Assembly: GCA_963921275.4 (NCBI GenBank)
Contig: OZ001293.3
Location: 1,600,001-1,664,000 of the forward strand
Reading direction: 5' to 3'
Source of the DNA: an uncultured Hormoscilla sp.
GTDB lineage: Bacteria > Cyanobacteriota > Cyanobacteriia > Cyanobacteriales > Desertifilaceae
DNA: 64,000 nucleotides
Shown: positions 1 through 64,000 of the stretch, piece after piece
Layout of the letters: every line of letters starts with the position of its first letter
Position numbering within the stretch: position 1 is the first letter of the stretch
Made by a program: the position numbers and the translations under genes
The notes under the pieces: model-generated
Told to the model about the DNA's origin: nothing
Seen by the model: the letters and a program-made list of their open reading frames with translations, nothing else
Database searches by the model: none

Positions 1-125
1 TGGCGATTCCTGAATCTATTAAGATACAACTAGATTTGCCTAAGCTGGACGAACAGCTTGCCTCCTTAGCAGATAATTCTCGGATCTCCCTAGACATTGT
101 TGGTCCTGTTGAAGTCAGGTTTAAA

Positions 126-723
126 GTGCGATTCGTTTAGTGTAAACTGCATACTAAGTATGTAGGGGACCACTAGCTGGGCTGACTGCCTGACACATCT
201 GTATGAACACCGTATCAGGTTCGACACCTTAATGACCGAATAAGCTCTAACCAGATCTGGTCATAGTAATCATGCTCAGCTTTAAAGGAAGCAAAGCACG
301 GTTGTGGAGCTCTGGGCAACAATGTATGACGGAAACCTCACATATTGGAGCACTCGATTAGGCCAGAACCCTGAACTGAACAAACGGGTAGCAACGCTGC
401 TCAAAAGGCAAAAAGGAAAATGCCAGCACTGCGGATTAATTTTCAGAGATAGTGACAAATGGGAAGTGGACCACATAATTCCTCTCTCACGAGGGGGAAA
501 AGACCGGTGGGACAATATCCAGCTGTTACACGGACATTGCCACGATGAAAAAACTGCACACGATGACAGCAACAGCCGTACTCATGACAAGAGTGACATC
601 GCGGAGGAGCCGGATGAGGTGAAAGTCTCACGGCGATGCCTTCGGGGTTTTTGCGAAGCATCCCGAAGGCATCGAACGGTTCTGAAGACTCCTCGGAGTG
701 GTGACACCCTAGCTTAGTTTAAC
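126..723 (+). mobile_element. Internally deleted group II intron (598 nt)
   Basis: 5' end GTGCGATTCG at 126. Domain V GAGCCGGATGAGGTGAAAGTCTCACG...CGGTTC at about 607-682. Domain VI ends TTTAAC at 723. The exons rejoin in frame. Confidence 0.9.
304..633 (+). pseudogene. C-terminal remnant (DNA-binding/HNH endonuclease) of the intron-encoded RT/maturase
   Basis: YDGNLTYWSTRLG..LLKRQKGKCQHC..EVDHIIPLSRGGKD..NIQLLHGHCHDEKT..EEPDEVKVSR. RT domains are absent. Confidence 0.85.
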
Positions 724-950
724 AATCGTCGCACTACTGTTGATGCATTGGTTTTACCCGATGGCAGTAATGTTTTACTGGGGGCTATTCCCCTGGAAGG
801 CATGGATGTTTTGATTGACCCTAAGCAGCAAAGGTTAATTGTCAATCCCGACAATCCTGACATGGCTGTGACGATCTTAAAATAATATCCGCATCTAGAG
901 ATAATTACAAACCTTGCTGGGAGGAAAAATATACATATTTAAGAGCAGCA

Positions 951-1290
951 TTGAAATCTGTTCAGTTTGTAATTGATGCTCAGGGTCAAAGGACAGGGGC
1001 GTCTCCTGGTCGCTCGATGTCTCCCATCGCACTACCCGGGAGACATCGTATTCGCACTACCCAGGAGACGCCGCGCGCTACTCGCACGTTCCCAGGCAGA
1101 GCCGTGGGAACGAGGGGGGGACACAGATAGAAGATAGGGAAGATGAAGCGATTGTAACAGCAGCTTTGGCGCAGTTGCAATCAGCGGGAAATAGTCCAGA
1201 AAAGGCAGGTTGGCTAGATTGGGAAGCTGTTAAAGATGAATGGGATGAAGATTGAGGGTTTTTAGATGTATCGAGTCATACTGTTAGCAT
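951..1290 (+). pseudogene. Probable type II TA remnant: antitoxin-like gene interrupted by palindromic repeats, then a truncated RelE-like start
   Basis: LKSVQFVIDAQGQRT...EDREDEAIVTAALAQLQSAGNSPEKAGWLDWEAVKDEWDED*, followed by MYRVILLASA, which breaks off. Confidence 0.4.
998..1115. repeat. Nested palindromic repeat cluster
   Basis: Outer IR GGCGTCTCCTGG..CCAGGAGACGCC (998-1072). Inner IR CGATGTCTCC..GGAGACATCG (1015-1048). Then REP-like GTTCCCAGGCAGAGCCGTGGGAAC, with a similar copy at about 29221. Confidence 0.75.
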
Positions 1291-1298
1291 CTGCACAT

Positions 1299-1484
1299 TA
1301 TGATTTAATCGAAGAACTACGAGATGCAGGCTATTATCATCTGAGAAATGATAGCTACTTCGGTCCAGTCACAGAACGAGGAGTAAAACAGTTTCAGCGG
1401 GATAATCAGTTATTCCCTGATGGAATAGCGGGTCCTTAAACCCGAAACATACTCCGCCTGCGAAATCAGCAGCGCCGTCGGTAA
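1299..1484 (+). pseudogene. Partial, stop-containing duplicate of the 3' half of the downstream peptidoglycan-binding gene
   Basis: YDLIEELRDAGYYHLRNDSYFGPVTERGVKQFQRDNQLFPDGIAGP* is near-identical to 1675-1845. Confidence 0.8.
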
Positions 1485-1491
1485 TAAGAGT

Positions 1492-1875
1492 ATGAAAAAT
1501 ACCATCATAGTTGCGGCTCTAATCATCTCCACGCTCTTTGGTATCATTAATATAAACGTAGAGCCAGCAGAAGCAGGGTACTGGCGATGTGAAGGCTGTG
1601 TCCCTTGGACACAGGGGGGAGATGATGACCGTGGCAGCTATTGTTTTCGTCTCGGTGACAGGGGGCCACTGATTTATGACTTAATCGAAGAACTACGTAA
1701 AGCGGGCTATTATCATCTGATAAATGGTAGCTACTTTGGTCCAGTCACAGAACGCGCTGTCATCAAGTTCCAACGCGATAATCAGTTACGTCCTGATGGA
1801 GTGGCGGGCCCTCAAACCCAGAACCTACTCCTCCTGCGAAATCAACAGATCCTGAAGTTGCCCAATAGCTGGTAA
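1492..1875 (+). CDS. Secreted peptidoglycan-binding domain protein (PG_binding_1-like)
   Basis: Signal peptide ending AEA, plus the motifs LGDRGP..FGPVTERAVIKFQRDNQLRPDGVAGPQT. Confidence 0.85.
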   Translation: MKNTIIVAALIISTLFGIININVEPAEAGYWRCEGCVPWTQGGDDDRGSYCFRLGDRGPLIYDLIEELRKAGYYHLINGSYFGPVTERAVIKFQRDNQLRPDGVAGPQTQNLLLLRNQQILKLPNSW

Positions 1876-2027
1876 AAGGTCAGTTGATAGTGGTCAACTG
1901 ACAAATAACAACCAACAACTGACAACCAACAGGCGAATAATGATATTTGGGTTATTTTATCATATATATGCCTACATGTCAACAATATTCTCAAAGACAA
2001 AAAAAGATGCCATCACCAAAAAAATTC

Positions 2028-2057
2028 TTGACAGTAGAGGCGGCTGAATGCTAACTT
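2028..2057 (+). promoter_or_regulatory. Sigma70-type promoter of tRNA-Leu
   Basis: TTGACA-18 nt-TAACTT with an extended TG, about 10 nt upstream of the tRNA. Confidence 0.6.
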
Positions 2058-2067
2058 AGAGATAGCT

Positions 2068-2149
2068 GCGGATGTGGCGGAATTGGTAGACGCGCTAGAT
2101 TTAGATTCTAGTGTCTTATGACGTGAAGGTTCAAGTCCTTTCATCCGCA
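2068..2149 (+). tRNA. trnL: tRNA-Leu (TAG)
   Basis: GCGGATG acceptor stem pairs with CATCCGC. D-loop GGAATTGGTAGAC, anticodon arm CTAGA-TTTAGAT-TCTAG, long variable arm, TTCAAGT T-loop. Confidence 0.95.
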
Positions 2150-2185
2150 TTAGTCCTAATTTGTCAAATTTGTCCATGCTCCCGT

Positions 2186-3229
2186 TCAGTCTTGGTGATG
2201 GAACCAGTTCTGTTCGTGCAGACGTTCCCAGGCTTTACGGAGATGATTGTGTTTGAAGAGGTGGCGCTTGCGATCGCTCCATTCGAGTACACCGGTGATT
2301 GCCTGTTCGCAATCAACCGCCGCTTGGGGGTCTTCGGTGGCGACCCAATGAATGGTTGCCAGCATTTCCATGCCGTAAGGGGTTTCAAAGCCAAAAATCA
2401 GGTTGCCAACTCGTTCTAGTCGTTCGTTGGCCTCGGGGTGTGCTGCTAGAAAGCGATGGGCGGCCTGGAGACCATCAGGGAGAAAGTAAATTTGAGAACT
2501 ATTAGTCCTATCTCCGTAACCTCGAATAAAATGCCCATCAATTCTTTGCAAAGCATGATTGAGATTATCGGCATAGGGACCAAATTTATGTTTGACGTAG
2601 CGCAGCTTTAACGGTTCGCCAGCGACTTGTAGGAAGTAGGCAAGTTTCTGAATTTCTAGCTTAGTCAAGCGATAACCTGGAATGTCGTACAGTTCCAGCA
2701 GACGAATGAACAAAGCCCGGGCGCGAGTCATCTTCGGCTTAGAAGTAGCAACAGGCATTTGAGCAGCCAGACGTGCGCCCATCGGTTCAAAGATAACAAC
2801 CCGCACCTCTGGCAAGTTGGCAAAGGCTAGGGTAATCATAGGTTTAACCTGTGCCCAGTCTAAGCCGCCGTTACCGCATCCCAGTGGAGGGATGGCAAGA
2901 GATTTAATCTCAAATTGTTGCACCTCAGCAACTAAAGCTTTTAGTCCAGTTTCAATATCTGATATTTTTGACTTTCCTCTCCAGTGACCTTTGGTGGGAA
3001 AGTTAATAATGTATCTAGGGTTGAACAAACTACCTGTGGCAAAGGTGAACATGTGACCGAGTTGCAGCTCTTTAGCATCACAGGCTTTTTTATACTGGCG
3101 GAAATTTTATGGAAAAGCCTGTTTGAACAGCAAGGCAATACCTTTGCTCATGACACCGACGCAGTTGATGGTGTTAACCAGAGCTTCTGTGTTAACTTCG
3201 AGTAGGTTGCCTTGCCTAAACTCAATCAT
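2186..3229 (-). pseudogene. darG: DarG macrodomain antitoxin (DNA ADP-ribosylglycohydrolase) with an in-frame TAA at codon 41
   Basis: [42 protein letters not shown]...IINFPTKGHWR...IPPLGCGNGGLDW plus the DarG C-terminal domain. Stop at 3107-3109. Confidence 0.9.
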
Positions 3230-3265
3230 TGCTTTGCTCCAGTTCCATTACAGCTATTTTAAAAC

Positions 3266-3892
3266 TTAGTAGTACCAATTAGAATAAACCTTAACGGGAG
3301 GTTGGTGGTCAACATTGCCTAAAATTTGTATAACCTGCTCCTGATATCGGCCATTGATGACCCCAATCTCTCGGATCAGTCTCCAAGGGCAGCATTCGTA
3401 AACTAGGAACTCTACTTGTCGGCGACACTTACGATTTGGATAGTCTTCAGTGTCAAACCAATACTTAGATTCCATGAGTTCCCAGTCAATAACCTCATAC
3501 AACCTGTCGAGATCGTCAAAAAAGTCAGAGTATGTCATGATTGCATGACCGTTTGTAAAGAGGAAAAAAATCTTCAAAGCTACTGATTCTGCTTCAACGA
3601 CAAGATAAATTACAGGGTTTTGTCCTTCCTGATAGCCTTCGACGTTGCCTGTACTGATTGAGTATAGCATAGGAGAACGGGGAGCAAAGTAAAACGGGAC
3701 ATAATCGTGTAAAGTACCACCAGCACTACAAGAAACCCGGATTCCGGCTCGTCTATCCTGTATATTTTTGTGAGCGATATCGATGTAATTTATTTCTTTT
3801 TGTTCTTGCTTGCTTTTGGCAATTATTCCGCCCGCAAGTAGGATAGAAGGCAAGTTTTTGATATGGGTGATGTGGTAAATATCAATAGGCAT
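3266..3892 (-). CDS. darT: DarT toxin (DUF4433 ssDNA thymidine ADP-ribosyltransferase)
   Basis: YHITHIKNLPSIL, LHDYVPFYFAPRSPMLY, FTNGHA and RRQVEFLV motifs. It lies directly upstream of darG. Confidence 0.92.
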   Translation of the reverse strand: MPIDIYHITHIKNLPSILLAGGIIAKSKQEQKEINYIDIAHKNIQDRRAGIRVSCSAGGTLHDYVPFYFAPRSPMLYSISTGNVEGYQEGQNPVIYLVVEAESVALKIFFLFTNGHAIMTYSDFFDDLDRLYEVIDWELMESKYWFDTEDYPNRKCRRQVEFLVYECCPWRLIREIGVINGRYQEQVIQILGNVDHQPPVKVYSNWYY

Positions 3893-3930
3893 TGGTCATG
3901 CATTCATGTCGCTAGTTGTACCAGTTTGCT

Positions 3931-4038
3931 TAAGTAGTCGGACAAAAACTCTTTATATTTGGGTAACTCAGGCATTATTCTACTGACAACGAACAACCTT
4001 CGGACAGGCGGGACAAGTCCTAAGCTACTAACTACTTA
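3931..4038. mobile_element. Small MITE of the TAAGTAG...CTACTTA family (other copies at about 28721-28833 and 36034-36169)
   Basis: Terminal IRs TAAGTAGT../..ACTACTTA, shared with the other two copies. Confidence 0.55.
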
Positions 4039-4055
4039 TTTCTTTCCTACCATAC

Positions 4056-6371
4056 TCACCCGCTTAATCTTACCCAAACCCTGAGTATCCCGGAGCAATG
4101 TTGCAGACGTAGCCGCAGCAGATTGTAGCTAGTCTCCTTACCGCCATAACGCCAGAGGACATAAGCCTGAGAAATCTCATCGATCGCCCCAGCCGCCTCC
4201 GAGTGATAATGTGGGCGTAATGCTGTAGCATACTCCAAGGGAGTTTGAGCCGGATGCTTAGGATATCCCTGAGCCTTTAACAGATCCAGCATTTGCCAGT
4301 AGATACTTTCAATGGGAGGCAACTTAGCCAGCTTCTGGCTGTGAAGCCACCGCCCCAACAGATTCCCACCCAACCATCCCAGAAAGGCCAGGCCGCAGGC
4401 CAGCATCAGACCAGTCAACAATCCCACCCAGCCACTGGTAAACAGTCGCCACAGCCAGATGAGCGATTGCCCTGCCCACCGGAAAATCCCACCAAACAGA
4501 GTCGCGAATAGATTCCGGACCGGACTGGGAAACCAACCGGCGACCCAATGCCAGAACTGTCGTAGGACACCAAAAGTCTGATAATCTTCAACCGAAGGGG
4601 GAATCAGTTCGTGACCGGGAATGGGGTCAAAAGCAAACCAACCGTACTGGGGAAAATACACCTCCGTCACCGCATAGGCGTCACTATTGCGAACCTCATA
4701 AAGACCAGTGAAAGGATTGAACTCTCCCGGTCCAAAGCCCACCGCTAACCTTGCAGGTACGCCGATGGAACGCAGCATAATTGTTAAAACCGTAGAGAAG
4801 TGGTCGGGATAGCCACCTTCGTAATCGAACAGAAAAGCCTCTACCAGATCCCGTTCTTCATCTAATACAGGCAAGTTGGGCTGAATTGTATAATGCTGCT
4901 TTAAATATTGTGCCAGATAGAGAGCTTGCTCATAGGCAACAGTCACGGGCTTTTCTGATTTTGCCAATATCTCTTCAGTCCGTTGGCGCACCCTGTCAGC
5001 AATTAAGGAGGGAATTTGCAGGTACTTATCCTCGATACTAGCTGTATACACCGATCGCGCTTGTCCCAATTGAGTGCGATCGCGCAAGGGAACTTGAGAG
5101 ATAACAGTATAAGTATCGCCATCCAGCAAACCTAGAGGCGATCGCAAAGAGTCTTCCGCATCGACCTCAACCTTCTTAGTAAAAAAGAAAAGTTGCTTCG
5201 GTTGGGTCATAGCGGGAATAATATTCGGCAGTTCCGAAACTATAGAATAGGTTTGCACCACCTCTCTAGTTTGAGCCTGAGTCGGCCTACTCGGCAAAAA
5301 GAACCGATAGGACCAGCTAGGCCGTTCCACAGTTGCCGTCTGTTCGCGAGAAATCTCCCAACCATGACCGGTGTAGCGGTCAAAACCCAACACCCGCCAA
5401 AAACCTGCCGCCTGCGATCGCACCCGCATCACCACCCTCGGTTGCATCTGTCCCCGCAGGTTCTGGTTAATCTTAGTATTAAAGCCGTAATAAAAAGTGT
5501 CATCTAGTTCCGTACCATCGCTCCCCCTACCACCGGTGCCCTCACCGTCCGATTCAGCATTTCCTTCTCTAACATAGCCAGGATTAGCAATCCCATCAAT
5601 TTCCGGTCGGTCAGCTTCTTCCACTTGATTAGAAGCACTCACCGGAAAAGTCCGCAATTGATAGCCCGGCACCCTGGGTAAAGACGCAAAAATTGCCAAA
5701 CCTAATGTGACAATTAACAGCAATATCAGACTCAAACGTCCCAGAGATAGTTCTGGTGGTAGCGATGGTAATAATTTGCGGAGATTTTTTCTACTAGGAC
5801 CAACTTTAGTCCGACTAGGAATTAAACCTAGGCGGGAGCGGTAATCTAAAACCAGAGTTGGCAAAGCTAAGGCCAAAAATAGCAGCAAAAGAGGGGCAAA
5901 AGCCAAAGTTTGAGACAGAGTACCAGCAACCCCAATCAAGATCAGCCCGATCGCCATCGAGTATCCCAAATCATGACGGCGGGGGAGGTCAAAACTGTGG
6001 AGTACCTGGAGTTGAATCAACAACTCTGCCAACACTAGCCTAGTATCATTCAGCTGAGTGAACAGGTTACCCAAGAAAGCAAACAGGGCCACCAGCATAG
6101 CCATCGCCAGTAGAAACTTCACTGCCACATTGCGTTTTCTGCGCCGATGCCAACTCCACGTAGCACCAACCACACTCAGGGGCACCCCCCAGAAACTCAT
6201 CTGGGTTCCGGCCGCCACATCCGTAGCAATAATTCCCACAATCACTAGCGCTTGTACTAAAACCCGTAAGAGGAGCGAATCCTCCGGCACTGGGAGAGGC
6301 AACGCCTGAATGCGTCGCCACAGTTCGCCAAAGATTGGTATATCTGACCTGCTTGCAGAGGAGTTAGACAT
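4056..6371 (-). CDS. DUF3488 / transglutaminase-like / DUF4129 membrane protein
   Basis: N-terminal TM helices; GGYPDHFSTVLTIMLRSIGVPARLAVGF and DAYAVTEVYFPQYGWFAFDP; C-terminal QTPLEYA. Confidence 0.88.
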   Translation of the reverse strand: MSNSSASRSDIPIFGELWRRIQALPLPVPEDSLLLRVLVQALVIVGIIATDVAAGTQMSFWGVPLSVVGATWSWHRRRKRNVAVKFLLAMAMLVALFAFLGNLFTQLNDTRLVLAELLIQLQVLHSFDLPRRHDLGYSMAIGLILIGVAGTLSQTLAFAPLLLLFLALALPTLVLDYRSRLGLIPSRTKVGPSRKNLRKLLPSLPPELSLGRLSLILLLIVTLGLAIFASLPRVPGYQLRTFPVSASNQVEEADRPEIDGIANPGYVREGNAESDGEGTGGRGSDGTELDDTFYYGFNTKINQNLRGQMQPRVVMRVRSQAAGFWRVLGFDRYTGHGWEISREQTATVERPSWSYRFFLPSRPTQAQTREVVQTYSIVSELPNIIPAMTQPKQLFFFTKKVEVDAEDSLRSPLGLLDGDTYTVISQVPLRDRTQLGQARSVYTASIEDKYLQIPSLIADRVRQRTEEILAKSEKPVTVAYEQALYLAQYLKQHYTIQPNLPVLDEERDLVEAFLFDYEGGYPDHFSTVLTIMLRSIGVPARLAVGFGPGEFNPFTGLYEVRNSDAYAVTEVYFPQYGWFAFDPIPGHELIPPSVEDYQTFGVLRQFWHWVAGWFPSPVRNLFATLFGGIFRWAGQSLIWLWRLFTSGWVGLLTGLMLACGLAFLGWLGGNLLGRWLHSQKLAKLPPIESIYWQMLDLLKAQGYPKHPAQTPLEYATALRPHYHSEAAGAIDEISQAYVLWRYGGKETSYNLLRLRLQHCSGILRVWVRLSG

Positions 6372-6426
6372 GTTAATTCATAGATTTGGGATGCTACAAT
6401 TAATGTAACATATCCACCCAACCCAT

Positions 6427-7518
6427 CTAAGTAGGACAAACAGCAAAAATCAGGGGAGTAGTAGACTCTGTGGGAAACTCAATCACCAAGCAGTAAGTCT
6501 GTAAGGCTTGAATATCTGACAATTCTACAGTCAAACTGCCGGTATTTTCTCGTTGCGCGATCGCCTCTGTCTGGTCTCCGGTCAACTTTAACCTACCAGC
6601 ACAAGGCATCTGAGCCTGAATCTCCAACCAAGATACACCATCTCTAATATAGTAATTAGCCCGAACAATCAACTTCCCAGCCCTAGTCAGCCATTCTCTG
6701 GACACCACTGGTCCCGACAAGTTTAATGACAGAGTCAGACCATTCAAAATCTGCCTTGCTGCCAGTAAGGATAGTTGCATCTGTTGGGTAGGCGTTGTGG
6801 TTTCATAACTGCTGGGGAAATTCTTCTGGTCTACTGGACCACGATGGGTAGACTCTAACTGCCCCCATTGATTGAACCGATACTCTAAGAGCACCATACC
6901 AGCTAACTCGTTCAGAGTCTGGAGGTGGTTAGGAAACAGCTCGCCGGTAGCCTGAACTAATTTAGCACCTTCACGCAGTCCCGAGCGGGCGATAAGCTGA
7001 CATTGCTCTAGCAGCTGAGCTAAGATAGATTCGGGGAGTTTAACTGGCACTGGCAGGTTCAGGTAAAATAGCTGGGCAGTCCAGGGTAGTTCGGGAACTC
7101 CCGAAAACAATGTGGAGTCAGAAATATCATCATAGTATTCGCAAACCTCTGTTTCCCAAGGAAATAGTGGCAGCTTTGATGCGATTTCCGATTTAATTCG
7201 GCGCTTTAAAACAGCCTGGAAACGATCTTGCACAGCAGGTATCTCTCCAATTTCAAGTGGTTGAGACTCCAGCGGTTGTCTAGGAGAACCGCTAGAGTCG
7301 GGTGTGAAAATATCAATTTCTGCCGCTACAAGCGGAATATCGTCACCCCACCATATATCTTCGTCTGGTGAAGTTCGTTCTCTGGAAGTTTTGGAATTCT
7401 CTAGGTTAGCTTGTGGCCCAGATGAAGGTGTAGATGCGTTCGCTTTTGGAGCTTGTAGCAGCCAAGCGAGTAATTCATCTGTGTTGGCTTCTGGCTCTCT
7501 ATTCATGTTTAGATGCAT
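6427..7518 (-). CDS. patU: PatU-like protein
   Basis: GEIPAVQDRFQAVLKRRIKSEI..KLPLFPWETE motif, and position directly downstream of a hetZ-like gene. Confidence 0.65.
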   Translation of the reverse strand: MHLNMNREPEANTDELLAWLLQAPKANASTPSSGPQANLENSKTSRERTSPDEDIWWGDDIPLVAAEIDIFTPDSSGSPRQPLESQPLEIGEIPAVQDRFQAVLKRRIKSEIASKLPLFPWETEVCEYYDDISDSTLFSGVPELPWTAQLFYLNLPVPVKLPESILAQLLEQCQLIARSGLREGAKLVQATGELFPNHLQTLNELAGMVLLEYRFNQWGQLESTHRGPVDQKNFPSSYETTTPTQQMQLSLLAARQILNGLTLSLNLSGPVVSREWLTRAGKLIVRANYYIRDGVSWLEIQAQMPCAGRLKLTGDQTEAIAQRENTGSLTVELSDIQALQTYCLVIEFPTESTTPLIFAVCPT

Positions 7519-7536
7519 TCATTCCGGATAATAATA

Positions 7537-8682
7537 TCAGGTATTACGGATTTCCCAAGCTATTTGTAGCAGATGTGACCACTTTTTGGTGACTTGGCTA
7601 GGAGTGATGCCCAGATCGGAGGCGATCGCCTGATGGGGGAGTTTCTGTTGCTTAATGCCGAGCAAACTCCGCTGTTGTTGATTCAGCTTGTCCGTAAAAG
7701 TCTGCCATTGTCCGGGAGTCATGCCCAAGTTCCGTTCCAGGTCCGCTTCCAACCACTGATGCACCAATTCCCATCCCGATCCCGTAGCAAACTGGCTCAG
7801 ATGGTATTTAAAGCGCTGCTGTAAATAGTCCCGTTCCCGGGGAGTCAAACCCAGGATCTCTTCAATTTCCGATGTCGATAAATCCTGCAAGCGGAGGGCA
7901 AAGTAGTCAGCACAATCAAGTTGATTGCGGTCCTGTAAATACTGCATCAATTCTTCAACCACCTTGAAGCGCAGGTGATCTTCTATTGGGTTAGGATCCG
8001 CCGTCGCCACCATAACCTCTCGCACCTGCTTTCCCGGCGCTGCACCCCAGTTTCCGCCTGACTCACCAGTGGCTCCCTCTGCTGCCCTTTCCATATCAAC
8101 AAAAGTTTCTGGCGGTTGCTGCCCTGAAAAAGTTTGGGCGCGGAGAATAATCAGTTGTTGAGACCGACCTCGCAATAGTCGAATACGGCGTTTCCCGTAG
8201 CGTTCTACAAAAGCCATGTACTCTGACAACTCCAGCAAAGTTTTCGGTTGATAGGTAACCGGCAGTTCTGATTCCCGGCGCAAGGAATTCAGCGCCTCTA
8301 TGTAAAAACCCTGCAAAAAATCTTCAATCAGAGTCAGCCTCCCTTGATAGCTGGATGGCAGCCCTGATGGAGTAATGTAGCGATAGACGATCGCACTCAG
8401 AGAGCTGTGTAATTCCACCCGTCCTTGGCGAGACCCCAAATTATAGTAGTGAAGACATTGCTTGAGGCGCTGACTGGCTAGCGTCTGCGCCCATGAAGCT
8501 ATTTCGCCGGAGGCTTGAATCCGCTTGCTTTCAGAGCATATCCGCGTCACTTCTGTGGCTATACGTTTTGCCACCTCTTGACAGTTTCCCTCTGATGCAC
8601 GGGTAGACTGTTTAAGTTTTCTCAACAGGAGCTGAAAAACTTTCTCAAAGATTGCCTCCACGATCGGCACCAATCTCCCCAT
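7537..8682 (-). CDS. hetZ: HetZ-related regulator
   Basis: YYNLGSRQGRVELHSSLSAIVYRYI, LIEDFLQGFY and LGLTPRERDYLQQRFKYH motifs. Confidence 0.75.
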   Translation of the reverse strand: MGRLVPIVEAIFEKVFQLLLRKLKQSTRASEGNCQEVAKRIATEVTRICSESKRIQASGEIASWAQTLASQRLKQCLHYYNLGSRQGRVELHSSLSAIVYRYITPSGLPSSYQGRLTLIEDFLQGFYIEALNSLRRESELPVTYQPKTLLELSEYMAFVERYGKRRIRLLRGRSQQLIILRAQTFSGQQPPETFVDMERAAEGATGESGGNWGAAPGKQVREVMVATADPNPIEDHLRFKVVEELMQYLQDRNQLDCADYFALRLQDLSTSEIEEILGLTPRERDYLQQRFKYHLSQFATGSGWELVHQWLEADLERNLGMTPGQWQTFTDKLNQQQRSLLGIKQQKLPHQAIASDLGITPSQVTKKWSHLLQIAWEIRNT

Positions 8683-8933
8683 TACGACTTCTTTGCTATC
8701 AATGACCCTAACACACCCACCAGCATACTCAAAACTTTACGCTCATTGGCCAATCCCGTTCGCGTAGGCGTAGCCCTGTGCGCGCAGCGCAATCGCCGGT
8801 GGGCATGGTACCTTATAATTTATAGCATTGACCAAAAATCTTGCTACCAAGGATCCGCCCGCTCGTCTTGTCGCCGCCATTTGGGCCATCTCATCATCCC
8901 TACCCACAGCATGAATACCCGAGAAGTCTAATT

Positions 8934-9404
8934 ATGAACTTAGACCAACAAATTAAACTGTTGATTGACCAAGCTCCCACCAGCACCCCCTTCTTGATGG
9001 AGGCGATCGCTCCTGTACTCAAGTCGATCGCTTCGCAGTTAAAGCACTCGCAATATTATATCATACAGAGCGCAGATGACAATTGGGTGTTAACAACTCT
9101 GAGCAATCGGGTCCAACCCGAGCTGCAAAAAAATGTCATTTATGCCTTTCCTACCCAGAAAGACGCCGCCAATACCGCCTATGCCCGACAAGACCCGAGG
9201 GCGATGGCCTTGCCACATCCTGTCACTCACATTTTATTTCAGATGGTAGCAATGGAAACTGTCGATAGTCTGGTGTTCTTTGAGACCCCCGGAAATCTCG
9301 ACGCCGGTACTGAAGTTGAGCGTGCTGATGTACAAAAATTAATTTTCTCATATATGCAGCTTCTCAAGCGCAAGTCTAATAATATCCCCGACGATATCGC
9401 CTAA
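8934..9404 (+). CDS. Conserved cyanobacterial hypothetical protein
   Basis: MNLDQQIKLLIDQAP..KNVIYAFPT..PVTHILFQM..FFETPGNL..IPDDIA. Start placed at the internal Met. Confidence 0.7.
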   Translation: MNLDQQIKLLIDQAPTSTPFLMEAIAPVLKSIASQLKHSQYYIIQSADDNWVLTTLSNRVQPELQKNVIYAFPTQKDAANTAYARQDPRAMALPHPVTHILFQMVAMETVDSLVFFETPGNLDAGTEVERADVQKLIFSYMQLLKRKSNNIPDDIA

Positions 9405-9589
9405 CAATTCAAAATTCTGGCATTGACAACTGAGGCAAGTCCCGGCCTTGGGCTATCCTAACTGTCCGACGCGGGAGCGCTATGAACATGAATAAATAAT
9501 CAACAACTTTCCCTTTTCAACTTTCCCTTTTCAACTTTCCCTGGGGACCGCCTGGGAACACGCTGCGCTATTCTCAATTTACAACGCCA

Positions 9590-10561
9590 CTAATATATAC
9601 GAATCAAAACGTAATCAGCCAGGTCCCTTAGAGCTTGGCGAGAGTCAGAGGGTGGTAAAGAAGCTAAACAATCGATAGCGCTACTGGCGTGGTATGCAGC
9701 TAATTCCTGAGAACGCTTGATGCCATTACTTTCTTTAATCACAGCCACAGCCTTTTCCAAGTCTTCTGATTGAGTGAACTCTTGGGAAATCATTGCTTCC
9801 AGGTAGGGTTTTTCTTCCAGAGCATATAAGACTGGTGCTGTCAAGTTTCCACTACATAGGTCCGAACCTGCTGGTTTTCCTAAAGTTTTAGTTGAACCAG
9901 TGAAATCGAGAATATCATCGACAACTTGGAAAGCCAGTCCCAGATGACGGCCATATTGATATAAATTTTCCGCTATTTCCGGAGACACCTCACTGAGTAC
10001 TGCGGCAGCCTTACAGCTATTAGCAATCAAAGAAGCCGTTTTATAATAACTCTTTTCCAGGTAAGCCTCAATTGACAAACTGGTATCAAATCGATTTAGT
10101 CCCTGTCGAATTTCCCCTTCCGCCAGATCCATAATCACCTCTGATAGCAGTTTGACCACCTCCAGGTTATCCAAGGAAGCCAAATACCAGGAAGATTGGG
10201 CGAACAGGAAATCTCCTGCTAACACTGCGATGCGGTTGCCAAAACGGCTATGTACCGTCGGTATGCCGCGACGCACTTCTGAAGAGTCCACCACATCATC
10301 ATGTACCAGACTAGCCGTGTGGATCATCTCTGTAATTTCCGCCAGCTTTCTGTGGCGTTGGGTAATATCCTGGTTCGGCATTGTTGTCCGCGAGACCAAC
10401 AGGACTATCGCCGGTCTTACCCCTTTTCCCTCTGCGCCGAATAGGTGTTCTGCCGCTGCGTACAGGATCGGGTGACGAGCAGGAACAAGCTGCTTCAAGT
10501 TTTCCGTCAGCAAAAGCAGGTCTGCTTCCACCGGATAAAATATTTTTGTGCGATCGGTCAT
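9590..10561 (-). CDS. sds: Solanesyl diphosphate synthase
   Basis: SLVHDDVVD and FQVVDDILD motifs, plus KTASL. Confidence 0.92.
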   Translation of the reverse strand: MTDRTKIFYPVEADLLLLTENLKQLVPARHPILYAAAEHLFGAEGKGVRPAIVLLVSRTTMPNQDITQRHRKLAEITEMIHTASLVHDDVVDSSEVRRGIPTVHSRFGNRIAVLAGDFLFAQSSWYLASLDNLEVVKLLSEVIMDLAEGEIRQGLNRFDTSLSIEAYLEKSYYKTASLIANSCKAAAVLSEVSPEIAENLYQYGRHLGLAFQVVDDILDFTGSTKTLGKPAGSDLCSGNLTAPVLYALEEKPYLEAMISQEFTQSEDLEKAVAVIKESNGIKRSQELAAYHASSAIDCLASLPPSDSRQALRDLADYVLIRIY

Positions 10562-11218
10562 GGATCAGCCGACTCTAGCGCTAGGTTACAAAAATTTACA
10601 TATTTACTCTATTCTAAGCCAAACCTGCGGCATCTGACAGCTAATATTAAGATTTGTTAACTTTTTCTCAAAATTAACTACAGCCGCAGGAAATTTTGTG
10701 TTATTTTAATTATTAAGGATTTCAAATTTCTTTAACCAGATCGAGACTGACCGGCGCTCATCGGAGATGACAGTTCAAACACTCGCGGTTGATCTAGGCA
10801 ATCACAAACTTCCTTTTCAAGGTGGTTGTCAAGTCCTCAGTCCAGTTATGAAGTCAAAGGTCTTAAGTCTGATGGACCTAGTAAATTGCGGCTATGATAT
10901 CTGTGGGTTATCCACAGGTTAAATTATTCTGGCCGTAAGCATATACCGGCGTCAGTGTTAGTCAAGGGCGAGGTTTGGCGATCCATATAATTTGAAATAC
11001 CCTAACCGTTTGCTCTCCGCTATCCGTGTAACTGTGCTATGACTTACAAAGATCTTCCCCTGATAATTCCCGTTCTGGCCACGGCTTATATCTGTGTAGT
11101 TTATCTGATATTAATTCTGGCACAACGAGGTGTCAAGTGGTCGCGAAGGACGATAAATCGTTCTGCTTCGCTAACGCGCAGTTCTGTCCGCTAGGGCGCG
11201 GGGCAGAATTTCGACAGA

Positions 11219-11643
11219 TCAGATTTGAGATTGCGCACGAGATGAGATCTCAGCTAGCTGGGCTCGAACTTTTGTGAGATTTACATGTTCCACCTTAATT
11301 GTACAACCTAGCCACTGAACTGACAATTGGGCAAACAGCTCCGGAGAGCCGCTGACTCCAAACCGGGTTGGTAAAAGAGAGCGCGAATTTCTGTATCCTA
11401 GTTCTTGAGCGGCGGCGGCAACTACATGTACAGCTGGGTCAACTAACTGCACTGAGTGGGGTAAAATCCGGCGGAGCACTGGACAAACTGTTGGATTTGG
11501 GCCAGTTCTCGGGTGCCATAGGGGAGTCGAGCCGTATCGGCAAAATAAAGAATCGACTCCCCAGATAGTTGCTGGTATATCTGTCTCAAAACAGTCAGAC
11601 CACCAACACCACTGTCAAAAATCCCAATCCGTCCGTTTTGCAT
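11219..11643 (-). pseudogene. murI: Glutamate racemase with a large internal deletion
   Basis: N-terminal RIGIFDSGVGGLTVL..YFADTARLPYG joined out of frame at about 11483 to C-terminal PVLRRILPHSVQLVDPA. Both catalytic Cys motifs are missing. Confidence 0.9.
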
Positions 11644-13603
11644 CTGTCTGTATTTTCTGTAACTTCCCAGGCCCGACATGACTAATTTGCCGCAGATACC
11701 GAACAATCCCCTCCGCGATCGCCTCAGCCATGCGGCGGCGGTAAGCCGGGTTACTTAATCTAGCCGCATCTTCAGCACCGGTTACAAACCCAGTTTCCAC
11801 TAAGACGGCGGGCATAGAAGTTTTCCTGAGAACGTAAAATCTAGCTCGCCGCACTCTCCGGTCTGGAATACCAGTGCGTCGCAGAATGCTGTCGTGGATA
11901 GTCCTGGCCAGGCGTCCGCCAGTGTCATAGTAATAGGTTTCTAGCCCATTCACATCGGGACGACTGAGACTAATCGCATTAGCGTGGATGCTGACAAATA
12001 AACTAGCATTTACCCGTTCGGCAAAATCCACCCGGGGCTGCAAGTCAATTTCCCGATCATCATAGCGAGTCATTACTGCTTGGATGCCTTGTCGCTGCAA
12101 GATTGTGGCCACGTGTCGGGAGATCTCCAAGACTACCTGTTTTTCTTGCAAGCCGCCAATGCCAATAGCACCAGGGTCTCCCCCACCATGACCGGGATCG
12201 ACCACCACGACAAGGCGCGAATTGTTTGTCCGACCAGGATTCCGAGGAGAAGGCCGTGGTTGAGATAAAGATGGATTAGGAGGTGGCACATCAATCACGA
12301 TCGGACCAGTGGTTCGATTCACCGGCGGGACTGTCAGATTTCTGGTGGCAATGGGTGACAGTAGCAGGGATATATCTTGACCAGACTGACTGAAATTTTC
12401 GATTGTGTAACCGAAAACTGGGCGCAAGGAAACCACTACTCTGTTAAGATCTGACTGCTCTATACTCAGGTGCGACAAGGGATCAGTTGAATTTAACTGG
12501 GGTGTTCTAGTTTGGCTACTCAGTCGTGCCCGAGAGATTGTCAGCTTGTAGACTGCGGGTGTTTCCCATCTACCCATAGCATTCACCGGGCGATCGGTCC
12601 TGATTATCAGTCGAGATCCAAACAGTTGAACCGACTGTATGGTAGCAGTTTGGTCAGACCCAGGATCGGCGCTAGCTAACTGTTCTCTAACTGGCCAAGT
12701 CTGACCGTCTGAGGGCAAGGCAGTACTGCGACGGTCCGGTAAGAGTATAATCGCGTTTCCACTAATCTGTGCCTGCCAATTGGGGCTATCTTCTGTGACA
12801 GAAAGAGTAATACGAGTAACGGCAGGTGAGGTTTCAACTTGAGAGAGTCTGACCTTTTTAACACCTTTGCTGTCGATCGATAATTCTCGCTGCCTCAGAT
12901 TAGGATCGATGCTTGCTCCCGGTAGGTCGATATTAATCTCCGTGCCATTTTTACTGCGCTCTACATTTTTAATTTCTGGAGTTTCCCCTCGGGTGCTAAT
13001 GAAAAAACCACCATGGGTCACCCGCAGATTCTCCACTTGAATTCTCGATCTAGGTATATCACTCTCCGATGTCCGTCGGGTAGTGCGAGTAGCGCTCCCG
13101 GCGGACATCATAGGGGCTGGTCGAGTACCAGGATTTAACGGTGGATCGAAAGGCTCCACCTCTAGCGGAGGATATACAGGTGGAGCCTGTGGGGCGGGAG
13201 GAGATAGATTTAAGGGTTGGGGAGTCGGTAATTGAACTAGCCACTGGCTCGGAGTAGCTCCTTGAAATCTGACTTGTTGTGGGTCGAGGGTATAACCCCG
13301 AATCAATTCAATCACAATCCTAGTAGTTCCAGGGGTAAACTGCCTCACCCGGACCGATCGAATCCCCGGTGTTTTCACCGGCTGCTCTTGCATGCTTCTC
13401 CCTAACCTAACTCCGGGTAAATCAATCACCAGACGAGTGGGGTTGAAGATCAGTTGCGCTCTGGGCTGAACGCGGCTGGATGTCGTAAACTCTAAGCGGT
13501 TGCGGTTAGCATCAAAGCGCCAAAACTGTAAGTTAGCCGCTTGTACGGGACTCGATAGCAGCCAAACACCTAGAGCACCAGATAATAGCCAATGGAATTT
13601 CAC
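11615..13603 (-). CDS. N-acetylmuramoyl-L-alanine amidase with AMIN domains (AmiC-type)
   Basis: Signal peptide; PTRLVIDLPG; VVVDPGHGGGDPGA, FVSIHANA and AVLVETGF. Confidence 0.92.
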   Translation of the reverse strand: MKFHWLLSGALGVWLLSSPVQAANLQFWRFDANRNRLEFTTSSRVQPRAQLIFNPTRLVIDLPGVRLGRSMQEQPVKTPGIRSVRVRQFTPGTTRIVIELIRGYTLDPQQVRFQGATPSQWLVQLPTPQPLNLSPPAPQAPPVYPPLEVEPFDPPLNPGTRPAPMMSAGSATRTTRRTSESDIPRSRIQVENLRVTHGGFFISTRGETPEIKNVERSKNGTEINIDLPGASIDPNLRQRELSIDSKGVKKVRLSQVETSPAVTRITLSVTEDSPNWQAQISGNAIILLPDRRSTALPSDGQTWPVREQLASADPGSDQTATIQSVQLFGSRLIIRTDRPVNAMGRWETPAVYKLTISRARLSSQTRTPQLNSTDPLSHLSIEQSDLNRVVVSLRPVFGYTIENFSQSGQDISLLLSPIATRNLTVPPVNRTTGPIVIDVPPPNPSLSQPRPSPRNPGRTNNSRLVVVVDPGHGGGDPGAIGIGGLQEKQVVLEISRHVATILQRQGIQAVMTRYDDREIDLQPRVDFAERVNASLFVSIHANAISLSRPDVNGLETYYYDTGGRLARTIHDSILRRTGIPDRRVRRARFYVLRKTSMPAVLVETGFVTGAEDAARLSNPAYRRRMAEAIAEGIVRYLRQISHVGPGKLQKIQTDAKRTDWDF

Positions 13604-13699
13604 GAACCGCTCCTCTTTTTTGTCAAAACTCCTCGGTCATTGGTCATTAGATGTTTCTGACCAATGCTAAGGCAAAAACCACAAAACCTGATGACGTTG

Positions 13700-15235
13700 C
13701 TACTTACTTCGATCTGACTCTTTGAGCGACTCCCTTAACTCTTGTTCCGATTGTTCCCGAACGGTAGCTGATACTTCTGCTTTGGGACTCTTTGGTGTCC
13801 CAGTAGGAGTTTCTGGCTTGGTGTCGGATGCTGGCAGGGTGAACACTACCCGCAATAAGGGCGGCGCTAGAAAGGTCGTCAAAATCACCATCATAATAAT
13901 TGCAGCTTGCAAGGGTTCTGAGAGGGCACCACTAGCCGAACCGACGCCTGCAAACACAAGTCCCACTTCCCCTCTGGGAATCATGCCGACGCCAATTGCC
14001 AGCCGGTTAATTTTGCCCGACGCGCCAAACACTGTCAATCCCGTAACTACCTTTCCTACAATTGCTACCACAATCAGGAAGCTAGCGATAATCAGACCCT
14101 CCCGATTACTGGGTACTGCTGGATTTAGCACTCCCAGATCGGTTTTAGCACCAACGGTAACAAAGAAAATTGGCGTGAACATATCGGCAACGGGAATGAT
14201 TTTCTCTTCCAGTTCTCGGCGCAGTTCCGTTTCTGCCAGAATCAGACCAGCAGTAAAGGAGCCAAGTATGGCTTCTAATTGAATCGCGTCTCCAATGTAG
14301 GACAGAATAAAGGTGAAAATGAGGGCAGCAATCAACAGCTGACCCCGCGTTTGCAGTCTTTTGACTAGCCCGACAAAATAGGGCATCAAAAAACGACCCA
14401 ATAAAATCGAGCCAATCAGGAAAACTCCAGCACTGATAATTAGATAGATGACGTTAGTGACTTCGATCTCACCTGTCTCGGCCAGAGAAGCTACCACGGC
14501 CAGAACGATTATACCGAGTACATCGTCTATCACCGCTGCGCCAATGATAATCTGACCTTCGGTAGAAGTAAGACGCTGTATTTCTGCTAGCACCTTAGCC
14601 GTAATGCCAATACTGGTGGCAGTCAGAGCAGCCCCGGCGAAAACGGCTGGGACTGTGGAGACATGAAATAGATAAATCAGCCCAGCTGTACCAGCAGCAA
14701 AGGGTACAATCACCCCAGTCACAGCCACGACTGTTGCGGTGGGTCCGGATTTAAGCAATTCCTTCAAATCTGATTCCAGACCAATTTCAAACAATAGCAG
14801 GATCACGCCCAGTTCCGATAAAACGGAAATGACTTCGCTGGAGGCTTCAAACACGCTGTTGGAGGTTTCTGGGGTGAGATTGGCTGTTCCTTGCAGGAAG
14901 ACCATAATCACGGAATCGGAACTTTGGGCCCCTCCTTCTGGAAAAACCAGCAAGTTCAAGGCAGATATGCCCACAACTACGCCGCCGACCAGTTCGCCTA
15001 AGACGGGGGGCAAGTCGATTCTGGCACAAATCTCGCCGCCGACTTTGCTAGCCAGGTAAATAACAACTAAACTCAGTAACACTGCTGCCAGTACCATGGA
15101 AGTGCTAGGGGGGGCTGCTGTTGGAGTTGCTGTTGCCAACAGGACTTGTCCGGGGGGCGCTCCTGGGATGAAGTTGGTTGGGGTGAAGGTAGTCATCCAG
15201 GCAATTGCATCAACCATTGGTTCCCTATAACTCAT
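13700..15235 (-). CDS. Cation/H+ antiporter, CPA2 family (NhaS3-like)
   Basis: Many TM helices; GAAVIDDVLG and GMIPRGEVGL motifs. Confidence 0.9.
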   Translation of the reverse strand: MSYREPMVDAIAWMTTFTPTNFIPGAPPGQVLLATATPTAAPPSTSMVLAAVLLSLVVIYLASKVGGEICARIDLPPVLGELVGGVVVGISALNLLVFPEGGAQSSDSVIMVFLQGTANLTPETSNSVFEASSEVISVLSELGVILLLFEIGLESDLKELLKSGPTATVVAVTGVIVPFAAGTAGLIYLFHVSTVPAVFAGAALTATSIGITAKVLAEIQRLTSTEGQIIIGAAVIDDVLGIIVLAVVASLAETGEIEVTNVIYLIISAGVFLIGSILLGRFLMPYFVGLVKRLQTRGQLLIAALIFTFILSYIGDAIQLEAILGSFTAGLILAETELRRELEEKIIPVADMFTPIFFVTVGAKTDLGVLNPAVPSNREGLIIASFLIVVAIVGKVVTGLTVFGASGKINRLAIGVGMIPRGEVGLVFAGVGSASGALSEPLQAAIIMMVILTTFLAPPLLRVVFTLPASDTKPETPTGTPKSPKAEVSATVREQSEQELRESLKESDRSK

Positions 15236-15318
15236 CGGGGTATACTGTACAGGTTTATTTACACATTGGGCGAAATTAGATTTACCAATCGGTCTATGGC
15301 TGCGCCCCCAGCGCAGCG

Positions 15319-16134
15319 CTATCGGCCGAACACCCGATGCTTTAATGCAGGCATCTGACGCCGCACTTGTTGCAGGCGTGAGGGGTCAATGTTAGCGCAC
15401 GCCACTCCTGGCGCTTCCCCAGCATCGGCGAGAATCATCCCCCAAGGGTCAATAATCATGGCGTGGCCGTGAGTTTGGCGCAAGGCATAATTGTTCCCAG
15501 TTTGGGCGGGGGCGATAACGTAGCAGGTGTTTTCGATCGCTCTTGCTTGCAGCAGTACTTGCCAATGGTCTTTGCCCGTGTAGGCGGTGAAAGCTGCTGG
15601 TACAAACAAGATATCTGCACCTTTTGATGACAGATGCCGGTACAGTTCCGGAAACCTGACATCATAGCATACGGAGAGTCCCATCACGCCTAAGGATGCG
15701 CAAGCGTAGACTGGCGGCAACTGGGTTCCTGGTTGGACTGTTAAAGATTCGCGATAGGTGTTGCCGTCGGGGAGGTTCACGTCAAACAAATGGACTTTCT
15801 GGTAACGGGCTACTTCGCTGCCAGTTGAGTCTATTAATAAAGCTGTATTATAGACTTTGTCTGTGTCTACCGGTACGGGAAAGCCTCCGCCGAGGATAGT
15901 AATTTGGTACCGCTGCGCCATGATCTGAAGAAATTTTTCGCTCTCTTGGGCAATTATTGCCGCCTGAGCCAGTTTTTCTGACTCGCTGCCCAAGAAGGGA
16001 AAGTTTTCTGGTAAAGTTACCAGTTCGGCTCCCTGATTCACGGCTAGATCTATCAGTTCTTCTGCCTGTACCAGGTTTTTTTCCAGGTCCGGCACGCTGG
16101 TCATTTGAATGGCGGCGGCTAAATACGACTTCAT
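15319..16134 (-). CDS. Carbon-nitrogen hydrolase (Nit1-like amidase)
   Basis: Catalytic triad motifs LPEN, YQKVHLFD and SVCYDVRFPE; ARAIEN. Confidence 0.92.
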   Translation of the reverse strand: MKSYLAAAIQMTSVPDLEKNLVQAEELIDLAVNQGAELVTLPENFPFLGSESEKLAQAAIIAQESEKFLQIMAQRYQITILGGGFPVPVDTDKVYNTALLIDSTGSEVARYQKVHLFDVNLPDGNTYRESLTVQPGTQLPPVYACASLGVMGLSVCYDVRFPELYRHLSSKGADILFVPAAFTAYTGKDHWQVLLQARAIENTCYVIAPAQTGNNYALRQTHGHAMIIDPWGMILADAGEAPGVACANIDPSRLQQVRRQMPALKHRVFGR

Positions 16135-17325
16135 TTGTAACGGTGGAGCTTGTGAGGAACAGATTTATTTAGCATATCTCTTCTGCTGTCAATCCCATAG
16201 AGTTGCCCCGCGACCACCGCGCTAACACCGGCGATACAGAGTCCACCTGGGACAGCCCCACGGGAATGAGACCATGCTCTGAGTGGGAGATGACTACTCT
16301 GTAAACTAAGTAGTCAGTTGTTAGTTGTCAGTTGTCAGTATACAAGATACCCGAAATTCCCACATATAAATGGTTTAAGCTAGTTTAACAAAATTTTACA
16401 CGGGTTAAAACCCTTATTATCTACTATCATTTTCGCGAGCGAGCTGTTATTTATTCAAATATTAAATCTTTATTTCGATATCACTTGATTCCTTTATTTT
16501 TCTTAACATTTTAGATAGATTAATTATCTAATGAGGAAAATTTTAATAGATCGCATTCAATGAGATAGTAACGTGAGTTCGACGAAGCTTAAACGCGCTC
16601 TCCAAAAGCCAGTCCTAACTTCACCGAATCCAGGCAGCAGCAAGCAATTGTCAATACTTAAATACTACATTGAGGAATTTTTCAACTAGCAGCGATTGTT
16701 GAGAACAGCCGAAGGGATCGCGGCCTTGCAGAATTTTTTGTTTGAGTTCAAGGACTTGTACGGTTATCTGCCGGTCCCCTATGGCCAGAGTCGGGCGATC
16801 GAGGGTGAGAGTTTTTCCCAAAAAGAAGTCACCAGACCTATAATAAAGATAGTTTTCACGAGGTCTGATGTTATGGAAATTAAAAATCCTCTTGATCTTA
16901 CTCAAATTTTTGGCGACGTGGATGATTTTTGCCAAAATGAGAGAATACTACTGGCAGCAGCAACCGCTGTTGACTTCAATAACCGGGCTCGGTGAAAAAT
17001 TATGCCGTTCAAGAATGAGTTTGAGGGAAGTGATGACCATGGCAATTGCTTTTCTAGGTTGCTGGCTTTAGAAATTTAGGTGAGTTTTATACTCTACAAG
17101 TAATCCCCCACTGGCCTAAGGCAATCCCTGTATCTGGTCAGTTATAATCCTTTTGTAGATGCCTTGGTCATTAATGTTGTTGTGTTGTTTTTGACAGACT
17201 ATAAGGGGTCAAATTACTGGTATTAGTTTCGTTGATTCGACTCCAATTGAAGTCTGTCATCCCTGCCGTTCCAAGTCTCATAAGGTATTTGAGGGTTTAG
17301 TTGGTTGGGGAAAAAATTCTCTGGG

Positions 17326-17381
17326 CGATATCACTTGACAGCCATGAGCTCCTATCGTCTCATGGCTGTCAAGTGATATCG
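17326..17381. repeat. Perfect 23-bp inverted repeat (hairpin) inserted in the IS982 transposase
   Basis: CGATATCACTTGACAGCCATGAG-10 nt-CTCATGGCTGTCAAGTGATATCG. Confidence 0.85.
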
Positions 17382-17594
17382 GGATGGCACTAGGGAAACA
17401 AAGCTGCATCTAATTATTAATGATCAAGGAGAACTGCTTGCATTTAAGCTCACACGGGCGCAATGTTGACGAGCGCAAACCGGGACCTGACTTAACCAAA
17501 GATATAATCGGTAAACTATTTGGAGAGCGTGGATATATTCCCCAAGAGTTATTTGAGAAATTATAGGAGGGAGGTTTAGCAACTGATTACCAGT

Positions 17595-17712
17595 CGGTGT
17601 CTCCTATGCATGTGCGATCGCCCAGGCCCATGTGCAGGGCATGTAGCGCGCTGCCGAAACGTGGGTAGTGCTCAACCGCGCTCCCACGTTTCGGCAGCAC
17701 CAGGAGACACCG
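17595..17712. repeat. Nested palindromic element inserted in the IS982 transposase
   Basis: Outer IR CGGTGTCTCCT..AGGAGACACCG, related to 998-1072. Inner IR GCTGCCGAAACGTGGG..CCCACGTTTCGGCAGC. Confidence 0.75.
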
Positions 17713-18316
17713 AAGCAAGAAAAATATGAAACAGAAATTAATTAAGTTAATAGATAAAATTTGATTGCGGAAACGGGTCTTAATTTAAACAGTTAATGAC
17801 CCCCCTTAGAACATCTTTAAAATCGAACATTCCCGCCACAGAGTGGAATTTTTTAGTCAATCTTTTGGCTGGATTAACAGCTTACACCTATTTACCTAAA
17901 AAACCATCCCTCGATTTAATACCAAAAGGCTTACCTGCTCTACCTCCGGCTGTGTTTTAACTCTTCTAGAGGGAGCTCGTCCTGAGCAGAAGTAGTGAGT
18001 ATTTTTGCTGTTTGCAACAAGAGCACATGCTACAGGATATAGTACTGACAACTAACAACTGACAACTGTCGAACTGACGTGATAGTAAATTGACATACAC
18101 CAGTTGAATCTCTCATACTTCTTTGAGGTTTTAGATTGCCAAACTCTCTCGTCGAGAGAGTTTCAGGTATTATCTGTAGCAATATTTGGGTTAAATGAGA
18201 TCGGCCTACAGTGAGGCGATCGCACTTTCCCGACTAGATTACCAGTCCTAAAACTTCTCTTTATTCCCGAAAATATTGAGCCAATTAAGAAAAAATCAGA
18301 AAGATAGAAAAATCTA

Positions 18317-18325
18317 TGTTACAAT
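18317..18325 (+). promoter_or_regulatory. Extended -10 promoter (TGTTACAAT)
   Basis: TGn-TACAAT at the end of an A-rich tract, just before the structured segment. Confidence 0.5.
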
Positions 18326-18344
18326 GCCAATAAGATCGCGCCCC

Positions 18345-18635
18345 GTACCCGCCGCGTGCCAACTGTTTGGGCTGCACTAGATGGGATGAGCAATCATACT
18401 CAGTTATTAGAGAATAGGGCATCTGATTAAACGAGTCTCAAGCTTCCACTTGGGGTAAGCTTGAGTGGTAGGCTGACGTGGCCCACCCCCTGTTTGCCAG
18501 AAAGGGAAGGGTTGTGGTGACGAGGTCGGTGACTTAAGAGACATGCAACCAGAGGGTAGCATTACCACTGACAAGCAAATTCCTCCATTAAAGATACAGG
18601 TACTCTCACATGGATTTGGCATCCCATCAGTTTAT
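18345..18635 (+). ncRNA. Candidate large structured non-coding RNA (family not recognised)
   Basis: Closing helix GATGGGATG (18380-88)/CATCCCATC (18620-28). Hairpin CTCAAGCTT/AAGCTTGAG (18437-65). Nested stems TGGTAGGCT/AGCATTACCA and GGTTGTG/TGCAACC. No credible ORF. Confidence 0.5.
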
Positions 18636-18663
18636 CTCCTATTTTGAACCAGAACAAGTATCC

Positions 18664-19645
18664 GGGTGCATCTCACTTTTGCATCTGTGACCTATCATAG
18701 AATTTTATCTATGATAAAATTTATTGGCTTTGGCCAAGGATGCATCTTACTTTTGCAAAAACATCATGTAGAAAGGGTCCCATTTATATAAGCACAACGT
18801 AAAGAAAGTATTTGGGGAAGGTTGGATATATTCCATTGAGCCCCTGAAATTTTTATCCGTGTTCCCATACGTTTAATCACTGATTCTATTGAACCAGAAC
18901 CGATAGAACTCACTGATTCTAACTGATAATACTGATAATCAATTATTCGAGAACGATGTTTTTCCAAATAATTACATAAATTCTGAGTTTCTTTTTGATC
19001 CGATTGAATAATAGTATTGTTTCATCAACTTTTCCCGACCAGAGGAGATTTTTAGCTTTTTTTATCCTCGTAGCCTCCTACTTTATGAAGATTTTCCTTG
19101 AGATGATACCAATCTAATATTTCTCTTCTCTTGCCTGGTTCGCCTATCTGTTTAAATAATTTCCAAATTCCTGCATGTCCATCTCCTAGACAATAAAATG
19201 GAGCCAAAAGTTTTTGACAATTTACCCAATCAAGTTGGCTCTTCTTGAAAAAATGCTCCGCAATATATCCCACTGACTGCTTTATAATCTTTCCATTCAC
19301 AAGCTTGTCCTTTTTCTTCTGTTCTAATCCTTGCTTTTCCACCAGGCGACTTCTTTCACTCCCAATACTGATGTTGGCAACTCAAAATCCTGCCTTTGAA
19401 CTAATCTATGTAATGTACTATGACTAATTTTTATTCCCGTGAGCTCTGCTAAATCATCTTCAGTTTTTTGATTCATTCGCACAACATAGCATTTTTCTCC
19501 ATTTTGGGACTGTATTTCACATGAGACTTCAAAATAATTAGCTTGTCGATTGGTGATTGATATCTTTCCCTGTTGTCAATTGACGTTTTTTTCCTGTTTT
19601 TATCCCCGTATTCAATAATTTGTGAGTTCTGGACCCACTCTTTCG
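18664..19645 (-). mobile_element. ISKra4-family transposase remnant (frameshifted, 5'-truncated)
   Basis: Fragments CLGDGHAGIWKLF..EILDWYHLKENL, HRSRIIDYQYYQ..SIGSGSIES..RIKISGAQW and HSTLHRLVQRQ. End-like sequences GG(G/A)TGCATCT(C/T)ACTTTTGCA at 18664 and 18738. Confidence 0.8.
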
Positions 19646-20463
19646 AGAAGCTTCTTAACCAGTTGGCTGCACTGGAAGCGCAGCTGCGGGACACCCAGTT
19701 CCTGGCGCCTTGCGTGCGTGGGGGTTCGGTGCTCGCGAATGTGGCTGGTATTGTCTACAGCTTCACGCCCAAGCCCCGCAAATTTGAGGGTTGGGGCATC
19801 TTTCAGCCGGTGGATTCCAAAACTGCCGAAGTTGTCGAAGAACCTAGCTTATCCCAACTAGGGGAATATCTCAATTTGCTCAAACCTCTGCGTCTGCGCC
19901 TCGTATACAAATTGCTTGGACAAACTTGGCTAGCTTATCCAGTCAATGAGTCCGATGCCCGACAGCGGTTTGGTAAAGTTAAGCCAGTGCCGGTGCATCT
20001 TGTGAGTGAAGGGGGACAATTTGAACAAATCATTGCCCGTGTCGATGGCAGGTCTTGGTGGTTTGAAGAGATCGATCGCCGTGCGGATCCACTGGTGATG
20101 GAAAAGTTGACAGAGCAACTTAAGCAGGTAACGGCACCCGAGGAGATCCAGTTCAAGGGGATGACGCCGGAAATGCGGACTGTTTACCAGATGGCTGCGT
20201 CGCGGGTGAAGGATTTTCAGACTGCAAGTGATGAGAAAAGTTTGCAGAAGGCGTTGCGGCAAGGTGGCGGCGAGTTACAAGACTTTTCCGATAAAGGTGA
20301 TTTCTGGCGGGTGGAGTGGACGACGGCGGATGGTACACGCCATAATTCTGCTATTGGCAAGCATGACTTAACGGTGATTAGTTCTGGGATTTGTTTGAGT
20401 GGGCGCGATCGGGATTTTGATCTGCAATCTTTGGTAGGAGTGATGAAAGGACGAGACCGCTGA
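19646..20463 (+). pseudogene. Uncharacterised conserved protein whose native start was probably removed by the adjacent ISKra4
   Basis: Clean ORF KLLNQLAALEAQLRDTQFLAPCV..EGWGIFQP..TWLAYPVNESDARQR..DLTVISSGICLSGRDRDFDLQSLVGV. The in-frame N-terminal extension 19573-19645 is IS sequence read on the opposite strand. Confidence 0.65.
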
Positions 20464-20541
20464 AGATGCGTGAGGGGGCGTCTCGTCCGCCCTACATCCC
20501 CATTATTTTGAGGCTACACTAGGCTGCTTGAGAACTCCCGA

Positions 20542-20937
20542 TCAGGTTAAGAATAAACTGGAGCCATCGAACATCTCAATTGTAAAATCAGAGCCTGAAA
20601 CTGATATTTTTGATGTCAGATATGGTAATACTTGGAAGCAAGTAAGAGTACGATCGGGGCTGAATAGCAAAACTTCCAACTCACTCAGGACTGCGGTGAA
20701 ATTATCTGCGATCGCAATTTGGAAAAGGGGCGTCATTAGGGACATGGCTATGCAAATGTGACCCTTTTCCAAATCTATTGCTGCTAACCTTTGATCCACT
20801 CCCACCCAAAGAGTACCGCCATCGCTTGACAATTCAACACAGGGAGTAATTATATCCCTTCCCCCAACAAAGTCCGTAATTCCCCAATGTTTTGCCCAAG
20901 TCGATAATCCCAAATACGTGAGAATGTTCGTTAACAA
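20542..20937 (-). CDS. Hypothetical protein, possibly 5'-truncated
   Basis: 131-aa ORF with globular composition and no recognised motif. Confidence 0.45.
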   Translation of the reverse strand: MLTNILTYLGLSTWAKHWGITDFVGGRDIITPCVELSSDGGTLWVGVDQRLAAIDLEKGHICIAMSLMTPLFQIAIADNFTAVLSELEVLLFSPDRTLTCFQVLPYLTSKISVSGSDFTIEMFDGSSLFLT

Positions 20938-21025
20938 TTATCTTTCAGGTGGCTTCAAGTTGATTGAATTATAATTCACTAATCCTTTTGATATGGCCTT
21001 GGCTGTCCGCAAGGTTCATCATTTA

Positions 21026-22507
21026 CTATTTCTTGAGCTTATCTACTATTTTACCCACTGTCAGGGAGTACAGTTGCGACAACATATCCGATCGCACCAG
21101 TAAGAACCTTCCGAACCTAAACAATAAGGTGGCGGCGATCGCGGCCCCAACAGGCGGTCCCAATAGGGTAGCGTAATACCGGATAGTTTCTACAGACACT
21201 AGCTTTTCCACAGATCCTAGCTTTTCCACAGACAATTTATCTTCTGTCTGAAGTCGCCCTGCTAGGAAGGAACCTACCGCCCATCCTACTCCCAGATCGG
21301 TAAGCAATTCTTGAAAATTTTTATCCCTCTTCACCTTTTCGACTGCTACGCTACTCTCTGTCGCTTTAATTACTTCTTGCAGCAATTTCATCCCCGTCCA
21401 CATGTTACTCCTATCCTTGATGATTTGCTGCAAATATTTCTCCTTGAACTCGGCGATAAATATATCTAAAAATTCCAGTTCTGTCTCCGCTTCTGCTTTT
21501 AAATTCAGGGCTTTATTTTTCTGTGCGCTCTCTGCGCTCTGATAATTTTTCAGATTGATGTCGATCGCCCCTTTGAGCAAATCCAGCGTTCTCAAGAATT
21601 TTATATAGCGATCGAATGACCCTTGCAGATCGTATAATTTTTCATTGAGTAAGTCTATTTCTCTACGTTTAGCGAGACCTTTTTTTATGTCTGACTCAAC
21701 CTTTTCTATCTGACTAAATTTACTTTTCAGCTCGTGCTTCAGAATGCGATTCTGTCCGTAATTCCAGAGAACTTTGTGGCGAAAGAGAAACAGCCTCATC
21801 CACCCATCATAGAAAAATGCGGCTAGATCCGCTGTTTCTCTATCTGGATAGATGATAATGATGACATGCTGGTTATCTTGGATATCTTGGATCCTTGCCT
21901 CTCTGGTCGCATCCTCTTTTATGACGATGCGATATTTGGAGAGTTCAAAAATATCCGCTCCCATCAACTTTCCTTGTTTTTGCAAGTCGTTTTCCCACCT
22001 TTGGGAGCCCATTAATGCTGCATAGCAAGCTTCCGCCATTTCTGCGGGTGTTTTCTCTGAACCCTGGGGCAACCAACCTGATATCATCCAGGTTTGACCG
22101 ATCGTCGGTTGTTGCCCCAGGAGTCTGTTTTGCTCGATCTCCTCCTTCAATTCGGCGAAGCATTTTGCCCGTTGCGGTGCCGATTTATCGTTAACCGAAC
22201 AGTCTACCACCAATCCATAAGCATCGTTTATGCATACGGGATAATAATATCCTTTGTAGCATTTTGTGGTATCCTCAAACTGTGCCTCTGTTTCCTGCTT
22301 CTGTTCGTCCAGTAGTTGTATATATTCAGCTTCAAATCTATTATCATTTGCAAACAGGTCTTCACCAACATTTGCTGGGAGTTTCTGCTTGAATTTCTCT
22401 CTACTCTGGTTAACTTCCGCTGGCGTATCCCCCAGACCCTCTCTGAGATCGTAGAGAAATAGATCCAGCGTGTGATAGACTATATCACTCATTATGTTGT
22501 CCGTCAA
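21026..22507 (-). CDS. Hypothetical protein with a coiled-coil and C-terminal hydrophobic segments
   Basis: 493-aa ORF; TLDLFLYDLREGLG near the N-terminus; two hydrophobic stretches near the C-terminus. Confidence 0.75.
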   Translation of the reverse strand: MTDNIMSDIVYHTLDLFLYDLREGLGDTPAEVNQSREKFKQKLPANVGEDLFANDNRFEAEYIQLLDEQKQETEAQFEDTTKCYKGYYYPVCINDAYGLVVDCSVNDKSAPQRAKCFAELKEEIEQNRLLGQQPTIGQTWMISGWLPQGSEKTPAEMAEACYAALMGSQRWENDLQKQGKLMGADIFELSKYRIVIKEDATREARIQDIQDNQHVIIIIYPDRETADLAAFFYDGWMRLFLFRHKVLWNYGQNRILKHELKSKFSQIEKVESDIKKGLAKRREIDLLNEKLYDLQGSFDRYIKFLRTLDLLKGAIDINLKNYQSAESAQKNKALNLKAEAETELEFLDIFIAEFKEKYLQQIIKDRSNMWTGMKLLQEVIKATESSVAVEKVKRDKNFQELLTDLGVGWAVGSFLAGRLQTEDKLSVEKLGSVEKLVSVETIRYYATLLGPPVGAAIAATLLFRFGRFLLVRSDMLSQLYSLTVGKIVDKLKK

Positions 22508-22552
22508 TATTATTTACTACGAAGGCAATCTCTCAAGGGATAGAGTACAGGG

Positions 22553-22712
22553 TTATAACATTGCTATCCGATCGCTGTCACCCTAAAGGGTGCGGCTACA
22601 AGAACCAAGCCCGCCTGCGCGGGCTATAATACAAGATTATAACATTGCTATCCGATCGCCGTCACCCTAAAGGGTGCGGCTACAAGAACCAAGCCCGCCT
22701 GCGCGGGCTATA
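22553..22712. repeat. Tandem duplication (84-bp period) of a REP-type palindrome
   Basis: Two copies of ..CACCCTAAAGGGTGCGGCTACAAGAACCAAGCCCGCCTGCGCGGGCT... Related copies at about 29350-29400, 36828-36870 and 43035-43090. Confidence 0.85.
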
Positions 22713-22799
22713 GGCTATAGTACAGGGTTATACCATTTTGGAAAAACAATGCTACAATTACTTTAAACATTATTTATTAGTCGGTTTTAACCGACTTCA

Positions 22800-24776
22800 G
22801 CTATTAGCCGGGGCATTGACGCAGTTGGGTGAAGGTACCGAAGCACAATATTATCTGGACAAATATTATGAGTCGGGCATGTTGTCTGAGCTGGGTAAGG
22901 AGTTTATAGATGAGAGTATTCAACGTGACCGTCGCGATCGCAATAAAAAAAATCTAGTGGTATTTTTATTTGTATCTTCAGTATCGATATTGGGAATATT
23001 CTCGATTTTCAAAGAGCAAGAAACTCGGAAAATAAACATAAAACTACAGAAGTAAATTGAAAAAACTGAAAAACCGAGAAAAATTGCAGAGATTCGTGCT
23101 GATGCCGCAAGGGTCAAAAATTTACTGAATATAGAGCCAGTAAATGCACTGATTTTAGCAATTAAAACAACTGGCTCAAATCTAGAGATTATCAAGTTAT
23201 CAGAGAAGGAGGAGATTGAGCACCAAGTTCAGTCTAGCTTGCGTGACGCGATACTTAAAGTTAGAGATACTAATCGTTTTCAAGCTCATAAAGCTGTCGT
23301 TAATTCAATAGCATTTAGTCCAAACGGCAAGTATATTGTTACCGGCAGTCATGATAAAACATTATGCTTGTGGGATATGGAGGGAAACCCTATTGGTAAC
23401 TGCTTTCAAGGTCATAAAAACACAGTAAATGCGGTAGCATTTAGCCCAGATAGCAAGTATTTTCAGTGGTAGTTATGACAAGACATTGCGCTTGTGGGAT
23501 TTACAGGGAAACACAATTCGCGTGTTCAAGGGTCATAAAAGTTTTGTTAATTCAGTGGCATTTAGCCCAGATGGAAAATATATTGTTAGTGGCAGTTATG
23601 ATTATAAATTACGCCTGTGGGATTTACAGGGAAACACAAGTTTCGAGTTTCCTTCTGAAGATACAGGTATAGTATACTCAATAGTATACTCAGTAGCGTT
23701 TAGTCCAGATAGTAAGAGTATATTGCCAGTGGCAGTGGCAATAATTTATGGTTGTGGGATCTACAAAGAAATGTAATTCGCAAGTTTGAGGGTCATGACA
23801 AGATAGTATATTCAGTAGCATTCAGTCCAGATGGCAAGTATATTGTCAGTGGCAGTTTTGACAAGACCTTACGTTTGTGGGATATTGAGGGCAGCAAGGA
23901 TACAAAGTGTTGAGAGGTCATGATAGTTATGTATCCTCAGTAGCATTTAGCCCGGACGGCAGATATATTGTCAGTGGTAGTTACGACAAGACTATACGCT
24001 TATGGGATGTCAAGGGAAACTTCATTAGTGAGCTTTTTATTAATCGTGAAAGTTATGTAAGAGCGGTAGCATTTAGCTCCGACAGTAAGTACGTTATTAG
24101 TAGTGATTACGACAAGACATTACGTTTGTGGGATATCGAAAATACATTACCTTTGTGGAATATAAAAATAGATATTATAGACTCGTCTTCTCTTCCTCGT
24201 GAAAGTGATGTTAATGCCGTATAATTTAGCCCAAATGACAAGTATATTGTCACTGGCAGTTACAACAATACCTTACAGTTATGGGATATTAAAGGAAAGT
24301 ATATAGGTAATACTTTTAGAGGTCATAAAGATTCTGTATCCTCAGTAGCATTTAGCCAGGACAGCAAGTATATTGTTAGTGGCAGTGACGACAATACCTT
24401 ACGCTTGTGGGGTATCAATGGTAACTTCATTAAAGAATTTCAGGGTCATAAAGGCGATGTCAATGCAGTAGCATTTAGTCCAAATGACGAGTATATTGTT
24501 AGTGGCAGTGACGACAATACCTTACGCTTGTGGGGTATCAATGGTAACTTCATTAAAGAATTTCAGGGTCATAAAAGTGATGTCAATGCAGTAGCATTTA
24601 GTCCAAAGGGCAAGTATATTGTTAGTGGCAGTGACGACAATACCTTAGGCTTGTGGGATATCAATGGTAACTTGATTAAGAAATTTCAGGATCATGAAAG
24701 TTCTGTTAGTTCAGTAGCGTTTAGCCCGGACGGTCAGTACATTATCAGTGGCAGTTATGACAAGACTTATTGTTAA
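22800..24776 (+). pseudogene. Fragmented WD40-repeat protein (TM anchor plus beta-propeller)
   Basis: More than ten [24 protein letters not shown] repeats spread over several frames, with stops. Confidence 0.9.
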
Positions 24777-24969
24777 TCATCTCGATGACGCTGCCGATAT
24801 TGCGGAGATCGCCAGTAGAGTATTATAAGGTTCTTCCCTGATTACATCAGCAGCAACCAGCTGTTGACAAGGCGCGGCGCAATTTATGAAGCGACAGGCG
24901 ATCGCCCCCTTGCTGCAAGAAACCGGGTTTCTGAGATATCCTCTGGTGTTTACCAAAGGTTGAAAAAAG

Positions 24970-25309
24970 GGCTCTTCGGTACCTAGTTTGCTAAACTATC
25001 AAATAAATCCTCGTAAAATTCAACCACAATTGTTATCCTTGAAGAGTAAACATATTGCTGTACTTGACTTGTAGCGATTTTTATCCTTTACTGAACTTGA
25101 GGACAAATTGAAAATTGAGGTGAAATCATCATGGCTTCAAAAGGACAACTCAAACTACTAACCGATTTTCTTAACATCCCAGATGTTAAAGTTACTCATT
25201 TCATACAGGATCCATCTCTAGGTTTTCGTAACCTAGACAATTTTGAGCTAAGATGTTTGTTATCTTTTCAAGATTAGCAATAGTTTAGCAAACCAAGTAC
25301 CGAAGAGCC
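24970..25309 (+). mobile_element. Internally deleted ISL3-family element (MITE-like, 340 bp)
   Basis: 30-bp TIRs GGCTCTTCGGTACCTAGTTTGCTAAACTAT / ATAGTTTAGCAAACCAAGTACCGAAGAGCC and 8-bp TSD GAAAAAAG. Transposase N-terminal stub LLTDFLNIPDVKV. Confidence 0.88.
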
Positions 25310-25479
25310 GAAAAAAGAAACCCGGTTTCTGGTCCCTAGTGTAGGCGATCTCGCCTGTTTGAGATGATGATGCGATCGCCAATATAGTAGATGTACGGCA
25401 GAGCGCAGATTATCGGTTCCGACGATCGTGTTATTATCGCCGTGCCCCGGTCCGATGGGGATGGGAATGCCGATGCGAT

Positions 25480-25885
25480 CGCCCGTTTTCGGTGATGGGG
25501 GCGATCGTCCGTTTTCTTCCACGTGGGGCCGGGGCACGGCGATATAAATATTTCGGTTATGGTTGTGATTTTGCCGATGCCGTGTCCCTACATATCTGCG
25601 CGATCGCCCGTTTTCGGTGATGGGGGCGATCGTCCGTTTTCTTCCAGGTGGGGCCGGGGCACGGCGATATAAATATTTCGGTTATGGTTGTGATTTTGCC
25701 GATGCCGTGTCCCTACATATCTGCGCGATCGTCTGTTTTCGGTTATGGATGCGATCGCCCGTTTTCTTCCAGGTGGGGCCGGGGCATGGCGATATAAATA
25801 TTTCGGTTATGGTTGTGATTTTGCCGATGTTGTGCCCCTACAGATCTGCGCGATCGTCTGTTTTCGGTTATGGATGCGATCGCCC
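25480..25885. repeat. Three tandem copies of a 125-bp unit
   Basis: TTTTCTTCCA.GTGGGGCCGGGGCA.GGCGATATAAATATTTCGGTTATGG.. recurs at 25512, 25637 and 25762. Confidence 0.9.
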
Positions 25886-26020
25886 CCTTGCTGCCAGAAA
25901 CCGGGTTTCTGCGATCGCCTGTTTGTCGCAAGAAACCGGGTTTCTACAATAACCTTTGATCTTTGCCCAAGATTGAAAAAAGAAACCCGGTTTCTGTACC
26001 CACCGGATGGGCGATCTCGG

Positions 26021-26442
26021 TCAAGGAAACTTTTGAAATCCCATACTTGCGCAAAACGAGCATCGCCAGTTAGCACCATCTCAATTTCCAATTCTTTTAT
26101 TACCACCATTGAAGTCAAGTCCGTAAATGAAATCTGAGGAATATCCAAGAAACTTAACCCGGAGAGATTGTGTCTGATAAAATTGTTCTGGGGTAATCCA
26201 AATTACATTAAAATTATCTGCCGTCAATCCCTCCATTAGCAATTCCATAGAACGTTTTGCTAGTTCTGGATATAAACGCTTAAAAAACAGCGTAAAAGTT
26301 TCATTTAAGAAATAATCAGTCGTGTAAATCACCCCCTTTTGAGAACGAAATCTATTATAAAATTCTACAACCTGCTGATGCTGTGCTTCTCTTCTATCAT
26401 GTAGATTTAACCATCCCCGTCTACAAAAAGTTTAGGTTTCAT
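26021..26442 (-). pseudogene. PIN-domain (VapC-like) toxin, frameshifted
   Basis: MKPKLFVD..GWLNL..IYTTDYFLNETFTL..ISFTDLTSMVVIKELEIEMVLTGDARFAQ, spread across frames. Confidence 0.8.
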
Positions 26443-26683
26443 AAATTTCTGCATCAATATTTTGAGCTAGAGAACCCCGTGCAACCGCCCCAATAAACTC
26501 CGATAGCGGATCTCGATCGGCAACGCTGCGATCGAGATTCTCATCTACTTGAGACTGGTAAAAACTCTGATTCTGAGAGGATAGCAAATCATTGACGAAT
26601 TGTAAAACTTCTGGCAGTCGTGTCTCGGGCAATTTGTCAATGCCCCTGAGCAATTCCTGTTTTATGCTGTCTATAGCTCTCAT
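26432..26683 (-). CDS. Putative antitoxin (DUF2281-like)
   Basis: IDKLPETRLPEVLQFVNDL..DPLSEFIGAV..LAQNIDAEIY. It overlaps the start of the PIN gene. Confidence 0.7.
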   Translation of the reverse strand: MRAIDSIKQELLRGIDKLPETRLPEVLQFVNDLLSSQNQSFYQSQVDENLDRSVADRDPLSEFIGAVARGSLAQNIDAEIYET

Positions 26684-27064
26684 ATATTCTCCTGCGATCG
26701 GGCTTCTACAGTTTCCTGATTTTCGACTAGGAACATTATAACATAACCCCCTCGAAGATCGGGAGGATGCGTCTGATATTGGTAAGGGGATGCGATCGTC
26801 TGTTGTTTTCGGTTATTGATGCCATCGCCCCCTTGCAGCAAGAAACTGGGTTAGAGGGATATCAAGAAGGTTTTTACCCGAGTTGGGGTTGGGTTTCGTT
26901 CGGAAACCCAACCTACGATATACCCGATCGCTGGTCCCACCGTGCGATCTTCCCCTTCTAGCAAGAAACCGGGTTTCTGAGATATCCTTTAATCTTTATC
27001 CAAGGCAATACTGTTCGGTGCCCCGATCGTATTTTACCCTTTCCCCGCCCAGATAGGTTATGAT

Positions 27065-27969
27065 TATTGACCCTGTTGAGCTTCCAGTTCCCGTAAGCGA
27101 GTTTGCAATTCCTGATTTTGGGCTTCCCATTCCTGGAATTTAGCTTCCCATTCCTGGAATTTAGCTTTCAATTCCTGATTTTTAGCTTTCAATTCCTGAT
27201 TTTTAGCTTTCAATTCCTGATTTTGGGCTTTCCATTCCTGAGATTTAGCTTCCCATTTCTGAGATTTTGCTTTCTATTCGGTGGATTTCAGCAACCGTTC
27301 CCCAGTTTCCATATCTTCCAGCAATAAACGACCATCCTGCATACCGATCCATAACCCTAGAGTCTCGCAGGGGATGCGTCCGTCATCGTCTGGAATAATA
27401 GGTTGATAGCGTCCGGCTACTAACCGATAACCCAGCACCTCATCAATTACTTGACCCCGCAGACTGCGGCGATCTATAATTACATATTCACCAATGGAAG
27501 CCTGTTCGTATTGGAGCACTTTAGTTTGCTTGTCTTCCTTGCGGTAACGAGGCGATACCACTTCCAGAACAAAAACTGGTCGCACTCCTTCCGACGCAAC
27601 TACAAAGGTAGAACGATACTCCTGCTTGTTACGGATGCCAAACGCCACGAACAGGTCCGGACAGTGCTTTTTCAAATCGGGATTATCCCATTCGATGGAC
27701 AGGTCCGTGAATACTCCCACTGTTGGGTCTTCCTCATAGCGATCGCGCAACATATCCCGGACATCGCTAGTAACATCAGAGTGAAAACTATTGCTAGGCA
27801 AATAATAACCCTCCTCTGGGTACAAAAACTCCATAGAGGTAAGAGGAACCTGGATATTTTTAATTGTACCATCCCGTTGCACTTCCTCTACATATCGCCA
27901 GCCTGTTAAAGTCAGATATTCCCCCTGTGCGGTTGCTACAGTAGATGATAGTAACCCAGACTTGACCAT
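27065..27969 (-). pseudogene. Uma2-family (PD-(D/E)xK) endonuclease with a premature TAG before its heptad-repeat coiled-coil tail
   Basis: HCPDLFVAFG..PVFVLEVVSP..IGEYVIID. KSTE-TAG where the paralog has KSTEW; 21-nt repeats continue to about 27065. Confidence 0.85.
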
Positions 27970-28420
27970 GAAAACATCCTCCTTACTATCTCTAATTTTT
28001 TCTGGTTCCCTTGTGGCAAGAAACCGGGTTAGAGCTATATGCTAGCAGTCTTTATCCAAGGTTGAACAAAGAAATCCGGTTTCTGGTTCCACCGGATGAA
28101 TGCGATCGTCTGGGCAAAAAACCGGGTTTCTACGATATCCTTTAGCTTTACCCAAGGCGGAAATAAGAAACAAAGGTGATGGTTCCACCAGATGGGCGTG
28201 AGTCCCTTTGACTGGTTAAGGCAAGAAACCGGGTTTCTGGGATATCCTCTGGTCTTTGCTAGGATCGATCGGGCGAAACCCGGTTTCTGGAGCGACGTGA
28301 GCCCCCATCACCGTAGCCAGATAGCGGGTAGGGCGCGATCGCCATCAATAAGGTGCCACGATGTGATGTCTGTCACAATTGTCGTCCCCCAGCCATTGAT
28401 AAGCCAGCCTTTCGTGGCGA

Positions 28421-29148
28421 GGGAGTCTCGGTCAACACCGGTGCCAGCAGGTGGGGCGACTGCAAGCAATAAGGTGACAGACTGCGAGCAATAAGGTGAC
28501 AGACTGCGAGCAATAAGGTGACAGACTGCGAGCAATAAGGTGACAGACTGCGAGCAATAACCTCGCAGCTCGGGAGTCTCGGTCAACACCGGTGCCAGCA
28601 GGTGGCGACTGCGAGCAATAACCTCCCTGCGATCGCCTCGCTGCGCAGCTCGGGAGCCGGTCAACACCGGTGTCAGCAGGTGGAGCGACTGCGAGCAGTA
28701 AGGTGACAGACTGCGAGCAATAAGTAATAGGACAAAATTAATTACACCGTGGGCTTTGACGTAGGGTGGGCACCGCCCACCACGCAGTTAAGCCAACGTT
28801 CCGAATGTGTAAATATTTTTGTCCACCTACTTAAGGTGACAGACTGGGAACAATAAGGTGACAGACTGCGAGCAATAAGGTGACAGACTGCGAGCAGTAA
28901 GGTTACACTCTGCGAGCAATAAGGTGACAGACTGCGAGCAATAACCTCGCAGCTCGGGAGCCAGTCAACACCAGTGCCAGCAGGTGGCGACTGCGAGCAA
29001 TAACCTCCCTGCGATCGCCTCGCTGCGCAGCTCGGGAGCTTGACAACACCGGTGCCAGCAGGTGGAGCGACTGCGAGCAATAAGGTGACAGACTGCGAGC
29101 AATAAGGTGACAGACTGCGAGCAATAAGGTGACAGACTGCGAGCAATA
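28421..29148 (+). repeat. Composite 22-bp-period satellite (GACTGCGAGCAATAAGGTGACA units plus ~60-bp GGGAGTCTCGGTCAACACCGGTGCCAGCAGGTGG modules), split by a MITE
   Basis: Period 22 measured at 28501/28523. Blocks 28421-28722 and 28832-29148. Same family as 56028-56967. Confidence 0.9.
28721..28833. mobile_element. MITE (TAAGTA..TACTTA family) inserted into the satellite
   Basis: IRs AAGTAATAGGACAAAATTAATTACAC / GTGTAAATATTTTTGTCCACCTACTT. TAA of the host unit is duplicated. Confidence 0.75.
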
Positions 29149-29615
29149 ATACCATTTTATTAAAGATATGATATACTTGATAGGCGCGGATTCCCAGGAA
29201 GCAGGAGCCGAGCGAAGACCGTTCCCAGGTAGAACCTGGGAACGAGGGAATGGTCTGAGGATGGTATTACAGACTGCGATCGCCTCCGGTGAGTGCGATG
29301 GGTGTGATCACAAGTAGTTGATAGCCGGGTGCATCTTAGATGCATGTAAATAGCCCGCCTGCGCGGGCTTTGTTCCTGTAGCTGGACCCTTTAGGGTTCG
29401 GGCTGTGTCTCCCGAGGGACACAGAAGGCGAGGCCGAGTAACAACGGGTTTTGACCACACCCAGTGCGATCGCTTGGCAGCATTAAGAAACTCGGTTTTG
29501 TGGAAAAACCGGGTTTTGGGGCTACGATCGCCAGCAACAGAATGTGAATATCCCCGCAGCAAAAGCGAGATACTCCCCAGCTTGCGAGCCACAGATGAGT
29601 TGTGGTAACCGGTGG

Positions 29616-30308
29616 CTATTCCTGAGTCAGAATAGCAGGATAGATAGTTTCCCGCAGGTTTTGGCCAAACTTGACTCGGACTAGCAACCGTTGAGGACCG
29701 CTGATATTTCCGGGGATCAGCACTGTGAGAGTACCGCGACTATTGTCAATGTACTGCTGGATGCGAGTTTCCGGACCGCCCGCTTCCGGTATCAAAAATA
29801 GCCCCTGATCGGTATCGCTTTTGGTTATCTTCAGGTCTGCCCCCGTCACCCGCAGGACGTTACCAGGGGTATAAGCATCCAGATTTTTCGTGGCCATGTT
29901 GCGCACCACATCGATCTGAGGGAGGCGATCGCCAGAAATTCCAGTACGTTTGATGGACAGATTATTATAAAATTCTCGTTGGGCCGTTGCTGCCAGATAG
30001 ACGACCATGCGGGGGTCAAGATCTTCTTTAGTAATAGCTTTTTCGGGGTCTTCAAGGGAACCGCCACTGGTAAGAGAGATGCGGAAGAAATCAAACAGAG
30101 TTTCCGAACCGCGACCGCAGCGGGCGGTTTCGATCAGGATGCGACGCACGGCACTAAAAGTATTCTGGAGGTCGCCTTTAGTAATGGAGGTTGCAGCTTC
30201 TATTTCTGCGATCAGCTCACTCTCGGTGAGGGGAGCACCCAAGTCCGGTCTGGTGGTATAATGGGTGTTACCGACTGATTTTTTTACAATTCTATAGCGG
30301 AAAACCAT
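29616..30308 (-). CDS. HU-like DNA-binding domain fused to a C-terminal Ig-like (DUF4469-type) domain
   Basis: N-terminal ELIAEIEAATSITKGDL..FFRISLT has an HU-like pattern. C-terminal TPGNVLRVTGADLKI..QGLFLI..NSRGTLTVLIP. Confidence 0.7.
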   Translation of the reverse strand: MVFRYRIVKKSVGNTHYTTRPDLGAPLTESELIAEIEAATSITKGDLQNTFSAVRRILIETARCGRGSETLFDFFRISLTSGGSLEDPEKAITKEDLDPRMVVYLAATAQREFYNNLSIKRTGISGDRLPQIDVVRNMATKNLDAYTPGNVLRVTGADLKITKSDTDQGLFLIPEAGGPETRIQQYIDNSRGTLTVLIPGNISGPQRLLVRVKFGQNLRETIYPAILTQE

Positions 30309-30715
30309 AACGTTTACTTCATTTACATCTAGGCTCGCGCACCCAAGGGGGTATCTATTAACTATGCTACCAATTTTGCTCTAGCTTTTGCAGATGGCGA
30401 GCCATTTCTGCTGTCAAGAGTGGCTTTTCTCGTTCCTTGACTCTAGCAATAAAGGTAACTAAAGCTCTGGGGACGGAAGTTTTCGGTCTCCATGTAAGTA
30501 GGTGATAGGAACCCAGACTCATTTTACATCCTCAGTCTCCTTGTAGCGAGAAACCGGGTTTCTGGGATATCAAGAAGGTTTTTACCCAAGGTTGAAAACA
30601 GAAACCCGGTTTCTGTACCCTGGGTTCGCGCGATCTCATCAATTTGGTCTGCCACGGGCGATCGCTTCCTTGTCAATACTGTTGGGTGGCCCGATCGTAT
30701 TCGAGCCCTTAACCC

Positions 30716-32399
30716 TTATGATGATTGACGCCCTTCCCGTTCAGCTTCCAGTTCCCGTAAACGAGCTTCCAATTCCAGGAATTTCGCTTCCAAGTCCAGA
30801 TATTTCGCTTCCCATTTCTGATATTTCGCTTTCCATTCGGTGGATTTCAGCAACCTTTCTCCAGTTTCCATATCTTCCAGCAATAAACGACCATCCTGCA
30901 TACTGATCCACAACCCGATCGTCTCGCAGGAAATGCGTCCGTCATCGTCTGGAATAATAGGTAGATAGCGTTCGGCTACTAACCGATAACCCAGCACCTC
31001 ATCAATTACTTGACCGCGCAGACTGCGGCGATCTATAATTACATATTCACCAATGGAAGCCTGTTCGTATTGGAGCACTTTAGTTTGCTTGTCTTCCTTG
31101 CGGTAACGAGGCGATACCACTTCCAGAACAAAAACTGGTCGCACTCCTTCCGACGCAACTACAAAGGTAGAACGATACTGCTGCTTGTTGCGGATGCCAA
31201 ACGCCACAAACAGGTCTGGACAGTGCTTTTTCAAATCGGGATTATCCCATTCGATGGACAGGTCGGTGAATACTCCCACTGTTGGGTCCCGATCGCAGCG
31301 ATTACTCAACATATCCCGAGCATCCCTTGTAACATCAGAGTGAAAACTATTGCTAGGCAAATTATAACCCTCCTCCGGGTGCAAGGATGGGGTCGAGCCG
31401 GGAATCGCTTCCCGACCCTCCCTTGAGGAACCGGACTTGCGATTTTCACCGCATCCGGCTACTGGGTACTAGGCCCTTTTCATAGGTAGACTTAATAGGA
31501 ATTACTTCCGTTAGCCCTTGCCGCCTGTCTTTTCTTCCCTTTCCTGGTTTAGCGAGTGGTTGTTCTGATAACCGTTAGTATCACCATTTTCAAGTCAGTT
31601 TTACCAGTTATCCATACCTTATCCTCCACTTGCGTTTCGGATTAGTTCCGTGGCTTTTTAGGATTACTCATTCCAGCAGCTTCCTAGTATCACCGACCCA
31701 CGTCAGCGCTGGCTACCCAGCATCATCTACATTACTGTAGATGTTATCCCAGGAATTACCCCGGGCATTCGCTTCTTGGGCCATCCCTCCCCCCGTGGCT
31801 TGCGCTTAACATCTAACTTGTCCTGATGGACAGCACACGAGAGGTTACTTCGTTCCCTAACAACATTTCGCGATACCTTTAGGTCCACACTATACCCCGG
31901 GAGCTATTTGAGTACTATATTAGCCAGAGTCTAAAACTAATACTAGCTACCATTTCCTTTTTAGGCCAGCGCATATAGCCTTATTTCGCTGGTTCCTTAT
32001 AACGAGGCTTGCACATGTTTGCCTGCTCTAACCTTGGATATCTTTCCTAGCGGCGTCACCGGCTTAGGCTGCCAGTTATCCTACATTTGAGTCCTCGCTT
32101 AGCACCACGATGATGTCGCTTCGTAGCACCGAGGACCGGTGTCACCCCCGTACCTGGGGGGAGGGGAATTTAACCCCCATGCGGTCAGAGTTCCCGGCTA
32201 ATGAAACCGGGCTAGCGTTCCGTGTTTGACCACGTTAGGCTAGAACGAATCGCACAAACTCCATAGAGGTTAGAGGAACCTGGATATTTTTAATACTACC
32301 GTCCGGCTGCACTTGCTCTTCATATCGCTAGCCAGTTTCAGCCAGATCCGCAGCCTGTTCCGTTTGTACAGTGGGCGATCGTAACCCAGACTTGACCAT
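30716..32399 (-). pseudogene. Second Uma2-family endonuclease, interrupted by a group II intron (exons 32399..32256 and 31384..30716), with a TAG in exon 1
   Basis: Spliced VPLTSMEF|LHPEEGY matches the paralog's VPLTSMEFLYPEEGY. Exon 1 reads TG*RY versus TGWRY. Confidence 0.9.
31385..32255 (-). mobile_element. ORF-less group II intron (871 nt)
   Basis: 5' GTGCGATTCGTT; domain V AGCCGGATGCGGTGAAAATCGCAAGTCCGGTTC; domain VI. Boundaries fixed by the intron-less paralog. EBS1-like AGACTC (31927-32) sits in a stem-loop and is complementary to IBS1 GAGTTT. Confidence 0.92.
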
Positions 32400-32464
32400 T
32401 TTACATCCTCCTTACTAATCTCTCATTTAATTATAACCATTCCTGCCTCTCAACTGCCTATTCT

Positions 32465-32643
32465 CAATACTTCTCGGTTAAGCGTCTTATTTGTCATTGC
32501 GAGGGGGGTACGTAGCGATTAACTTATGCCGAACCGAGTTAATCCCCCGCTGCGCTAACCGGGGGGGATCCTGGCGGTAAGCCCTAAAATGTCGGTTTGG
32601 GCTCCCCCCCTCGCAATGACAGATTATTAACCGAGAAGTATTG
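32465..32643. mobile_element. MITE with IS4-like ends
   Basis: Perfect 17-bp TIR CAATACTTCTCGGTTAA; near-perfect 10-bp TSD TGCC(T/A)ATTCT; internal IR TGTCATTGCGAGGGGGG/CCCCCCTCGCAATGACA. Confidence 0.8.
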
Positions 32644-33011
32644 TGCCAATTCTCTCATCCCAGCCAAAATTAGGGCACAGGCACCACCGGCGATCGCCTT
32701 CAATCTTTCTCATTATACAGTGCCCGATCGCTTAAAAAAATTTAAAACGAAAAAAATTTAAAATGTATTCGTTCCGCCCACCCCTCCCCCATCCGATCGC
32801 CCAAGACCCCCTGTACCCCAACGGTATGCGATCGCCAATATAATGTATGGATGCGATCGCTCAACGGGCGATGGCCAGGGCGATCGATGAATCATGAAGC
32901 GGAAAATGCTCGCGCCCGCCATAGATGCACCTTAACGGGAGATGTTATAATGAATAAGTTATACCAAATATATCTGTTATCGGCGACGGCGGCAAAAAAT
33001 ACCAAAGGGCT

Positions 33012-33395
33012 ATTTCTATTTTCTTTCACGAACAACTTCACAGAACTCCAGCATCCACTCCTGCCCCCAGATGAAAGATTTCCCCGTAACCATTTGCGGT
33101 GCGGGGGCGCTGGGTGCTAATATTACCGAAAACTTGGCGCGGGCTGGGTTTGCTCAGATGAGAGTAATCGATCGCGATCGTATTGAAGAACGCAACCTCT
33201 CCACCCAGCCTTACTACAAGTCAGATGTTGGTGCTTATAAAGCGAAAATGATCGCCAATACCCTCTACCGCGCCTTGGGAGTAGCTGTAGATGGACGTAC
33301 CAAAGAATTAACCTCAGCTAATGCCTCGCAGTTGTTAAAGGGAAGCGCGATCGCGATCGATACCTTTGATAATAGCGTCGGGCGTCAAGCGATTT
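33012..33395 (+). pseudogene. ThiF/E1-like adenylyltransferase with a damaged start and truncated C-terminus
   Basis: VTICGAGALG, VIDRDRIEERNLSTQ, KAK and IDTFDN motifs. Family-like sequence stops after SVGRQA. Upstream SIFFHEQLHR is in another frame. Confidence 0.8.
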
Positions 33396-33619
33396 TGCGG
33401 TCAAACCCTTTGAATTATGAAAATATTTGCTATTTCCCGCCAATATATACTATGATAGAAATAACCCGCAGCCTAACCCTAGGAGCTTACATACTTCTGA
33501 ACAAAGTACAACGAAATGGCTCCGGGAACTTCTGCGGGTTTTGCGAGAGCGCGTGTTTGATCAAAAAAATCCCTCTTCCAATTTGGGAGAGGGGTGAGGG
33601 GTTAGGGGAAAATTGTCAA

Positions 33620-35269
33620 TTAAGACCGAGGAGTTTTATCTCCCTTGAGGGCTGCTAGCCATTCATTGAGTTGATCGCCAGCAATATCGCGCGCGCCCAG
33701 ACCAAAGGCCAGGGCGATCGCCACAGCAATAGCACCCAACAGCAGGCCAAAAGCCAAATTAACAATGTCAGGAGCAATTCCCATCCGTTGCAGTGCCATC
33801 GCGCCGACCAAGATGATAATCGCAATGTAAGCAGCCTGACCTAAAAACGTCCCTTGGCTACTGCCAGAACTGATAATTAAGTTTTTGACGAAGTTAGCGC
33901 AAGCCAGACCAATGGCAAACACCACTACCCCTATGAGAACCTGGGCAGCTATCTGCAGAATCGTCCCCAGAATCAATGTCAGTGCATTTAAGCCCAGGAT
34001 ATCAGTTGCCGTAATTGTGGCAAACAGCATGATGGCCACCAGCACTATCGTACCCACAATTTCTGAAGGTGTTTTGGTCTGGGTCTTTTGCAGCAGAGTC
34101 TGTTCGCCATCGGGTGACGACTGAGTCTCACTTGCCTGTGCTGATTGCAAACCTAACCAAGAAAAGATCTTGTTGAACCCAAACCCAGTGAGGATATTTG
34201 TCACTAAATCTGAGACAAACCTGCCGATCACGTAAGATATCACCACAATCAACCCCGCCACAAACAGTAAGGGGATAATGCCGAGAATATCCTCTAGCAT
34301 CGCTACCGCTGGGGCAGAGATGGCCTCAATACCGACATTGTTTAAGGCCGCGATCGCAAAGGGAATCAAAACCAAAACATACACGATCGTACCCACCAGC
34401 CAGGAAAGGGTTTGGCTACCACTGCTCGGATAAAGTCCAAACCTCGACCCCAATTGGTCTACGTTGGTTGCCAGCAACAGATTAGTGACAATCCGACGCA
34501 CCACCGTCGCTACCAACCAGCCTGCCGCAGCAATCAGTCCCGCCCCCACCATGTCGGGCAGGATCGAGAGGAATTCATCCAGTAGCCCCTGTACCGGTTC
34601 TAATGTGCCCTCTAACTGCAAAGTGCTGAGAATGGACGGTAGAAATAGCAGGAATATGAACCAGTACAGGGCATTTGCCAGGGTGTTACTCACCGCCAAC
34701 TGGTTGTCACCAGTTTGAGAACAGACTTGCTGACCCAAACGCCGATCCAAATTCAAGGCATTCAGCGCCTGCGTCACCACCATCTTGACGATGGTTGCTA
34801 GCACCCAAGCGACCGCCAACAAAATTCCTGCACTGGCTATCCTGGGTAAGTATATGAGAATCTGACTGAGGAAATTATTCAGGGGCTGAGAAACCACCTG
34901 TAGCTTCAGGGCGTCCAAAAATCCCACGAACGCGAAAATCAGGATCAGCCAGAACACCAGATCCGAGATCCATTTCTCAGTCTGTAGCGTTGACGGTTGA
35001 TCGGTACGACCCGCGACCCATCCTGCGATCTTGTTATCCAGTTTGGTCCTTTTCAGTATTCCTCTGGTCACTCCTGCCATAATTTTAGCCACTATAAGGC
35101 CGACTACGAGAATCAGCACCGCCATGGCGATATCCTGCAGACGTGGGAAGAAGCTTGCAATGTCAGAGGTTTTTATTTGTGCCAGGGTCGGTGGCACCGA
35201 CATCCGATCTGTTCCCATTATTTGGCCTAAGCCCACTGATGGGGTTATGCCTTGCCACATTTCATTCAT
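33620..35269 (-). CDS. TM-helix repeat protein (mechanosensitive-channel-associated, CmpX-like)
   Basis: Repeated P.I..A.LI...GW.VA units; C-terminal AIALAFGLGARDIA. Confidence 0.85.
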   Translation of the reverse strand: MNEMWQGITPSVGLGQIMGTDRMSVPPTLAQIKTSDIASFFPRLQDIAMAVLILVVGLIVAKIMAGVTRGILKRTKLDNKIAGWVAGRTDQPSTLQTEKWISDLVFWLILIFAFVGFLDALKLQVVSQPLNNFLSQILIYLPRIASAGILLAVAWVLATIVKMVVTQALNALNLDRRLGQQVCSQTGDNQLAVSNTLANALYWFIFLLFLPSILSTLQLEGTLEPVQGLLDEFLSILPDMVGAGLIAAAGWLVATVVRRIVTNLLLATNVDQLGSRFGLYPSSGSQTLSWLVGTIVYVLVLIPFAIAALNNVGIEAISAPAVAMLEDILGIIPLLFVAGLIVVISYVIGRFVSDLVTNILTGFGFNKIFSWLGLQSAQASETQSSPDGEQTLLQKTQTKTPSEIVGTIVLVAIMLFATITATDILGLNALTLILGTILQIAAQVLIGVVVFAIGLACANFVKNLIISSGSSQGTFLGQAAYIAIIILVGAMALQRMGIAPDIVNLAFGLLLGAIAVAIALAFGLGARDIAGDQLNEWLAALKGDKTPRS

Positions 35270-35494
35270 AGATTTTTTCTATCCTCAACGGTACTCAATT
35301 GCAAAAATTGCTCCAGATAGAAGCTATTACTGAGAATTATCCTAACTTAGCCTCCGTTTTCTCACTGTTACCGAGCTATTTAAGCGACTAGCGATAATTT
35401 TCAGCTCCTGACCTGGGGGACCGGGCATTACCATATTACGGTAAGAACCGCTTTTTGATATCGCCCAGCAGCATTTCATACCTATATCCCAACC

Positions 35495-35959
35495 ATGTCA
35501 TCTAGTCAAGTTTTTGAACAATCAATCCAAATTCAGGCCAGTGCTACTGTAGTTGAGCGCTGTATTACAGAGCGGGATTTGATGCACCGATGGCTTAACC
35601 CCATGCTCCGGTGTGAGCCAGTGGGTACTACTGGAGATGAGGGTATTTGGGATACCAGCATCGGTGCCAGAGGTCGCTTTATTATCCAGATTCCTCTGTG
35701 GCAGCTTACCTTAGAAACTGTGGTGGTGTCCCGATCGCCCGGCAAGGTGGTCTGGGGGTTTTCCGGATTTTTCCGAGGACAAGATCTCTGGGAATGTCAA
35801 CCCACAGAAGTCGGAACCCATCTGCTGAATCAATTTTCCTTTGAAATTCCCAACCCCCTGATCCGCTTTGGTTTCAATACTTTTGCCTCTCGCTGGACTC
35901 AAGGGGACATGCAGGCCCAACTGCAACGCCTCAAGCTAGTTGCAGAAAGTCTTCAGTAA
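35495..35959 (+). CDS. SRPBCC/START-like protein
   Basis: FEQSIQIQASATVVERCIT..LMHRWLNP..FRGQDLWECQP. Confidence 0.8.
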   Translation: MSSSQVFEQSIQIQASATVVERCITERDLMHRWLNPMLRCEPVGTTGDEGIWDTSIGARGRFIIQIPLWQLTLETVVVSRSPGKVVWGFSGFFRGQDLWECQPTEVGTHLLNQFSFEIPNPLIRFGFNTFASRWTQGDMQAQLQRLKLVAESLQ

Positions 35960-36869
35960 GCACAGGTGGGTTCCGATAGACTCACCATCAGTAAATGAGC
36001 TACCGGTCTATTCCCGATCGCTCCTGGCATTGGTAAGTAGTTAGACAAAAAGGCGTTGCACATTTTGGGGATGATAAGTACTTGGACCGACTTATTTACA
36101 AATTACTTTCTTGCAGGATATGGCGCTTCGCGCCTCAATTATATGTAATTAATTTTGTCATACTACTTAAGTGACCAGCGATCGGTGAACAGTGACCAGC
36201 GATCGGCATAGCTTATGTATGAAATTTATATATGACTAGATACTGATATTAGCAATTAGCAATTAGAACTAGCCTAAATCTCTGGTGTAAAAATTATGAG
36301 GTATCGCGGCTGAAACCCTGGCAGGGTAACGACTTCAGCAAACCTATATTGCACAACTCATTTAGGGGAGCTATAGCAATTAGCAACCATCATCCCGAAA
36401 ATATGCAACGCCAACTTAATTATGCCAAAACCCAGGTACGACGAATACGAAGTGCGCAACCCAGGAGCGCTAGAGTAAAACCTGTCTCGTCATGCAGCGA
36501 TCGACGAGGGAGGCTGGGAGGAGATGGAACGTAAATAGGGTCTATTTGTATACAGGGCGACGCCGGAGCGCTAGCGGATTGAACAAATACGGTCCGATCC
36601 AATCTTTAAAGTTGATTGCGTTTTTGAAGGTCAAACCGAATTACCTCTATCTTACGGCGACTATAGCACTTCTGGTGATTAGCCCAGGGAAAACGCATCT
36701 AAATCCTGGAAGCCTTTCCCAGTAAGCATTATGGAATTATATAAGTATAAATACTCTGGATGCTCAAACCCTTGTCCTGTAAGCGTTTCAAAAATAAGAT
36801 GCGTTTACCCTGGTGATTAGCCACCCCCACCCTAAAGGGTGGGGCTACAGGAACAAAGCCCGCCTGCGC

Positions 36870-37495
36870 GAGCAAAAGAGTTGGATCGATGTTGGCTATT
36901 CCTGTGAAGAAATCAACTTCGGAAAACTCGGATTTTAATGCTTCTGCTTCTGGTTGTGGGATGGGGGCGAGGGGGTCGCGAAATGGTACATTCAGATGGA
37001 CTACCCCAGGGGTAGGAAACAGGTACATTCCCAGGCATGAATTACTGTTTGTCCCAGATATGCTAACATTTCCATTTCTAATGATGGCAATGCTAACTCG
37101 GCTTGCCAGTTCGGGTAATTGCCATATAATTTTACTTGGTAGATCGCCTGTCCGGCATGGCAGTTCCGCAGTTCCGGAGGGTGATCGGCTGTTAAAATCA
37201 ATAGAGGTACTCGATTTTCTCGCGCCTCGATCGCTGCTGGATAAAAGTTCGCACCCGCCGTTCCCGAAGTACAAACCAATGCTACTGGCAATCCCGTTCC
37301 CTTGGCAATTCTTAGGGCAAAAAATGCCGCTGAACCTTCGTCCAACACTGGAATAGCTTCGATTTGGGGGTTTTGGGCAAAAGCTACCGTCAGGGGGGTC
37401 GAGCGCGAACCCGGACAGGCGATCGCCGTTTTCAATCCCAGTCGCTTTAATGTTTCTGCTAAAATTGAAGCCTAAACTAAATTTACATTGCGGAA
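36870..37495 (-). pseudogene. menD: MenD (SEPHCHC synthase) N-terminal remnant
   Basis: [57 protein letters not shown]. It has a stop and a frameshift and ends at a REP. Confidence 0.9.
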
Positions 37496-37516
37496 TAAGA
37501 GCATTTTCTTACTTAG

Positions 37517-37727
37517 GGCTTGCTGAATAAAGTCGGCAGAGCGAATAATGATGCCACACAGCGCCGAATTATGGTAGTTTTGTCGCCAATGGAACCCAAG
37601 AAACCCGACGATTTCCTGCGAAAGTGTAAGGTTTTGAGTCCTCCGATGTCAATCAAGAGCACTTGTAAGCTTCTCAAAATGCCTGAAAGCCTTGCCTGAT
37701 AATGCTTTCACTCTTTTTCAGTCAGCC
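37517..37727. mobile_element. Probable MITE / IS-end remnant upstream of the menD fragment
   Basis: Imperfect IRs GGCTTGCTGAATAAAG / CTTTTTCAGTCAGCC. Confidence 0.4.
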
Positions 37728-38445
37728 ATACTTATATATGTTGTTCCTCAGCGGTTAAAACCCGTTGGTAATTCCTTGAATTGCTGACTTCTTAACCTGT
37801 CCCTTGTTCTCCCTTGCCTTTTCCCTGACCCATGCTGTATAATACCAGTAGAGTTCCTCTCGTCAAACCGCCCTGGTTTTGGGATAGGAGTAAAAAGTTA
37901 CCAACTCTCTCCTTGAGGACAAGGCTGAATAGGTAACGTTATGAGATGAATAAACCCATGAAGACTAGTAGAAATCATGTTAAAAGCATCACCCAAAAGT
38001 AAGTATTATCCTCCATCTAGATTGCCGGTGCCGCCCGACCCCAAAACCAAAGGCCGATGTCTGGTTTTCGCCGTGCGTCCGGGAGACATCGCCAGGCCGG
38101 TTTAGCTGCTGTCAATGGGCCAGTGCCGCTGGCGGTGGCAGCAGGGCGGGCGGTTAAGCTGACTGCTATCAGCTTACTAACAGGACTGCTTACCACTGGC
38201 CTAGCACTGCCCGCTCGCGCCTTAACGATGCTTCAGCCCACTTCTGTCTTCTATCCCAGAAGAGCCTCCAGAGGTCGGTTACGCTCTAATCAACCTGATT
38301 AACCAAACCGGGTTGTCACAAGGTTATACCAGTGGGGTGACTGACTTTGATACCTATATCATCCACGACTCACCCTAACGGTCGTTTCGATGTTTCGTGG
38401 GGAGGCGTTAATGAGGTATTTACAGGTGAGGGCGGGTGTAGCTGC

Positions 38446-39858
38446 TTAAAGCTGCTTCACTTCGCCAACGATCTTAGTCACCATATCCTTAGCGCTGCCA
38501 AACAGCATCATCGTCTTGTCCTTGTAAAACAGATCGTTATCAATCCCAGCAAAGCCTGTATTTAGACTACGCTTGATCACGATCGTGTGTCCAGCCTTGT
38601 CTACCTCCAGAATGGGCATCCCATAAATTGGGCTACCAGCATTATCCCGCGCTGCTGGGTTGACCACGTCGTTCGCCCCAATTACCAAGGCTACATCCGT
38701 GCGATCGAAATCTGGATTAATGTCCTCCATATCGTACAGCTGCTCGTAAGGCACGTTCGCCTCGGCCAGCAACACGTTCATATGTCCGGGCATCCGTCCG
38801 GCCACTGGGTGAATGGCATACTTCACCTCAACCCCGAGGCGTTCCAACTGGTCAGCCAACTCCCGCACCGCATGCTGTGCCTGGGCTACAGCCATGCCAT
38901 AACCGGGAACGATCGCCACAGAGCGAGCATAACCCAACATCATCGCACTCTCTTCCGGGTCGATGCTATGGACAGTTTTATCGACCTTGCCACCAGCAGC
39001 AGTCGCAGCTGTGCCGCCACCCGTACCAAAGCCAGCGAACAACACATTGGTGAGGGAGCGGTTCATCGCCTTACACATAATCACGGTCAGGATGATACCG
39101 GAAGCACCCACCAAGGCACCAGCGATAATCAGCATATTGTTCACCACCACGAAGCCCGCAGCAGAAGCAGCTAACCCAGAGAAGGAGTTCAGCAGGGAAA
39201 TTACCACGGGCATGTCGCCGCCACCAATAGGAATGACAAACATCACTCCCAGTACCAGGGAAATACCCGCCAATGCCAGGAAAACTGGCGTGTTCAAGGG
39301 GTTCAGGCAGATATAAACACAACCTGCCAGAAAGCTGCCGAGGAGGAGGGCGTTAAAGGGTTGCTGCAAGGGGAAGAGGATGGGGGAACCACTCATAATC
39401 CCTTTCAGCTTCGCAAAGGCGATCAAAGATCCCGTGAAGGTCACGCCACCAATTAACACCCCTAGCAATACCGTAATTGTAGTGTCTAATGGTGGGCGAT
39501 CGAAGCTGGCGAAATAGCGCCAAAATTCTCCTACGGCGACCAGGGCGGAAGCAGCCCCCCCTAAACCATTGAATAAACCTACCATTTCTGGCATGGCAGT
39601 CATTTCTACTTTGTAAGCCCCGATCGCCCCTATTACCGAACCGATCGCAATGCCGATCAGAATCATCTGATAGTTCAGCACTTCCTGATCAAGCAGCGTC
39701 ACCGCGATCGCTAGCAGCATCCCGACGACAGCCCACAGATTACCATTGCGAGCCGTTGCTGGAGAACCCAGCTTTTTCAGACCGACAAAGAATAACGATG
39801 CTGCCAGCAAATAGGTCAGTTGTATGCTGGTCGGGATATATTCGCTGATACTGCTCAT
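38446..39858 (-). CDS. pntB: NAD(P) transhydrogenase subunit beta
   Basis: IGGGDMPVVIS, PGYGMAVAQAQH, IHPVAGRMPGHMNVLLAEA. Confidence 0.97.
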   Translation of the reverse strand: MSSISEYIPTSIQLTYLLAASLFFVGLKKLGSPATARNGNLWAVVGMLLAIAVTLLDQEVLNYQMILIGIAIGSVIGAIGAYKVEMTAMPEMVGLFNGLGGAASALVAVGEFWRYFASFDRPPLDTTITVLLGVLIGGVTFTGSLIAFAKLKGIMSGSPILFPLQQPFNALLLGSFLAGCVYICLNPLNTPVFLALAGISLVLGVMFVIPIGGGDMPVVISLLNSFSGLAASAAGFVVVNNMLIIAGALVGASGIILTVIMCKAMNRSLTNVLFAGFGTGGGTAATAAGGKVDKTVHSIDPEESAMMLGYARSVAIVPGYGMAVAQAQHAVRELADQLERLGVEVKYAIHPVAGRMPGHMNVLLAEANVPYEQLYDMEDINPDFDRTDVALVIGANDVVNPAARDNAGSPIYGMPILEVDKAGHTIVIKRSLNTGFAGIDNDLFYKDKTMMLFGSAKDMVTKIVGEVKQL

Positions 39859-40148
39859 GCCTTAATCTCCTTCTTCTTAAACATTTGCAACATCCTGTCC
39901 GTTACCAGGAAACCGCCCACCACATTAATCGTGGCAAAAACCACAGCAATTAAGCCCAAAATCACCGTCACATTCCAATCCTTATCCCCCGCAATAATCA
40001 AGGCACCTAAAATTGCAATGCCCGAGATCGCATTGGCCCCAGACATCAAGGGCGTATGCAGGGTTGGCGGCACCTTGTTAATCACCTCGAACCCGGCAAA
40101 TGAAGCCAGGACAAAAACGAACAAAGCCGAAATCAATGCTTCAGTCAT
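39855..40148 (-). CDS. pntA: NAD(P) transhydrogenase alpha-2 (membrane part)
   Basis: VPPTLHTPLMSGANAISG; GGFLVTDRMLQMFK. Confidence 0.95.
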   Translation of the reverse strand: MTEALISALFVFVLASFAGFEVINKVPPTLHTPLMSGANAISGIAILGALIIAGDKDWNVTVILGLIAVVFATINVVGGFLVTDRMLQMFKKKEIKA

Positions 40149-40214
40149 CGGACTAAAATCTCCTTTCTTTATCCTTTGGATGTAGGGTGGGCACCGCCCA
40201 CCAACCGCTTGCGA

Positions 40215-41360
40215 CTAGACGTTAACTACTACCTGTTCTAGAGCATCCTTGACCCGTTGGTTGCGAATTTCTCCTCCATGGGTGACGCAAGTCCCGCTAA
40301 TGATATCATCGGCAAAATCCAGCTTTAATTCCCCCTCTTTAATCAGGGTTTGCAACAGCGTGGAAATGTTCTTGGCATACATCTGAGAAGCATGGACTGG
40401 CATGGAGGAAGGCAAATTAATCGGACCGATGATCGTAATGCCATTACGCACCACATCCTTGCCAGCTTCCGTCAGGGCGCAGTTACCACCTTGTTCGGCT
40501 GCCAAGTCAACAATTACTGCACCAGGTTTCATCTTCGCGACCGTTTCTTCCGTAACCAGCAGCGGCGCTTTCTTGCCAGGAACCTGGGCAGTGGTAATCA
40601 CTACATCGGCGGCGGCCACAGTATCAGTCACTAATTTTTGAGTGCGTTTCTTGGACTCCTCGGAAATTTCCTTAGCGTAGCCACCTGCGGCTACTGTATC
40701 TTCCTCTAATTTCACCTCTACGAACTTGGCACCGAGGCTTTGCACTTCTTCTTTTACTGCTGGGCGGATGTCAAAAGCTTCTACCACCGCACCCAAGCGT
40801 CGCGCAGTGGCGATCGCCTGCAAACCTGCCACTCCAGCACCCATCACAAACACTTTCGCCGGGCGGATAGTACCAGCTGCCGTTGTCAACATGGGGAAGA
40901 ACTTAGGCAAAGCCGCTGCGGCCAGCAGTACTGCTTTATACCCAGCCACACCCGCCTGAGAGGACAAAGCATCCATACTCTGGGCCCGACTGGTACGAGG
41001 TATCATTTCCATACTGAAAGCCGTCACCCGACGTTCTGCCAGCTTTCCTATCAATTCTGGCGAACCCAGGGGATTGAGGAAGCTAATCAAGACTCCTTCG
41101 GCCCGTAGCTGGTTAATTTCGGACTCTTTGGGCGTCCCCACCTTCAGCAGCACATCTGCTTCCCCCCAGAGATATCCGATATCTTCGATTATCTTGGCAC
41201 CCGCAGCTTCATAGGCGCTGTTCGGGAAGAATGACTGTTCCCCTGCCCCCGACTCTACCCATATTTCTAAGCCCTGCTTTGTCAACCGGGAGACGATATC
41301 GGGAATCAAAGCCACGCGGCGTTCGCCGAATTCTACTTCTTTGGCAACTGCTATTTTCAT
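40215..41360 (-). CDS. pntA: NAD(P) transhydrogenase alpha-1 (NAD-binding)
   Basis: PRTSRAQSMDALSS, GAGVAGLQAIATARRLGA, DLAAEQGGNC. Confidence 0.96.
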   Translation of the reverse strand: MKIAVAKEVEFGERRVALIPDIVSRLTKQGLEIWVESGAGEQSFFPNSAYEAAGAKIIEDIGYLWGEADVLLKVGTPKESEINQLRAEGVLISFLNPLGSPELIGKLAERRVTAFSMEMIPRTSRAQSMDALSSQAGVAGYKAVLLAAAALPKFFPMLTTAAGTIRPAKVFVMGAGVAGLQAIATARRLGAVVEAFDIRPAVKEEVQSLGAKFVEVKLEEDTVAAGGYAKEISEESKKRTQKLVTDTVAAADVVITTAQVPGKKAPLLVTEETVAKMKPGAVIVDLAAEQGGNCALTEAGKDVVRNGITIIGPINLPSSMPVHASQMYAKNISTLLQTLIKEGELKLDFADDIISGTCVTHGGEIRNQRVKDALEQVVVNV

Positions 41361-41768
41361 TTACGCTCCTTTTCCCTTTTCTCGAAAACTCTCAGAAGTT
41401 TTACTTGATTGCATTGGATTTGGGCATCTCCATTCTGCATCCTATGTTAATTTCTCTAAATCGCTGCCCTTCTTTAACTTTTTTATACATTTAGCTGTTC
41501 CCACTCGCTCTTCTGTATTCGATCGGACCAAATTATCCCTTATCTCTGGAGTTAGCAACTGATTCTTTCAGTATTTAAACTGATTTGCCTATCTTTAGAT
41601 TGTCTTTAGATTTTTTCCCTTGCAGAGCGAGTAGGGAATGCTATAATTGAAGCTGTCCGCAGACAGCAAAAAATAACGGACTGGTAGAGACAGTCCGCGG
41701 TCAGTAGTCAGTTGTATTAGAGGTAGGTGGTCAACAAACAACAAACAACAAACAACATTAATATTTTG

Positions 41769-42416
41769 TTATTGCTCTGTGGAGTCGTTATCTTGAGGAC
41801 AGAACACGTGCTCTAAAATGCGGCGGTTTTCAACCTGTAAGCCTCTGATCTCAGATTGCATTTCTCTGATTTCAACTGTTATCTTTCTGATCTCATTCAC
41901 AATTTCCTCAAAATTGCGCTGATGGATCTCAACTATCTGCACCAAAGAACTAACTGTGGCGCGTAATTCGGCCATTTCCCGCCGGTCAGCTTCTCGCTCG
42001 CGCCGGTCAGCGGCGCGTAATTCGGCCATTTCCCGCCGGTCAGCTTCTCGCTCGCGCCGGTCAGCGGCGCGTAATTCGGCCATTTCCCGCTGGTCAGCTT
42101 CTCTGATCTGCACCAAAGAACTAACTGTGGCGCGTAATTCGGCCATTTCCCGCCAGTCAGCGGCGCGTAATTCGGTCATTTCCTGTTGGTCAGCTTCTCT
42201 GATCTGCACCAAAGAACCAACTGTGGCGCGTAATTCAGCCATTTCCCGCCGGTCAGCGGCGCGTAATTCGGCCATTTCCCGCTGGTCAGCTTCTCTGATC
42301 TGCACCAAAGAACTAACTGTGGCGCGTAATTCGGCCATTTCGCGCCGGTCAGCTTCTCTGTCTAGGGCGATTTGTTCCAGAACGGCTTCAATCCGGTCTA
42401 GTCTGTCTGTACTCAT
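41769..42416 (-). CDS. Coiled-coil protein with expanded internal repeats
   Basis: MSTDRLDRIEA.., repeated (RE)ADRREMAELRA(TVSSLVQI), C-terminal IRGLQVENRRILEH. Confidence 0.75.
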   Translation of the reverse strand: MSTDRLDRIEAVLEQIALDREADRREMAELRATVSSLVQIREADQREMAELRAADRREMAELRATVGSLVQIREADQQEMTELRAADWREMAELRATVSSLVQIREADQREMAELRAADRREREADRREMAELRAADRREREADRREMAELRATVSSLVQIVEIHQRNFEEIVNEIRKITVEIREMQSEIRGLQVENRRILEHVFCPQDNDSTEQ

Positions 42417-42531
42417 ATCATATTCCTCTCACTTCCCTTCTCATATTATCACAAATTTAGGGCGATCGCACTTTTAACTTTATACTGTTTGTAGTGCGAT
42501 CGCCCCGACAACTGAACCTCTAAATTTACAT

Positions 42532-43010
42532 TTAAAGCACCTGCGCCAATATCTTCTCCATATCCTCTAGCGGAACTGCGCCAGAGAAATCTTTCCCATT
42601 CATCACGAAGAAAGGCGTGCCGGAAACACCAAGTTTTTGACCTAGCTGCATATCCTGCTGAATGGCACTATCCGCCAAATTCCGATCGCGATTAAACTGC
42701 TCTAAACATGCAAACTTTGGGCAATCCTCACCCAATTTATCTTGCTGGGTAAATAGGGCGTCCTGGTACTCCCAGAACTTACCTTGCTGAGTAGCAAGCA
42801 GCCCAAGCAGCGCCTTTTGTTGAATATTCTCCAACAATACGCTAGCAGAGCGCAACTCCACCAAAAAATCTGGGCAAAGCGGCACATATTTTTGCCGCTG
42901 CACCGCAGTCAGCGCTGAGTAACGTTCCTTTCTCACCCAAGCAGCATCAGGAGAACGGATAGCGCTATTCGGGAGTATGAAACCGTTAGAAGCATCAAAG
43001 GCCACCCCTC
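42532..43010 (-). pseudogene. Chimeric remnant: Uma2 fragment fused to the C-terminus of a DsbA/thioredoxin-like protein
   Basis: GFILPNSAIRSPDAAWV..PLCPDFLVELRS followed by QQGKFWEYQDALF..LGVSGTPFFVMNG. Confidence 0.8.
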
Positions 43011-43202
43011 GATCGCTCTGACTGCAATGTAATCTAGCCCGCGCTGGCAGGCGAAGGTTTGTCTAGCCTCACCCTTTAGGGTTCCGGCTTAGCCCTGTCA
43101 AGGTGGGTCTGATGGGTGCTCTCTGCGTATATACGGTAGTGATCGGCATATTGCATCATTTTTTCTGTAGAGTCTCCAGTTTTTTATGTCAGTTATTTAC
43201 AA

Positions 43203-43424
43203 CAATAGTCCGGACCGTTTTGGCTGTACGTAGCTGCAAGCCTTGCGATGCACTCGGGGCGCGCTACTCGCACTACCCCTCGCGCATCGCAGCGTCAGCC
43301 TTTGCTCGATAGAGCAATTTTAGGCAAGTTAGCCCTGGGGCAGACATTGAAAAAAATAAGGCGCTTTTGGCTGCAACCCTTGTGTTGTAGTCGAAATAGG
43401 GTCTAAAAACTGTCCGGAGTATTG
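43203..43424. mobile_element. MITE with a nested hairpin
   Basis: TIRs CAATAGTCCGGACCGTTTT / AAAACTGTCCGGAGTATTG; 6-bp TSD TTACAA. Confidence 0.75.
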
Positions 43425-43539
43425 TTACAACAAATATACATTTTTATTCCAAATAGAGAGCCCGAGGGTGATTAATGCGGCAATGTCTGCTATGTATAAG
43501 AGAGTGTCGTAGCCTATCAATGGAAGTTGGGGGGGTGAA

Positions 43540-43990
43540 ATGCTGAATGTCATAGCAGAAGCGTTTTGTGCAAGAAAGTCCTGTTAGTGTCATGATGCGT
43601 GGCCTAATGGAACACATTTTTAATAGTAGGCATATAGACTCAATCTTTGAGCAACACGCTCTCAACCAATACACGGGAGAGTTGATGTTCTCAAATCTAG
43701 TAGATTTGATGAGAAAGCGTGGTCTGTGGCATTTTCAAGAGTGTAAATGCTACCTAGAGAGCTAAAGCAAAAGAGCTCCAATCGCCCATCGCGTAGCGTG
43801 CAACCATGGGCGCGCAATTGCAAGTTTGATGCCGACTGACGCTGCTTTGGGATAGACCGGTTGCCGATGATATCGCTAGTCAAGGTTTTGACACCCTCTT
43901 TCTGGAGACATTTGGCTACGGCAGAACACCGTTGTCGTATAGTCATCGTTTCCGATTTGAAGATTTACTTCGAATACGATACCAATCCCT
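43540..43990 (+). mobile_element. IS4-family transposase remnant
   Basis: FVQESPVSVMMRGLMEHIF..IDSIFEQHA..QYTGELMFSNLVDLM. Confidence 0.65.
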
Positions 43991-44257
43991 GTGACCTGTC
44001 GCAGGGATTTTTTTCGAGAGTGTTTTTTTCTACACGTCCGGAAGCTGGATTTTTTGTCCCGCTTTACGTTGGTAGCCCATAAATTTATATTTTGGAGAGG
44101 TCTACTGCTGAAGCAGCAGGTCAACTTTCAGAAGAAAAAATGCGGCAAGGCGGTGACGGCGACACAAAATTGAGATGTACCCATAAGGTGGGCGATGCCC
44201 ACCCTACTTTGGTAGCGTACAGCTACAATAGAGACAGGCGTGATTAAGACAAAAACT

Positions 44258-45037
44258 ATGCACTTAACTTGGTTAGACAGCAACTCCTGGCTGATAGAAA
44301 TAGGAGATAAACGCATACTCCTCGACCCCTGGTTAGTGGGAGACTTAGTCTTTGGCAACCTCACCTGGTTATTCAAAGGTTACCGACATCAGACCCGCGC
44401 CATTCCCGAAAACATTGATTTGATTCTCTTATCTCAGGGATTGGAAGACCACACCCATACCCCCACTCTCAAGCTGCTGGACAAGAATATTCCTGTGGTT
44501 GCTTCTCCTAATGCTGCTAAAGTAGTGCAAAAATTGGGATATAATCTGATTATATCCCTCGCTCACGGAGAAACATTCACTTATAATCAGACTGTGGAAA
44601 TCAAAGCTGTGCCCGGTTCACTCGTTGGTGTAAATATGGTGGAAAATGGCTATATACTCAAGGAAAGAGACCGGGGCTTGACGATCTATTATGAACCTCA
44701 CGGTTCTCATGATCCCAAACTGAAGTCCGCTGCGCCAATAGATGTAGTGATGACTCCGATAGTTGACGTAGCACTGCCCCTGGTGGGACCAATAATTAAG
44801 GGAACGTCGAGTGCCCTAGAACTGGCAAAATGGGTACAACCCCAAGTGATGCTCCCCACTGCTGCTGGCGGGGATGTAGTTTTTGAGGGATTGCTGAATT
44901 CTCTGTTACGTGCTAAAGGAAGTATTGAGGAATTTCGCGAGCAGCTGAAGGCAAATGGTCTGGATACCAGGGCGATCGCACCAGAACCAGGTGATCGCAT
45001 TGAACTAAAATTAGATCTGGTTCGTAGTAAGGACTAA
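44258..45037 (+). CDS. MBL-fold metallo-hydrolase-like protein
   Basis: MHLTWLDSNSWL..ILLDPWLVG..LILLSQGLEDHTH..YYEPHG. Confidence 0.88.
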   Translation: MHLTWLDSNSWLIEIGDKRILLDPWLVGDLVFGNLTWLFKGYRHQTRAIPENIDLILLSQGLEDHTHTPTLKLLDKNIPVVASPNAAKVVQKLGYNLIISLAHGETFTYNQTVEIKAVPGSLVGVNMVENGYILKERDRGLTIYYEPHGSHDPKLKSAAPIDVVMTPIVDVALPLVGPIIKGTSSALELAKWVQPQVMLPTAAGGDVVFEGLLNSLLRAKGSIEEFREQLKANGLDTRAIAPEPGDRIELKLDLVRSKD

Positions 45038-45229
45038 AGTCCTTCAGGTTCGTAGTAAGGACTAAAGTCCTTACCAGCGTGAACCGGCTCCGGACATGGG
45101 TGGCTAGTAGGTGAAGTTGGGCAAGAGGAGGGAGATGGAACAGCAACCCTAGGGGAAGGGAAACAAATACGGTGCTGCTGTGTCAGTAGTAAGGAATAAT
45201 AGGATAAAGACAACCTGAGTACAAGTACC

Positions 45230-46180
45230 ATGAAAGCTGAACCCATTATGTTGTCTGTGATGTCTGCCTGGTTGCTCGCTGCTCCCCAGGTAATCAGCGC
45301 CCACCCGCCCACCATGCTAGCCCAATTCGGTGGGGTCGAAGAGCAGACGAGCATAGATGTCTATCAAAAGGCTAGCCCGGGTGTGGTGACAATTAAAGCT
45401 GGTAGGAGTTCTGGGTCTGGAAGTATTATCGCTGCTGAAGGGCTGGTTTTAACCAACGAACATGTGGTCAGAGACTCTCGCAGTGGTCGAGTTTCGGTGA
45501 AAACTGCTAACGGGAGGGCCTACACGGGTCAGGTAATTGCCACAGACAAAAAGAACGATCTGGCCCTGGTGCGACTGAATGCCAATCAGCGTTTACCGAT
45601 CATTTCTCTGGCCAATGCTAATAGCATTCGCGTGGGTCAGCAGGTTTATGCGATCGGGAGTCCCTTTGGACTAGAGGGAACCTTGACTACCGGAATTCTC
45701 AGCCGCATAGATGAGAAAGATGGAGATTTGCAAACGGATGCGGCCTTGAACCAAGGGAACTCCGGAGGACCGCTGCTGAATTCCCGGGGTGAACTGATTG
45801 GGGTGAACAAATCGATTATTAGCTCCAGCCGCGAGGGAGGTAATATTGGGATTGGGTTTGCTACCAGTGTGCGCGTAGCCCGAGATTTTATTGCCCGCAA
45901 CGCTAGTATCGATATTAATCCAGATCGACTTTATGAATCTGCAGGCGATCGCCCTCGCCTGGGGGTGACTGTAAATCAGAGAATGATGGTGCTGCAGGTA
46001 GATCGGGGATCGCCAGCAGAGAGGGCGGGACTGATGGACGGCGACAGGCTGGTAGGAATTAACGGCCAGAGGGTGAGAAATATAGATGATGTCAAGAGTT
46101 TTCTCGATCGCCGTCCCGGGTCCATTGTGTTAATATACATCCGTAATGGTAGTCGCGCTCGGACTCAGGTCAATTTTTAA
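45230..46180 (+). CDS. HtrA/Deg-type S1C serine protease with a PDZ domain
   Basis: GSGSII, LTNEHVV, DLALV, QTDAALNQGNSGGPL; PDZ GSPAERAGL..GD. Confidence 0.93.
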   Translation: MKAEPIMLSVMSAWLLAAPQVISAHPPTMLAQFGGVEEQTSIDVYQKASPGVVTIKAGRSSGSGSIIAAEGLVLTNEHVVRDSRSGRVSVKTANGRAYTGQVIATDKKNDLALVRLNANQRLPIISLANANSIRVGQQVYAIGSPFGLEGTLTTGILSRIDEKDGDLQTDAALNQGNSGGPLLNSRGELIGVNKSIISSSREGGNIGIGFATSVRVARDFIARNASIDINPDRLYESAGDRPRLGVTVNQRMMVLQVDRGSPAERAGLMDGDRLVGINGQRVRNIDDVKSFLDRRPGSIVLIYIRNGSRARTQVNF

Positions 46181-46188
46181 GTAAAACT

Positions 46189-47352
46189 ATGGGCATCGCC
46201 AAGGCAATTGCTGACTGGTTAGAAGGTCGTTGGGTGACTCCCGCCTATGCGGGTTGGCTGCTAGCAGGACTGACCCTCTGTTTCTTGGCAGCAGCAGCTA
46301 ACACAATGGTAGGCTGGCTCTACGTGCTGAGTGGGATCGCGATAGCTCTGTTGGCAATTGCGGCGATATTGCCTCCCCGATCGCTCGTCGGCATTCAGGT
46401 CAAGAGAAGTCCCATCCCCCCGGTGAGTACGGGCGATCGCCTGACGATCTCCATCGCGATTGAAAATCAGACTCTGCAACCGAAAACTCTGCTGGAAGTT
46501 CGCGACATTCTGCCCTTTGTCCTGGGGGAACCAGCAGAAGAGGCGATCGACCTAATTCCTCCCCAAGGGGTCTTCAAGTGGGTTTACTACTATCAGACCC
46601 AAAAACGGGGGATTTACCGCTGGCATCGGCTAGATTTGAGAACAGCAACCCTTCTAGGGTTGTTTTGGTGTCGGCGATCGCGGGATGCTGAAGCCAGGGC
46701 AATTGTATATCCTCAGGTATTACTCCTGAGCAATTGCCCAATTATCGATCGCATGGGCGAAAAAGATGCCCTCAAATTTAGGAGCGATCGGCGAGGTTTC
46801 CAAAACGCCAGCGAAGGACTAACACGTGCCTTACGACCTTACCGGGTCGGGGATCCCTTTCGTTTAATCCATTGGCGTACCAGTGCTCGTCACGGGGAAC
46901 TGTTAGTGCGAGAATTAGAAGTAATGACGGGCGGTCAAGAAGTAATCATCTGCTTGGATACAGCTTTTACCTGGAATAGCGATGATTTTGAACAAGCAGT
47001 AATAGCTGCTGCATCTCTATACTTTTATGCTTCGCGGCGTCAGATGAACGCGAGACTCTGGACAGCAGCAACAGGTTTACTGCAAGGATATCGGGTAGTG
47101 TTAGAAGCTTTGGCAGCAACTAATTTTAATGAAGAAGTGAAAACTGATAGTTACTTACCCGATCAGCCTGCAGTATGGTTGACACAAAATCCTGATAGTT
47201 TAAATGGGTTGCCCATAGGGAGTCGCTGGGTATTGTGGAGACCAGATGACTCAGAACCTACCGAGACAAACTTGGTGAATAATGATTATCTCGGTTTGAC
47301 GATCTATCGAGAAGAAGAACTAGCAACTCAGCTGCAAAAGCGGCTATGGTAA
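46189..47352 (+). CDS. DUF58 domain protein
   Basis: LRPYRVGDPFRLIHWRTSAR; DDFEQAVIAAASL. Confidence 0.9.
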   Translation: MGIAKAIADWLEGRWVTPAYAGWLLAGLTLCFLAAAANTMVGWLYVLSGIAIALLAIAAILPPRSLVGIQVKRSPIPPVSTGDRLTISIAIENQTLQPKTLLEVRDILPFVLGEPAEEAIDLIPPQGVFKWVYYYQTQKRGIYRWHRLDLRTATLLGLFWCRRSRDAEARAIVYPQVLLLSNCPIIDRMGEKDALKFRSDRRGFQNASEGLTRALRPYRVGDPFRLIHWRTSARHGELLVRELEVMTGGQEVIICLDTAFTWNSDDFEQAVIAAASLYFYASRRQMNARLWTAATGLLQGYRVVLEALAATNFNEEVKTDSYLPDQPAVWLTQNPDSLNGLPIGSRWVLWRPDDSEPTETNLVNNDYLGLTIYREEELATQLQKRLW

Positions 47353-47545
47353 TGGAACAAAATCGCGCTTTTGAACAAACTAATCTCCTCTTGATTCTTC
47401 CCGGATAAAAGCCCAAGCAATTATGCCCAGCAGCAACAGGCCAATAATAATAGGAATGCCGATGCTAATCACTGTCACTTACTCCTGTTAACTCGATTAA
47501 CTCGTTAACTCGTTGCCTGGTTAGACTCGTTCTATCACATTTCCA

Positions 47546-47917
47546 CTACTTGCTAGCTCTCCCAACTAAGTAACTGAGAAGACTGCTGACCGTTGCAGTA
47601 AGAGCAGCAATAGCAAACCTCACTTTACTTTCTGAAGATGTATCTAGCTGAAGAATTGTGAAAGCATAAATGTCAATACGCAAAACGATCAAAACTGCCA
47701 GCAAAAAGATAATAATATCCTTGCTTTGGTTTAAGATGAAGATAAACCACTCTTTCCTAAGCTCCTGTCCTGCCTTAATCTCTCGCAGCTTGCGATCAAA
47801 ATCTGCTTCCTCTTGAGACTGAGCAGCTAATTGAATAGAAAGATCATCTTTGCTACTCTGTTTGTCTCGGACAACTTGGTCGAAAAAAAATTTAACTTTG
47901 TCGGGAATGTTTTGCAC
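47546..47917 (-). CDS. Small hypothetical membrane protein
   Basis: 123-aa ORF with two hydrophobic segments, translationally coupled to the upstream RHH-like gene. Confidence 0.55.
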   Translation of the reverse strand: MQNIPDKVKFFFDQVVRDKQSSKDDLSIQLAAQSQEEADFDRKLREIKAGQELRKEWFIFILNQSKDIIIFLLAVLIVLRIDIYAFTILQLDTSSESKVRFAIAALTATVSSLLSYLVGRASK

Positions 47918-48144
47918 TATGATACCAATGAATGTGTTTGTTCAACTTGCTCTGGCTCGATAATTTTGATTTCCTTGCCCTCTTCTAAAGCTTTTACTGC
48001 TACCTCAAACAAAGAGATAGCCTTTTGCAGGACATCAGCTTTGTCACTATCTATCTTTTGAGCAAGACTGTCTAAAGTAGCATAAAGTTGGGGTGACATT
48101 TCCATAATGAGCTTGATTTTTTCTTGTGTAGCCATTGGCTCCAC
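47917..48144 (-). CDS. Small ribbon-helix-helix-like DNA-binding protein
   Basis: KIKLIMEMSPQLYATLDSLAQKIDSDKADVLQKAISLFEVA pattern. Confidence 0.7.
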   Translation of the reverse strand: MEPMATQEKIKLIMEMSPQLYATLDSLAQKIDSDKADVLQKAISLFEVAVKALEEGKEIKIIEPEQVEQTHSLVS

Positions 48145-48664
48145 CTCTCCTTGCTAATATACATTCTGTCCGCGAGTCCAGCACGGATATTTCCGAGAGC
48201 GCGTTCATTTTCATTTTAGCAATCGTCCCCATAGATATCAAGTCTGGTTATATAGCACTCCTATCGGATCGCGCAGCGTAGCGACAGCGTGCAGCCATGT
48301 CTTTATGCAATAGGTCCCGATCTGCTACCGATGTTCCGGGCCCGCAACAGCACTTCATCGTCAGAACTCGCCGTCCCAATCCACTCAGGAGTTACCAGGT
48401 TTCTCGGTTTTCATGATTGTCGATTGCTATAATTATATTATCACTGTTTGCAAAAAATTTGTCAACCAGACATATTTTTCCAGAGCGATCGCTCCCACGA
48501 GATGCCGATCGCAGCGTGGCGCAGCCATAGGCGGGCTGACAGCGAAGTCGGAGAACTTTCGCGGAATAAGTGTAGTAACCTTTTTTATAAATGGTATAAT
48601 TACCTCACTTCGCTATCCGCCGGGGTTGAAACCCGGGATGACAACAAACTAATATTATCGGATG

Positions 48665-49546
48665 TTATTTGGGCGGCGAGGGTTCGGGGCTGAGAATCAT
48701 CAGTTGATTCCCCTTACCGCTGTGCTGAATGACTACTACTGGGGGACGCGCTTCTGGCGGGGCGTCTTTGGGAAGAGTAGGGAAAATATAAAACTGACTG
48801 TTGCTGTTTATCAGTAAGCGCCACACAATGATATCGGAGGAGTTGGAGTCAGTTGTATTGTTAAGTTCTCGTCCTATCAACTGTTCGTATAATCGCCTGT
48901 CCCCTATTACCCGGAAGTTTTTGGGAAAGGGGTCTATTGTTTCGTTGTTGAGTTGGCGTCCTAATCCTAAACTATCCTCTTTGGTGACGAGAGTAATAAC
49001 AGGTAAGGTAGAAGTATCGTTGACCGCATCCCGTCGGGCGTCAAGATATCCCTGGGTACGGGCGAGGAAAAATAGGACAGTTAATACCCAAGCTACTACT
49101 ACGATCTCCCGGAAGAAAGCCCGATCGTAACTGATGGGCTGAACTTGTGGCAACCTTTGCAGTAGGCGAGTTATCCGACGATGTCCTTGGTTCAGACTCC
49201 ATTGACTGAGGGTCCACCGCCACTGCATGAAAATTCTGGCTGGTTTGGTAGTGACGAACTGAATTACCCGTAAGGTCAGTTTAATTAGATTAGGTGTTAA
49301 AATCAGCGCTAGAATAGTCCTGAAGAGGGTGCTGAAATCTCCCATAGCGAAGTTGCCAAATAATACCTGGATCGGAACGATAAAAAATGACTCAATGGGC
49401 AGATCGAAGCTGGTAACATTTACCTTGAAAAAGGCGAAGTAAGCCCAGCGATATATCCAGCCAGTAAAGTAGAGGGCTGCTGCAAGTAAGCCGACGATAC
49501 TGGTAAATTTACCTAAGAGATTCGATGATTCGTTGGATGTAGACAC
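48665..49546 (-). CDS. Hypothetical membrane protein
   Basis: 293-aa ORF with several TM segments (ALYFTGWIYRWAYF). Confidence 0.7.
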   Translation of the reverse strand: MSTSNESSNLLGKFTSIVGLLAAALYFTGWIYRWAYFAFFKVNVTSFDLPIESFFIVPIQVLFGNFAMGDFSTLFRTILALILTPNLIKLTLRVIQFVTTKPARIFMQWRWTLSQWSLNQGHRRITRLLQRLPQVQPISYDRAFFREIVVVAWVLTVLFFLARTQGYLDARRDAVNDTSTLPVITLVTKEDSLGLGRQLNNETIDPFPKNFRVIGDRRLYEQLIGRELNNTTDSNSSDIIVWRLLINSNSQFYIFPTLPKDAPPEARPPVVVIQHSGKGNQLMILSPEPSPPK

Positions 49547-49604
49547 AGAAGGAATAATAATCTATATTAGAAACAGTATAGTAGTGCAAAGGCAAGTCAA
49601 TATC

Positions 49605-50453
49605 ATGAAAGTATTCTTCGAGATACTCGTCATTGTCATGCTCGCGACCACGTCGGGATCCTGTTATAACTGGACATCTTCGCCTGTAACAGAGCCTGTA
49701 ACAGAGAAAGAGAATGTCAGGGAAGCACCCAGCCACCGCAACAGTCCCACTGTAGCGCAGAATAGACGAGAAAAACCCCCTATTCCCCTGTCCTTGCCGA
49801 AGAATGCACGAGTTTCCTGGATGATGGAACCTCCCGATCGGGTCAGGTGGTAGGGATTGATGGGGCAAGAGTTAACAATTGAGGCAGGGAATAGCCGTCG
49901 CTCACTTCCCATTGACCAAATTGACCATGTCAAGCTTGAAGGTGATATGTCGTTTCCTAAGCCTGATCGGCCTCTTAAGGTTCCTGATGTCATCTATGAC
50001 GATCCGATGCCGAGTCTCTATGACCCAGATGAGGAATTGACACTACAGGAAAGGCGGCCTAATTCAACTGAAGGTGATATGTGGTTTTCTAAGCCTGATC
50101 CGCCTCTTAAGGTTCCTGATGTCATCTATCACGGTCCGATGCCGAGTCTCTATGACCCAGATGAGGAATTGACACTACAGGAAAGGCGGCCTAATTCAAC
50201 TGAGGTTTTTCTAGTCAAATTTCTAGTCCGAATAGATGGGTTTGAATGGGAAGACTCCGAACGTGGTATTGCCAGGATCAAGCCAGAAGCGGTGGTGCAA
50301 GTCGATGGGCGATCGGGGATTCCTCGTGCAATGCAGGGACGTATCCTCCGTGGTGACAGCCGCTATGTGGTGAGGGAGATGCGGTTTTTCCCAGAAGAGG
50401 GACAGATGAAGATTACAGCGGCTCTTCTGCGTCCTCGCCTGGGAGACTCTTAG
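49605..50453 (+). pseudogene. Lipoprotein-like hypothetical split by a TAG (49851-53), with a 132-bp internal tandem duplication
   Basis: MKVFFEILVIVMLATTSGSC signal. ORFs 49533..49853 and 49857..50453 share a frame. The 44-aa repeat starts at 49938 and 50070. Confidence 0.6.
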
Positions 50454-50469
50454 CCTTAGGAAATCCCGT

Positions 50470-51031
50470 TCCTTCAGAACCGCAACATCTGCCAGGGGCT
50501 GAGGAAGAAGCCAGAAAAATTCATCAAATCATGGCCGGAAAATTACTTCCCGGCTTCCACGCCACCCTGGACGCCTTCAAGCTGGAAGCACCTCAGTCTC
50601 AGTTACTGCATCTGGCGACTCACGGCTGTTTTCAAAAGGCCGGTTGTCCCAAATTGCAGATGGAAGAGAATACCTTGCTATTTGCCGATCGAAAACTCAA
50701 CATTAGCGATGCGGCGCTGCTGGGACTAGAAAACGTTGATTTAATCGCCCTCAGCGCCTGTCAAACCGCAATGGAAGCGGACTCCAACGGGGAAGAAATA
50801 GCGGGACTAGCCTATCTATTTGAACGGGCGGGTGCGGGTGCGGTGATGGCGAGTCTCTGGAATGCCGACGACGAAATCACCAAGGAAATGATGGTGGAGT
50901 TTTACCAGCATCTGAAAGATGGGAAGATGAGCAAAGCGGAAGCGCTGCAAAAGGCGAAGCTTGCCCAGATTGACAAGTACCAGCATCATTCCTCTTGGTC
51001 CCCGTTTATTCTGATTGGTAATGGAAGCTAA
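50470..51031 (+). pseudogene. C-terminal CHAT (caspase-like) domain fragment
   Basis: LLHLATHG, LIALSACQTA, VMASLWN, WSPFILIG. No N-terminal TPR region. Confidence 0.85.
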
Positions 51032-51153
51032 GCAATTCAAAATTCTAAATCGTAGGTTGGGTTGAGGCACGAAACCCAACCATCATACATTTCTGAATAT
51101 ATCGCCATCCATTCCCAATTTACCATTCTCAATTTACCATTTAGGATAAAAAA

Positions 51154-51528
51154 TATGTCATTACCAGCGGAATTTTGGCAAGGGATCGAGCAATTCAACC
51201 AGCAAGCGTTCTACGCCTGTCACGATACTCTGGAAGCCTTATGGATAGAAGCCTCAGAACCAGAGAGAACTTTTTATCAAGGCATTCTGCAAATTGCTGT
51301 CGCCATCTATCATCTCGGCAATGATAACTGGCGGGGTGCCGTTCTCCTCCTGGGAGAAGGCATTTCTCGCCTCAGCCGTTACCTACCTGACTATGCAGGA
51401 CTTGATATCAATGAATTGCTAACTGAGAGTAAAGAACTCCTAAAGCAGTTGCAACAAGCCGGACCGGAAAATGTTAATTCAACTACTTGGAAATATCCCC
51501 AAATTGTTAAGATAGTTGATAGATAGTA
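51154..51528 (+). CDS. DUF309 family protein
   Basis: FYACHDTLEALW..FYQGILQIAVAIYHLGNDNWRGA. Confidence 0.88.
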
Positions 51529-51636
51529 GGGTGGGCACCAGAAGCTATCTGTAACGAATAGTCGGGATGCGCCCATTCTGTCAGAATTGGTAACATCAGT
51601 TTACACTAGAACTTAAAGTCAAATCCCAAAAATCAC

Positions 51637-51955
51637 ATGGCACTCGCACAAACAGAACATAGGTATATACAACTAAGAGAGCCTGGGGTTCCGATCGTTG
51701 AGGGAACTTCTATGAAAGTAGCAGAACTGATTACCTCCGTCAAAGCCTACGGCTGGAGTCCCGAAGAATTGCTCTCAAATTACCCACACCTAACCATGAG
51801 CAAGATCTACTCAGCTTTAGCCTACTACTAGGACCACAAAGAGGAAATTGATGCTGACATAGACAGGCGGGAGCAGTATGTTAAGCAGTTAGAACTAGAA
51901 GCGGGCGAATCAGCCTTTGCAGCCCACCTCCGCGCCCAAGGGTTACTACAATTAG
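51637..51955 (+). pseudogene. DUF433 antitoxin with an in-frame TAG
   Basis: GVPIVEGTSMKV..WSPEELLSNYPHLTMSKIYSALAYY*DHKEEIDADI. Confidence 0.85.
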
Positions 51956-51968
51956 TTTATCGCTCTAT

Positions 51969-52298
51969 ATGGATGAAAACGTCCCCATCGCCATTACAAG
52001 AGGATTGCGATCGCGAAATGTCGATGTTCTGACAGCCCAAGAAGATGGACTTACTAGCTTTCCCGACAATGTTATATTCGATCGGGTAACTGAACTAGGA
52101 AGGCTAGTCTTTTCACAAGATAGAGACTTTTTAGTTGAGGCAAGACGCCGTCAAGCTGAAGGGATCGATTTTCCGGGAGTCATCTATGCCCGTCAATTTC
52201 GCGTCGCCGTTGGTGATTCTGTACGTGACTTGAAGATGATTGCCAAATTGGGTAATCCTCAAGAGTTTGCCAATCAGGTTATATATCTGCCTTTATAG
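51969..52298 (+). CDS. DUF5615 PIN-like toxin
   Basis: MDENVP..DVLTAQEDG..RLVFSQDRDFL..PGVIY; paired with DUF433. Confidence 0.85.
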   Translation: MDENVPIAITRGLRSRNVDVLTAQEDGLTSFPDNVIFDRVTELGRLVFSQDRDFLVEARRRQAEGIDFPGVIYARQFRVAVGDSVRDLKMIAKLGNPQEFANQVIYLPL

Positions 52299-52444
52299 CA
52301 CGATCGCGATCCTAAGAGAGTAGCCCATCTCCTGCATGGCATTTCGTAATGACATTGCTTTGTTTGTGTAGCCCTACTCTAGCTGCTGCGCAGCAGTTTC
52401 CTATGATTGTTGGGGCCTGGTGGTAGCTTGATGGCGATTAACAA

Positions 52445-53484
52445 TTAACAATCTCCAGGTTTATAAACTGCCCCCAAAGAACGAGCGCGATTAATTTCCA
52501 CTACTAAATCTACCAACTCGGGATTGCTAATCAGAGGTTTAACGAACAGTTCGGGATGGAGACTGCGCCAAAAATATTGCACGAATTCATCAATTATAGC
52601 ATCGGTCATTCCTGACTTGCCAGCCGCGATCGCTTCCCGTTCGGCCTGCTGGCGCCATTCCCTAGAGAGACGGTAATCAGTCGGGTACAGCACTAGCAAA
52701 CGGTCTAAATATTCCCAGAGGGGTAAATACTCCTGTAGCCTTTCATTCATGTCGCGGGCAAATTGGCGATCGCCTGCTGTAATAATAGGCGAAGGTGGAG
52801 AAGCGAAAGCCCCAGGGTCGATCGGCCTGACACCCACAAACCAACCTTCAAACAAGACAATATCAATATCTTGTCCAACTTCTGGTGCAGTGCGATCGCC
52901 CTCGCCTCCCCAAGCAGACTTATCAAAGCGAGGAATTTCCACCTGGCCTTTTGCGTCACGCAGCTGCTGCAAAACTGCCATTCCCAACTTAACATCATGG
53001 GTTCCCGGGGGACCGCGCCAGACCAGACAGGGGTCTTGTTGCTTCAACTGTTGGCGTTCGGCATAGGTTAAATACAAATCATCGATGGAAAGACTGAGGC
53101 TATTGTATCCCAGTTGCTGTAGAATTAACTTCAGCACAGATCCTAGGGTCGTTTTGCCAGTGCCCGTCCTCCCAAAATGCCCTGGACTAGGGGCCGATCG
53201 CTCTGTTGTCTGGCTGTTCCTAGCTGCATCCCTAAAGGTAACCACAGGTTCCAGAGAGTTGACAGCAGCAGATTTTCCGGGATCTGGGGACATAACCGCT
53301 GCACTTCGGGATATACTGAACGTAAAAGCTGCGATCGCCCTTTAACGATCGTACTCGCATTTGCTGGGGTAATGCCAAAGGCCCGGGCCCTGGACTCATC
53401 TGCGATCGCCTCTAGTCCCAGCACCTGCCAGTCCGCTAAATTTAATTGTTCTCCTGTTACCAACTGTATGAGAATATCTAACAT
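52445..53484 (-). pseudogene. D-glycerate 3-kinase-like P-loop kinase, frameshifted at the P-loop (about 53170)
   Basis: LVQGILGG / TGTGKTTL are in different frames; LSIDDLY, RGPPGTHDV, IPRFDKS, VLFEGWF. Confidence 0.85.
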
Positions 53485-53819
53485 CAGGAATTCAGCTTAA
53501 AAGCCTCAACGAACAAACCGTAAGTCAGACCAATTTTCAGCCCATTCAGCACCTCCGCCCATAAAATGCCCCTCAGTTGCTGCCCGCGACCGTAAATAAT
53601 CCTACTGGCCAACTCTGTTAATAGTACCATAATTGCGGCCACCACCATATCCTGCTCAGCCCTCTGTCCCGAGAAACTAGACACCACCGATGCCAGTAGG
53701 AAACCGAACAGCAAACTAATTACCAGCAAGGATAAGCGCCGCCAAGGATTGCGCAATCCTCTATTGAGCCGATCGCCCGCGTCATCTATAATTCTATTGA
53801 GGCGGGTATTCTGTGTCAT
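53484..53819 (-). CDS. DUF565 (Ycf20-like) membrane protein
   Basis: QNTRL..NPWRR..LKIGLTYGLFVEAFKL. Confidence 0.88.
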   Translation of the reverse strand: MTQNTRLNRIIDDAGDRLNRGLRNPWRRLSLLVISLLFGFLLASVVSSFSGQRAEQDMVVAAIMVLLTELASRIIYGRGQQLRGILWAEVLNGLKIGLTYGLFVEAFKLNS

Positions 53820-53866
53820 GCCAATTTATGGGTAGAATGAGAAACTAATGACTGGTAAAAACATTG

Positions 53867-55630
53867 ATGAACTATAGGTACTGGTTACAGCATTGGGAAA
53901 AACATCCACTAGTTGCTTGGACCCTGTCGATTTTCTGCTTATCTCTAGTAACTTGGCTGGCCTTTTTGCAGAATTTGGGCAGTATCGGTCTGATTGACGA
54001 GACCGAACCCCTATTTGCCGAAGCTGCCCGCCAGATGACAGTGACAGATGATTGGATCACTCCCCATTATAATGGTCGCGCTCGCTTTGATAAGCCCCCA
54101 TTAATCTACTGGCTAATAGCAATAGCATACAAAGTTATCGGTGTCAATGAATGGGCAGTGCGCTTGCCCTCGGCCCTGGCGGCGATCGCCCTTACAGGCT
54201 TTTGCTTCTACAGTTTAATAGTCATTAGTCAGTGGCAAAAGCAGGACCGGTTTCTGCCCCAGAAAGTCTGGTTATGGGCAGGGTTTGGTGCCACCATGAC
54301 CGTTTTCAATATCCATAGCATTGCTTGGGGAAGAAGCGGCGTCTCTGATATGCTACTCAGTGGCTGCATGGGGACGGCACTGCTAGCATTTTTTCTCGGC
54401 TACGCTGGAGGCAAACCCCAGGTAAAAAAGCGTTGGTATTTGACTTTTTACCTGCTGAGTGCCCTGGCAGTGCTGGCCAAGGGACCGGTAGGAATTGTGC
54501 TGCCAGTGCTGATTATCGCTAGCTTTCTACTTTACCTGGGTAAGGCTAAGGAAGTCTTGCGGGAAATGCAGCTGCGGCGCGGTCTGTTGATTTTTCTGGC
54601 GATCGCTCTACCTTGGTATATGATGGTAACTTGGGTGCATGGTTTAGATTATCTGGAATCTTTCTTTGGCTATCATAACCTAGAACGCTTTACCACTGTC
54701 GTGAATAAGCATTCAGCCCCTTGGTACTTTTACGTGATAGTGGTACTCGTCGGTTTTGCTCCCTGGTCCCTTTACTTGCCAGTGGCGATCAGGCAAACGA
54801 AATTCTGGCAGCGTCGATGGTGGCGTCATCAACCCCGCTGCTACCATCTGAGTCTGTTTGCCCTGTTCTGGTTTGCCTCAATATTCGGCTTCTTCACTAT
54901 CGCCGTCACCAAACTTCCCAGTTATGTATTGCCCTTAATGCCTGCTGCTGCTATCCTGGTATTACAGCTAGTGCGTCATCCATATGAGCCTTCTGGGAAA
55001 AACTACCCCATGTTGTTGAGCGCGATCGCCAATGTCCTGTTTGCCTGTGCTGTTGCTGGGGTGCTTCTCTATAGTCCTCGCTGGCTAGGAGAGGATCCTG
55101 CCATGCCCAACTTACCCCAAGCACTGCTGGAGTCGGGGTTAATTATCAGGGCCGTCTCGATCTTGATCTTAGCCGCCGCTGCTGCTACAATATTTATCCT
55201 GGCACGCAGAATAACTTGGCTTTGGGGAGTAAACCTCTTGGCTTTTATTGCTATAACGATTTTTGCGATCGCGCCACTATTTTCCCTGATCGACGGCCAG
55301 CGTCAGCTGCCCTTGCGGCAGTTAGCCCAGACAGTAGTCGAGGTAAGACGGCCAGCAGAAAAGTTGCTCATGATTGGCTTTGAAAAACCCAGTTTAGTAT
55401 TTTACACTGGGCAGCCTGTAAAATACTATCTGCAAGCTAGAAAAGCGGTCAGACGCATGAAACAAATGGCAATTATAGAACCCACCCCGGAGACAGTCTT
55501 GATTTTGGGCTACTCCAAAGAAATTGCGAAAATCGGATTGGGCGATCGCCAGGATCAGGATTTAGGTCAAGCTGGAGCTTATCAACTCCTGCGCGTATCC
55601 AAGCATAAATTGCTGAATTTGTCAAGGTAG
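53867..55630 (+). CDS. ArnT/PMT-type (GT-C) glycosyltransferase
   Basis: DETEPLFAEAARQM, RFDKPPLIYW, AVRLPSA, LAKGPVG, TKLPSYVLP. Confidence 0.9.
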   Translation: MNYRYWLQHWEKHPLVAWTLSIFCLSLVTWLAFLQNLGSIGLIDETEPLFAEAARQMTVTDDWITPHYNGRARFDKPPLIYWLIAIAYKVIGVNEWAVRLPSALAAIALTGFCFYSLIVISQWQKQDRFLPQKVWLWAGFGATMTVFNIHSIAWGRSGVSDMLLSGCMGTALLAFFLGYAGGKPQVKKRWYLTFYLLSALAVLAKGPVGIVLPVLIIASFLLYLGKAKEVLREMQLRRGLLIFLAIALPWYMMVTWVHGLDYLESFFGYHNLERFTTVVNKHSAPWYFYVIVVLVGFAPWSLYLPVAIRQTKFWQRRWWRHQPRCYHLSLFALFWFASIFGFFTIAVTKLPSYVLPLMPAAAILVLQLVRHPYEPSGKNYPMLLSAIANVLFACAVAGVLLYSPRWLGEDPAMPNLPQALLESGLIIRAVSILILAAAAATIFILARRITWLWGVNLLAFIAITIFAIAPLFSLIDGQRQLPLRQLAQTVVEVRRPAEKLLMIGFEKPSLVFYTGQPVKYYLQARKAVRRMKQMAIIEPTPETVLILGYSKEIAKIGLGDRQDQDLGQAGAYQLLRVSKHKLLNLSR

Positions 55631-55680
55631 TTGCGAGAAAAATTCACAATGATTAATTAGCAATGAAGGAGGAGAAAATT

Positions 55681-56070
55681 ATGACATTCCATAACCCGCC
55701 AACAGAGAAATAAGGTATCTATCTTTACGATCCGACCAGCATCAAAACAGGGGGACCAGCGCGGATATTTTCCCAGGTGGGAGAAGATGGAATCCGGCGT
55801 TATATTGTGGAAAAGATGCGGAAAAATTTTGTAGAGAAAGGTCATGTTTCAGAACCTTTAAGGCAGATGCTGGAAGGAATAGAGGAAATAGGTAAGAGTA
55901 TAAAACAGGGGTGGGGGAAAGTAACGACATTACTGGCAGATTGGGAATTCATCAATTCCGGGTGGCTGAACTTTGACCTGCCTCCGGGAGAGCAGTTCAA
56001 TACTAGCTATGCTGTAGATCGTGACAAGGGAGTCTCGGTCTACATCGGTGCTAGCAGGTGGCGAGAGTGA
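55681..56070 (+). pseudogene. Hypothetical gene remnant running into the satellite
   Basis: Strong RBS (GAAGGAGGAG) and ATG at 55681, in-frame TAA at codon 11; the 3' end overlaps the repeat leader. Confidence 0.4.
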
Positions 56071-56967
56071 GTAATAACCTCGCAGCTCCGGAGCCTGTCT
56101 ACACCGGTGCCAGCAGGTGGCGAGAGCGAGCCATAACCTCCCAGACTGCTCGCAGTAAGGTTACACCGTGCCAGCAGTAAGGTTACACGGTGTGAGCAGT
56201 AAGGTTACACCCTGCGAGCAGTAAGGTTACATCGTGTGAGCAGTAAGGTTACACCCTGCGAGCAGTAAGGTTACACTCTGCGAGCAATAAGGTTACACTC
56301 TGCGAGCAGTAAGGTTACACCGTGTGAGCAGTAAGGTTACACCCTGCGAGCAGTAAGGTTACACCCTGCGAGCAGTAAGGTTACACCGTGCCAGCAGTAA
56401 GGTTACATCGTGTGAGCAGTAAGGTTACACTCTGCGAGCAATAAGGTTACACTCTGCGAGCAATAAGGTTACACTCTGCGAGCAATAAGGTTACACTCTG
56501 CGAGCAGTAAGGTTACACCGTGTGAGCAGTAAGGTTACACCGTGTGAGCAGTAAGGTTACACCCTGCGAGCAGTAAGGTTACACTCTGCGAGCAGTAAGG
56601 TTACACTCTGCGAGCAGTAAGGTTACACTCTGCGAGCAGTAAGGTTACACTCTGCGAGCAGTAAGGTTACACTCTGCCAGCAGTAAGGTTACACCGTGCG
56701 AGCAGTAGGGTTACACCGTGCGAGCAGTAGGGTTACACCGTGCGAGCAGTAAGGTTACACCGTGCGAGCAGTAAGGTTACACCGTGCGAGCAGTAAGGTT
56801 ACACTCTGCGAGCAGTAAGGTTACACCGTGTGAGCAGTAAGGTTACACCGTGTGAGCAGTAAGGTTACACCGTGTGAGCAGTAAGGTTACACCGTGCCAG
56901 CAGTAAGGTTACAGACTGCGAGCCATAACCTCCCAGACTGCGAGCCATAACCTCCCAGCTTGCGAGC
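56028..56967 (+). repeat. 22-bp tandem satellite: 35 core units of (G/C)AGCA(G/A)TA(A/G)GGTTACA plus 6 partly variable nt, with leader and trailer modules
   Basis: GTAAGG recurs from 56155 to 56903 at an exact 22-bp period. In-register flanking units GAGCCATAACCTCCCAGACTGC occur on both sides. Confidence 0.95.
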
Positions 56968-57031
56968 AAGTTAAAAACCTACCTTTGTAAGCAATACGCC
57001 CCCCGGACGGGCGAGACGCCCGTCCTACGAA

Positions 57032-59665
57032 CTAACCAGCTGCGGCCATCTGAATTACCTGCAACAATGTAGAAGATGCTAGCAGAGAACCAGTTGGGAC
57101 TAGACAGGGAAATACTGAAAGACCCTTGACTTGATTAGCAGCCTGAGTAGTTGACTGACTTACTGTTACTAAAGGCAGAGAAGCAAGCGTTTCGTTCTCG
57201 CTTAACTCCTGCAACAAAGCCAGAGGGTTTAATAATCCAGTATCGTTGAGTAGGATGACATCAGGCTTCCAGATTTTTGCCAATAGTGAAGCCTGATCCA
57301 GATCCGAAGCTTCGATAATTCTGTGCTCCGGCGTGGAGTTTGACCCCCAGTTAAACAGGCTGCAACAACCCGTATTTACAGCATCATCACTTAAGCAGAG
57401 AATTGTCAACTGCCGATACTCAGTTTCTGGTAGCGGGGCAGGTTGTCCCATCAGACGAGATAGCTGCTTATGCAATACCTGGCTTTCTACAGGCAGGCTC
57501 AAAACATCATCAACTATGATATCATCCAGGTTAGCTGTGCTGGCGCTGGCGATCGCGATCGCCCTCATATGGCAAGTTGCTCTCTCAGATTTAAGTTGCT
57601 TGAGTACCTCTGCCCCCGATAGCAGGGGGTTCGTCACATTCAGGAATATCACACTCGGTTGCATGCACCGAGCTTTCTGCAGGGCTTCCGCCTGAGAACG
57701 GGCAACCAGGCAGTAGTAGCCTAACTCCCGCAGTTGCTCTGTCAAAGAAGAAATTAACTCCGGGTTTGTCTCTAGGATTAAGATTAAGGAACTCCTGGTC
57801 ATTGGGAATTCTACCCTAGATGCCAGATCGCCTGCTGCGGGTAACAGCAGAGTAAACTCGCTACCTTTGCCTTCTGTAGAAATAAAAGTAACTTCGCCAC
57901 CATGTAGTTGCGCCAGACCTTGAGTTAAAACCAGTCCCAAACCCGTGCCAGCACTGCTTTGAGTGAGGGGATTGTCTAGTTTTGATAATTTTTGCAAGAT
58001 TAACTGCTGCGAAAGAGCCTGAATACCCACACCTGTATCCCACACCGTAAAGCCAATCCAATTATTACTCCAGTTGCTGACTCGTAAGCCAATTTCACCT
58101 GTGGTATCTGTAAACTTGAGAGCGTTCTCCAGCAGGTTAAGCAGCATCTGTTCCAGACGCAACTCGTCAGCCATGATCGCCTCTAAATTGGGTGCGATTT
58201 CCAGGGTAAAACGCCGATCCCCCCCCACCTCGGAAAGTGACTGCTGTACATGCTCTTTGGCACCCTGGCAAACTTTGGCGATATCAACATAGTCAGGTTT
58301 CAGCAATAGTTGCCCAGTTTCTAGGCGACTCAAATCCACTAAATTGTTGACTATCTTCATCAGCTGACGCCCGCTTTCACGGATCAGTCCGGCGTACTGG
58401 GCTTGCCGTTGAATTAATGGGTGTTGCCCATTCAACAGCAGACTGGACAAACCGAGAATTGCAGTGATCGGCGTCTTGAGTTCGTGACTGATGCTGAGTA
58501 AAAATTCATCTTTGCGGACCTGCTCCATCTCGGCATTTTCAGCCTCCATTTTCTGTGCTTCTGACTGTGGTGACCTAACAGTCGTCGCCAGCACTAGCCA
58601 CAGGGGTTCTAGACCACGAGATGAGACTTTACATGTTCTGCCTTGACTCGTGACTGCTCTATTATACTCGTCACCGCTCGCCCCTACCCTTGTCAGCACC
58701 GGGCTACAAACCGCTTGCTCCCATGAAGCTGCATGTATGCTACATAAACTGGCTAACTCTGGGTAGGAGTAAGGGATATTGTCCAGAGGAATTTTCACGA
58801 ACTGCCATGACCCCACTGTTTCTTCTAGGACTGGGTCAAATTCCATACTCACCGGGCAACACAGAGGTGAAAACAAGGCGGTAGCTGTCTGTGCTAGACT
58901 TATCTGGGCCGCATAGGACGGGGGAGTTAACTTCTGTGATGCAGTTTCTAGTCCGATCCAGTCTCGATCGGGAATTGCTCCGACCACCAAGCTACGCCAT
59001 GCCATATTTTCGCTCAAGACTTCCCCTGTATTGCTTTGCAGCCTCAGGGGCATAGGTAAAATCTCCAACAGTTCCACCAGAGAATTGGCGCTAGATGTTG
59101 GCTCTGGCCGCAAGAGTCTGATACCCGGATTCTGGTATAATATATTTGACCCTGCTGTCGGGGTCGGTGCTGGACATTCCTGGTCTTTACTGACTAGGTA
59201 TTTCAACAGGCTGTGATAATCGAGCAGTCCTAAGAACTCTCCATCTGGCTTTACCAAGGCTACCGGACCAGTGCCAGTTTGGATTCGCTGGTAGTCCCGA
59301 CAGAATTCCGACCAGCTCAGGTCAGCCGGTATGGTCGCGATCGCTTCCACGATCGGGGTTTGCCATAGGGGCCGCTGCCAATCTAGTGCCTTTCCCATCA
59401 GGTAGGGCATGAACTTGGAGAGATTTACCAATCCCACTGGTTGCCGGTGGTCATTGACTACTATGATGCGTTCCCAATCCCCCTGACCAAATATCCTCGT
59501 GACTTCTGCGGCGGCAGCAGTCTGGAGGCAGACGGGAACTGGAGTGATAAAGTCGGGCAGTAGAGGGGTGCTATTCATTGACATGGCCTGACAGCGTTCG
59601 CTAGCTAATTGCTTGCCTAGCCGTAGCGAGTCGAACCGGGGATCGCCCAGAGGCAAACGCTTCAA
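57032..59665 (-). CDS. Hybrid histidine kinase (CBS-like N-terminus, HisKA/HATPase, degenerate receiver domains), divergent from kaiABC
   Basis: ISHELKTP, NLLENALKFT, VWDTGVGI, GTGLGL. The receiver-like regions have Asn where the phospho-Asp is expected. Confidence 0.9.
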   Translation of the reverse strand: MKRLPLGDPRFDSLRLGKQLASERCQAMSMNSTPLLPDFITPVPVCLQTAAAAEVTRIFGQGDWERIIVVNDHRQPVGLVNLSKFMPYLMGKALDWQRPLWQTPIVEAIATIPADLSWSEFCRDYQRIQTGTGPVALVKPDGEFLGLLDYHSLLKYLVSKDQECPAPTPTAGSNILYQNPGIRLLRPEPTSSANSLVELLEILPMPLRLQSNTGEVLSENMAWRSLVVGAIPDRDWIGLETASQKLTPPSYAAQISLAQTATALFSPLCCPVSMEFDPVLEETVGSWQFVKIPLDNIPYSYPELASLCSIHAASWEQAVCSPVLTRVGASGDEYNRAVTSQGRTCKVSSRGLEPLWLVLATTVRSPQSEAQKMEAENAEMEQVRKDEFLLSISHELKTPITAILGLSSLLLNGQHPLIQRQAQYAGLIRESGRQLMKIVNNLVDLSRLETGQLLLKPDYVDIAKVCQGAKEHVQQSLSEVGGDRRFTLEIAPNLEAIMADELRLEQMLLNLLENALKFTDTTGEIGLRVSNWSNNWIGFTVWDTGVGIQALSQQLILQKLSKLDNPLTQSSAGTGLGLVLTQGLAQLHGGEVTFISTEGKGSEFTLLLPAAGDLASRVEFPMTRSSLILILETNPELISSLTEQLRELGYYCLVARSQAEALQKARCMQPSVIFLNVTNPLLSGAEVLKQLKSERATCHMRAIAIASASTANLDDIIVDDVLSLPVESQVLHKQLSRLMGQPAPLPETEYRQLTILCLSDDAVNTGCCSLFNWGSNSTPEHRIIEASDLDQASLLAKIWKPDVILLNDTGLLNPLALLQELSENETLASLPLVTVSQSTTQAANQVKGLSVFPCLVPTGSLLASSTLLQVIQMAAAG

Positions 59666-59989
59666 GGGGTAGGCTACATATCAATTATGGATCTGGAGAC
59701 GCACCAACAGATACCATGTCATGATAATTTGTTACAATTATTGTTTAAATACTTAAAATAATGTAAAGTAACCTAAGTTGCTACCTATAGAAACTTAACA
59801 CCAAAATTAGCCAAAATCGGCGAAAATCGCCTTATAATTTACCCCCAAATGGCATTTTTGCGGATATATTTACCAAAAATGGCTGTTTGAGAGGTATAAT
59901 TTTTTATAGGTAGCAACTTGAGTTAAAGTATTATTAAGAAAACTCCCATAAACGGGGTTTTTCTGGTCCACGCAGCAACTGACGCAAAG

Positions 59990-60916
59990 GTGTCCCATAC
60001 GGTCTCACGTTCTCCCCTGTCAATCTGTACTTTCCTCCGCTCTGAGGCCCTGGAGCGGTCGGTGCTCCAATGCTTGAGTGCCGATCGCTATCAGGTCATC
60101 CCGATCGCGGCAGAGCTGGAATTTTTCCGCGTGCTGTCCCAGTCCAAGCAGCAGATCGATTGCCTGATTTTGCAAGAGGTGCCGGAGTTGCCTCAAGTTG
60201 TCCATCAGCTGAGTCAACTGCGTACCTTGCTACCAATAGTGGTGATCTCCCGCTCGCCAGCATCAAATTCTGCTAGGCATGCCACTGGCGCGACCGCTCG
60301 CTTGGGAGCAACTGACGATCGCTCAGAGACACCAGGATTATATGATAGTTACTATAGGACTGCCATCCGAGTGTCGGTAGCTGAACTGGAACAGATTCCT
60401 GATGCGATCGAACTGGCGATCGCCGAATTTCTCAAGCTCTCTGCTCTTGGTGTTGACTTGTCCGATAGTAAATATTCCTTAGATGCTCTGACTACCCAGA
60501 GCTTGTTAACAGTTCAGCAGCGGCGTCTAGCCCAGAAGCTGAAGGAGCGACTAGGATATCTAGGCGTGTATTACAAAAGAGACCCCAAAAACTTCTTCCG
60601 CTATCTGCCACTGGCACAAAAACGGGAGTTGCTAGGGAACCTGAAAGCGGATTATAGAGAAATTATCTTAAGTTATTTTGATAATGATAATAGTCTGAAT
60701 CAAACAATTGATGAATTTGTTAACCTCTGTTTTTTTACCGATATTTCTGTTTCTCAAATTGTGGAAATTCACATGAATTTAATGGATGAATTTTCTAAAC
60801 AATTACAACTGGAAAATCGCAGTGAAGATATATTACTTGACTATCGCCTGACCTTAATTGATATCATAGCTCATTTATGTGAAATGTATAGGAGATCGAT
60901 TCCCAGAGAATCATAA
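59990..60916 (+). CDS. kaiA: Circadian clock protein KaiA
   Basis: KLKERLGYLGVYYKR..ILLDYRLTLIDIIAHLCEMYRRSIPRES. Confidence 0.97.
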   Translation: MSHTVSRSPLSICTFLRSEALERSVLQCLSADRYQVIPIAAELEFFRVLSQSKQQIDCLILQEVPELPQVVHQLSQLRTLLPIVVISRSPASNSARHATGATARLGATDDRSETPGLYDSYYRTAIRVSVAELEQIPDAIELAIAEFLKLSALGVDLSDSKYSLDALTTQSLLTVQQRRLAQKLKERLGYLGVYYKRDPKNFFRYLPLAQKRELLGNLKADYREIILSYFDNDNSLNQTIDEFVNLCFFTDISVSQIVEIHMNLMDEFSKQLQLENRSEDILLDYRLTLIDIIAHLCEMYRRSIPRES

Positions 60917-60979
60917 TTAAGGAGTGATTAGTTGGGCAATAAATGAATATAAAGGAAAAAGGAGAAAGGAAAAAAGATT

Positions 60980-61294
60980 ATGAGCCCGCTAAAAAAAACA
61001 TACATTCTCAAGCTGTACGTGGCGGGAAATACTCCCAACTCGGTACGGGCGTTGAAAACGCTGAATGATGTCCTGGAACAGGAGTTTCAAGGGGTATACG
61101 CCCTGAAGGTGATTGATGTGCTGAAAAACCCCCAACTGGCGGAAGAAGATAAGATATTAGCTACGCCAACCCTGGCGAAAATCTTACCACCACCGGTGCG
61201 GAAGATAATCGGCGATCTATCAGACCGAGAAAAGGTGCTGATTGGACTAGATCTGTTGTATGATGAACTACGAGAGGATGAGCGCAACAGTTGA
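60980..61294 (+). CDS. kaiB: Circadian clock protein KaiB
   Basis: [44 protein letters not shown]. Confidence 0.98.
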
Positions 61295-61386
61295 ATTATA
61301 ATAGAGAAAAATTAACCAAATGCAGCGGCCCAGGTAAAAATTGACAAAAATTATCTACCTGTGGACAAGGAGAATGACAAAAAGGA

Positions 61387-62940
61387 ATGAATAAAGTTAA
61401 TAAAAATCAACAGCAAGAAGAAGAGGTTCTGACTGGGGTAAAAAAGATTCGCACCCTGATAGAGGGCTTCGATGATATCAGTCATTCCGGTCTGCCAGTG
61501 GGTAGAAGCACCCTAGTCAGCGGCACATCTGGTACTGGGAAGACTTTATTGGCAGTTCAGTTTATCTATAATGGCATCATCCATTTTCAGGAACCGGGGG
61601 TGTTTGTCACTTTTGAAGAGTCCCCCTCGGACATTATTAGAAATGCTCAAAGTTTTAATTGGGATTTGCAACGGTTAATCGATGAGGGAAAGTTGTTCAT
61701 TCTGGATGCTTCCCCGGATCCAGAAGGACAGGATATCGTCGGTAATTTTGACCTGTCGGCCCTGATCGAACGCTTGCAATACGCGATTAGAAAATATAAG
61801 GCGAAGCGGGTGTCGATCGACTCGGTGACGGCTGTGTTTCAGCAGTATGACGCGGCATCGGTAGTGCGCCGGGAAATATTTCGCCTGGTGGCACGCCTGA
61901 AACAAGTAGGGGTGACTACCATCATGACTACAGAACGGGAGGGGGAGTATGGACCAGTCGCCAGGTTTGGGGTGGAGGAGTTTGTCTCAGATAATGTGGT
62001 GATAGTCCGGAATGTGTTGGAAGGGGAACGCCGACGCCGGACGATCGAGATCTTGAAGTTGCGGGGTACGACTCATATGAAAGGGGAGTACCCCTTTACC
62101 ATTACCAATGATGGCATAAATATTTTCCCACTGGGGGCCATGCGACTCACTCAACGATCTTCCAATATTCGGGTTTCCTCTGGGGTGAAAACTTTGGACG
62201 AAATGTGTGGCGGCGGTTTCTTCAAGGATTCCATTATTCTGGCCACGGGGGCGACGGGTACGGGTAAGACTTTGTTGGTGAGCAAGTTCTTACAAGATGG
62301 CTGTACCAGGGGCGATCGGGTAATCCTGTTTGCCTACGAAGAATCCCGGGCCCAACTGTTCCGCAATGCTTCTTCCTGGGGGATAGATTTTGAAGATCTA
62401 GAACGCCAAGGATTGTTAAAACTCTTCTGCGCCTACCCGGAATCAGCAGGGTTGGAAGACCACCTCCAGATGATTAAATCGGAGATTACTGAGTTTAAAC
62501 CCTCTCGCATCGCGATCGACTCTCTATCAGCTTTAGCTAGGGGAGTAAGTAACAATGCCTTTCGCCAGTTTGTAATTGGCGTCACCGGGTATGCCAAGCA
62601 GGAGGAAATTACAGGCTTTTTCACCAATACCACCGACCAGTTCATGGGGTCTCATTCGATTACTGATTCCCACATTTCCACGATCACGGATACAATTTTG
62701 ATGTTGCAGTACGTGGAAATCAGAGGTGAAATGTCCCGTGCCATCAACGTATTCAAAATGCGGGGTTCCTGGCACGATAAAGGCATCCGCGAGTATACCA
62801 TCAGCGCCCACGGTGCGGAAATTAAAGATTCCTTCCGCAACTATGAAGGGATTATCAGTGGTTCTCCTTCTAAGATATCTGTGGACGAAAGGGGCGAACT
62901 TGCCCGCATTGTCAGAGGGGTGCAGCAGAAAATAGATTAA
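61387..62940 (+). CDS. kaiC: Circadian clock protein KaiC
   Basis: Two RecA-type domains (GTSGTGKT, GATGTGKT) and the DSHISTITD phosphorylation motif. Confidence 0.98.
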   Translation: MNKVNKNQQQEEEVLTGVKKIRTLIEGFDDISHSGLPVGRSTLVSGTSGTGKTLLAVQFIYNGIIHFQEPGVFVTFEESPSDIIRNAQSFNWDLQRLIDEGKLFILDASPDPEGQDIVGNFDLSALIERLQYAIRKYKAKRVSIDSVTAVFQQYDAASVVRREIFRLVARLKQVGVTTIMTTEREGEYGPVARFGVEEFVSDNVVIVRNVLEGERRRRTIEILKLRGTTHMKGEYPFTITNDGINIFPLGAMRLTQRSSNIRVSSGVKTLDEMCGGGFFKDSIILATGATGTGKTLLVSKFLQDGCTRGDRVILFAYEESRAQLFRNASSWGIDFEDLERQGLLKLFCAYPESAGLEDHLQMIKSEITEFKPSRIAIDSLSALARGVSNNAFRQFVIGVTGYAKQEEITGFFTNTTDQFMGSHSITDSHISTITDTILMLQYVEIRGEMSRAINVFKMRGSWHDKGIREYTISAHGAEIKDSFRNYEGIISGSPSKISVDERGELARIVRGVQQKID

Positions 62941-62983
62941 TAAGTGTTAAAGCGTAGTAAGCGCTTACTACAAACGGATATTA

Positions 62984-63653
62984 TCAGCTTAAAAGAGTCA
63001 AAATACCCTCGTACATCTCAATTACCTTGTCTTCACCACCATCAGCAACAATATGGGCAAAAGCGGGGGATGAATTTGCCTCAATCAGCCACCATTGGTT
63101 ATTCTCATCAATAGCAATATCTAAACCACAAAATAAAATCATCTTTTTGACAAAAATTGGCGCACAAAATTGTTTTATTTGGGCTAATAATGTCCCATCC
63201 TCGATTAAAATTGCCTTGGCCCCCTCCCAATGTAACGGACTTAAATTTCCCTGGAACTTGGCCCCGCGTATACTCTTTTCATAAGCAAAAGATAATTCAC
63301 CATTAACATAAACTGCCCGGTGCTCTGTTCTGATGCGCAGATAGTCTTGCGCTATGGCTATTTGATCGAAGTCTTTACTGTTGATATTAAATATTGCCTT
63401 GATCGCCTCATTCAGTTCTGATTTACTATTTACTTTAAAAACATTCGTACCGGTTGTGCCGCTATTTTTCTTAACTATCAAAGGGTATTGAAACTTCTCT
63501 TGCCTCTAATATTTTCTCTAGGTCTTTTTCTTTTAGATACCGGGCAGATTTCGGATTACAGTCGGGGTTCAGAAATCCTTTGGTACGAGGCATATTGATT
63601 ACATCCTTGAAAAAGGTGTAAAAGTAATCTTTATCTTTACATAATTTAGACAC
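62984..63653 (-). pseudogene. RimK-like ATP-grasp protein, frameshifted and 5'-truncated
   Basis: MPRTKGFL.. / IVKKNSGTTGTNVF..IAQDYL..EHR..GLDIAID..LIEANSSP. Confidence 0.75.
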
Positions 63654-63908
63654 TGCCTGTGAGTTTAACGGAGTTTAAAAATTAATAAACAGGTAGGAAT
63701 TATGATTGCCTAAAACCTCAACTATATTCTGGGACTTGTGGTAGACTTTATAGTCAACCCCCATCCTCTGACAAGCTTTAATCAAGGCTTTGAGATTTGT
63801 GTTCATGAGCATAAGCGAGCGCTCGTCACTGTGGTCACTGTGTACTGTCTACTGTCCACTGCTGAGCGATCGCCGATCGCTGGTCACTGTTCACTGGTAA
63901 CTGTTAAA

Positions 63909-63981
63909 CGAGCACGGAGGGATTTGAACCCCCGGCACCCAGAACCGGAATCTGGTGCTCTATCCACTGAGCTACGTGCCC
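63909..63981 (-). tRNA. trnR: tRNA-Arg (CCG)
   Basis: GGGCACGTAGCTCAGTGGATAGAGCACCAGA-TTCCGGT-TCTGG..GGTTCAAATCC..CGTGCTCG. Confidence 0.96.
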
Positions 63982-64000
63982 TGATATTTTCCTACTATAG

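Follow-up and report, generated by a model that had tools for sequence, protein, structure and literature searches.

In the window, the whole 64,000-nt stretch of Hormoscilla sp. DNA analyzed here, a segment at 18317–18635 lies between the wrecks of two insertion sequences and contains several stretches that can pair with one another. Does it hold an RNA gene? The initial annotation took it for a multi-domain structured ncRNA of about 290 nt, heading a transcription unit that ISKra4 had disrupted. Comparison with related loci makes it very probable that 18317–18635 is no RNA gene and represents what an ISKra4-family element left of a gene for a cNMP-binding sensor histidine kinase, namely the sequence 5' of the start codon and 18 codons. 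The features of the locus are collected in Table 1.

Table 1. Features at and around the candidate, with positions in the window; L001 and L002 are the corresponding loci of two other Hormoscilla sp. assemblies.
Feature	Position	Strand	Remarks
Degraded IS982-family element	16545–18128	+	Specific to the window genome; separates the candidate from the upstream amidase/nitrilase-family gene
Native intergenic DNA	18129–18316		Common to L001, not alignable with L002
Extended -10-like motif TGTTACAAT, possible promoter of the kinase gene	18317–18325	+	Motif in sequence
Upstream/leader region of the kinase; main part of the proposed RNA	18340–18609	+	Non-coding, neutral-like rate of change
Hairpin GGTTGTG...AGGTC-GGT-GACTT...TGCAACC	18510–18550	+	Only proposed structure kept in all three genomes
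Start codon and codons 1–18 (MDLASHQFISYFEPEQVS) of the cNMP-binding sensor histidine kinase gene	18610–18663	+	Holds the 3' arm CATCCCATC (18620–18628)
5'-truncated, frameshifted ISKra4-family element	18664–19647	-	Stands in place of the remaining kinase sequence and the initial codons of the downstream ORF; terminus at 18664–18684
Downstream ORF of unknown family, 296 aa as listed	19648–20463	+	Native 5' end replaced by ISKra4 sequence

Pairing, folding and known RNA families

The elements from which the RNA had been assembled are present in the sequence. The extended -10-like motif is located where it had been placed, and the segment is richer in G+C than its flanks, as had been observed (0.485–0.49 over 18300–18600 versus 0.32–0.45). 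The ends pair through 9 bp between GATGGGATG (18380–18388) and CATCCCATC, with additional pairing of AACT (18361–18364) with AGTT (18629–18632). Inside, GAGAATA (18410–18416) faces TACTCTC (18601–18607) with a single A–C mismatch, CTCAAGCTT (18437–18445) and AAGCTTGAG (18457–18465) form a perfect 9-bp hairpin, and TGGTAGGCT (18466–18474) pairs with AGCATTACCA (18558–18567) with one bulge. The helices GGTTGTG (18510–18516)/TGCAACC (18544–18550) and AGGTC (18523–18527)/GACTT (18531–18535) were likewise found. Every complementarity of a free-standing multi-domain ncRNA of about 250–290 nt, closed by 18380–18388 and 18620–18628, therefore exists, and a motif of the extended -10 type lies upstream of it.

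Folding energies were compared with those of dinucleotide-shuffled sequence. For 18330–18640 (311 nt) the energy was -88.2 kcal/mol versus -92.4 ± 5.8 kcal/mol for the shuffles (z = +0.73), with 76 of 100 shuffles equal or better; the minus strand of the candidate gave z = -0.60. Cutting the sequence exactly to its pairing ends (18380–18628) favors the hypothesis of an RNA. The minimum-energy fold then includes the closing helix, as a free-standing RNA would have it, but even this choice of ends brings z no lower than -1.33, with 17 of 200 shuffles equally good. The L002 orthologue folded worse than its shuffles (z = +1.20), 176 of 200 being equal or better. The energy of the segment does not fall below that of shuffled sequence, the behavior by which a structured ncRNA would be recognized.

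Perfect inverted repeats of at least 9 bp with loops up to 300 nt number 158 in the window versus about 62 in first-order Markov simulations. At least one such repeat is held by 1011 of 3184 sliding 320-nt windows (32%), which argues against reading the 9-bp end pairing as the closure of an RNA. When 100-nt windows were moved over the candidate, z reached about -2.2 only where the 9-bp hairpin was included; as background, 27 of 280 such windows on the plus strand of 15000–22000 had z < -2. The helix features are no more than chance gives.

Covariance-model searches with Rfam 15 gave no match at the locus, in keeping with the earlier view that it does not look like tRNA, tmRNA, RNase P, SRP, 6S or group II domain V. 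Over the whole window at gathering score, just two tRNAs and a group II intron domain at 31387–31463 were found, with nothing near the candidate. At E ≤ 10, the only match in 18100–18900 was SNORD57 (16.1 bits versus a gathering score of 47), and the L002 orthologue matched only DdR6 and Pox_AX (E = 2 and 9.6); all of these are noise. Known families, including tRNA, tmRNA, RNase P, SRP, 6S, riboswitches, group I/II introns and HEARO, were accordingly rejected, there being no Rfam match at gathering score or at E ≤ 10. The order GGGAA...GGTG...CCACTG in the candidate may resemble the core of the cobalamin riboswitch RF00174. A riboswitch of this kind was also rejected, with no Rfam model match in the window or L002 at E ≤ 10. 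The segment is like riboswitch-type leaders such as RF00174 in its length, its raised G+C content, its position as non-coding DNA 5' of a gene and its several potential hairpins; it differs from them in having no Rfam match at E ≤ 10, no covariation and helices that are cut by indels.

The group II intron domains V/VI at 31387–31463 (minus strand; RF00029, 44.4 bits) belong to an intron or fragment about 13 kb downstream of the candidate. Other repeats of the window include long arrays of 22-nt tandem repeats at 56018–57000 and 28414–29209, with at least 35 copies at about 56 kb and related units at 28.4–29.2 kb. In addition, an 84-nt repeat family with a ACCCTAAAGGGTG-type hairpin occurs in direct and inverted orientation at 22537–22704, 36786–36869 and 29350–29397, and looks like a MITE.

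The start of a sensor kinase gene and its break

To find homologues, genome contigs were scanned with the translation of the candidate's minus frame, which served as a tolerant probe for the DNA. The scan returned L001 and L002, both syntenic with the window and the latter at a contig end, together with a third locus, L003, from Hyphomicrobiales. By blastn, window 11481–16544 corresponds to L001 15425–10455, 18129–18555 to L001 10411–9999 (93%) and 19648–20335 to L001 9088–8401 (96%). L002 matches the window at 13140–16262 and 18450–18663, with no match in the intergenic DNA upstream of 18339. Gene order (amidase-family gene, candidate, kinase) is the same in the window, L001 and L002, and in L001 the agreement extends to the 296-aa ORF. 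In a plasmid collection, neither 18300–18660 (blastn) nor the intact kinase P0001 described below (tblastn) found a match.

An ORF of L002 (628..104) starts MDLASHQFISYFEPEQVSQLC at the position matching window 18610 and begins MDLASHQFISYFEPEQVSQLCQLAILENF. Its first 135 residues were searched against proteins of 306–2000 aa at E ≤ 1e-5, which gave 153 matches among 349 candidate proteins. Among the 120 matches listed, the proteins are 360–406 aa long and carry the domains cNMP_binding (PF00027), HisKA (PF00512) and HATPase_c (PF02518). The two best, P0001 and P0002, are intact and 92% identical to the L002 remnant. The window and L002 were then aligned with nine of the 120 listed homologues (361–371 aa). 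The same methionine start is present in all nine and in the L002 ORF, and M1, H6, F8, Y11 and F12 are invariant in the N-terminus. Window residues 1–18 are identical to residues 1–18 of P0001, with divergence at residue 19, and an in-frame TAA can be read five codons upstream of the ATG at 18610. Since the methionine and the N-terminal residues are shared with intact homologues, 18610–18663 is the head of the sensor kinase gene.

This start bears on two earlier statements. The segment had been described as containing no credible ORF. For the leader this stands, as two of its longer frames, 18477–18647 (plus) and 18407–18631 (minus), have no Pfam match, and the longest frame across the candidate, of 74 aa on the minus strand, has no words in common with any of 5.8 billion proteins. 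It fails at the 3' end, where a protein-coding gene starts. Moreover, the 3' arm CATCCCATC of the proposed closing helix falls within codons 4–7 of the kinase (A-S-H-Q, with H6 invariant), and the start being fixed by all nine aligned homologues, this location argues against a free-standing RNA.

Similarity to L002 stops at 18663, and similarity to L001 is regained only at 19648, within the following gene, so that about 1.1 kb of the kinase gene and the start of its neighbor have given way to the ISKra4 fragment. The claim that the segment heads a transcription unit disrupted by ISKra4 is thus borne out, with the kinase gene starting at 18610 and breaking at 18663/18664, where the ISKra4 terminus is found. 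The L001 version of the downstream ORF has the residues MADIGKLLNQL upstream of the equivalent of 19648, and these first codons are missing in the window. The ORF itself has no Pfam or NCBIfam match.

On the minus strand, 18767–19575 matches NCBIfam transpos_ISKra4 (NF033572) in three fragments covering profile positions 347–422, 226–301 and 132–166 of 422 (E = 1.2e-24, 1.6e-15 and 3.7e-05). Each is below the full-length cut-off because the transposase gene is broken, and the element lacks its first ~130 codons. Short, near-identical matches to its 21-nt terminus (18664–18684) occur at L001 488–516, 4119–4139 and 4645–4664, which suggests that these may be further ends of the same ISKra4 element family.

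The second element, upstream of the candidate, belongs to the IS982 family. Its frames 17195–17338 and 17414–17566 (plus strand) match Pfam DDE_Tnp_1_3 (E = 3.6e-12 and 4.5e-07) and NCBIfam IS982 (E = 7.4e-10 and 0.0011). Window positions 16544 and 18129 are 44 nt apart in L001, which is collinear here and has no IS982-family element; the insertion is therefore a recent one and specific to the window genome. The element contains two perfect palindromes, of 23 bp (17326–17348/17359–17381) and 16 bp (17650–17665/17683–17698). With local fold z of about -5 to -9, these are by far the strongest structures in 15000–22000, and they have the appearance of small inserted hairpins by which the transposase frame was disrupted.

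The kinase gene appears to be broken in all three Hormoscilla genomes by different lesions (window 18610–18663, L001 9198–10021 and L002 3–628). The L001 copy is truncated at its 3' end, carries a frameshift and has a 5' deletion that starts at 18556 and reaches into the cNMP-binding domain. In that of L002 the reading frame is shifted by 1 nt, although this could be an error of assembly. The pattern looks like several independent losses of a single signalling gene. In text searches of PMC6520454 and PMC7313196, pseudogene, transposase, coding density, insertion sequence, mobile element and genome reduction gave no occurrence.

Conservation of the helices and rate of change

The initial annotation had proposed covariation among homologues as a check on the RNA and had named homologues lacking compensatory changes as a refuting outcome, which is the outcome observed. 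In the alignment of the window, L001 and L002, compensatory (both-side) changes are absent from all 50 proposed pairs, in a comparison of low power among three closely related sequences (~89–98% alike). Indels in one or other relative remove an arm from each of three helices. The window and L001 both have the 5' arm GATGGGATG of the closing helix, which lies inside a 27-nt segment (18381–18407) missing from L002, while the 3' arm is lost in L001 through the deletion from 18556; for eight of the nine pairs, both letters are found in the window alone. The 5' arm of the 9-bp hairpin lies inside a 23-nt segment (18427–18449) missing from L002, and in L001 a T-to-G change breaks one of its pairs. 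In the TGGTAGGCT arm, L001 lacks 7 nt through a deletion and L002 leaves two cells unpaired; L002 in addition has 31 extra nucleotides after 18555. The helices are not conserved. With no compensatory pair, arms removed by indels and one closing arm that is coding sequence, the proposal of a ~290-nt multi-domain structured ncRNA is contradicted.

The 23-nt segment 18427–18449 and the sequence immediately 3' of it are reverse complements, as might result if a template switch had produced an inverted duplication in the lineage of the window and L001.

The hairpin at 18510–18550 keeps 12 of 12 pairs in the three sequences, with one U–A to U–G change and none that is compensatory. RNAalifold, applied to the same alignment, selected different local hairpins. 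It found double changes in 2 of 63 pairs, one of them a G–C to A–U change in the hairpin at 18467–18487, and its covariation term was unfavorable (+1.79 kcal/mol). The conserved hairpin and the double change beside it speak for a structured leader of the kinase gene, now a relic, but the covariation term speaks against it, and an invariant hairpin of 41 nt is uninformative among genomes that are ~90% alike.

The rate of change of the leader bears on the same alternative. Over 18340–18609, 193 of 217 aligned columns are identical between the window and L002 (0.889), with six indels (2, 27, 23, 1, 1 and 31 nt; 85 nt in total). Between L001 and L002, 138 of 156 leader positions are identical, as are 368 of 399 in the kinase region. 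In 179 frame-intact columns of the kinase, the three codon positions are alike between L001 and L002 (0.90, 0.88 and 0.88 identical). As the codon positions are equally diverged, the kinase remnant behaves as unconstrained DNA. The leader diverges about as fast as this adjacent dead gene (~0.89 versus 0.88–0.92), which, like the 85 nt of indels over some 270 nt, counts against a relic leader. Fourfold sites of four neighboring genes are 0.76–0.90 identical between the window and L002 (~0.80 weighted), those of the adjacent amidase-family gene being 0.90 identical. That leader identity is above the pooled value is weak evidence for some mild constraint, and 18340–18609 can be aligned with L002 whereas the intergenic DNA further upstream cannot; both points favor a former leader. 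Because only three sequences are compared and the downstream gene appears broken in each, the decay of a once-functional leader cannot be separated here from lack of function.

In the columns of the -10-like motif TGTTACAAT, L001 reads TGTTATAAT, which keeps the motif, and L002 reads CGATGGCAG, which does not. Over 18317–18339 only 10 of 23 positions are identical between the window and L002. Sites of the form TGNTANAAT, of which TGTTACAAT is one, number 25 in the window versus 9.8 expected. It is plausible that TGTTACAAT was formerly the promoter of the kinase gene.

Competing readings and the fate of the gene

As the head of a dead kinase gene, the segment would have the following history. 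Its upstream part may comprise an extended -10 promoter and a leader of up to ~280 nt. The kinase gene was cut after codon 18, with the 5'-truncated ISKra4-family element replacing the remainder and the start of the next gene. The IS982-family element inserted later, ~480 nt upstream, and the stub was left stranded between two insertion-sequence wrecks. The paired stretches are probably chance complementarity, two of them in lineage-specific indel segments, and the stub is presumably functionless DNA now. Compared with the leader of a two-component sensor kinase gene (PF00027 + PF00512 + PF02518), the segment likewise runs into a conserved start and 18 codons, is syntenic in two related genomes and changes at a neutral-like rate. 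It differs in having lost the gene body, the truncated ISKra4-family element taking over at 18664.

The alternative that survives best, itself improbable, is that the kinase gene had a cis-acting structured leader, a riboswitch-like or protein-binding 5' UTR element that is now a relic, its real part being mainly 18510–18550 and perhaps 18467–18487. Besides the hairpin and the identity values given above, its location directly 5' of the start codon and on the same strand agrees with such an element. Against it stand, in addition to the points already made, the lack of any Rfam match at E ≤ 10 in the window or L002 and folding that is no better than that of shuffled sequence in either. A more specific form is slightly less probable again: a ~270-nt, lineage-specific regulatory leader with its core in the hairpin 18510–18550, perhaps with 18467–18487, would have tuned translation or stability of the mRNA of a cAMP/cGMP-sensing kinase in Hormoscilla-like cyanobacteria, and would be a relic here.

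An origin of the segment by decay of another protein-coding gene or of a mobile element, such as an IS end, a MITE or a retron-like msr/msd, is very unlikely. Its place between two insertion-sequence wrecks, in a repeat-rich region, would suit such an origin, but the segment is found at the corresponding syntenic position in two further genomes, and the IS982 insertion is lacking from one of them. As initially noted, there is no second copy in the window, nor was one found in the three related loci fetched (~51 kb). With a single copy in the window and these loci, at a fixed syntenic location, an IS end or MITE was rejected. The minus frame without protein homologue and the lack of a Pfam match for two frames, one on each strand, also argue against another gene. 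The sole match outside Hormoscilla, in L003, was rejected as a link to an anthranilate-synthase-like gene; it is a chance match of just 26 of 30 nt inside that ORF, and tblastn of the 510-aa product against the three loci gave nothing below E 3.6 and no wider similarity.

The msr/msd ncRNA of retrons is a structured RNA flanked by terminal inverted repeats, beside a reverse transcriptase. The 9-bp inverted repeat that brackets ~230 nt of the candidate is a likeness to this arrangement, and the end pairing may be likened to the retron a1/a2 repeats. The candidate differs in that no reverse transcriptase was found among the 16 neighboring frames scanned, one arm of its repeat is kinase coding sequence and the other is absent from L002.

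The free-standing ncRNA is the least probable reading, its closing helix having one arm in the kinase coding sequence and each arm missing from one of the two relatives.

If 18317–18635 is read as the head that a dead gene left behind, a false lead is disposed of: an island between insertion-sequence wrecks that had the look of a new RNA gene, being richer in G+C, seemingly without ORFs and provided with several pairable stretches. A leader element, if it did exist, would be a minor, lineage-restricted cis-regulator. The locus illustrates the loss of one signalling gene in this cyanobacterial lineage.
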